Shown here: one piece after another, positions 1 to 64,000 of the stretch | How the letters are laid out: each line of letters begins with the position of its first letter | How positions within the stretch are numbered: the stretch's first letter is position 1 | Source: Escherichia coli | GTDB taxonomy: Bacteria; Pseudomonadota; Gammaproteobacteria; Enterobacterales; Enterobacteriaceae | Reading direction: 5' to 3' (one strand) | Assembly: GCF_003334815.1 (NCBI RefSeq) | Contig: NZ_QOWO01000010.1 | DNA: 64,000 bases | Made by a program: the position numbers and the translations under genes | The notes under the pieces: model-generated | What the model saw: the letters and a program-made list of their open reading frames with translations, nothing else | Told to the model about the DNA's origin: nothing | Database searches by the model: none

Positions 1-533
1 TTTGTCGTGATTTACGCGCAAAGTGGTCTGGACCGATTGTTCTTCTAACCTCTCTCGATAGCGATATGAACCACATCCTGGCACTGGAAATGGGTGCCTG
101 CGACTATATTCTCAAAACGACGCCCCCTGCTGTTTTGCTAGCGCGTTTACGTTTGCATTTGCGTCAGAATGAGCAAGCCACACTGACCAAAGGTCTTCAG
201 GAAACGTCTCTGACTCCCTACAAAGCCCTGCATTTCGGCACGTTGACCATCGATCCCATCAACCGCGTAGTCACCCTGGCTAACACTGAAATCTCGCTCT
301 CGACAGCTGATTTCGAATTATTGTGGGAATTAGCTACCCATGCCGGGCAAATCATGGACCGCGATGCATTGCTGAAAAATTTACGCGGCGTCAGTTATGA
401 CGGACTGGATCGTAGCGTGGACGTGGCTATTTCGCGGTTAAGAAAAAAACTGCTCGATAACGCCGCAGAACCTTATCGCATTAAAACTGTGCGTAACAAA
501 GGCTATCTTTTTGCGCCTCATGCATGGGAATAA
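1..533 (+). CDS. rstA: Response regulator RstA, C-terminal part (5' end lies upstream of window)
   Basis: In-frame reading from position 3 gives a receiver-domain end plus OmpR-type winged-helix domain; followed 3 bp later by rstB. Confidence 0.9.
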   Translation, partial: CRDLRAKWSGPIVLLTSLDSDMNHILALEMGACDYILKTTPPAVLLARLRLHLRQNEQATLTKGLQETSLTPYKALHFGTLTIDPINRVVTLANTEISLSTADFELLWELATHAGQIMDRDALLKNLRGVSYDGLDRSVDVAISRLRKKLLDNAAEPYRIKTVRNKGYLFAPHAWE

Positions 534-536
534 GCG

Positions 537-1838
537 ATGAAAAAACTGTTTATCCAGTTTTACCTGTTATTGTTTGTCTGCTTCCTTGTGATGTCTCTGC
601 TGGTTGGGCTGGTGTACAAATTTACCGCCGAACGCGCGGGCAAACAGTCGCTGGATGATTTGATGAACAGTTCGCTGTATCTGATGCGCAGCGAATTGCG
701 TGAGATCCCCCCACACGACTGGGGTAAAACTCTGAAAGAGATGGATTTAAATCTCTCTTTCGATCTGCGTGTCGAGCCACTGAGTAAATACCATCTTGAT
801 GATATTTCCATGCACCGACTGCGTGGCGGCGAAATTGTCGCCCTGGACGATCAGTACACGTTTTTGCAGCGTATCCCGCGCAGCCACTACGTGCTGGCAG
901 TTGGTCCTGTTCCTTATCTTTATTATCTCCATCAGATGCGATTGCTGGATATCGCCCTGATCGCTTTTATTGCTATTTCCCTCGCCTTTCCGGTGTTTAT
1001 CTGGATGCGTCCGCACTGGCAGGATATGTTAAAACTGGAAGCAGCGGCGCAACGATTTGGCGATGGGCATCTCAATGAACGTATCCACTTTGATGAGGGT
1101 TCGAGCTTTGAACGACTTGGCGTCGCATTTAACCAGATGGCGGACAATATCAACGCCTTAATTGCCAGCAAAAAACAGCTTATTGACGGTATCGCTCACG
1201 AACTGCGAACACCGTTAGTGCGCCTGCGTTATCGACTGGAGATGAGCGATAACCTGAGCGCCGCCGAATCCCAGGCGTTGAATCGTGATATCAGTCAACT
1301 TGAAGCTTTAATTGAAGAGCTGCTGACTTATGCCCGACTCGATCGCCCACAAAACGAGCTTCATCTTAGCGAACCAGACCTGCCGTTGTGGCTGTCAACG
1401 CATCTGGCAGATATTCAGGCAGTAACGCCCGATAAAACGGTACGGATAAAAACGCTCGTGCAAGGCCATTATGCGGCGTTGGATATGCGCTTAATGGAGC
1501 GCGTGCTGGATAATTTGCTCAATAACGCCCTGCGGTACTGCCATTCAACGGTTGAAACAAGCCTGCTACTGTCGGGGAATAGAGCGACATTAATTGTTGA
1601 GGATGATGGCCCAGGGATTGCCCCAGAAAACCGCGAACATATCTTTGAACCTTTTGTTCGCCTCGATCCCAGCCGGGATCGCTCAACCGGCGGCTGCGGG
1701 CTGGGGCTGGCAATTGTCCACTCTATAGCACTGGCAATGGGCGGTACGGTTAATTGTGACACCAGCGAACTGGGTGGTGCCCGCTTCTCGTTTAGCTGGC
1801 CGTTATGGCATAACATCCCGCAATTTACCTCTGCCTGA
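537..1838 (+). CDS. rstB: Sensor histidine kinase RstB
   Basis: 433 aa ORF with N-terminal TM segment, HAMP, H-box (AHELRTPL) and ATPase motifs; position after rstA. Confidence 0.93.
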   Translation: MKKLFIQFYLLLFVCFLVMSLLVGLVYKFTAERAGKQSLDDLMNSSLYLMRSELREIPPHDWGKTLKEMDLNLSFDLRVEPLSKYHLDDISMHRLRGGEIVALDDQYTFLQRIPRSHYVLAVGPVPYLYYLHQMRLLDIALIAFIAISLAFPVFIWMRPHWQDMLKLEAAAQRFGDGHLNERIHFDEGSSFERLGVAFNQMADNINALIASKKQLIDGIAHELRTPLVRLRYRLEMSDNLSAAESQALNRDISQLEALIEELLTYARLDRPQNELHLSEPDLPLWLSTHLADIQAVTPDKTVRIKTLVQGHYAALDMRLMERVLDNLLNNALRYCHSTVETSLLLSGNRATLIVEDDGPGIAPENREHIFEPFVRLDPSRDRSTGGCGLGLAIVHSIALAMGGTVNCDTSELGGARFSFSWPLWHNIPQFTSA

Positions 1839-1880
1839 CACTACGCGCACGATGGTCAAGTCACCACGACTGTGCTATAA

Positions 1881-4243
<2,363 letters not shown>

Positions 4244-4355
4244 GACCTGCTCCTCACCTGATTAATTTTTTCTTTCTGTTTTGCTTTCGTTAAGCAACTT
4301 TTAGCTCACTTATTATTTACCATTTGATAACAAATGTTTGGTCTTTCGTGCCATG

Positions 4356-4381
4356 TAAAAAAACCGCCCCGAAGGGCGGCT
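4356..4381 (-). terminator. Intrinsic terminator downstream of fumA
   Basis: Reverse strand: AGCCGCCCTTCGGGGCGG followed by a T7 run. Confidence 0.75.
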
Positions 4382-4385
4382 CTGT

Positions 4386-6032
4386 TTATTTCACACAGCG
4401 GGTGCATTGTGTGAGTTGTATCTGCTGGAAGAAGTCATTTCCTTTATCATCCACAAGGATAAACGCCGGGAAATCTTCCACTTCAATTTTCCAGATGGCT
4501 TCCATTCCCAGTTCCGGATATTCAACACATTCCAGGCTCTTAATACTTCCCTGCGCCAATACAGCGGCCGGACCACCGATACTGCCAAGGTAGAAGCCGC
4601 CGTGTTTTTTACAGGCATCCGTCACCTGCTGGCTGCGGTTGCCTTTCGCCAGCATGATCATACTTCCGCCCTGCGCTTGCAGTTGATCGACATAAGAATC
4701 CATCCGTCCGGCGGTCGTTGGGCCAAGAGAACCGGAGGCATAACCTTCCGGCGTTTTGGCCGGACCCGCGTAGTAAATCGGATGATCTTTGATGTACTGC
4801 GGCAGCCCTTCACCGTTATCCATCCGCTCTTTCAGTTTGGCGTGAGCAATATCACGACCGACGATAATCGTGCCGTTAAGCGATAAGCGTGTAGAAACGG
4901 GATACTGCGACAACTGTGCGAGGATCTCTTTCATCGGACGGTTAAGGTCAACGCGCACCGCTTCGCCTTCTCCCGCTTTGCGCAGCTCTTCCGGGATATA
5001 TTTGCCTGGATTATGTTCCAGTTTTTCGATCCAGATCCCCTGACGGTTGATCTTCGCTTTGATATTACGGTCAGCAGAGCAGGAGACGCCCATACCGACC
5101 GGGCAGGATGCGCCGTGACGTGGCAGGCGAATCACGCGGATGTCGTGAGCGAAGTATTTACCACCAAACTGCGCACCCAGACCAAGATTTTGCGCTTCGA
5201 TCAGCAATTCTTTTTCCAGTTCCACATCGCGGAACGCCTGACCGTGCTCATTCCCTTCCGTTGGCAGTTCATCATAGTATTTCGCGGAAGCCAGTTTCAC
5301 CGTTTTAAGGTTCGTTTCTGCAGAAGTTCCACCAATAACGAACGCAATATGATACGGAGGACAGGCCGCCGTACCCAGCGTGCGCATCTTCTCAACCAGG
5401 TAATTTTTCAGTTTCCCCGGCGTCAGTAACGCTTTGGTTTCCTGATAGAGATACGTCTTGTTTGCCGAACCACCACCTTTGGCGATACAGAGGAATTTGT
5501 ATTCGTCGCCATCAACGGCATAAAGATCGATCTGCGCTGGCAGATTGGTGCCGGTATTCACTTCTTTATACATATCCAGCGGCGCGTTTTGCGAGTAGCG
5601 CAGATTATCTTCGATATAAGTGTTATAGACACCGCGCGCCAGCGCCGCTTCATCACCACCACCGGTCCATACACGCTGCCCTTTTTTACCAACAATAATC
5701 GCGGTGCCGGTATCCTGACAGGTTGGCAGAACGCCTTTCGCCGCGATGTCGGAGTTACGCAGGAATTGCAGCGCCACATATTTATCATTTTCGCTGGCCT
5801 CCGGGTCACGCAGAATGTCGGCCACCTGTTGTTGGTGCGCCGGACGCAGCATGAACGACGCATCATGAAACGCCTGGCGCGCCAACAGAGTTAACGCTTC
5901 GGGTGCGACTTTCAAAATCTCCTGCCCTTCAAATTCAGATACGCTAACGTGTTCGCTGGTTAGCAGGTAATACTCAGTATCATCTTTTTTGAGTGGAAAA
6001 GGAGCCTGATAATGAAAGGGTTTGTTTGACAT
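4386..6032 (-). CDS. fumA: Fumarate hydratase class I (Fe-S dependent)
   Basis: 548 aa ORF recognised as class I fumarase; sits immediately upstream of fumC on the same strand. Confidence 0.93.
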
Positions 6033-6230
6033 TGTTCTCTCACTTACTGCCTGGTTTGGTTATGCTCTGGGCGGGTGTTCCGTTGCCCTGTTAAAAGCGA
6101 GTAACAATATCCTACACACTTTTTTAACAAAAACTGAGACTAGTACGACTTTTTGCGGCTCCAGGTTACTTCCCGTAGGATTCTTGCTTTAATAGTGGGA
6201 TTAATTTCCACATTAAAACAGGGATTGATC

Positions 6231-7406
6231 ATGCAAAAACTCATTAACTCAGTGCAAAACTATGCCTGGGGCAGCAAAACGGCGTTGACTGAACTTTATG
6301 GTATGGAAAATCCGTCCAGCCAGCCGATGGCCGAGCTGTGGATGGGCGCACATCCGAAAAGCAGTTCACGAGTGCAGAATGCCGCCGGAGATATCGTTTC
6401 ACTGCGTGATGTGATTGAGAGTGATAAATCGACTCTGCTCGGAGAGGCCGTTGCCAAACGCTTTGGCGAACTGCCTTTCCTGTTCAAAGTATTATGCGCA
6501 GCACAGCCACTCTCCATTCAGGTTCATCCAAACAAACACAATTCTGAAATCGGTTTTGCCAAAGAAAATGCCGCAGGTATCCCGATGGATGCCGCCGAGC
6601 GTAACTATAAAGATCCTAACCACAAGCCGGAGCTGGTTTTTGCGCTGACGCCTTTCCTTGCGATGAACGCGTTTCGTGAATTTTCCGAGATTGTCTCCCT
6701 ACTCCAGCCGGTCGCAGGTGCACATCCGGCGATTGCTCACTTTTTACAACAGCCTGATGCCGAACGTTTAAGCGAACTGTTCGCCAGCCTGTTGAATATG
6801 CAGGGTGAAGAAAAATCCCGCGCGCTGGCGATTTTAAAATCGGCCCTCGATAGCCAGCAGGGTGAACCGTGGCAAACGATTCGTTTAATTTCTGAATTTT
6901 ACCCGGAAGACAGCGGTCTGTTCTCCCCGCTATTGCTGAATGTGGTGAAATTGAACCCTGGCGAAGCGATGTTCCTGTTCGCTGAAACACCGCACGCTTA
7001 CCTGCAAGGCGTGGCGCTGGAAGTGATGGCAAACTCCGATAACGTGCTGCGTGCGGGTCTGACGCCTAAATACATTGATATTCCGGAACTGGTTGCCAAT
7101 GTGAAATTCGAAGCCAAACCGGCTAACCAGTTGTTGACCCAGCCGGTGAAACAAGGTGCAGAACTGGACTTCCCGATTCCAGTGGATGATTTTGCCTTCT
7201 CGCTGCATGACCTTAGTGATAAAGAAACCACCATTAGCCAGCAGAGTGCCGCCATTTTGTTCTGCGTCGAAGGCGATGCAACGTTGTGGAAAGGTTCTCA
7301 GCAGTTACAGCTTAAACCGGGTGAATCAGCGTTTATTGCCGCCAACGAATCACCGGTGACTGTCAAAGGCCACGGCCGTTTAGCGCGTGTTTACAACAAG
7401 CTGTAA
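6231..7406 (+). CDS. manA: Mannose-6-phosphate isomerase
   Basis: 391 aa from MQKLINSVQNYAWGSK; the track ORF carries a 26-codon upstream extension. Confidence 0.93.
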   Translation: MQKLINSVQNYAWGSKTALTELYGMENPSSQPMAELWMGAHPKSSSRVQNAAGDIVSLRDVIESDKSTLLGEAVAKRFGELPFLFKVLCAAQPLSIQVHPNKHNSEIGFAKENAAGIPMDAAERNYKDPNHKPELVFALTPFLAMNAFREFSEIVSLLQPVAGAHPAIAHFLQQPDAERLSELFASLLNMQGEEKSRALAILKSALDSQQGEPWQTIRLISEFYPEDSGLFSPLLLNVVKLNPGEAMFLFAETPHAYLQGVALEVMANSDNVLRAGLTPKYIDIPELVANVKFEAKPANQLLTQPVKQGAELDFPIPVDDFAFSLHDLSDKETTISQQSAAILFCVEGDATLWKGSQQLQLKPGESAFIAANESPVTVKGHGRLARVYNKL

Positions 7407-7464
7407 GAGCTTACTGAAAAAATTAACATCTCTTGCTAAGCTTATTAAAGGCTTATAACACCTT

Positions 7465-7494
7465 CAGGCGGCCAGTCCGCCTGATTTCATTTTA
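7465..7494 (+). terminator. Hairpin with T-rich tail downstream of manA
   Basis: CAGGCGG-CCAGT-CCGCCTG then ATTTCATTTT. Confidence 0.5.
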
Positions 7495-7506
7495 TGGATA
7501 ATCATT

Positions 7507-9015
7507 ATGAATAAATCGCTGGTAGCGGTAGGCGTCATTGTTGCGCTAGGCGTAGTCTGGACAGGCGGCGCATGGTATACAGGCAAGAAGATTGAAACCC
7601 ATCTCGAAGACATGGTCGCGCAGGCGAACGCGCAACTCAAACTGACAGCTCCTGAATCCAACCTGGAAGTGAGTTATCAAAACTATCATCGCGGCGTATT
7701 CAGCAGCCAGTTGCAACTGTTGGTGAAACCCATTGCCGGGAAAGAAAATCCGTGGATTAAAAGCGGTCAGAGCGTCATCTTCAACGAATCGGTTGATCAT
7801 GGTCCCTTCCCGCTTGCCCAGCTTAAAAAACTGAACCTGATCCCGTCGATGGCATCAATTCAAACCACGCTGGTTAATAACGAAGTAAGCAAACCACTGT
7901 TTGATATGGCAAAAGGTGAAACGCCTTTTGAGATTAACTCGCGCATTGGTTACAGCGGTGATTCCAGTTCCGATATTTCGCTCAAGCCACTGAATTACGA
8001 GCAAAAGGATGAAAAAGTCGCCTTTAGCGGCGGCGAGTTCCAGTTAAATGCTGACAGAGACGGCAAAGCCATCTCCCTTTCCGGGGAGGCGCAAAGTGGT
8101 CGGATAGACGCAGTTAACGAATACAACCAGAAAGTGCAGTTGACCTTTAATAATCTGAAAACCGACGGTTCCAGCACGCTGGCAAGTTTTGGTGAGCGTG
8201 TAGGAAATCAAAAACTGTCACTGGAAAAAATGACCATTTCAGTGGAAGGCAAAGAACTGGCACTGCTGGAAGGCATGGAGATCAGCGGTAAATCGGATCT
8301 GGTCAATGACGGTAAAACGATCAATAGCCAACTGGATTACTCGCTAAACAGCCTGAAGGTACAGAATCAGGATCTGGGCAGCGGCAAGCTGACTTTAAAA
8401 GTCGGCCAGATTGATGGTGAAGCCTGGCATCAGTTTAGCCAGCAATATAACGCGCAAACTCAGGCGCTGCTGGCACAGCCAGAAATTGCCAACAACCCCG
8501 AACTTTATCAGGAGAAAGTGACGGAAGCCTTCTTTAGCGCCCTGCCGCTGATGCTGAAAGGCGATCCGGTGATTACTATCGCGCCGCTAAGCTGGAAAAA
8601 CAGTCAGGGTGAAAGTGCCCTGAATCTGTCGCTGTTCCTGAAAGATCCGGCAACGACTAAAGAAGCGCCGCAAACGCTGGCGCAGGAAGTAGATCGTTCG
8701 GTTAAATCTCTGGATGCGAAACTGACCATTCCGGTGGATATGGCAACTGAGTTTATGACTCAGGTAGCGAAGCTGGAAGGTTATCAGGAAGATCAAGCGA
8801 AAAAACTGGCGAAACAGCAAGTTGAAGGTGCATCAGCAATGGGGCAGATGTTCCGTCTGACCACCTTGCAGGACAATACCATCACCACCAGCCTGCAATA
8901 TGCTAACGGTCAGATAACGTTAAATGGGCAGAAAATGTCGTTAGAAGATTTTGTTGGCATGTTTGCGATGCCAGCTCTTAACGTTCCGGCTGTACCGGCA
9001 ATTCCGCAGCAGTAA
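7507..9015 (+). CDS. ydgA: DUF945 family protein YdgA
   Basis: 502 aa ORF with N-terminal hydrophobic signal-like segment; recognised as ydgA. Confidence 0.85.
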   Translation: MNKSLVAVGVIVALGVVWTGGAWYTGKKIETHLEDMVAQANAQLKLTAPESNLEVSYQNYHRGVFSSQLQLLVKPIAGKENPWIKSGQSVIFNESVDHGPFPLAQLKKLNLIPSMASIQTTLVNNEVSKPLFDMAKGETPFEINSRIGYSGDSSSDISLKPLNYEQKDEKVAFSGGEFQLNADRDGKAISLSGEAQSGRIDAVNEYNQKVQLTFNNLKTDGSSTLASFGERVGNQKLSLEKMTISVEGKELALLEGMEISGKSDLVNDGKTINSQLDYSLNSLKVQNQDLGSGKLTLKVGQIDGEAWHQFSQQYNAQTQALLAQPEIANNPELYQEKVTEAFFSALPLMLKGDPVITIAPLSWKNSQGESALNLSLFLKDPATTKEAPQTLAQEVDRSVKSLDAKLTIPVDMATEFMTQVAKLEGYQEDQAKKLAKQQVEGASAMGQMFRLTTLQDNTITTSLQYANGQITLNGQKMSLEDFVGMFAMPALNVPAVPAIPQQ

Positions 9016-9024
9016 TTCACGGCC

Positions 9025-9058
9025 AAAACGCCGGAGAATTTTCACTCCGGCGTTTTCA
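9025..9058 (+). terminator. Hairpin terminator downstream of ydgA
   Basis: AACGCCGGAG-loop-CTCCGGCGTT then TTTCATC. Confidence 0.6.
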
Positions 9059-9079
9059 TCTGAAAACAAACCAGAGATT

Positions 9080-9177
9080 GCCTGATGCGCTACGCTTATC
9101 AGGCCTACCTTTTCCTGCAACACTTTGAATTTATGAGTTTTTGTAGGCTGGATAAGGCGTTTACGCCGCATCCGGCA
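9080..9177. repeat. REP/BIME-type extragenic palindromes (inverted pair) between ydgA and uidC
   Basis: GCCTGATGCGCTACGCTTATCAGGCCTAC (9080-9108) and inverted GTAGGCTGGATAAGGCGTTTACGCCGCATCCGGCA (9143-9177). Confidence 0.8.
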
Positions 9178-9207
9178 TAAAAAACGCGCACTTTGTCAAC
9201 AATCTGA

Positions 9208-9242
9208 AACGCCGGAGATTTTTCTCTCCGGCGTTATTTTTT
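9208..9242. terminator. Hairpin abutting the uidC stop codon (near copy of the 9025 hairpin)
   Basis: AACGCCGGAGA-TTTTTCT-TCTCCGGCGTT then ATTTTTT on the plus strand. Confidence 0.55.
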
Positions 9243-10506
9243 ACTTCAGCATAAAGTCATACTGAATACTCATTTTCACATCCCAGTAATTCAGGCGATC
9301 GCCCAGCGTACTGCCATCGCGCTTTTCCCGCCCTTTATCGGCAGCAAGAAAGAAATTCATCCCTTGTAACGGCCCTTCGCTGACCCGATAGTTCATACCA
9401 CCTAAGATACCCGTGCCTTCAATCCGCACATCTCGTTTACTGGATTCATAGCCGCGAGTCACAATCGGTGCAAATGTCAGCGTAAATTGCGGCGTTAAAC
9501 GATAGTTGACGCCCAATTGCCAGGACTGCATTCCTTCACGGTTACGATCAAGACTTAATGAAAAGGGATAGCCAATGTCGGTATCCACCACGGCACCATT
9601 CATTGCATGGCGCAAATAACCACCACTGCCAAATACACTTCCCCACGGCGCATTCCAGGTCAATTGTCCACTAACCAACGCCGTTTCATTGGGCTGGCTG
9701 GTATTACGACTTAAACCTTCGAGCTGCGCGTAAAAGCCGAGCAACTCCCCTTTCAACGTATAATTCGGGTCGAGCGGTATGCTTTTCTCGAGAATACTTT
9801 GTATCTGATTGGAAACATCTTTCTGTACCGATGCCCCCAGAGAATAGCGACTGGTATCATCATGCCAACTGGCGGCTAAAAAAGAACGTGCGCGATGTTT
9901 ATCGTATTTTCCCGTCTGGCTGTTATACACCCCTTCATCACGAATACCGGTTGTTGAATCAGTCCATAAAAATACTCGTGAACGCCACATTCCCCACAGA
10001 TCAATATTTGGTGTTAAAGCCCAATAACCTAATGCTCCTTCAGAAACTGTCGGTAATGTACGTTGCGAACTGCCAGCCATTAACGGAATACGATAAGGTA
10101 AGCTACCATAACTATAATCCGTCCCGAAGCGACCTAATTTAAGCAGGCTATTTTCACTGGGTTTTATTTTTACTGCCCCCAGGGCAAAGCCAAAACTTTT
10201 ATCACCATCAAGATACCACCGGGTACTCATATCAGCACGAGCACCTAATTTATAAACATAATACGCCCCGCCTTCAACGCCAATAATATTGGAATAATAA
10301 CCACTATTGAAATCGAGCAATCCTCCCTGTACCCATGCGTAAATATCTCTTCCCGCGCCAGCACTGGGCTTATCCGCCCTGCGCAATTCGTTTTTCAGTC
10401 TGATGCGTAGTCCCGCTTCATCGTCAGCCAGTTGCGCCGCATAAGCAGAGGTAAGGCCAGAGGCAGCCGTCAGGCAAATAACGGCCATGGCCACTATTTT
10501 TCTCAT
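9241..10506 (-). CDS. uidC: Outer-membrane glucuronide porin UidC
   Basis: 421 aa ORF with signal peptide and C-terminal aromatic residue; downstream of uidB. Confidence 0.88.
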   Translation of the reverse strand: MRKIVAMAVICLTAASGLTSAYAAQLADDEAGLRIRLKNELRRADKPSAGAGRDIYAWVQGGLLDFNSGYYSNIIGVEGGAYYVYKLGARADMSTRWYLDGDKSFGFALGAVKIKPSENSLLKLGRFGTDYSYGSLPYRIPLMAGSSQRTLPTVSEGALGYWALTPNIDLWGMWRSRVFLWTDSTTGIRDEGVYNSQTGKYDKHRARSFLAASWHDDTSRYSLGASVQKDVSNQIQSILEKSIPLDPNYTLKGELLGFYAQLEGLSRNTSQPNETALVSGQLTWNAPWGSVFGSGGYLRHAMNGAVVDTDIGYPFSLSLDRNREGMQSWQLGVNYRLTPQFTLTFAPIVTRGYESSKRDVRIEGTGILGGMNYRVSEGPLQGMNFFLAADKGREKRDGSTLGDRLNYWDVKMSIQYDFMLK

Positions 10507-10544
10507 AGTTGCACCTTTGATGTTCTGATTATTTTTATTGAATA

Positions 10545-13777
<3,233 letters not shown>

Positions 13778-14116
13778 TTAACCAATTCTGTGTTGCACAC
13801 AGTTATCTGTGAGAAACCCATGGAAGAGAAATGGAAATAAAAAGAACTGACACCGCGATCAAAAAACCAAAAACTGCAATACCCACAGCGTGATATAGAT
13901 CGCATTAATCTTTAAAACAGCGTTGACAGAAGCCATAAAATAAGCAACCGAACGTTCGTTCGAGCGTATTGGGAACGATAAACTCTCATGACATATGGCT
14001 ACAGTGAATATTTTGGGGGGAATTCTCCGAAGCTGGGAAGGATAATTTTTGCACAGAGAAATTACGATATGAAACGCGGGCACAGTTATCACCAGCCCGC
14101 CGAAAAAGAGAGAGAA

Positions 14117-14707
14117 TCAGGATGCGGTTAAGATACCGCCAATCATCGCGCGTAATCCCTGAGCAAACGACGCTTCACGCGCCAGGTCTTCCGCTTCGAT
14201 ATCGGCCAGTACACCGTAGGTCAGATCCAGCAGTAAACGTGAAGTCATTGCCGTGTTGATGTCTGGGCTTATCTCGCCTTTTTGCTGGGCATCACGCATC
14301 CGCTGGGCAACAAATTCCGTGATCGTCATATGCTTATTTTTAAGCATGGCGGCGACCTGTGGGTTACGCATCCCTTCCGCCATAATTTCAACCACCAGCG
14401 CCCGTTGTCCAAAGGCTTCATGGGTGAGAGAGACAATGGACTCGACCATATAGTCAACGAAATGAATCCCTTCAATCGGTTCCCGGAAACGGGCCAGCGC
14501 CCTCTCCTGGTCCTGTAAGATAATCGCCTGAATCAAGGCTTCTTTGGAGATGAAATGGTGATAGAGCGTCCCGGGACTAATGGCGCAAGATTTACAGATG
14601 GCTTTCATCGAGGCACTGTGAAATCCATTTTCTGAAAAAATCTCTCTGGCAGCATTGAGGATCCGGGTCCGTGTCGGTTGTGCTTCAGTCTGCATGTTAT
14701 CCATCAT
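14117..14707 (-). CDS. uidR: TetR-family repressor of the uid operon
   Basis: 196 aa ORF with N-terminal TetR HTH; upstream of uidA on the same strand. Confidence 0.9.
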   Translation of the reverse strand: MMDNMQTEAQPTRTRILNAAREIFSENGFHSASMKAICKSCAISPGTLYHHFISKEALIQAIILQDQERALARFREPIEGIHFVDYMVESIVSLTHEAFGQRALVVEIMAEGMRNPQVAAMLKNKHMTITEFVAQRMRDAQQKGEISPDINTAMTSRLLLDLTYGVLADIEAEDLAREASFAQGLRAMIGGILTAS

Positions 14708-14927
14708 TAAACCATTATAGTTAGCGTGAATAACTAGTTTACCGCGTTGTCAGGTGAGCGCCTATCATTGCTGTTGAATAGTGCGAAGGCACACTCTATT
14801 CGTATACTTTTCACTCTGAAATTGGTTAACCAATAGCCGTGATTTGGCTGCCAGTTATTTAGCAGAGACGTTGATGAGTTTATCCCGGTAAACAACACGC
14901 ACGGTTGTTTACCGGTCCGTTAGTGTA

Positions 14928-15695
14928 TTAATTGAGCTCCTGTACCCCACCACCGGAGACGGTGAGAATTTGTCCGCTTACCCAGCTCGCAGCAGGCGAG
15001 CAAAGGAACAGCGCTGCGTTAGCAATATCTTGCGGTTGGCCCAGACGTCTGATCGGCGTGTGCTGTAACATTTTTTGTTCAATTTCTGGTGTAATAACGG
15101 ATTTCAGGGCATCGGTTAATATTGCCCCCGGCGCAATGCCATTTACCCGAATATTTTTTTCACCCAGGTCAAACGCCATATTTCTGACCAGATGACTGGC
15201 CGCAGCTTTAGATGATGCATAGGAAGTCATGTTTATATTTTTATTTTCTGCCGCCATAGAAGTGATGGTCAGAATAACGCCACCGCCATTTTTTTCCATT
15301 TCTGGCGCAACAAGTTGTGACAGATGGAAAAAAGAAAACACATTCAGTTCATAAGCACGGCGAAAATCCGCCATTGGCATATCAAACGGTTTAGGTCCAC
15401 CGCCACCGGCGTTGTTAACCAGAATATCAACTTTACCCAGCTTACTGATAGCAAAGTCTGCCAGTGCAGAGAGTTCCTGTTCGGAAGTAATATCACAACG
15501 GCAGGCAAATGCCTGACCACCCAGTTGTTGAATTTCGTCTACAACATGGTTAGCTGCGTCGGCGTTAATATCACTGACCACCACAGATGCGCCAGCTGTC
15601 GCGAATGTAATGGCGATTTCTTTACCAATACCTGCACCCGCACCTGTGATGATGGCGCATTTTCCGTCGAGTCTCAGGTTGTCAGAATTAAACAC
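14928..15695 (-). CDS. hdhA: 7-alpha-hydroxysteroid dehydrogenase (SDR family)
   Basis: 255 aa ORF with TGAGAGIG Rossmann motif and the SDR catalytic Y-x3-K motif (YASSKAA). Confidence 0.9.
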   Translation of the reverse strand: MFNSDNLRLDGKCAIITGAGAGIGKEIAITFATAGASVVVSDINADAANHVVDEIQQLGGQAFACRCDITSEQELSALADFAISKLGKVDILVNNAGGGGPKPFDMPMADFRRAYELNVFSFFHLSQLVAPEMEKNGGGVILTITSMAAENKNINMTSYASSKAAASHLVRNMAFDLGEKNIRVNGIAPGAILTDALKSVITPEIEQKMLQHTPIRRLGQPQDIANAALFLCSPAASWVSGQILTVSGGGVQELN

Positions 15696-15806
15696 ATAAA
15701 CCTCCTGTGAACTTCAGTAAAAATAAAAGGCACCGCCTGTGTGCCACATTTTTTATCATTAACCTTGAGGAAAGGACACTACCAGGTATAGCAGATAAAG
15801 AGAGGA

Positions 15807-18602
<2,796 letters not shown>

Positions 18603-18611
18603 GGATAAGAT

Positions 18612-33602: not shown

Positions 33603-34877
33603 TTATTTCCAGCAAATCAGACAGTAATTCTTTTTACCGCGACGCAGTAAGGTAAAACGACCAAACAGACGATCTTCTTCTTTAAAGAAGTATTCAGGAT
33701 CGGACTGTTTTTCACCGTTAATGGTGATGGCATTGGAGGCGATAGTTTTACGTGCCTGACCACGGGAAGGTTGCAGTTCAGAATCGACCAGTGCCTGCAT
33801 CAGGTCTGCGCCCTTTTCCATCTCAACCATCGGTACGCCGTCCTGCGCCAGCTGTTCGAAGTCCGCTTCACTCAGCGCACTCAAAGAACCGCTGAACAGG
33901 CATTCGGTAATACGTTTTGCCGCCTGTAAACCTTCTTCACCGTGAACCAGACGAGTCACCTGCTCCGCCAGTACATACTGGGCGCGCGGTGCTTTACCGC
34001 TGTTTTTATCTTCTTCTTCCAGGGCGTTGATCTCTTCAATGCTCATAAAGGTGAAGAACTTCAGGAAGCGGTAAACGTCGGCATCCGCAGTGTTGATCCA
34101 GAACTGGTAGAATTTGTACGGGCTGGTTTTCTTCGGATCCAACCAGACTGCGCCGCCTTCAGTTTTACCAAATTTGGTGCCATCTGCTTTAGTGATCAGC
34201 GGAACGGTCAGGCCAAACACCTGATTCTGATGCAGACGACGGGTCAGGTCGATACCAGAAGTGATGTTACCCCACTGGTCAGAACCACCAATTTGCAGCA
34301 CCACACCGTACTGTTTGTTCAGACAGGCGAAGTCATAACCCTGCAACAGGTTGTAGGAAAACTCAGTGAACGAAATCCCCTGATCTTCACGGTTGAGACG
34401 CTGCTTAACCGCTTCTTTGTTGATCATCTGGTTAACGGAGAAGTGTTTGCCAATATCGCGCAGGAAGGTCAGCACATTCATATTGCCGAACCAGTCATAG
34501 TTGTTCGCCGCGATAGCAGAGTTTTCTCCACAGTCGAAATCGAGGAACGGGGCAACCTGCTTACGGATTTTGTCCACCCACTCCTGAACAGTTTCTTCGG
34601 TGTTCAGCTTACGCTCGGCAGCTTTGAAGCTCGGGTCGCCAATCAGACCCGTCGCGCCGCCTACCAGCGCAACCGGCTTGTGGCCCGCCTGCTGGAAGCG
34701 TTTCAGGCATAACAATGGAACAAGATGCCCCAAATGCAAGCTGTCAGCGGTAGGATCGAAGCCGCAATAGAGCGCGATCGGGCCTTGCGCCAGTCGCTCT
34801 GCTAACGCTTCCTCGTCCGTCACCTGGGCTACCAGCCCCCGCTCTTGCAATTGTTTAATCAAGTTACTGCTTGCCAT
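33603..34877 (-). CDS. tyrS: Tyrosine--tRNA ligase
   Basis: 424 aa from [14 protein letters not shown]; HIGH-type (HLGH) and KMSKS-type (KFGKT) motifs; track ORF has 4 extra N-terminal codons. Confidence 0.96.
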
Positions 34878-35005
34878 CAAAATCTCCATGTATATAACGA
34901 CTGCACCTTTGCCGGTACACGACTTTTCGCCAGATGCGAAAGAGACATAGAATAAAGTGCCAGAATCAGGAGTACCAGCGATTAAAGCAAGATTTTTGCA
35001 TCTTT

Positions 35006-35662
35006 TCAGGGTGCAAGACGATCAATCTTCCACGCATCATTTTCACGCTGGTACAAAAAGCGGTCATGCAGGCGATGCTCACCACCCTGCCAGAACTCAA
35101 TCTGTTCAAGGCTGACGCGAAAACCGCCCCAAAAGCTCGGCAATGGCACTTCGCCCTGTTGAAACTTCTGCTTCAGCTCCAGGAATTTACTTTCAAGGAT
35201 ACCGCGGGCAGAAATGCGACTGGACTGCTTCGAAACCCATGCACCAATCTGGCTATCACGCGGGCGGCTATGAAAATATTTCATCACTTCGAGAGTCGAA
35301 AGTCGTTCTGCTTTACCGATCACCATCACCTGGCGCTCAAGGGTATGCCACGGGAACAGCAGGCTAACGCGCGGATTATTTTCGATTTGATGTGCTTTAC
35401 GGCTGCCGAGGTTGGTGTAAAACACCATGCCTTTTTCGTCGTAATGTTTGAGTAAAACGATGCGCTGATAAGGCTGACCATGTTCATCCACGGTAGCGAC
35501 CACCATCGCGGTAGGGTCCGCCAGTTTGGCTTCACAAGCCTGAGAGAGCCAACGTTCAAAAAGGGTTAATGGATCGGCGGGAAGATCGCGGCGGCGTAAC
35601 CCGCCTTTGGTGTATTCACGGCGCAGATGCGCGATTTGCTGCAATTCGTCGTTATCAGACAT
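35006..35662 (-). CDS. pdxH: Pyridoxine/pyridoxamine 5'-phosphate oxidase
   Basis: 218 aa ORF, PNPOx fold; C-terminal [12 protein letters not shown]. Confidence 0.94.
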
Positions 35663-35720
35663 GGTTTTCTTTACGGATTGTCAGTGGGTGACGCTATTGT
35701 GCGCCGCCCCTGGAAAAATC

Positions 35721-36050
35721 TCAACGCTGTGGATTTTGTAACTGACAGTTATTCAAGACGATGCGGTCGCGTTTATAGACAGTCGCTTCATCGCCTTTCG
35801 ACCAGAAAACATAGATTCCGTCAGTGTAACGCGCGCCAGAGGCTGAAATGCCCTGTTTGAGATGCAGTAGTTGATTATCGTAAACAAAACTGACCTCCTG
35901 GCGCGGATTATTCAGTTTGACCGTCAACGGTTTTTCATCACACTGGTATTCCAGCGTATCGGTTTGCATGCGCTCAACCAGCTGATTAAAGGCGCTACAG
36001 CCGGAGAGAAGGACCGGCAAAATGATAATTAACAGTTTTTTCATAGTCAT
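35721..36050 (-). CDS. mliC: Membrane-bound lysozyme inhibitor of C-type lysozyme (lipoprotein)
   Basis: 109 aa with lipoprotein signal and lipobox (LLSGC). Confidence 0.88.
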
Positions 36051-36147
36051 ATCCCGAAGACTTTCCTGGTCTGGAGGGCAATACGCCCTCCCTAACGTTC
36101 CAAGTGTAACGGCAGACGCGGTAAGAAAAATTCAGTTAACTCTGATA

Positions 36148-37257
36148 TCACGGGTTAGCGGGGAAAATAGCCCCCAGTACCGTCTCCTGGCTTGCGCCAG
36201 TGACGGAAGGCAGATTTCCTGGTAATCCCGCCAGCGTCCGCCAGGCAAGCCAGGCGAAAGCCAATGCTTCCATGTCATCGCCACTAATGCCAACGGCATC
36301 GGTGGTGGTGACTTCTGTGCCTGGCAGTAATGCCGCCAGACGCGCCATGAGTAGCGGATTACGACTACCTCCACCACATACCATCAATCGTTCGCAGCCA
36401 CCGCTCAACAAAACTTGTTCAGAAATGGTCACGGCGGTGAGTTCTGCCAGTGTCGCCTGCACATCTCGGGGATCAACACCCGGAAAATGGCGCAAATGGC
36501 GCTCCAGCCAACCATAGTTAAAGTATTCGCGTCCGGTGCTTTTCGGTGCAGGTTGCGAGAAATACGGGTCGCTGAGCATATTTTGCAGCAGTGGGAGAAT
36601 AACTTTACCCGCCCGTGCCCACTCGGCATCTTTATCGTAAGGTTTACCGGCCTGACGCCAGATCCAGGCATCCATCAGCATGTTACCAGGACCGGTATCG
36701 TAGCCCCCAACCGGCTGCCCAGGAATGAGCAGTGACAGATTGGCGATGCCGCCAATATTGAGCACCATTCGTCGCTCGGTTGGGTGAGCCAGCAGCGCAT
36801 GATGGAACGCAGGTACCAGCGGTGCGCCTTGTCCTCCCAAGGCAATATCGCGACGGCGAAAATCACCGACAACCGTAATTCCGGTGCGTGCCACAATTTG
36901 ATTGTTATCGCCAATCTGTAAAGTGTGTGGTGCCACGCCCGTCGGTTCATGCCAGACGGTTTGACCGTGACAACCGATCGCAACTATATCTCTTGCCTGC
37001 AGATTTTGTTCCTTAAGCAAGGCATTGACCGCATCAGCAAAAAGTCGCCCGAGTTGAGTATCAAGCTGTCCAAACTGCGAAAGTGTAAGCTGCTGGCCCT
37101 GGCAAATATCCAGTACAGCCTGTTTCAGAGATACCGGGATCGGCCAACTCAAACTTGCCAGCTGTGCGACCCGGTGTTCATCAATTGTCGCCAACACAAC
37201 ATCAACACCATCAAGGCTGGTGCCTGACATAACGCCAATAAAGCGGCCCGATTTCAT
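36148..37257 (-). CDS. anmK: Anhydro-N-acetylmuramic acid kinase
   Basis: 369 aa [22 protein letters not shown], AnmK family. Confidence 0.93.
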
Positions 37258-37390
37258 AGTTCATCCTTTTTCAATCTGACGTTTGCGCACCACTCAAACA
37301 TAAACTTTTCGTGAATACCATGCGGAATGACCGATTTTTACCGTTGGTAGTAAAACATTATCTTCAAATCAATAATCATCATGAATGTTT

Positions 37391-37407
37391 TGTTTATAAT
37401 TGGTTGA
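37391..37407 (+). promoter_or_regulatory. Candidate PhoP box upstream of slyB
   Basis: TGTTTA-TAATT-GGTTGA direct repeat with 5-bp spacer, about 125 bp upstream of slyB ATG. Confidence 0.4.
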
Positions 37408-37530
37408 TCCTACTTTCATTATGATTTGCTCATATTTGGTAGAACATGTAACCATGGATTCACATATGCCATATACTTTGACCATGAGGGATGCTTGCGT
37501 GGCGTTTCATGGTGAACAGGAGATTTTTCA

Positions 37531-37998
37531 ATGATTAAACGCGTATTGGTTGTTTCAATGGTAGGTCTGTCTCTTGTCGGTTGTGTTAATAACGACACCC
37601 TGTCAGGGGATGTTTATACCGCTTCTGAAGCGAAACAAGTACAGAATGTCAGCTATGGCACCATCGTTAACGTACGTCCGGTACAGATTCAGGGCGGTGA
37701 TGATTCCAACGTTATCGGTGCAATTGGCGGTGCTGTTCTTGGTGGTTTCCTGGGGAATACTGTTGGTGGCGGAACCGGGCGTTCTCTGGCTACTGCAGCA
37801 GGCGCTGTTGCAGGTGGCGTAGCTGGTCAGGGCGTACAGAGTGCAATGAACAAAACGCAGGGTGTCGAGCTGGAAATTCGTAAAGACGATGGTAATACCA
37901 TCATGGTGGTACAGAAACAAGGCAACACTCGTTTCTCTCCGGGTCAACGTGTCGTACTGGCCAGCAATGGCAGTCAGGTGACCGTTTCTCCGCGCTAA
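37531..37998 (+). CDS. slyB: Outer-membrane lipoprotein SlyB (glycine-zipper)
   Basis: 155 aa with lipobox (LVGC) and Gly-rich GxxxG repeats. Confidence 0.93.
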   Translation: MIKRVLVVSMVGLSLVGCVNNDTLSGDVYTASEAKQVQNVSYGTIVNVRPVQIQGGDDSNVIGAIGGAVLGGFLGNTVGGGTGRSLATAAGAVAGGVAGQGVQSAMNKTQGVELEIRKDDGNTIMVVQKQGNTRFSPGQRVVLASNGSQVTVSPR

Positions 37999-38006
37999 AT
38001 AAGTTT

Positions 38007-38034
38007 GCGTGTGGTCAGGTTACTGACCACACGC
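38007..38034. terminator. Hairpin between convergent slyB and slyA
   Basis: GCGTGTGGTCAG-GTTA-CTGACCACACGC. Confidence 0.65.
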
Positions 38035-38044
38035 CCCCTTCATT

Positions 38045-38485
38045 TCACCCTTTGGCCTGTAACTCAATGATATTATGCTCAAGTTTTGCGATGAGCGTAA
38101 TCAGTTGCTCCAGTTCCTCTGCGGAGATGCCATGTAATATTTCCGCGCGGGTTTTGTTAATAACAGCTTCCATTTCGCTGATCAGCGGCTCTGCCTTTTC
38201 CGTCAGTTTAATACGTTTAGCCCGACGATCGCTGGCACAAGTTTGACGCGAAATTAACCCTTTTTCTTCCAGTTGGTCCAGAGTACGGACCAGTGATGGC
38301 TGCTCGATGCCAATCGCTTTTGCCAGTTGAATTTGCGACTGGTCTGGAGGTAACTGATGGATATTGTGTAACGTAACCCAATGGGTTTGTGTTAACTCCA
38401 GCGGTTTCAGGCGATGGTCTATCAGAGCACGCCATATGCGCACCAACCGTGCCAGATCAGAACCTAGTGGCGATTCCAATTTCAT
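38045..38485 (-). CDS. slyA: MarR-family transcriptional regulator SlyA
   Basis: Winged-helix MarR ORF; ATG at 38485 gives 146 aa, but the 144-aa form I recall would start at the TTG two codons downstream (38479). Confidence 0.9.
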
Positions 38486-38679
38486 CTCCTTATAATTAGC
38501 TTGCTAAGATATTATGCGGCTTTTAGAATAGTGTGCAGCAATTGTATTGCTAAAACAAATGTATTGCTGCATTTGGTTACCGTCAGACATATTTTTCAGA
38601 AATTGCGCGTAAATTTTTCGCACTTAAAGAATATTTATTAATCTAACGCAATATATTCGGTCGTAAAGGAATCTACTTT

Positions 38680-38916
38680 GTGAAGTTTATGCTCAATGCA
38701 ACAGGATTGCCCTTACAAGATCTGGTGTTCGGTGCGTCCGTCTACTTTCCTCCGTTTTTCAAAGCATTCGCGTTTGGATTCGTCATCTGGCTTGTCGTAC
38801 ACCGCCTGCTTCGTGGCTGGATCTACGCCGGTGACATCTGGCATCCCTTGTTAATGGATTTATCGCTGTTTGCGATTTGCGTTTGCCTTGCTCTGGCAAT
38901 ACTGATTGCGTGGTAA
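38680..38916 (+). CDS. ydhI: Small inner-membrane protein YdhI (DUF1656)
   Basis: 78 aa, two predicted TM helices; first gene of ydhIJK. Confidence 0.8.
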
Positions 38917-38918
38917 CT

Positions 38919-39776
38919 ATGTCAATTAAAACAATTAAGTATTTCTCAACAATCATTGTAGCGGTAGTTGCGGTTCTTGCCGGATGGTGGCTGTGGAATT
39001 ATTACATGCAATCTCCGTGGACACGCGACGGGAAAATACGCGCAGAACAGGTTTCTATCACCCCACAGGTGTCGGGACGTATTGTTGAGCTGAATATAAA
39101 AGACAACCAGCTGGTTAACGCGGGGGATCTTCTGCTCACGATCGATAAAACGCCCTTTCAGATCGCCGAGCTGAACGCACAGGCTCAGCTGGCGAAAGCG
39201 CAATCTGACCTCGCAAAAGCCAATAACGAAGCGAATCGTCGTCGTCATCTCTCACAAAATTTTATTTCTGCCGAAGAACTCGATACCGCTAACCTCAATG
39301 TTAAAGCGATGCAGGCCAGTGTTGATGCCGCACAGGCGACGCTGAAACAGGCACAATGGCAACTGGCGCAAACGGAAATTCGCGCCCCGGTGAGTGGATG
39401 GGTGACTAACCTTACTACCCGCATCGGCGATTACGCTGATACCGGGAAACCGCTGTTTGCCCTTGTCGACAGCCACTCGTTTTACGTCATTGGTTATTTT
39501 GAAGAAACCAAGTTGCGCCATATCCGCGAAGGTGCACCAGCACAAATTACCCTCTATAGTGATAACAAAACGTTACAGGGTCACGTTTCCAGTATCGGTC
39601 GGGCGATTTATGATCAGAGCGTTGAAAGTGACTCAAGCCTTATTCCGGATGTTAAACCTAACGTCCCCTGGGTTCGACTCGCCCAACGCGTTCCCGTCCG
39701 CTTTGCGCTGGATAAAGTCCCAGGCGATGTCACGTTGGTGTCGGGCACCACCTGTAGCATTGCCGTAGGTCAATAA
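38919..39776 (+). CDS. ydhJ: HlyD-family membrane fusion protein YdhJ
   Basis: 285 aa from MSIKTIKYF; N-terminal anchor plus coiled-coil/biotinyl-like region; track ORF has upstream extension. Confidence 0.85.
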
Positions 39777-41788
39777 TGAACGCATCGTCATGGTCCTTGC
39801 GCAATTTGCCCTGGTTCAGGGCCACGCTGGCGCAATGGCGTTATGCGTTACGCAATACCATTGCCATGTGTCTGGCGCTGACGGTTGCCTATTATTTAAA
39901 TCTGGATGAACCCTATTGGGCGATGACCTCGGCTGCAGTGGTTAGCTTTCCCACCGTTGGCGGTGTTATCAGCAAAAGCCTCGGACGCATCGCTGGCAGT
40001 TTGCTCGGAGCCATTGCGGCACTGCTTCTTGCCGGGCATACGCTCAATGAGCCGTGGTTTTTTCTATTGAGCATGTCGGCGTGGCTTGGCTTTTGTACCT
40101 GGGCCTGTGCGCACTTCACGAATAACGTCGCGTATGCATTTCAACTGGCGGGCTACACGGCTGCCATCATCGCCTTTCCGATGGTTAATATTACTGAGGC
40201 CAGCCAGCTGTGGGATATCGCTCAGGCGCGCGTTTGCGAGGTAATAGTCGGTATTTTGTGCGGCGGCATGATGATGATGATCCTGCCGAGCAGTTCCGAT
40301 GCTACTGCCCTTTTAACCGCATTGAAAAACATGCACGCCCGATTACTGGAACATGCCAGTTTACTCTGGCAGCCTGAAACAACCGATGCCATTCGTGCAG
40401 CACATGAAGGGGTGATTGGGCAGATACTGACCATGAATTTGCTGCGTATCCAGGCTTTCTGGAGCCACTATCGTTTTCGCCAGCAAAACGCGCGCCTTAA
40501 TGCGCTGCTCCACCAGCAATTACGTATGACCAGTGTCATCTCCAGCCTGCGACGTATGTTGCTCAACTGGCCCTCACCGCCAGGTGCCACACGAGAAATT
40601 CTCGAACAGTTGCTGACGGCGCTCGCCAGTTCGCAAACAGATGTTTACACCGTCGCACGTATTATCGCCCCGCTACGCCCGACCAACGTCGCCGACTATC
40701 GGCACGTCGCCTTCTGGCAGCGACTACGTTATTTTTGCCGCCTTTATCTGCAAAGTAGTCAGGAATTACATCGTCTGCAAAGCGGTGTAGATGATCATAC
40801 CAGACTCCCACGGACATCCGGCCTGGCTCGTCATACCGATAACGCCGAAGCTATGTGGAGCGGGCTGCGTACATTTTGTACGTTGATGATGATTGGCGCA
40901 TGGAGTATTGCTTCGCAATGGGATGCCGGTGCCAATGCATTAACGCTGGCAGCAATTAGCTGCGTACTCTACTCCGCCGTCGCAGCACCGTTTAAGTCGT
41001 TGTCACTTCTGATGCGCACGCTGGTGTTACTTTCGCTATTCAGCTTTGTGGTCAAATTTGGTCTGATGGTCCAGATTAGCGATCTGTGGCAATTTTTACT
41101 GTTTCTCTTTCCACTGCTGGCGACAATGCAGCTTCTTAAATTGCAGATGCCAAAATTTGCCGCATTGTGGGGGCAACTGATTGTTTTTATGGGTTCTTTT
41201 ATCGCTGTCACTAATCCCCCGGTGTATGATTTTGCTGATTTTCTTAACGATAATCTGGCAAAAATCGTTGGCGTCGCGTTGGCGTGGTTAGCGTTCGCCA
41301 TTCTGCGTCCAGGATCGGATGCTCGTAAAAGCCGCCGCCATATTCGCGCGCTGCGCCGGGATTTTGTCGATCAGCTAAGCCGCCATCCAACACTGAGTGA
41401 AAGCGAATTTGAATCGCTCACTTATCATCACGTCAGTCAGTTGAGTAACAGCCAGGATGCGCTGGCTCGCCGTTGGTTATTACGCTGGGGTGTAGTGCTG
41501 CTGAACTGTTCTCATGTTGTCTGGCAATTGCGCGACTGGGAATCGCGTTCCGATCCGTTATCGCGAGTACGGGATAACTGTATTTCACTGTTGCGGGGAG
41601 TGATGAGTGAGCGTGGCGTTCAGCAAAAATCACTGGCGGCCACACTTGAAGAATTACAGCGGATTTGCGACAGCCTTGCCCGTCATCATCAACCTGCCGC
41701 CCGTGAGCTGGCGGCAATTGTCTGGCGGCTGTACTGCTCGCTTTCGCAACTTGAGCAAGCACCACCGCAAGGTACGCTGGCCTCTTAA
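39776..41788 (+). CDS. ydhK: Fusaric-acid-resistance/AaeB-like putative efflux permease YdhK
   Basis: 670 aa with two hydrophobic blocks separated by a soluble region; start overlaps ydhJ stop. Confidence 0.85.
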
Positions 41789-42310
41789 TTACTTAATTAC
41801 ACCACAGGCATAGCGTTCACCGCCACCGCCCAGCGGTTTAGGTTGATCGGACATATTATCGCCGCCAACGTGGACCATCAGCGCTTTGTCTTTGATTTCA
41901 TCCAGTGATTTCAGACGAGGCGCGATGACGGCATCGGTAGCTTTGCCGTCATTATTGACGACCAGTGCAGGCAGATCGCCTAAATGCCCGGCACCTTCTG
42001 GCCCTTCATGTTTACCGGTATTTTGTGGATCAAGATGCCCGCCTGCGGATTCCGCGGCGCTGGCTTTGCCATCTTTGGTGGCTGGCTGGCAGCTTCCTTT
42101 GGCATGAATATGGAAGCCATGTTCACCGGGGGGTAATGCTTTCAGATCGGGCGAAAACTCCAGACCTTTATCGGTTTCAGTAATGGTGACGCTACCAATT
42201 GACTGCCCTACCCCTTGCGACGTGACGAGGTTCATCTCGACTTTTTCACTGGCAGCTTGTGCGCCGGTTGCAACAACCAGCGCCAGAATAGCCAGACTAA
42301 AACGTTTCAT
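41789..42310 (-). CDS. sodC: Periplasmic Cu,Zn superoxide dismutase
   Basis: 173 aa from MKRFSLAILALVVATGAQA (signal peptide); Cu/Zn SOD His ligands (HGFHIH). Confidence 0.93.
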   Translation of the reverse strand: MKRFSLAILALVVATGAQAASEKVEMNLVTSQGVGQSIGSVTITETDKGLEFSPDLKALPPGEHGFHIHAKGSCQPATKDGKASAAESAGGHLDPQNTGKHEGPEGAGHLGDLPALVVNNDGKATDAVIAPRLKSLDEIKDKALMVHVGGDNMSDQPKPLGGGGERYACGVIK

Positions 42311-42390
42311 AGGACCTCCGTTCATTGTGCATTCCTGAATAAGTGTAAACCAGTGACACATTTTTGAACGGCGGCTATTCCTAAAAGTGC

Positions 42391-43287
42391 TTACGGTACG
42401 TCGTACCCCAGTGCCGCTTTACGGATACGAAACCATTGTTGACGGGTCATTTTCAGTGTTTCTGCTTCGACAGCTGCCCGTACGCGCTCAATTTTACCTG
42501 AACCGATAATTGGCAGCGGCTGCGATGGTAAACGTAATACCCAGGCGTAAACCACCTGTTCAATCGAGCCCGCGTTTAACTCCTCTGCCACCACAGCCAG
42601 TTCATCACGCAGCGGCTGGAAATAATCATCATTAAACAGACGACCACCACCAAGGCAGGACCACGCCATCGGACGAACACGCAGTTGTTGTAGTTGGTCG
42701 AGCGTGCCATCCAGCAGTAACGGCTGATGCACCGGGGATATTTCCACCTGATTAGTGGCAAGGGTAAACGGCAGACGTGATTGCAACAGGGCAAATTGCG
42801 CAGGCGTAAAGTTCGATACGCCAAAATGACGCACTTTGCCGCTCTGATGCAGATGTTTGAACGCGTCCGCCACTTCATCGGCATCCATTAACGGGTCTGG
42901 TCGGTGGATTAACAGCAAATCCAGATGATCGGTCGCGAGATTAATTAGCGACTGTTCGGCGCTCTTAATGATGTGATCGCGGTCAGTGATGTAATGACCA
43001 ATGACGTTTTCTTCACGCGCGGTCGTCGCGATACCGCATTTACTGACGATTTCCATCCGTTCACGCAGGTGAGGTGCCAGTTTCAGTGCCTCGCCAAACG
43101 CCGCTTCGCACTGATAGCCACCATAAATATCAGCATGGTCCACGGTGGTCACGCCGAGATCCAGATGCTCTTCAATAAAACTGACCAGCTGGCGGGCGGA
43201 CATATTCCAGTCCATCAATCGCCAGTAGCCCATCACAAAACGGGAAAACTCCGGGCCTTGCGGCGCAATAGTAATACGCTGAACCAT
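42391..43287 (-). CDS. ydhF: Aldo-keto reductase family oxidoreductase YdhF
   Basis: 298 aa ORF, AKR fold. Confidence 0.88.
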   Translation of the reverse strand: MVQRITIAPQGPEFSRFVMGYWRLMDWNMSARQLVSFIEEHLDLGVTTVDHADIYGGYQCEAAFGEALKLAPHLRERMEIVSKCGIATTAREENVIGHYITDRDHIIKSAEQSLINLATDHLDLLLIHRPDPLMDADEVADAFKHLHQSGKVRHFGVSNFTPAQFALLQSRLPFTLATNQVEISPVHQPLLLDGTLDQLQQLRVRPMAWSCLGGGRLFNDDYFQPLRDELAVVAEELNAGSIEQVVYAWVLRLPSQPLPIIGSGKIERVRAAVEAETLKMTRQQWFRIRKAALGYDVP

Positions 43288-43335
43288 AATCGCTTCCTCT
43301 TATCAGATATGAGAGGAGTATACGCAAGATTAGGT

Positions 43336-43575
43336 TCAAAAGAGTGATGGTTGCTCCGGTTCGTCTGATGACGCTGGCTTATTTGCGCGTAATTTGCGCA
43401 TTAATCGCTGCCGACAAAGGCGCAGCACCTCTTGTTTTTCGCCATCGCTCATTTTATTCCAGTTAAAACGCTCATCACGACTACGAAAACAGCCGCGACA
43501 AAACCCGCGTTCGTCAGACTGGCAAATTCCCCGGCACGGGCTCTGGACGGGAAAGAACTCTAATTGCTCCGCCAC
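43336..43575 (-). CDS. ydhL: DUF1289 cysteine-rich small protein YdhL
   Basis: 79 aa if initiated at GTG (MAEQLEFFPVQSPCRGICQ...); track ORF is extended to an upstream ATG. Confidence 0.7.
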   Translation of the reverse strand: MAEQLEFFPVQSPCRGICQSDERGFCRGCFRSRDERFNWNKMSDGEKQEVLRLCRQRLMRKLRANKPASSDEPEQPSLF

Positions 43576-43647
43576 TTCGCCCTCCTCAGATAAGATTATT
43601 ACCATTATTGAAGCTGTTAATGTCCAAAGTAGCAACTTTGCTTGCAC

Positions 43648-43663
43648 TAGACCGACTGGTCTA
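43648..43663. promoter_or_regulatory. Inverted repeat TAGACC-N4-GGTCTA, candidate NemR operator
   Basis: TAGACCGACTGGTCTA ends 15 bp upstream of the nemR start; TetR-type palindrome. Confidence 0.7.
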
Positions 43664-43677
43664 CTACACTCCAACGC

Positions 43678-44277
43678 ATGAACAAACACACCGAACATGA
43701 TACTCGCGAACATCTCCTGGCGACGGGCGAGCAACTTTGCCTGCAACGTGGATTCACCGGGATGGGGCTAAGCGAATTACTAAAAACCGCTGAAGTGCCG
43801 AAAGGGTCCTTCTATCACTACTTTCGCTCTAAAGAAGCGTTTGGCGTTGCCATGCTTGAGCGTCATTACGCCGCATATCACCAGCGACTGACTGAGTTGC
43901 TGCAATCCGGCGAAGGTAACTACCGCGACCGCATACTGGCTTATTACCAGCAAACACTGAACCAGTTTTGCCAACATGGAACCATCAGTGGTTGCCTGAC
44001 AGTAAAACTCTCTGCCGAAGTGTGCGATCTGTCAGAAGATATGCGCAGCGCGATGGATAAAGGTGCTCGCGGCGTGATCGCCCTGCTCTCTCAGGCGCTG
44101 GAAAATGGCCGTGAGAACCATTGTTTAACCTTTTGTGGCGAACCGCTGCAACAGGCACAAGTGCTTTACGCACTGTGGCTTGGCGCGAATCTGCAGGCCA
44201 AAATTTCGCGCAGTTTCGAGCCACTGGAAAACGCGCTGGCCCATGTAAAAAACATTATTGCGACGCCTGCCGTTTAG
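43678..44277 (+). CDS. nemR: TetR-family electrophile-responsive repressor NemR
   Basis: 199 aa with TetR HTH; inverted repeat operator 15 bp upstream. Confidence 0.92.
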   Translation: MNKHTEHDTREHLLATGEQLCLQRGFTGMGLSELLKTAEVPKGSFYHYFRSKEAFGVAMLERHYAAYHQRLTELLQSGEGNYRDRILAYYQQTLNQFCQHGTISGCLTVKLSAEVCDLSEDMRSAMDKGARGVIALLSQALENGRENHCLTFCGEPLQQAQVLYALWLGANLQAKISRSFEPLENALAHVKNIIATPAV

Positions 44278-44313
44278 CAGGCATTTTTTATCACCAGACG
44301 ACCGGGAGCCTTT

Positions 44314-45411
44314 ATGTCATCTGAAAAACTGTATTCCCCACTGAAAGTGGGCGCGATCACGGCGGCAAACCGTATTTTTATGGCACCGCTGACGCGTCTG
44401 CGCAGTATTGAACCGGGTGACATTCCTACCCCGTTGATGGCGGAATACTATCGCCAACGTGCCAGTGCCGGTTTGATTATTAGTGAAGCCACGCAAATTT
44501 CTGCCCAGGCAAAAGGATATGCAGGTGCGCCTGGCATCCATAGTCCGGAGCAAATTGCCGCATGGAAAAAAATCACCGCTGGCGTTCATGCTGAAAATGG
44601 TCATATGGCCGTGCAGCTGTGGCACACCGGACGCATTTCTCACGCCAGCCTGCAACCTGGCGGTCAGGCACCGGTAGCGCCTTCAGCACTTAGCGCGGGA
44701 ACACGTACTTCTCTGCGCGATGAAAATGGTCAGGCGATCCGTGTTGAAACATCCATGCCGCGTGCGCTTGAACTGGAAGAGATTCCAGGTATCGTCAATG
44801 ATTTCCGTCAGGCCATTGCTAACGCGCGTGAAGCCGGTTTTGATCTGGTAGAGCTCCACTCTGCTCACGGTTATTTGCTGCATCAGTTCCTTTCTCCTTC
44901 TTCAAACCATCGTACCGATCAGTACGGCGGCAGCGTGGAAAATCGCGCACGTTTGGTACTGGAAGTGGTCGATGCCGGGATTGAAGAATGGGGTGCCGAT
45001 CGCATTGGCATTCGCGTTTCACCAATCGGTACTTTCCAGAACACAGATAACGGCCCGAATGAAGAAGCCGATGCACTGTATCTGATTGAACAACTGGGTA
45101 AACGCGGCATTGCTTATCTGCATATGTCAGAACCAGATTGGGCGGGGGGTGAACCGTATACTGATGCGTTCCGCGAAAAAGTACGCGCCCGTTTCCACGG
45201 TCCGATTATCGGCGCAGGTGCATACACAGTAGAAAAAGCTGAAACGCTGATCGGCAAAGGGTTAATTGATGCGGTGGCATTTGGTCGTGACTGGATTGCG
45301 AACCCGGATCTGGTCGCCCGCTTGCAGCGCAAAGCTGAGCTTAACCCACAGCGTGCCGAAAGTTTCTACGGTGGCGGCGCGGAAGGCTATACCGATTACC
45401 CGACGTTGTAA
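44314..45411 (+). CDS. nemA: N-ethylmaleimide reductase (Old Yellow Enzyme family)
   Basis: 365 aa OYE-family FMN oxidoreductase. Confidence 0.94.
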
Positions 45412-45491
45412 TCCAACATTGCGAGCGGCGTAAAGCCGCCGCTATACTAAAACAACATTTTGAATCTGTTAGCCATTTTGAGGATAAAAAG

Positions 45492-64000: not shown

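Follow-up and report, generated by a model that had tools for sequence, protein, structure and literature searches.

In a 64-kb stretch of Escherichia coli DNA (hereafter the window), the convergent genes ydgA and uidC are separated by a 225-bp spacer, the filled allele of this site, in which an inverted pair of REP sequences lies between two near-identical hairpins. Where did the second hairpin come from, and did the REP pair bring it about? A preliminary description of the window had offered two explanations, a duplicated terminator and a REP insertion that duplicated its target. We compared the spacer with its counterparts in other E. coli genomes and with other loci that carry the same kind of element. 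Positions are those of the window, in which position x corresponds to MG1655 coordinate x + 1,682,345, and the features are collected in Table 1.

Anatomy of the spacer and transcript ends

The arrangement of two hairpins around an inverted REP pair was borne out. Both hairpins are real, but the end coordinates first assigned to them (9058 and 9242) overrun the stems by a few bases into the T-tracts. The arms of hairpin 1 (9025-9036 and 9045-9056) pair over 12 bp with 100% complementarity around an 8-nt loop, and those of hairpin 2 (9208-9218 and 9225-9235) pair over 11 bp around a 6-nt loop. Viewed as a direct repeat, positions 9026-9054 and 9207-9235 match at 27 of 29 nt (93%) with a start-to-start distance of 181, and the two copies differ at two loop positions. 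The pattern AACGCCGGAG-N4-12-CTCCGGCGTT occurs exactly twice in the window, where 0.00 occurrences are expected (100 shuffles). Folded as RNA in either strand, both hairpins reach about -20 to -22 kcal/mol with z about -6. The left copy retains the native A-tract side (CCAAAA), and the right copy retains the native T-tract (ATTTTTT).

Table 1. Features of the ydgA-uidC spacer and hairpins duplicated around BIME-1 at other loci
Feature	Position	Strand	Sequence or basis
ydgA CDS	7507-9015	+	ORF; annotated ydgA in MG1655 and other genomes; upstream convergent gene
Left copy of duplicated target	9026-9054	.	palindrome AAACGCCGGAG-AATTTTCA-CTCCGGCGTT; matches single hairpin of empty-site alleles
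BIME-1 left arm	9056-9079	+	24 nt, TCATCTGAAAACAAACCAGAGATT; divergent version of consensus GAGACTGATGACAAACGCAAAAYT
Z1-type REP (palindromic unit)	9080-9108	+	GCCTGATGCGCTACGCTTATCAGGCCTAC; columns invariant across 12 BIME-1 copies
L linker	9109-9142	.	34 nt; read from sequence
Y-type REP (palindromic unit), inverted	9143-9177	-	GTAGGCTGGATAAGGCGTTTACGCCGCATCCGGCA; alignment with other BIME-1 copies
BIME-1 right arm	9178-9207	+	TAAAAAACGCGCACTTTGTCAACAATCTGA; imperfect inverted repeat of left arm; conserved in all copies
Right copy of duplicated target	9207-9235	.	AAACGCCGGAGA-TTTTTC-TCTCCGGCGTT; here the 3' ends of ydgA and uidC transcripts were mapped to meet
uidC CDS	9241-10506	-	ORF and genome comparison; downstream convergent gene; stop codon 5 nt from hairpin 2
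tkt			duplicated hairpin AAGGGCCGC..GCGGCCCTT
rutG-ymdF			duplicated hairpin CCGCCGGGGTTACCCGGCGGTG
barA-gudD			duplicated hairpin AACGGCTCTGTAAGGAGCCGTT
L022			duplicated hairpin AGCCGCGTTAGCGGCTT
L024			duplicated hairpin AACGAGGAG..CTCGTT
L028			duplicated hairpin AGCGCGTCyAGTTGATGCGCTT
yfbU-yfbV			duplicated hairpin GAAGGCTTATCTATGCCTTCT
obgE-dacB (E. whittamii)			diverged hairpin pair with compensatory stem changes

The segment between the hairpins (9056-9207), which directly abuts both 29-nt copies, is a canonical BIME-1 (RIP/RIB) of 152 nt, the family consensus being 153 nt. It consists of a left arm, a Z1 REP, a 34-nt linker with an IHF-like site, an inverted Y REP and a right arm, and it is present as a single unit between the stop codons of the two convergent genes. 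The element aligns over its full length with other BIME-1 elements and is 84% identical to the family consensus; in the alignment with 11 other copies, the columns of its one Y and one Z1 unit, which have opposite orientations, are invariant or nearly so. The putative IHF site lies on the minus strand at 9118-9130 and matches the consensus at 12 of 13 positions (ATTCAAAGTGTTG vs WATCAANNNNTTR); a linker of about 34 nt with such a site is characteristic of BIME-1, and the TTGAATT core is kept across the aligned copies. IHF binding to BIME-1 linkers is established (PMC3333891).

The arms outside the palindromic units are those of the conserved 153-nt unit. The right arm is family-like, whereas the left arm is divergent, with the expected length and a partial likeness to the family (CTGA..ACAAAC). 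The terminal inverted repeat AGAYTGWTGACAAA matches at 12 of 14 positions, and across loci the unit measures a constant 153 nt from GAGACTGA to AATCTGA. Right arms are found in 1-20 copies per E. coli genome (median 8). A 30-mer from the left arm of the ydgA-uidC element is single-copy and confined to the 1,752 genomes with a filled site. Its left arm and linker occur at the ydgA-uidC locus only, and no donor copy was identified for it. In composition, order, orientation, size and extragenic position at gene 3' ends the element is the same as the BIME-1/RIP/RIB of E. coli. The element itself is no different from those described before, and what is added here is the direct duplication of the terminator hairpin on its flanks and the generality of that duplication. 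That BIME-1 is polymorphic in presence and absence among strains has already been published (PMC1187871, PMC3333891).

An Rfam scan of 8500-9800 returned a sub-threshold naRNA4 match and weak chance matches only, and no RNA family applies. The naRNA4 match (9146-9187) scores 37 bits, below the gathering score of 59.5; we rejected an identity with this REP325-derived sRNA, as the match reflects the shared Y REP only. The short ORFs that overlap the spacer (8941-9171 on the minus strand and 8951-9085 on the plus strand) are mechanical and span the REPs. The window contains a second REP pair at 53616-53790, downstream of a 193-aa ORF that ends at 53614 and that we take, from its C-terminal sequence, to be sodB. 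Here a Z1 unit (~53638-53666) and an inverted Y unit (~53680-53713) are accompanied by a BIME-1-like left arm (ACTGATGGCAAATGCAGCATT) and a 13-nt linker, without the BIME-1 right arm; part of a further Y-like sequence (CACCGCATCCGGCA) follows at about 53773-53786. We saw no duplicated hairpin around the 53616-53790 pair.

The arrangement had also been proposed to insulate the uid locus from ydgA read-through, with mapping of transcript 3' ends as the check. A terminator scan of the plus strand called hairpin 2, which folds with -20.9/-22.6 kcal/mol; hairpin 1 has UUUU only. In a published table, the log-phase overlap of ydgA and uidC transcript ends is placed at MG1655 1691549-1691583, i.e. 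at 9204-9238 of the window, which is hairpin 2, and hairpin 1 is absent; the table reuses an earlier data set of bidirectional terminators (bioRxiv 10.64898/2026.03.23.713779). Hairpin 2 thus combines a G+C-rich stem-loop, a U-tract and transcript 3' ends, as a bidirectional intrinsic terminator does. From the overlap mapped to hairpin 2, it follows that ydgA transcripts pass hairpin 1 and BIME-1 and stop at hairpin 2. In K-12, the 3' UTR of the ydgA mRNA carries hairpin 1 and BIME-1, and hairpin 2 is the working bidirectional stop. In K-12, hairpin 2 does the insulating, and in this respect the pair adds nothing beyond the single hairpin of empty-site strains, which does the same job.

Empty and filled alleles of the spacer

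When 5,426 complete E. coli genomes were searched with the 501-bp region, only 1,751 gave full-length matches. By the unique left arm, the filled site is present in 1,752 genomes, including K-12, BL21, MC4100 and E. coli W, and the filled alleles are 99-100% identical over this arm. In O157:H7, ST131, PapM-32-1 and Res13 the spacer is 44 bp long and contains one hairpin. When the filled and empty alleles are aligned, a clean 181-bp gap comprises one element and one hairpin. The empty O157 site used as a query matched 3,666 genomes at 80% coverage or more, about 215 of which are filled genomes whose two halves were joined; after their subtraction, about 3,450 of the 5,426 genomes have the empty site (94-100% identity), O157:H7, O111:H8, ATCC 25922 and ST131 among them. 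About 220 genomes are without the ydgA-uidC locus.

The comparison called for in the preliminary description thus produced the single-hairpin, REP-less alleles that an insertion predicts: most E. coli have one hairpin and no REP block, and their spacer is shorter by exactly 181 bp. The case that was named as refuting, a two-hairpin allele without REPs, was seen in none of the sampled alleles. Because the empty site differs by exactly the element and one hairpin, and because the duplication abuts the element ends, we think it likely that BIME-1 inserted into the single bidirectional terminator of ydgA and uidC and duplicated the whole palindrome (28-30 nt), leaving one copy on each side.

The polarity of this event at ydgA-uidC rests on the distribution of the alleles within E. 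coli. The reverse would be that E. coli originally had the hairpin-BIME-hairpin arrangement and that recombination or slippage between the 29-nt repeats gave rise, perhaps more than once, to the single-hairpin alleles. Direct repeats of such size promote deletion, the ydgA-uidC copy is old-looking (84% identity to the consensus, two differences between the repeats), and the filled allele occurs in phylogroup A as well as in E. coli W. Furthermore, Bachellier et al. are said to have mentioned 'excisions of a whole BIME-1' in an abstract of 1997. However, empty alleles are found in every deep lineage sampled and show much greater diversity than the filled ones (94-100% identity vs 99-100% over the unique arm), and the divergent PapM-32-1 (94.8% identity in uidC) is empty. 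At another locus, yfbU-yfbV, the insertion polarity is not in doubt (see below), and a loss of the element would leave the origin of the flanking duplication unexplained even if it had taken place. We consider the reverse polarity improbable; the allele distribution favours an insertion in one lineage, after which the element may have been lost again in places by way of the hairpins. Since the two hairpins differ at two loop positions and filled alleles occur on more than one flank haplotype (L091), the insertion at ydgA-uidC is not very recent and there has been recombination since.

Several further differences were observed among the alleles. Within the 45 nt at the ydgA stop (8980-9024), the K-12 allele has three differences from all four sampled empty alleles, L001-L004 (CCGGCA vs CCCGCT and CACGG vs CACAG), and therefore the filled site lies on a distinct flank haplotype. 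The hairpin loop is polymorphic among the empty alleles (ATTTTTCT, GTTTTTCT, GATTTTCA), and in the metagenomic filled variant L091 the loop of the right hairpin resembles that of the empty Res13 allele. In the O157:H7 strain F3113 (L002, 1535-2799) and in the ST131 isolate (L003, 1535-2801) uidC is annotated as frameshifted, and in the latter uidB is frameshifted as well (L003, 2840 onward). Some lineages with the empty site have decaying genes for glucuronide uptake.

Hairpins around BIME-1 at other loci

The 22-nt right arm served as the sole probe for collecting BIME-1 copies. We drew on E. coli genomes, on a set with one genome per species, in which six Escherichia genomes matched, and on metagenomes, and scored each copy by the best direct repeat that links the outer 45 nt on one side of the element with those on the other. 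The metagenome scan gave 88 loci in 12 groups, which were mostly loci already seen, and added variant filled ydgA-uidC alleles. A single match of the probe in a Clostridia MAG (L017:122-143) has no REPs nearby and was excluded as a chance match.

At about 10 of the 18 distinct sampled loci, BIME-1 is flanked by a direct duplication of the local terminator hairpin (Table 1). Nine loci score 16-23, while the cross-locus control pairs have a mean of 5.4 and a maximum of 10 (n = 302). In all 9 loci with a score of at least 16 the repeat lies within 1 nt of the element ends, and each such repeat is a palindromic A-tract/GC-stem/T-tract hairpin with a different sequence at every locus. The tenth locus, L019, has an 18-nt exact repeat and a diverged hairpin. 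The duplications measure 17, 21, 22, 22, 22, 23, 25 and 29 nt, and ~40 nt at L019, and the duplicated segment is the local palindrome within about 2 nt, i.e. plus 0-2 flanking A/T pairs. A transposase with a fixed stagger is excluded because the duplicated length follows the local palindrome. The insertion reading is a general one, since the same signature is found at many independent BIME-1 loci with a length that tracks the local hairpin. As judged from these alignments, hairpin-sized duplication appears to be a general, under-described property of BIME-1.

These data bear on two other explanations of the paired hairpins. The first is an adaptive tandem terminator pair that evolved or was duplicated by itself, e.g. 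for the insulation of convergent genes, with the REP pair settling between the hairpins by chance. Both hairpins are indeed strong (about -20 to -22 kcal/mol), and convergent genes benefit from efficient termination. Nevertheless, no allele with two hairpins and no REPs was seen, and what the empty site lacks amounts to exactly the element and one hairpin. Here and at 9 other loci, whose hairpins are unrelated in sequence, the boundaries of the repeats and of BIME-1 agree to within 1 nt, and the proximal copies lose their native U-tracts, by which termination is weakened and not improved. An independent origin of the pair is effectively refuted and hardly deserves credence. The second explanation makes the hairpins part of the mobile element, as the terminal inverted repeats of a larger MITE, since a transposase might in principle bind to palindromic ends. 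It is refuted, with practically no probability left to it, by the fact that the hairpin differs from locus to locus and is identical to the resident hairpin of the matching empty site.

About 8 of the 18 sampled loci have no recognisable duplication. Some of these are ancient, such as entD-fepA, whose BIME-1 lacks a duplication and is common to all Escherichia species sampled. At obgE-dacB, both hairpin copies are kept only in E. whittamii, and because the left copy is kept there, it follows that a left copy can be lost secondarily. At four loci beyond the ten with the signature, a hairpin is found beside the right arm only, and the rest, entD-fepA among them, show none. We rejected a mechanistic asymmetry as the cause: the probe requires an intact right arm, which makes this an ascertainment effect, and obgE-dacB has its left copy in E. 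whittamii. At L019 (~6780-6990, E. whittamii) the element is without the first 16 nt of its left arm, and the flanking repeat reaches 18 nt past the hairpin (TTTTTTCGCCAAAAGCAA) to a junction at an arm-like stretch. The sequence suggests that microhomology, and not a clean cut, produced this junction.

Empty sites exist at four loci (ydgA-uidC, yfbU-yfbV, rutG-ymdF and barA-gudD). For the last three, genomes were searched with 'empty' queries, which were made by deleting the element and one hairpin. The reconstructed empty yfbU-yfbV site is covered to at least 80% in 5,420 of the 5,426 E. coli genomes, and among the matches listed it is uninterrupted in 29 of 30 genomes; the site is filled in Escherichia sp. 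MOD1-EC7003 only. The polarity of the insertion at this locus is not in doubt. The rutG-ymdF site is empty in O157, holds a forward BIME-1 in strain SCPM and a reverse one in an ETEC strain, and the hairpin is duplicated in both filled alleles. The barA-gudD site is empty in R32_14_1F, holds a reverse BIME-1 with a decayed left hairpin copy in K-12, and has a forward BIME-1 with perfect 22-nt repeats in strain SCPM. The rutG-ymdF and barA-gudD hairpins were therefore each hit independently, more than once and in both orientations.

At three loci the element and its hairpin form tandem [BIME-1 + hairpin] arrays of 2 (L007), at least 3 (L104) and 5 units (L028). Such arrays are the outcome expected from unequal exchange between duplicated hairpins. 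The array at L028 (~780-1650, Escherichia sp. MOD1-EC7003) comprises five BIME-1 units and six 22-nt terminator hairpins. Private linker variants are common to different loci of one genome, namely to L028, L030 and L032 in MOD1 and to L013, L015 and L016 in SCPM, which indicates recent copying within a lineage.

Two other arrangements were observed in the collection. At L027:11551-12372 of MOD1-EC7003 there are six tandem 160-bp units. Each joins a Z2-like REP and a Y REP to the BIME-1 right arm and to a spacer of 35 nt (GGRAACCATCTGGTGCCCTTTTGGGC...); the array is a composite BIME in which the right arm of BIME-1 is used again. At L026 and L051, the hairpin GGTCAGATTTCAATCTGACC immediately to the left of the BIME-1 left arm consists of two inverted right-end octamers (TCAGATT / AATCTGA) and may be the footprint of another element end.

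Possible insertion mechanism and the spread of BIME-1

How could an insertion duplicate an entire palindrome? In the scheme that we propose, the terminator would be attacked in an extruded form, as a cruciform or a single-strand hairpin. Breaks or joins would be made at the two stem feet on opposite strands, and fill-in would then regenerate the full palindrome on both sides of the element. Later slippage or unequal exchange between the hairpin copies could lead to a precise deletion of the element or to [BIME-1 + hairpin]n arrays. We offer the attack on an extruded terminator, with its opposite-strand breaks or joins and the fill-in, tentatively, as a possible scheme that has more chances to fail than to hold.

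The same event could also come about by template switching during replication, in which BIME-1 is copied into the target without a transposase cut. The nascent strand, having just copied the target hairpin, would come off its template and pair again immediately beyond the hairpin of a donor BIME-1, with 2-3 nt of A/T microhomology, copy the 153-nt unit up to a block at the far hairpin of the donor, return to the A-tract of the target and copy the target hairpin again. The junctions do have 1-3 nt of ambiguous A or T (CTGA|AACGCC beside the target AAAACGCC), and the left junction of L019 lies inside the left arm, at a point that is like the target sequence 18 nt beyond the hairpin (CCAAAAGCAA vs ACAAACGCAA). 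The targets have no conserved cleavage motif, and most donors are bracketed by hairpins, which would set constant boundaries for the copy. However, a switch between loci over megabase distances is rare, the element ends are very constant (GAGACTGA...AATCTGA) even where there are no flanking hairpins (entD-fepA, L018), and the lineage-specific bursts suggest an enzyme-like activity that varies among lineages. We regard template switching as somewhat unlikely. The constant ends, the terminal inverted repeat with 12 of 14 matches and the lineage-specific bursts favour an enzyme-defined unit, as in the scheme with breaks or joins at the stem feet.

To our knowledge, TnpA-REP is the only candidate enzyme; its gene, yafM (tnpA-REP), is not part of the 64-kb window. 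The enzyme cuts single-strand DNA close to a REP, at C^T (PMC3333891). Both BIME-1 ends contain C^TGA(T/A), and no C^T dinucleotide is conserved at the target junctions of the sampled loci. We rejected C^T cleavage by TnpA-REP as the reaction that sets the element ends, for a cut there would exclude the conserved GAGAC and TGA from the mobile unit, and C^T is absent from the targets.

Among the characterised systems, REPIN/RAYT (HUH Y1, IS200/IS605-related) resemble BIME-1 in that two inverted REPs form one long imperfect palindrome, in their proliferation within genomes with lineage-specific subfamilies, and in their single-strand or hairpin DNA targets. IS200/IS605-type transposition, however, makes no target duplication and uses a short specific target, whereas BIME-1 targets share structure, not sequence, and are fully duplicated. 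Bacterial MITEs (Correia, RUP, ERIC) are, like BIME-1, small and non-coding, with imperfect terminal inverted repeats, flanking target repeats and empty-site alleles. BIME-1 has the terminal inverted repeats (12/14), the target-derived flanking repeats and the empty sites (four loci) of a MITE, but not the short fixed-length duplication typical of a DDE transposase: MITE duplications are fixed at 2-9 bp by that enzyme, while those of BIME-1 (17-29 nt, ~40 nt at L019) follow the length of the local palindrome.

Extragenic stem-loops also serve as safe havens for IS1397/ISKpn1 (in REP loops), IS110-family elements (in REPs) and class C group II introns (after terminators). Such REP- or terminator-targeting elements insert within or just after a hairpin and make duplications of 0-4 bp, whereas BIME-1 leaves a complete hairpin on both sides. 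IS1634/IS1549-type elements, which are autonomous and IS4-related, make variable target duplications of tens of bp; these are long and variable like those of BIME-1 but, unlike them, not defined by a palindrome. In other phyla, some REP families are found inside small palindromes (PMC3733652), which is a related arrangement and not the same one.

REP and BIME repeats account for a considerable part of the non-coding DNA of E. coli. We found no statement of hairpin-sized duplication or of terminator targeting by BIME-1 in the accessible literature, a scope outside which the primary papers of 1993-1999 fall. Reviews describe REPs as being without MITE signatures (PMC3184786), and mechanistic papers of 2011 and 2021 call the dissemination of REPs and BIMEs unresolved (PMC3333891, PMC8266576). 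A 2026 preprint speaks of 'semi-random' REP insertion, and population models assume that insertion is untargeted and often lethal (PMC8049555). The element at ydgA-uidC is the long-known BIME-1, and the duplication of the terminator hairpin on its flanks, which appears to be under-described, bears on the open question of how these repeats spread.

The insertion signature has three parts: an intrinsic terminator hairpin as the target, a duplication of the whole hairpin, and the occurrence of both orientations. It gives trap assays a defined target and provides a bioinformatic rule by which empty sites and new insertions can be recognised in thousands of genomes. It also explains the presence/absence polymorphism of BIME-1 and the formation of tandem arrays. 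After an insertion the gene-proximal hairpin loses its native U-tract, and as a result the repeat joins the 3' UTR, as in K-12 ydgA. The hairpin duplication, found at about half of the sampled BIME-1 copies, is a clue to the spread of the repeat. BIME-1, and perhaps enterobacterial REP doublets generally, may spread by a structure-directed reaction on extruded terminator hairpins that duplicates the whole hairpin, a conjecture for which we see nearly as much in favour as against. If true, the duplicated target would be as long as the palindrome itself, a property that no characterised bacterial transposition system shares. Such a reaction would account for the location of BIME-1 almost solely at gene 3' ends, its tolerance, its precise loss and its tandem amplification, and it would point the search for the mechanism by which these repeats insert in vivo.

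Follow-up and report, generated by a model that had tools for sequence, protein, structure and literature searches.

The direct repeat between anmK and slyB in Escherichia coli is almost certainly the PhoP box of the PhoP-dependent slyB promoter

The genes anmK and slyB of Escherichia coli are transcribed away from each other, and 273 bp with a G+C content of 36% lie between them. In the stretch of DNA analysed here (64,000 nucleotides, hereafter the window) this intergenic region carries the sequence TGTTTATAATTGGTTGA on the plus strand (37391-37407), which reads as TGTTTA / TAATT / GGTTGA. Is this short direct repeat a binding site of PhoP, does it serve slyB, or does it belong to another regulator, to the divergent gene or to nothing at all? 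An earlier note, made from the letters alone, had proposed a PhoP box in AT-rich DNA upstream of slyB that fits the (T/G)GTTTA-N5-(T/G)GTTTA pattern reasonably well. The repeat that it spelled out agrees letter for letter with the window, the surrounding DNA is AT-rich as described and the identity of slyB follows from the RefSeq annotation. As set out below, there is very little doubt that the PhoP-dependent slyB promoter of E. coli has its PhoP box at 37391-37407. The box and the genes around it are the following.

37391-37396 and 37402-37407, plus strand: PhoP box, a direct repeat of TGTTTA and GGTTGA with the 5-nt spacer TAATT (from sequence, matrix rank, conservation and the published site).
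37531-37998, plus strand: slyB coding sequence, a 155-aa outer-membrane lipoprotein, controlled by the box (open reading frame and RefSeq annotation of the identical region).
37257, minus strand: start codon of anmK, peptidoglycan recycling (open reading frame list, identity from RefSeq).
38045-38485, minus strand: slyA (open reading frame list and RefSeq annotation of an identical copy).

The window is chromosomal DNA. According to the RefSeq annotation of an identical copy, the gene order is tyrS, pdxH, mliC and anmK (minus strand), slyB (plus strand), slyA (minus strand) and ydhIJK. The box lies 124 nt upstream of the slyB start codon and 134 nt from the start codon of anmK on the opposite strand. 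All of the 5426 complete E. coli genomes that were searched have the anmK-slyB intergenic region, with an identity of at least 95%; a single one of the 5429 matches to 37258-37530 was on a plasmid-typed record, and a few genomes had two copies. At the other end of slyB, between the convergent slyB and slyA genes, there is a 12-bp G+C-rich hairpin (38007-38034), which the scan scored as a minus-strand terminator, for slyA, and which may also end the transcription of slyB.

Compared with the consensus (T/G)GTTTA-N5-(T/G)GTTTA the repeat has a single mismatch, its downstream half-site having G as the fifth base. Counting consensus matches is suggestive but gives modest support by itself. The relaxed pattern KGTTKA-N5-KGTTKA occurs once in the window, at the slyB site, against an expectation of 0.16, and the strict consensus with up to one mismatch occurs three times including the slyB site, against 0.88 expected, with at least three such matches in 7 of 100 shuffles. 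Weight matrices were therefore built from the DNase I-footprinted Salmonella PhoP boxes that Zwir et al. (2012; PMC3335776) give in their Table 1, leaving slyB out, in three versions: all 37 boxes, the 24 activation boxes and the 16 direct activation boxes. With each of the three, the 19-mer at 37390-37408 ranked first among the 127,964 positions on both strands, scoring 19.3-19.6 bits, with the runner-up at 14.0-16.7 bits and the median of the training set at 14.0-17.2 bits. The site thus exceeds the median of the footprinted boxes in matrices to which it had not contributed. When the 36% G+C intergenic region was shuffled, this score was reached anywhere in only 2 of 5000 shuffles, which together with the top rank means that AT-richness is not the source of the match. 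The matrix scan, which the earlier note had named as a check, therefore shows its wording to have been too modest: the repeat is the best PhoP-matrix match of the whole window.

Several further candidates for PhoP sites emerged from the same scan and were rejected. The second-best match within the intergenic region is the same box shifted by one half-site. A match of 12-14 bits at 37379-37397 led to a check for a third half-site, CATGAA (37380-37385), located one helical turn upstream, but its columns hold only 0.04-0.32 bits across species. The E. coli slyB promoter has been said in one paper to carry box-like sequences in both orientations; the best minus-strand match in the intergenic region reaches 5.6 bits and falls in a poorly conserved, gap-rich stretch, so that a second, reverse-oriented box was not accepted. 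Elsewhere in the window, the second-best match, which scores 15.9-16.7 bits with the two larger matrices, is at 16873-16891. It falls into another intergenic region between divergent genes, where the palindrome GATAAAACGTTTTA(C/T)C occurs twice, at 16866-16881 and 16945-16960. The match overlaps the first copy and, sitting among these palindromes, is probably the operator of a different regulator. This may be the malI-malX region with its MalI operators.

For a comparison between species, one genome was taken per species, giving 80 slyB loci from genera including Escherichia, Salmonella, Citrobacter, Enterobacter, Kluyvera, Kosakonia, Lelliottia, Atlantibacter, Trabulsiella, Cedecea and Mangrovibacter, and from the Erwiniaceae Mixta, Pantoea and Rosenbergiella, and the 80 distinct upstream sequences were aligned with MAFFT. 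The best matrix match within 300 nt upstream of slyB is at a distance of 117-129 nt from the ATG in 78 of these loci, with a TAnnnT hexamer 11-12 nt past the box. In one of the two exceptions (L023) the match is the same box shifted by one half-site. The two half-site cores, G37392-A37396 and G37403-A37407, carry 1.5-2.0 bits per column with the exception of 37406 (0.86 bits), whereas the spacer columns hold 0.16-0.78 bits and the bases immediately upstream of 37389 less than 0.35. The stretch from the box to the -10 hexamer is free of insertions and deletions in 79 of the 80 sequences, with many gaps upstream of 37381, and T37420, A37421 and T37425 of the hexamer are retained in 79-80 of them. 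Since as many as 53 distinct 17-mers are found among the 80 sequences, this conservation reflects selection and not a lack of divergence; the half-site cores and their spacing are under strong purifying selection across enteric bacteria.

At 37406, position 5 of the downstream half-site, 61 of the 80 sequences have A, 10 have G, 5 have C and 4 have T, which makes the consensus T the rarest base, and the downstream half-site reads GTTAA in most slyB orthologues. The departure from the PhoP consensus at this half-site is thus itself conserved.

The box upstream of slyB is not universal, as the remaining exception shows. Enterobacteriaceae bacterium LSJC7 (L067, 1300-1500) is the sole locus among the 80 with no recognisable PhoP box, its best matrix match scoring 7.0 bits and lying at a different distance, which suggests that PhoP control was lost or rewired in this lineage.

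Every E. coli genome contained the 66 bp that surround the box, and the box was unchanged in the sampled variants. About 1300 of the 5426 genomes differ somewhere in the 66-bp stretch; a common polymorphism, present in all three variant strains sampled, replaces G with A at 37387, 4 nt before the box. In E. albertii the second hexamer is GGTTCA. Two records labelled E. coli stand apart. In strain JJ2434 (L083, NZ_CP013835.1, 1785427-1785726) the similarity ends about 9 nt past the -10 hexamer, near window position 37434, and the DNA downstream is annotated as a partial WbuC-family pseudogene, slyB being absent there. It looks as if a rearrangement or deletion took slyB and left the PhoP-dependent promoter behind. 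In SCPM-O-B-8794 (L004, 1344-1410) SlyB is 99% identical, and the allele of the promoter, TTGTTTATACTTGGTTAAC, is that of Escherichia sp. E1V33 and E. whittamii, not E. coli; the record may come from a cryptic Escherichia clade.

Downstream of the box, the following promoter elements can be delineated.

37420-37425, plus strand: TATGAT, -10 hexamer of the PhoP-dependent slyB promoter (from sequence; 5/6 match to the -10 consensus).
37431-37433, plus strand: predicted PhoP-dependent transcription start (from the geometry mapped with S1 in Salmonella).
37472-37477, plus strand: TATACT (TATAAT in the consensus of the species), a second -10-like hexamer that is part of the conserved block 37465-37478.

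The -10 hexamer begins at 37420, leaving 12 nt after the end of the box at 37407, and the hexamer located 17 nt upstream of it, TAATTG (37397-37402), agrees with TTGACA at one of six positions. A scan for sigma-70 promoters returned no complete -35/-10 pair on the plus strand here, which is not evidence against a promoter, because one that depends on an activator would have no -35 element to find. Architecture I of Zwir et al. (2012) is defined by one directly oriented box that lies 11-12 nt from the -10, here 12 nt, over a poor -35; it is the arrangement described for Salmonella slyB, mgtA and phoP and predicted to be of class II (PMC3335776). For Salmonella slyB the same study gives the box TCGTTTAAGATTGGTTAAT, the -10 hexamer TATGAT with +1 at a distance of 6 nt, and a leader of 100 nt, with support from S1 mapping and a DNase I footprint. 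As no gaps interrupt the alignment between the box and the -10, this geometry can be transferred to E. coli, where the PhoP-dependent start would lie near 37432, about 6-7 nt past the -10, with a leader of about 99 nt.

The leader is conserved in its own right. The block TATGCCATATACTT (37465-37478, also 37439-37453) is as conserved across the 80 species as the PhoP box, with 1.2-2.0 bits in each of the columns 37466-37478, and 37465-37478 is retained in LSJC7, the locus that has no recognisable PhoP box. Two slyB start sites, one of them PhoP-independent, have been reported in Salmonella and E. coli, and the block with its TATACT is probably the second, PhoP-independent slyB promoter; alternatively, it may be a binding site for an sRNA or a protein. 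Further conserved blocks are GGATGC (37489-37494) and TGGTGAACAGGAGATT (37510-37525), the latter containing the Shine-Dalgarno sequence GGAG. A search of 37200-38100 for structured RNA in the slyB leader gave no Rfam match at E-values up to 1.

The site itself is already in the literature. Among the known PhoP binding sites in supplementary file 17 of Harari et al. (2010; PMC2908699) is the entry 'slyB: TTGTTTAT---TGGTTGAT E. coli', which is the exact site of the window. The Salmonella enterica box is its positional orthologue, aligned with it column for column: it has the same direct orientation, the same 12 nt to TATGAT and a leader of about 100 nt, and it precedes the same gene (PMC3335776). 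The two 19-mers, TTGTTTATAATTGGTTGAT in E. coli and TCGTTTAAGATTGGTTAAT in Salmonella, show six differences, four in the spacer or flanks and two in the hexamers (T/C as the first base of the upstream one and G/A as the fifth base of the downstream one), and Harari et al. (2010; PMC2908699) assigned them to separate PhoP 'submotifs'. The mgtA and phoP boxes of E. coli and Salmonella share with slyB the direct hexamer repeat, the 5-nt spacer, the 12 nt to the -10 and the overlap with the missing -35. Unlike this prototype, slyB has the non-consensus downstream half-site GGTTGA and a second, PhoP-independent start site.

Evidence for PhoP acting at these sequences comes from several enteric bacteria. 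In Shigella flexneri the 19-mer ttGTTTAtaattGGTTgAt is identical to that of E. coli, the slyB promoter fragment was shifted by phosphorylated PhoP (PhoP-P) in EMSA, and slyB was expressed at 0.2-0.4 of the wild-type level in a phoPQ deletion; footprints in that study cover yoaE, mgtA and shf, the slyB result being a gel shift (Lin et al., 2018; PMC5775216). The slyB box of Yersinia has been footprinted, SlyB was shown to regulate PhoP activity negatively, and among ten enteric species examined phoPQ and slyB were the only direct PhoP targets common to all (Perez et al., 2009; PMC2650801). Direct regulation of slyB by PhoP in E. coli is credited to Minagawa et al. (2003, as cited in PMC2650801), and the footprint and start-site details for E. 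coli slyB are known here only through citing papers. The E. coli slyB promoter also serves as a PhoP-responsive reporter, the activity of which rises with induced PhoP (Cell Reports, 2026). PhoP dependence of slyB has thus been reported in E. coli, Shigella, Salmonella and Yersinia, and binding of PhoP-P to the E. coli box is supported by the Shigella EMSA on an identical box and by the listing of Harari et al. The accessible literature yielded no mutational test of the E. coli slyB box, and no evidence contradicting the PhoP-box explanation was found. On matrix rank, the footprinted Salmonella orthologue and the published listing, the reading proposed in the earlier note stands.

It might be asked whether the same PhoP box controls the divergent anmK as well, a role that would be added to the activation of slyB and not replace it. 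The anmK-slyB pair is divergent in 79 of the 80 loci, with an intergenic region of 210-300 nt, and in the Salmonella promoter architectures III-V PhoP boxes occur in both orientations and up to about 60 nt from the -10 (PMC3335776). However, conservation is poor on the anmK side of the box (37348-37380), where insertions and deletions abound, and therefore no fixed geometry between box and promoter has been kept for anmK; the sigma-70 scan identified no promoter on the minus strand, and anmK is absent from the PhoP targets named in the literature that we found on PhoP regulation. We regard this additional role as improbable.

The tandem-repeat geometry is common to the OmpR/PhoB family, and the repeat could on that ground be mainly a target of another member, for instance PmrA/BasR or RstA, instead of PhoP. 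The half-site of PmrA is YTTAAK, and the downstream half-site GTTAA(G/T) of most slyB orthologues resembles it. The upstream half-site GTTTA, though, is invariant and is the PhoP core, and with the matrices used, all of them PhoP matrices, the slyB site scores above the training median. Moreover, it is PhoP that leaves footprints at the Salmonella and Yersinia orthologues and PhoP-P that shifts the identical Shigella promoter, and the loss of slyB induction in a phoP mutant is already in the cited literature, which makes a different main regulator very improbable. The weakest explanation, that AT-rich intergenic DNA happened to produce the match and that the repeat regulates nothing, has the low G+C content and the modest consensus counts in its favour, but against the top matrix score, the published binding data for orthologous and identical sequences and, above all, half-site cores, spacing and -10 that are near invariant across 80 species while adjacent bases drift, a pattern which effectively refutes it, its probability is practically nil.

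Taken as the PhoP box of slyB, the repeat would work as follows. PhoQ, sensing low Mg2+, antimicrobial peptides or acid pH, would bring about the phosphorylation of PhoP, and a PhoP-P dimer would bind head to tail, as is the property of the family (Zwir et al., 2012; PMC3335776), to TGTTTA and GGTTGA, one helical turn apart. That PhoP binds here and that slyB depends on PhoP and Mg2+ is drawn from the literature, while the motif, its strength, its distance to the -10 and its conservation are observed in the present data. At about -41 to -25, the box would take the place of the missing -35 element, and the bound PhoP would recruit RNA polymerase to TATGAT 12 nt downstream, in the class II manner of architecture I. 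Class II activation, for which RNA polymerase does not need its alpha C-terminal domain, has been demonstrated for mgtA and is predicted for slyB, so the corresponding contact at slyB is suggested by analogy. Transcription from about 37432 would then produce the slyB mRNA with its leader of about 99 nt.

Could the conserved departure at the downstream half-site itself have been selected? Such a half-site might set the PhoP-P threshold and the timing of the negative feedback exerted by SlyB, or it might make room for sigma region 4 at a class II promoter, in a box that might also influence anmK; we consider this proposal speculative and rather unlikely.

The slyB PhoP box is an already published and well-characterised site, and its regulation is of the ordinary textbook kind, with no new biology. 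As a real transcription factor site that was located from the letters alone, it is useful as a positive control for genome scans. SlyB dampens the activity of PhoP and protects outer-membrane proteins under envelope stress. Given this role, and since slyB and phoPQ are targets conserved in all the enteric bacteria examined, the box belongs among the anchor points of the PhoPQ regulon.

Follow-up and report, generated by a model that had tools for sequence, protein, structure and literature searches.

What do the three genes that diverge from slyA in Escherichia coli export, and which signals call for their expression? In the stretch of 64,000 nucleotides of E. coli DNA analysed here (the window), the interval 38680-41788 had been read from its letters as a putative efflux module, with slyA as the obvious candidate for its regulator. 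The interval coincides base for base with ydhI-ydhJ-ydhK (b1643-b1645) in the RefSeq annotation of MG1655, and its DNA is 100% identical to that of MG1655. ydhIJK is an annotated and partly studied operon of E. coli K-12, so the original prediction was correct and its observation ordinary; the efflux reading and the guess at SlyA are both supported, and both were in print beforehand. The genes, the protein families, the analogy to AaeXAB, the binding and regulation by SlyA and a fusaric acid phenotype are all found in databases and papers, to which the present analysis adds little.

Layout and relatives of the operon

The genes concerned are the following.

38680-38916, plus strand: ydhI, 78-residue DUF1656 membrane protein (GTG start; Pfam DUF1656, 1.8e-14)
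38919-39776, plus strand: ydhJ, 285-residue AaeA/EmrA-type periplasmic adaptor (membrane fusion protein), by Pfam, NCBIfam and AF2
39776-41788, plus strand: ydhK, 670-residue inner-membrane FUSC/ArAE permease (FUSC PF04632, predicted ALMT-like fold)
38045-38485, minus strand: slyA, divergent MarR-family regulator gene (RefSeq start TTG at 38479, in-frame ATG at 38485)

All three ydh reading frames (3 of 3) lie on the same strand. They had been described as joined by overlapping stop and start codons, which is true of ydhJ and ydhK, where one base is common to both (TAATG), and not of ydhI and ydhJ, which do not overlap since 2 nt separate the ydhI stop codon (TAA, 38914-38916) from the ydhJ ATG at 38919. 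Scans of 38300-42400 for sigma-70 promoters and for intrinsic terminators gave matches that were not above shuffled expectation; neither element is claimed. The operon is present in every complete genome of E. coli that was compared (5,426). In some E. coli genomes ydhJ or ydhK is interrupted by IS insertions (hits H1-H3).

The DUF1656-MFP-FUSC triad, adjacent and co-oriented, is present in the window and in the related loci L004, L005, L006, L007 and L009, and it is retained at YdhK identities of 62% (L006), 50% (L007 and L009) and 28% (L004, in which the DUF1656 member is an uncalled open reading frame at 4906-5106). In L005 the same cluster also carries a gene for an outer-membrane factor and a MarR gene.

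The closest point of reference is AaeXAB (YhcRQP) of E. coli. As the original prediction had it, the order ydhI-ydhJ-ydhK mirrors aaeX-aaeA-aaeB, with the same protein families and with a divergent regulator gene upstream in each case. YdhJ is 41% identical to AaeA (E 5e-68), YdhK 24% identical to AaeB over 521 residues (E 1e-27) and YdhI 33% identical to AaeX over 51 residues (E 1e-5). Against the equivalog models of AaeXAB (NF007916, NF007850 and NF008615), YdhK scores 120.3 for AaeB with a cut-off of 870, YdhJ 243.4 for AaeA with a cut-off of 400, and YdhI 21.4 for AaeX with a cut-off of 82. Orthology to AaeXAB was rejected for all three proteins, and since the scores lie far below the cut-offs the two systems are paralogs. 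They also differ in detail: the aaeXAB genes are separated by gaps of 7 and 5 nt and do not overlap, in contrast to the 2-nt gap and 1-nt overlap of ydhIJK; the regulator is the LysR-type AaeR there and the MarR-type SlyA here; ydhIJK has an additional sigma-E input; and the substrates, aromatic carboxylic acids for AaeXAB, may differ.

YdhK and the fold of anion channels

How would the permease move its substrate? YdhK matches FUSC PF04632 over practically the full length of the model (5.4e-140, residues 20-661, model positions 1-658 of 660) and is classified as TC 2.A.85.1.6 (PMC10971958), which together with the paralogy to AaeB bears out its description as a 670-residue permease of the AaeB/fusaric acid resistance type. 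The AF2 model is confident (pLDDT 94), and it was used to place the transmembrane helices because Kyte-Doolittle hydropathy at a threshold of 1.5 called too few of them in the N-terminal half. YdhK contains two tandem copies of a unit that consists of a transmembrane domain and a cytoplasmic helical domain: the helix pattern of the model repeats, and hhalign aligns the profiles of the N- and C-terminal halves with probabilities of 95.6-97.1% (E 1e-8 to 1e-10). The duplication is detectable by profiles and not by single sequences, BLASTP of one half against the other yielding nothing significant (best E 0.1).

About half of YdhK aligns to one protomer of the plant ALMT anion channels, and at the profile level homology to ALMT1 is found with 5.5e-8. 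Judged by this model, YdhK is a fused pseudo-dimer of the ALMT fold, and the structural comparison thus sustains its assignment as a FUSC/ALMT-fold permease. The kinship is one of clan and fold level only: Pfam ALMT (PF11744) gives no match in YdhK at E <= 10, a sequence search of the PDB with YdhK alone retrieved only GmALMT12 at E 0.4, and the PDB copy searched held no solved structure of a FUSC/ArAE pump. R71 in TM3 and R152 in TM6, nearly invariant among 86 homologs, align with R80 and R165 of ALMT1; the pair is found in the N-terminal half and is absent from the C-terminal half. YdhK thus shares with the plant ALMTs (AtALMT1, AtALMT9, GmALMT12) and with the mycobacterial FUSC protein Rv2571c the fold of each half, the TM3 and TM6 pore arginines and homology at profile level. 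Rv2571c is reported to export alpha-ketoglutarate as an ALMT-like channel, with an essential arginine in TM6 (10.64898/2026.03.10.710584). The ALMTs and Rv2571c assemble as homodimers from half-size chains, whereas YdhK would be an asymmetric pseudo-dimer fused into one chain; unlike them, it also has a periplasmic adaptor and a DUF1656 protein as partners.

YdhJ and YdhI

That YdhJ is a membrane fusion protein of the HlyD type, as had been proposed, is confirmed by its Pfam domains (HlyD_D23, CusB_dom_1, Biotin_lipoyl_2 and HlyD_3) and by its NCBIfam matches, of which AaeA ranks first (2.8e-72) and MdtN second. Hydropathy locates one N-terminal hydrophobic segment at residues 8-26, and the AF2 model (pLDDT 81.7) consists of a helix at 3-31, lipoyl strands, the hairpin helices 78-109 and 118-150, and a beta-barrel that extends to residue 283. 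YdhJ thereby has the lipoyl, alpha-hairpin and beta-barrel domains of adaptors in tripartite pumps. Foldseek with the model matched the TolC-docking adaptors EmrA, MacA and AcrA, the closest solved structure being EmrA in EmrAB-TolC (8zar, E 9e-22). This match and the pseudo-dimeric ALMT fold of YdhK were first seen in this analysis, although neither is novel. Like EmrA, YdhJ has an N-terminal transmembrane anchor, its model being devoid of a membrane-proximal domain, and in both systems a MarR-family regulator (MprA in the case of emrAB) is linked to the pump genes. The systems differ in the inner-membrane partner, which is an MFS transporter for EmrA and a FUSC protein in ydhIJK, and EmrA is some 100 residues longer than YdhJ and has a longer hairpin.

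Between slyA and sodC no gene of the OEP family (outer-membrane factor) was found, so that the operon itself encodes none. In this respect it departs from FuaABC of Stenotrophomonas maltophilia, fusABCDE of Burkholderia cepacia and MdtNOP of E. coli, which likewise combine a FUSC inner-membrane protein with an MFP but have the gene for the outer-membrane factor within the operon (FuaC, FusA and MdtP, respectively). Fusaric acid is a substrate of FuaABC and of Fus. FuaABC is furthermore controlled by an AraC-type regulator, FuaR, and the gene upstream in mdtNOP is ytcA and not a DUF1656 gene.

The small product of ydhI had been taken for a DUF1656 protein with two transmembrane segments, in agreement with the Pfam match and with two hydrophobic segments at residues 26-44 and 58-76. 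AaeX is the only NCBIfam match of YdhI, and a sequence search of the PDB with YdhI returned no match. The W-H-P-x-L motif does not vary among 4 homologs, and neither does one proline of the FPP motif. DUF1656 genes show cofitness with genes for MFP and FUSC proteins (Price 2016), and YdhI is likely an accessory subunit of the pump.

Control by SlyA and sigma-E

What controls the operon? Three elements in the region between slyA and ydhI are pertinent.

38496-38507, no strand assigned: SlyA box 1, TTAGCAAGCTAA (minus-strand reading), exact match to the published consensus, adjoining the slyA start
38635-38646, no strand assigned: SlyA box 2, TTATTAATCTAA (of the form TTAN6TAA), 34-45 nt ahead of the start codon of ydhI
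38620-38646, plus strand: candidate sigma-E promoter, GCACTT-16 nt-TCTAA, one mismatch to GAACTT-N16-TCTAA

The divergent gene product passes the NCBIfam SlyA equivalog cut-off with 277.4 bits (cut-off 120), and slyA and ydhI accordingly combine a divergent MarR gene with a site in the shared intergenic region. Box 1 is the sole exact match to the consensus in the 64-kb window, is exactly kept in L006, the ortholog locus with 62% identity, and appears among the PslyA sites in Table 3 of Curran 2017 (PMC5797941); box 2 is the reverse complement of TTAGATTAATAA, a site listed in the same table. The suspected role of SlyA is borne out by published experiments. Mapping of the primers of Curran 2017 onto the window places the fragment shifted in their SlyA EMSA at exactly 38480-38679 (PMC5797941), and for Salmonella SlyA an approximately 19-fold repression of ydhI was found in vitro, which was relieved by 2 mM salicylate (Will et al., 2019, PMC6401476).

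On the sign of regulation, the published data for the two species disagree. Salmonella Typhimurium has the orthologous operon with a divergent slyA (Will et al., 2019, 2025), and SlyA represses there, whereas the single expression result in print for E. coli K-12, from an array, has ydhIJK increased 2.2-fold upon SlyA overproduction (Curran 2017, PMC5797941), which reads as mild activation and thus as the opposite of the Salmonella repression. The slyA-ydhI intergenic region differs between E. coli and Salmonella (Will et al., 2019, PMC6401476), and that of L006 has likewise diverged from that of E. coli. A survey of how slyA and ydhJK are linked across genomes was published by Will et al. (2019, PMC6401476).

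A second input comes from the envelope-stress sigma factor. PydhIJK is counted among the known sigma-E start sites, and its RNA increases about 20-fold on sigma-E induction (PMC7075262). The sigma-E regulon takes in ydhJ and ydhK; ydhI is absent from the main text of Rhodius 2006. The motif at 38620-38646 is our candidate position for the promoter, placed there from sequence; the motif matches twice in the window for 0.64 matches expected, a count that 15 of 100 shuffled sequences reach or exceed and that is therefore not strong statistically, and it is without evident conservation in L006. Since the -10 element and the spacer of this candidate overlap SlyA box 2, SlyA bound at box 2 might repress by occluding the sigma-E promoter.

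Function and alternative explanations

What, then, is the function of YdhIJK? The original prediction suggested exposing a deletion strain to aromatic carboxylic acids, and such an experiment is on record for Salmonella, where growth in 30 µg/ml fusaric acid is delayed by loss of ydhIJK and growth in fusaric acid is improved by mutation of slyA (Will et al., 2019, PMC6401476). The effect of fusaric acid in Salmonella is a growth delay and not a shift in MIC. In our assessment YdhIJK, a FUSC/ArAE (PET, TC 2.A.85) system and a paralog of AaeXAB, very probably exports the carboxylate anions of organic acids, probably of aromatic ones. The statement that the substrate is not evident from the sequence holds, the physiological function being still to be determined according to Will et al. 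(2025, PMC12506092).

The following mechanism can be proposed. In the inner membrane, YdhK would form a pseudo-dimer of the ALMT fold from one chain and could bind the carboxylate in its central pathway through R71 (TM3) and R152 (TM6) of its N-terminal half. Because the cell interior is negative, anions in an ALMT-like pore are driven outward by the membrane potential, which may energise export. The word pump may be a misnomer, because the ALMT relatives are channels and not coupled pumps. YdhJ, anchored by one transmembrane helix, would contribute a sleeve in the periplasm, built from the lipoyl, hairpin and barrel domains and most likely docked onto an outer-membrane channel encoded elsewhere, for which TolC is the obvious candidate, and YdhI may join as a membrane accessory subunit with two segments. 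SlyA binds the 200-bp slyA-ydhI intergenic region, from which salicylate and other aromatic carboxylates would release it, and sigma-E is the second input for expression. The ALMT fold and the conserved arginines make R71 and R152 targets for mutagenesis.

The strongest alternative, which has an appreciable chance although we would not bet on it, is that YdhIJK serves an endogenous carboxylate, as a metabolic relief valve or as an anion channel, the fusaric acid phenotype being a side activity. The substrate might be an aromatic intermediate that doubles as the SlyA ligand, or an acid of central metabolism as with the mycobacterial FUSC channel. Will et al. (2025) favour export of some endogenous compound as the likelier primary function (PMC12506092), and the fold and pore arginines of YdhK as well as the alpha-ketoglutarate export by Rv2571c point in the same direction. 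Viability falls on overexpression of ydhK, which would fit leakage of metabolites or dissipation of the potential, and ydhK transposon mutants emerged as candidate fitness genes in systemic infection by UPEC, where fusaric acid is not expected. However, no endogenous substrate has been named to date, a mere channel that opens into the periplasm would hardly need a periplasmic adaptor, and AaeAB, the closest characterised paralog, also exports externally supplied aromatic carboxylates (PMC12506092). Since the substrate and the purpose alone would change, this alternative refines the carboxylate exporter and does not contradict it.

A bolder proposal, which we regard as possible but rather doubtful, makes YdhK an exporter of the channel type and not a proton-coupled pump: as a fused, asymmetric ALMT-like pseudo-dimer with one arginine pair, it would let a carboxylate anion pass down the membrane potential, and it would be linked to TolC via YdhJ. 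The physiological substrate would be an aromatic carboxylate of endogenous origin that is also the SlyA ligand, so that pump and regulator would together make up a homeostatic circuit coupled to envelope stress through sigma-E. If true, FUSC systems would constitute a mechanistically distinct class of channel-based tripartite exporters. The ALMT fold and the conserved arginines raise the idea that FUSC exporters of the tripartite kind may conduct anions along the membrane potential and not act as antiporters.

An improbable alternative is a role in envelope homeostasis under sigma-E stress, in which a lipid- or fatty-acid-like amphiphile would be cleared from the inner membrane or the periplasm. 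It would account for the membership of ydhIJK in the sigma-E regulon with its strong induction (PMC7075262) and for the octanoate and acetate phenotypes of related DUF1656/MFP/FUSC systems (Price 2016), but sigma-E-linked death and lysis were unchanged in a quadruple-locus mutant lacking htrG, ydhJ, ydhK, yaiW and smpA, the arginine pair and the ALMT fold indicate small anions, and the direct, MarR-type regulator answers to aromatic carboxylates (PMC6401476).

We give just as little credence to the suggestion that the operon is cryptic in E. coli K-12, a remnant that is being lost and idle under normal conditions. ydhIJK has repeatedly and independently been lost across the Enterobacteriaceae (Will et al., 2019, PMC6401476), some E. 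coli genomes carry the IS insertions in ydhJ or ydhK, a phenotype in K-12 has not been published, and YdhK is listed as 'uncharacterised' in tables based on TCDB (PMC10971958). However, of the 5,426 complete genomes of E. coli, 5,410 cover at least 80% of the 3.9-kb query at one place with at least 95% identity, all reading frames in the window are intact, sigma-E induces the operon (PMC7075262), and ydhK is among the fitness candidates of UPEC.

Finally, import of carboxylates, which the utilisation phenotypes of related systems on 4-hydroxybenzoate and octanoate could indicate, uptake and efflux being indistinguishable for these systems (Price 2016), is most improbable. It was rejected because the phenotype in Salmonella has the wrong direction, as loss of ydhIJK raises sensitivity to fusaric acid and derepression in the slyA mutant helps growth, the opposite of what toxin import would bring about (PMC6401476), while adaptors of the YdhJ type are known from exporters and anion flow through an ALMT-like pore is expected to be outward.

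Organization of ydhIJK and its relationship to AaeXAB

Three open reading frames (ORF list, 36.5-44 kb) make up the operon:

38680-38916, plus strand, ydhI, GTG start, 78 aa
38919-39776, plus strand, ydhJ, annotated ATG, 285 aa
39776-41788, plus strand, ydhK, 670 aa

A TTG at 38877 opens a longer version of the ydhJ ORF. The RefSeq annotation places ydhI, ydhJ and ydhK (b1643-b1645) at exactly the same coordinates, with slyB and slyA upstream and sodC, ydhF and ydhL downstream. When 38000-41900 was searched by megablast against the full set of complete E. coli genomes (n = 5,426), every one of them contained the region, with 100% identity in K-12 MG1655; at least 80% of the query lay at a single place in 5,410 genomes, and in the remaining 16 no one place covered that much. 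Since ORFs, megablast and RefSeq coordinates coincide, ydhIJK is real, intact and located at 38680-41788, as originally predicted. The overlapping stop and start codons also ascribed to the operon are found at the ydhJ/ydhK junction (TAATG, one base common to stop and start) but not between ydhI and ydhJ, where the TAA at 38914-38916 is followed by 2 nt and then the ATG at 38919. The aaeX/aaeA/aaeB junctions differ from both, having gaps of 7 and 5 nt. In NZ_CP091756.1, NZ_CM128543.1 and NZ_CP025048.1 (38919-41788), IS3-family or ISApl1 insertions lie under the match and ydhJ is annotated in pieces; ydhJK is reportedly named in a paper about ISApl1 mobility (PMC5404521).

YdhI matches DUF1656 (1.8e-14) and has two hydrophobic segments; its only NCBIfam match is AaeX, under the cut-off. 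YdhJ contains HlyD and barrel-sandwich/lipoyl domains, and its best NCBIfam matches are AaeA (2.8e-72), MdtN and EmrA/EmrK. FUSC (PF04632) covers YdhK end to end (5.4e-140), and AaeB is its only NCBIfam match (8.8e-35, 120 bits versus a cut-off of 870). Direct comparison with the aaeXAB products of NC_000913.3 gave 33% identity over 51 aa for AaeX and YdhI (E 1e-5), 41% for AaeA and YdhJ (E 5e-68) and 24% over 521 aa for AaeB and YdhK (E 1e-27). Because direct comparisons and NCBIfam matches alike pair YdhI with AaeX, YdhJ with AaeA and YdhK with AaeB, the proposed analogy to this aromatic carboxylic acid exporter is correct; as none of the three proteins reaches its curated equivalog cut-off, the relationship, judged by sequence, is one of paralogy.

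Conservation of the DUF1656-MFP-FUSC module

Searching 1.84 billion representative proteins with HMMER yielded 3,092 relatives at E <= 0.001, of which 217 reach E <= 1e-30. The same module, with its membrane fusion protein (MFP), occurs on contigs encoding representative YdhK relatives (identity in brackets):

L006 (62%): slyA-like MarR gene, DUF1656, MFP, FUSC, then gloA, rnt, grxD
L007 and L009 (50%): DUF1656, MFP, FUSC
L004 (28%): DUF1656 ORF at 4906-5106, plus strand, then MFP and FUSC
L005 (more distant relative): one cluster of outer-membrane factor (OEP), MarR, FUSC, DUF1656, MFP

A W-H-P-x-L motif and one proline in an FPP motif are invariant in the four DUF1656 proteins compared. Cofitness had earlier led Price et al. 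(10.1101/072470) to assign DUF1656 to MFP+FUSC efflux systems as one of their components, with YdhI and AaeX named. The L004 ORF just 5' of the MFP gene (66 aa, YFPPF and VWHPAL motifs) was missed by the source's gene caller, and annotation probably overlooks other small DUF1656 partners of FUSC pumps as well.

Predicted structures of YdhK and YdhJ

What fold does YdhK adopt? No solved FUSC/ArAE structure in the PDB is detectable by sequence. The structure prediction and comparison proposed earlier were run with AlphaFold2, on an alignment of 86 diverse full-length homologs, and Foldseek, and an ALMT fold was found. The model is confident (pLDDT 94, pTM 0.92), and in the PDB only the plant anion channels ALMT1 and ALMT9 reach probability 1.00, each over about 370-400 columns or roughly half of YdhK, all other matches staying at <=0.16. 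ALMT1 also matches the FUSC family profile of YdhK in sequence (5.5e-8). Since profiles of the N- and C-terminal halves of the family alignment match each other at 95.6-97.1% probability, YdhK is a tandem duplication, the single-chain equivalent of the ALMT homodimer. Near-invariant residues of the 86-member alignment, among them K67, R71 and R152, cluster in the N-terminal half, and R71 and R152 align with ALMT1 R80 and R165 in the profile alignment. The pseudo-dimer is asymmetric, because the C-terminal half has an aspartate rather than an arginine at the R152-equivalent position. We infer from homology that R71 and R152 line a central pathway. ALMT fold and arginine pair together provide a concrete mechanistic hypothesis, and a comparable argument from structure has recently appeared for a second bacterial FUSC protein: mycobacterial Rv2571c is presented as a homodimeric, ALMT-like channel and alpha-ketoglutarate exporter, whose retained TM6 arginine is intolerant of mutation (2026 preprint, 10.64898/2026.03.10.710584).

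The YdhJ model, built on 7 sequences only (pLDDT 81.7), has an N-terminal TM helix (3-31) followed by lipoyl strands, then a hairpin whose two helices (78-109 and 118-150) are each about 32 residues long, and a beta-barrel extending to residue 283; a membrane-proximal domain is missing. Among solved structures, EmrA of the EmrAB-TolC complex (8zar, E 9e-22) matches best, followed by MacA and AcrA from TolC complexes. Since an outer-membrane factor gene is absent from the ydhIJK operon, recruitment of TolC as outer-membrane channel would be the most economical model.

Function

Exposure of a deletion mutant to an aromatic carboxylate, another experiment proposed earlier, has been published for Salmonella: in 30 ug/ml fusaric acid ydhIJK and slyA ydhIJK mutants show a growth delay and a slyA mutant grows better (Will 2019, PMC6401476). 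The interpretation as an efflux module is supported, and the finding is already known. Overexpression of ydhK lowers viability (PMC2685091), ydhK insertion mutants were among the candidates for reduced fitness in systemic infection by UPEC (PMC3855560), and ydhK is listed as uncharacterised TC 2.A.85.1.6 in a 2024 transporter survey (PMC10971958). Will 2025 points out the AaeAB homology and leaves the physiological function to be determined (PMC12506092).

Regulation by SlyA and sigma-E

The suggested SlyA EMSA also exists, on essentially the same fragment: E. coli SlyA shifts the 200 bp between slyA and ydhI (Curran et al. 2017, PMC5797941), the primers mapping to 38480-38502 and 38659-38679. 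Table 3 of that study gives two candidate sites:

38496-38507, SlyA box 1, near the slyA start, TTAGCAAGCTAA, matched exactly nowhere else in the window
38635-38646, SlyA box 2, near the ydhI start, TTAGATTAATAA, read on the other strand

SlyA overproduction in E. coli raised ydhIJK 2.2-fold on arrays (Curran 2017, PMC5797941). In Salmonella, repression of ydhI by SlyA in vitro is about 19-fold, falling to 3.2-fold with 2 mM salicylate (Will 2019, PMC6401476), and RNA-seq confirmed repression (Will 2025, PMC12506092). Linkage of slyA and ydhJK is about 100% in the Escherichia/Salmonella cluster and repeatedly lost elsewhere (Will 2019, PMC6401476). The RefSeq start of slyA (minus strand) is TTG 38479 (144 aa), with an in-frame ATG two codons upstream at 38485 (146 aa); against the 146-aa form, the SlyA profile of NCBIfam aligns from residue 3 onward.

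Known sigma-E start sites include PydhIJK, with RNA up about 20-fold upon sigma-E induction (PMC7075262), and ydhJ and ydhK have been handled as sigma-E regulon genes (PMC2685091). GCACTT-N16-TCTAA at 38620-38646, one mismatch from the sigma-E consensus, is a candidate promoter, weakly supported statistically since 15 of 100 shuffles reach the pattern match count. SlyA box 2 overlaps both the -10 element and the spacer of this candidate, which suggests that SlyA may repress by promoter occlusion. Between 1208-1420 of the ortholog locus L006 and 38470-38700 of the window, SlyA box 1 (TTAGCTTGCTAA) is identical, as are the bases flanking it; the ydhI-proximal intergenic half, which holds SlyA box 2 and the sigma-E-like motif, has diverged and is not recognisably conserved, in agreement with Will 2019 (PMC6401476). 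A second one-mismatch match to GAACTT-N16-TCTAA lies at 58220-58246 (plus strand, GACCTT...TCTAA).

The 3' end and other features of the window

The ydhK stop TAA (41786-41788) abuts the stop TTA (41789-41791) of convergent sodC on the minus strand. With zero intergenic bases there is no space for a terminator, and therefore ydhK and sodC transcripts must each end within the other gene; a terminator scan gave nothing above chance, and the pair is an 'excludon' in the ExcludonFinder list (PMC12288877). Matches to the degenerate SlyA motif TTAN6TAA number 24 in the window versus 11.7 expected, a count reached by none of 100 dinucleotide-preserving shuffles. The match at 41785-41796 covers the stop codons of both ydhK and sodC, and TAA/TTA stops together with AT-rich DNA between genes may be all that lies behind the excess. 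The sole Rfam gathering-threshold match in the window is the enterobacterial sRNA STnc550 (55181-55571, minus strand, 396 bits), which largely occupies the gap separating a 389-aa ORF (53849-55018, minus strand) from a 341-aa ORF (55572-56597, plus strand).

Follow-up and report, generated by a model that had tools for sequence, protein, structure and literature searches.

NemR (formerly YdhM) is a TetR-family repressor of the Escherichia coli nemRA operon that is inactivated by N-ethylmaleimide and methylglyoxal and that, once modified, binds the nemRA promoter more weakly. Deletion of nemR raises the expression of nemA 15-fold and, via read-through, that of gloA 5-fold, and genomic SELEX returned nemR as the single NemR target, giving a regulon made up of nemRA-gloA. 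Published work already describes NemR autorepression through an inverted repeat in the nemR promoter, and promoter binding by purified NemR, lost on cysteine modification, has been reported in primary work relayed by later papers. The NemR box of nemRA-gloA (Umezawa et al. 2008; Gray et al. 2013; Lee et al. 2013) is thus the described system closest to the site analysed here, with which it shares the locus, the gene, and the inverted repeat. Its behaviour as described is also the same, in that NemR represses its own gene until cysteine-modifying electrophiles or HOCl lift the repression and transcription reads through into gloA, and there is no difference in kind between the two.

Other members of the TetR family offer partial parallels. 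TetR on tetO (Tn10, Tn1721) likewise involves a TetR-family dimer bound to a short palindrome in its own promoter, with an inducer that lowers DNA affinity, and the tetR mRNA of Tn1721 is a classic leaderless mRNA, a property that we predict for nemR as well. On the other hand, tetO serves a pair of overlapping promoters that diverge towards tetR and tetA, whereas the targets of the operator described below all lie downstream in one direction and the divergent ydhL has a separate promoter; induction of TetR is a matter of reversible ligand binding, whereas that of NemR is a matter of covalent cysteine chemistry. AltR of Pantoea ananatis, a NemR homologue that responds through a key cysteine, represses itself via a perfect inverted repeat overlapping the -10 element, but its operator has another sequence and geometry (CAATCTAC-N6-GTAGATTG) and it answers thiosulfinates, not NEM or diamide (PMC13178969). 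Finally, the RutR box TTGACCAnnTGGTCAA (PMC2475637) is, like the operator upstream of nemR, 16 bp long, in the same register and built on a shared GACC/GGTC core, but the two differ at positions 2, 7, and 15 (11/14 matches), and it is the NemR form that is kept across genera at nemR. Here we examine this operator, hereafter O1, in a 64-kb stretch of E. coli DNA (the window) and in related genomes.

Results

The palindrome upstream of nemR and its conservation

The gene order in the window is sodC, ydhF, and ydhL on the minus strand, then nemR, nemA, gloA, rnt, and lhr on the plus strand. The nemR open reading frame (43678..44277, plus strand) encodes a TetR-family repressor of 199 amino acids, an assignment based on its RefSeq name, on the match of its product to PDB 4YZE, "HTH-type transcriptional repressor NemR" (E = 3.9e-127), and on the Pfam domains TetR_N and TetR_C_13; Cys21, Cys106, and Cys116, the cysteines discussed in the NemR literature, are all present in the translation. 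It is followed by the co-transcribed target nemA (44314..45411, plus strand; open reading frame and RefSeq name), encoding N-ethylmaleimide reductase, and by gloA (45492..45899, plus strand), encoding glyoxalase I, which is reached by read-through and also has a published forward start site of its own (1725824, window 45455).

Upstream of nemR, at 43648-43663, lies the 16-bp perfect 6-N4-6 inverted repeat TAGACCGACTGGTCTA (TAGACC-GACT-GGTCTA), to which no strand is assigned and which also serves as a RutR site. An earlier, sequence-only reading of this DNA had reported the repeat immediately upstream of nemR, where it indeed is; the site itself stands, and the 15 bp given there as its distance to nemR counts to the A of the ATG at 43678, the actual gap being 14 bases. 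O1 is the sole match to TAGACC-N4-GGTCTA in the 64 kb, a search for further NemR boxes at ≤2 mismatches having found none. At least one match at 2 mismatches arose, however, in 50 of 100 shuffled windows, and perfect 6-N4-6 inverted repeats occur in the window about once per 2 kb (32 observed versus ~16 expected). The 10 extra NemR-box matches that appear at 3 mismatches were discarded as chance-level (11 observed in total versus 12.1 expected). As a bare pattern, O1 is therefore unremarkable, and its significance lies in its position and conservation.

Conservation was assessed on 80 loci encoding NemR relatives, taken from one-genome-per-species contigs, of which the 37 that showed ≥51% identity and had nemA as the next gene downstream were treated as orthologues, making 38 sequences with the window. 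All 37 orthologous loci carry a match of 10-12 out of 12 to TAGACC-N4-GGTCTA within 75 nt before the nemR ATG (12/12 in 27 loci, 11/12 in 7, and 10/12 in 3), and the end of O1 lies 13-15 nt from the ATG in nearly all of them. Arm positions 3, 4, 5, 12, 13, and 14 are invariant in 38/38, with 87-97% conservation at the other positions of the arms; the four bases at the centre are variable, and the DNA only a few bases from O1 is unconstrained. The locus thus combines an exact repeat before nemR, a TetR-family NemR encoded next door, and conservation of the repeat while its flanks diverge. Within the species, every one of the 5426 complete E. coli genomes contains the 1.1 kb around O1 (≥95% identity), 5041 of 5425 genomes share exactly the same 50 bp around O1, and three variant Escherichia sequences that were inspected carry changes only outside the palindrome. 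The operator centre, GACT in E. coli, reads GATC in six loci of several genera (L005, L009, L024, L031, L052, and L067), which makes the site a perfect 16-bp palindrome with a Dam methylation site.

The intergenic region holds further repeats. A second perfect 6-N4-6 repeat, CAAAGTAGCAACTTTG, is found at 43625-43640, 23 bp from O1, in Escherichia only, and a 16-nt direct repeat (AGCAACTTTGCTTGCA / AGCAACTTTGCCTGCA) is present at 43631-43646, where it spans both -35 regions and overlaps the palindrome CAAAGTAGCAACTTTG, and at 43730-43745, within nemR codons 18-23. A direct repeat as good as this pair was obtained in 1 of 1000 dinucleotide shuffles.

The abundance of perfect 6-N4-6 repeats in the window, together with the presence of CAAAGTAGCAACTTTG so close by, could be taken to mean that O1 is a chance repeat or that it acts as an RNA hairpin instead of a protein-binding DNA site. 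We regard this as barely conceivable, given that the sequence of O1, beyond its mere pairing, is kept in 38/38 orthologous regions while the neighbouring CAAAGT repeat is confined to Escherichia, that resistance mutations map onto O1 (see below), and that the palindrome would be part of neither mRNA with a predicted nemR start at ~43677 and a ydhL start at 43601 pointing away from it. An RNA element at O1 was also rejected as a candidate on the grounds that the region has no Rfam family match and that the site falls outside both mRNAs.

The recorded literature fits the reading of O1 as the NemR operator. The sequence TAGACCnnnnGGTCTA was reportedly named the NemR box by Umezawa et al. in 2008, and indirect statements elsewhere suggest that the footprinted NemR box is this exact 16-mer. 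That O1, in the nemRA(-gloA) promoter, is the site of a NemR autorepression relieved by electrophiles, as had been proposed from the sequence, is right and already published, and genetics and conservation agree with it.

The predicted nemR promoter and a putative leaderless mRNA

When the 38 sequences are anchored on the palindrome, a TTG at -6 to -4 before it and, after it, a TA at +2/+3 and a T at +7 (TAnnnT) are invariant in 38/38. TTG and TAnnnT are the most informative bases of the sigma-70 -35 and -10 hexamers, respectively. We infer a nemR promoter with TTGCAC as its -35 element (43642..43647, plus strand), abutting the operator, and TACACT as its -10 element (43665..43670, plus strand), the spacer being exactly 17 bp, that is, the 16-bp operator plus 1 nt. 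The predicted hexamers match the consensus at 3/6 and 4/6 positions, respectively, and would make a weak promoter, which explains why a sigma-70 promoter scan of 43300-44400 reported nothing at the scan threshold.

Downstream of the putative -10 element, 32/38 loci have the ATG 6-8 nt after the invariant TAnnnT, and the bases in between are unconstrained (32-45% identity) and devoid of a Shine-Dalgarno motif across the 38 sequences. RNA polymerase normally starts ~7 nt after the -10 element, and the nemR mRNA is therefore predicted to begin within a base or two of the AUG. A -10 hexamer 6-9 nt before the start codon combined with the lack of a Shine-Dalgarno sequence is the arrangement expected of a leaderless gene, and we predict that the nemR mRNA is leaderless, with its start at ~43677. 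Start-site mapping by dRNA-seq of unstressed cells contains no nemR forward start site (Romero 2014; PMC4681348 Table S2), and a survey of this kind can be expected to miss the nemR promoter while it is repressed. One dRNA-seq survey named five leaderless E. coli mRNAs (dicA, pgpA, racR, rhlB, and ymfK), a list that does not include nemR, and a literature search for a leaderless nemR/ydhM transcript returned nothing relevant.

Resistance mutations in the operator

Independent genetic evidence comes from the experimental evolution of E. coli with methylglyoxal-rich honeys, in which all Manuka- and Medihoney-adapted isolates were altered in or beside nemR. Seven isolates carry changes in the nemR coding sequence, and the other four (two Manuka and two Medihoney) share one G->A substitution reported as "intergenic (-84/-19) ydhL/nemR". 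Both distances lead to the same base in the window (43575+84 = 43678-19 = 43659, plus strand), and this base is a G, namely O1 position 12, the second G of GGTCTA in the right arm, which is a G in 38/38 sequences (orthologues plus window). The substitution falls inside the promoter spacer and improves neither hexamer. A mutation in O1 can thus stand in place of nemR coding mutations and gives the same resistance phenotype, in line with the increased Manuka honey resistance reported for a nemR deletion. The simplest reading is that G->A at 43659 causes a loss of NemR binding, the measured phenotype being resistance. A nemR-promoter SNP from the Kim/Kustu work, published as position 1,684,163 of a different coordinate system, acts as a suppressor of a rutE deletion and was predicted to abolish repression.

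Binding of RutR to the same site

Work on RutR, which the sequence-only reading did not mention, has already picked out the exact O1 16-mer: Shimada et al. (2008; PMC2475637, Table 1) give it as a ChIP-chip target with an 11/14 match to the consensus TTGACCAnnTGGTCAA, centred at -22.5 from ydhM. The ydhM site was also among 16 high-affinity targets that were clearly shifted by purified RutR in EMSA, although an effect of RutR on transcript level was seen for ves only and not for ydhM (PMC2475637). Our own search of the window with the RutR consensus gives O1 3 mismatches out of 14, with the critical positions 4 (A) and 13 (T) intact.

These data raise the possibility that O1 is mainly a RutR operator, or one shared by NemR and RutR, linking nemRA to pyrimidine catabolism. 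In addition to occupancy in vivo, the shift in vitro, and the consensus match including positions 4 and 13, such a role would be in keeping with the ability of NemA to replace RutE, in which case RutR released by uracil would provide a second input, with the placement of nemR in the RutR regulon by RegulonDB, as quoted in a later paper, and with the suppression of a rutE deletion by mutations in nemR and in the nemR promoter. We nevertheless consider it unlikely. The transcript effect was detected for ves alone; positions 2 and 15, which distinguish the two boxes, are held at A (36/38) and T (37/38) in place of the RutR-preferred T and A; the operator moves with nemR over many genera at a fixed distance; and NemR and RutR are not closely related, no RutR chain occurring among the 15 PDB matches to NemR with E <= 1e-5. 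Moreover, a NemR box of such geometry would score ~11/14 against the RutR consensus anyway, so that cross-binding by RutR may be a by-product. Because only ves responded, the NemR-form positions are conserved, and RutR is absent from the structural relatives of NemR, RutR binding at O1 is real but probably secondary. A link between RutR and nemR is still plausible, since mutations in nemR and the nemR promoter suppress the loss of RutE.

The divergent gene ydhL has a separate promoter

The sequence-only reading had also proposed that the divergent neighbour ydhL, separated from nemR by a 103-bp spacer, might be co-regulated from the same operator. The ydhL open reading frame (43336..43575, minus strand; RefSeq name) encodes a DUF1289 protein and starts with a GTG at 43575 preceded by GAGGAGG, so that the intergenic region measures 102 bp, not 103, and the proposed co-regulation is not borne out by what follows.

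Published coordinates were transferred to the window with a fixed offset (window = U00096.2 - 1680369), which was verified by the position of the RutR site, the distances of the honey mutation, and the centre of a sigma-54 motif. Alignment of 20 ydhL-bearing sequences (19 loci plus the window; the Cedecea locus L021, with its gap of 879 bp, was left out) revealed a conserved module on the ydhL side consisting of TTGC, 17 bp, CTTCAAT, a variable stretch, GGAGG, and GTG. In the window, this promoter module lies at 43607..43635 on the minus strand, with TTGCTA as the -35 element (43635-43630), a 17-bp spacer, and TTCAAT as the -10 element (43612-43607), and its elements keep a fixed mutual spacing in the 20 sequences. 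The published reverse-strand start site RVS_(II)-1723970 (PMC4681348 Table S2) maps to 43601 (minus strand), 6 nt after TTCAAT; it is of class II, that is, 5'-triphosphate-enriched without a clear coverage step. With ydhL starting at 43601, O1 occupies -47 to -62 and therefore falls outside the ydhL core promoter.

Might O1 nonetheless work in both directions, with NemR also repressing ydhL, and perhaps ydhF, and ydhL taking part in the electrophile response? Several circumstantial observations would suit such an arrangement: the -35 hexamers of ydhL and nemR are just 6 bp apart in E. coli, one of the two ChIP-chip sets obtained with methylglyoxal has a region of raised RNA polymerase occupancy that extends over 60% of ydhL, overexpressed ydhL is, like gloA, a hit for H2O2 and HOCl resistance, and ydhL is followed by ydhF, an aldo-keto reductase gene. 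The idea is quite improbable, though, because ydhL has its own conserved TTGC-17-TTCAAT module and start site and O1 lies beyond its core promoter. The linker between the -35 elements of ydhL and nemR varies from 6 to >80 nt between genera, and the intergenic lengths (99-142, 178, 222, and 879 bp) contrast with the fixed 13-15 nt between operator and nemR. ydhL is present upstream of nemR in 21/38 of the genomes that keep the operator, and the other 17 lack it at this place. The ydhL start was detected in an unstressed LB culture that lacked any nemR start signal, the region found in the other methylglyoxal ChIP-chip set excludes ydhL (the resolution of the arrays being a few hundred bp), and SELEX identified nemR as the single target, with a regulon limited to nemRA-gloA. 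O1 therefore differs from a bidirectional operator of the tetR/tetA type in that it does not overlap the ydhL core promoter and that neither the gene pairing nor the spacing is conserved; ydhL is outside the demonstrated targets of O1, which we take to be an operator for nemR, nemA, and gloA.

Some features of the ydhL side deserve mention in their own right. The -10 region CTTCAAT has a T for the usual A at its second position, kept in 19/20 aligned sequences, and this conservation may point to another factor or sigma for ydhL. The possibility that the conserved TTGC of the ydhL module belongs to a sigma-54 promoter was discarded, as there is no GG at -24. A published sigma-54 binding site, CTGGTTCAGTGTTTGCT, is located inside nemR in antisense orientation (43949-43965, minus strand), 363 bp upstream of ydhL, and, if activated, would drive transcription across O1 towards ydhL. 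Published class I start sites are found at 43309-43311 (minus strand), 22-24 nt upstream of ydhF, and at 45455 (plus strand), 37 nt upstream of gloA; each of these genes therefore has its own promoter in unstressed cells. Escherichia albertii (L002, ~1279-1400) carries a ~120-bp insertion between the ydhL -10 region and the Shine-Dalgarno sequence, bringing its intergenic region to 222 bp. Insertion sequences occur at ydhL in E. coli (Z1323CEC0011, L082 56-753; hit H2): IS1A lies just downstream of ydhL in one strain, and in another ydhL is split into two DUF1289 fragments flanking IS1.

A second operator before nemA in relatives of E. coli

In relatives of E. coli, a 15-bp site, TAGACGACYGGTCTA, follows the nemR stop codon, a terminator-like hairpin, and a T-run. 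This second, NemR-type operator, O2, ends in enterics 10-24 nt (mostly 10-18) short of the nemA ATG, with a conserved AGGAG shortly after it. Among the relatives (L003-L080) it is located at ~2104-2241 (1302 in L025), before nemA or the next gene, and it was found in 32/35 scorable orthologous loci; the three without it come from another E. coli strain and from two species of Yersinia. O2 is also present in most of the distant homologues (Vibrio, Photobacterium, Burkholderia, Vogesella, Lysobacter, and a Rhodobacteraceae genome), and the distant homologues have this 15-bp site in front of the regulator gene as well. The site has an asymmetric centre, GACYG, and with very few exceptions faces the same way with respect to the gene. 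Compared with this family motif, the enterobacterial upstream operator corresponds to the 15-bp motif plus one extra C, reading TAGAC[C]GACTGGTCTA in E. coli.

E. coli retains only a relic of O2, CAGACGACCGG, at 44295..44305 (plus strand). Alignment with eight genera, which have TAGACGACCGGTCTA at this place, shows that the right arm has been removed in E. coli by a 10-bp deletion, and the same alignment shows that the E. coli T-run is shorter by an 8-bp deletion. The terminator-like hairpin (GCCTGC-CGTTTA-GCAGGC with the T-run; 44265..44292, plus strand) overlaps the nemR stop codon and is conserved in relatives; it thus sits within nemRA, a unit that the literature treats as one operon. For O2 in enterics, a sigma-70 promoter of its own was considered and rejected, there being no conserved TAnnnT and the conserved AGGAG having to be within the transcript; O2 may act as a roadblock or as part of a promoter. 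Judging from these alignments, the loss of O2 would fit both the single-target status of NemR and the dependence of nemA on read-through in E. coli.

Discussion

Our analyses leave little doubt that NemR acts on O1 to shut off its own operon and that electrophiles lift this repression. In the mechanism that we propose, a dimer of NemR, a member of the TetR family, would set a helix-turn-helix onto each of the two TAGACC half-sites, whose centres lie 10 bp, or one helical turn, apart. O1 would fill 16 of the 17 bp between TTGCAC and TACACT, and it is this occupation of nearly the whole spacer that suggests that bound NemR shuts out RNA polymerase by steric exclusion. Modification of NemR cysteines by N-ethylmaleimide, methylglyoxal, glyoxal, quinones, or HOCl would lower the affinity of the repressor for DNA and leave the promoter free, transcription would then proceed through nemR and nemA and by read-through into gloA, and fresh, unmodified NemR would close the loop. 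RutR, itself of the TetR family, can also bind this 16-mer, although the only transcript that responded to it in the published study was that of ves.

The several parts of this account differ in standing. The site and its conservation, its position relative to conserved promoter bases, and the mapping of the honey mutation are direct observations, and binding and derepression have been published, whereas the exact -35 and -10 hexamers, steric exclusion, and the leaderless transcript are what we propose from them. The finding of O1 as the NemR operator is correct but restates known biology of a well-annotated E. coli locus, and confirming it adds little because it was already established. Anything new would lie in the predicted leaderless nemR mRNA and in the loss of a second operator.

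Seen across the family, O1 could be the last survivor of a two-operator design. Under this tentative scenario, which we hold with less than even confidence, a leaderless nemR would be expressed across Enterobacterales from a promoter whose spacer is the operator, and O2 (TAGACGACYGGTCTA), present in most relatives from Citrobacter to Burkholderia and Vibrio, would have been lost in E. coli by the 10-bp deletion, leaving nemA to read-through; the 16-bp register of O1, one base longer than the 15-bp motif of the family, would be what allows cross-binding by RutR.

From a physiological point of view, O1 is the switch of a well-studied defence against methylglyoxal, quinones, N-ethylmaleimide, and bleach, and point mutations within it repeatedly lead to resistance, medical honey being one example. 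The lost O2 could explain the apparent single-target status of NemR in E. coli and the reliance of nemA on read-through past the terminator-like hairpin. If the prediction for nemR is true, a stress-induced chromosomal gene would join the few in E. coli that give rise to leaderless mRNAs, of which one survey named five.
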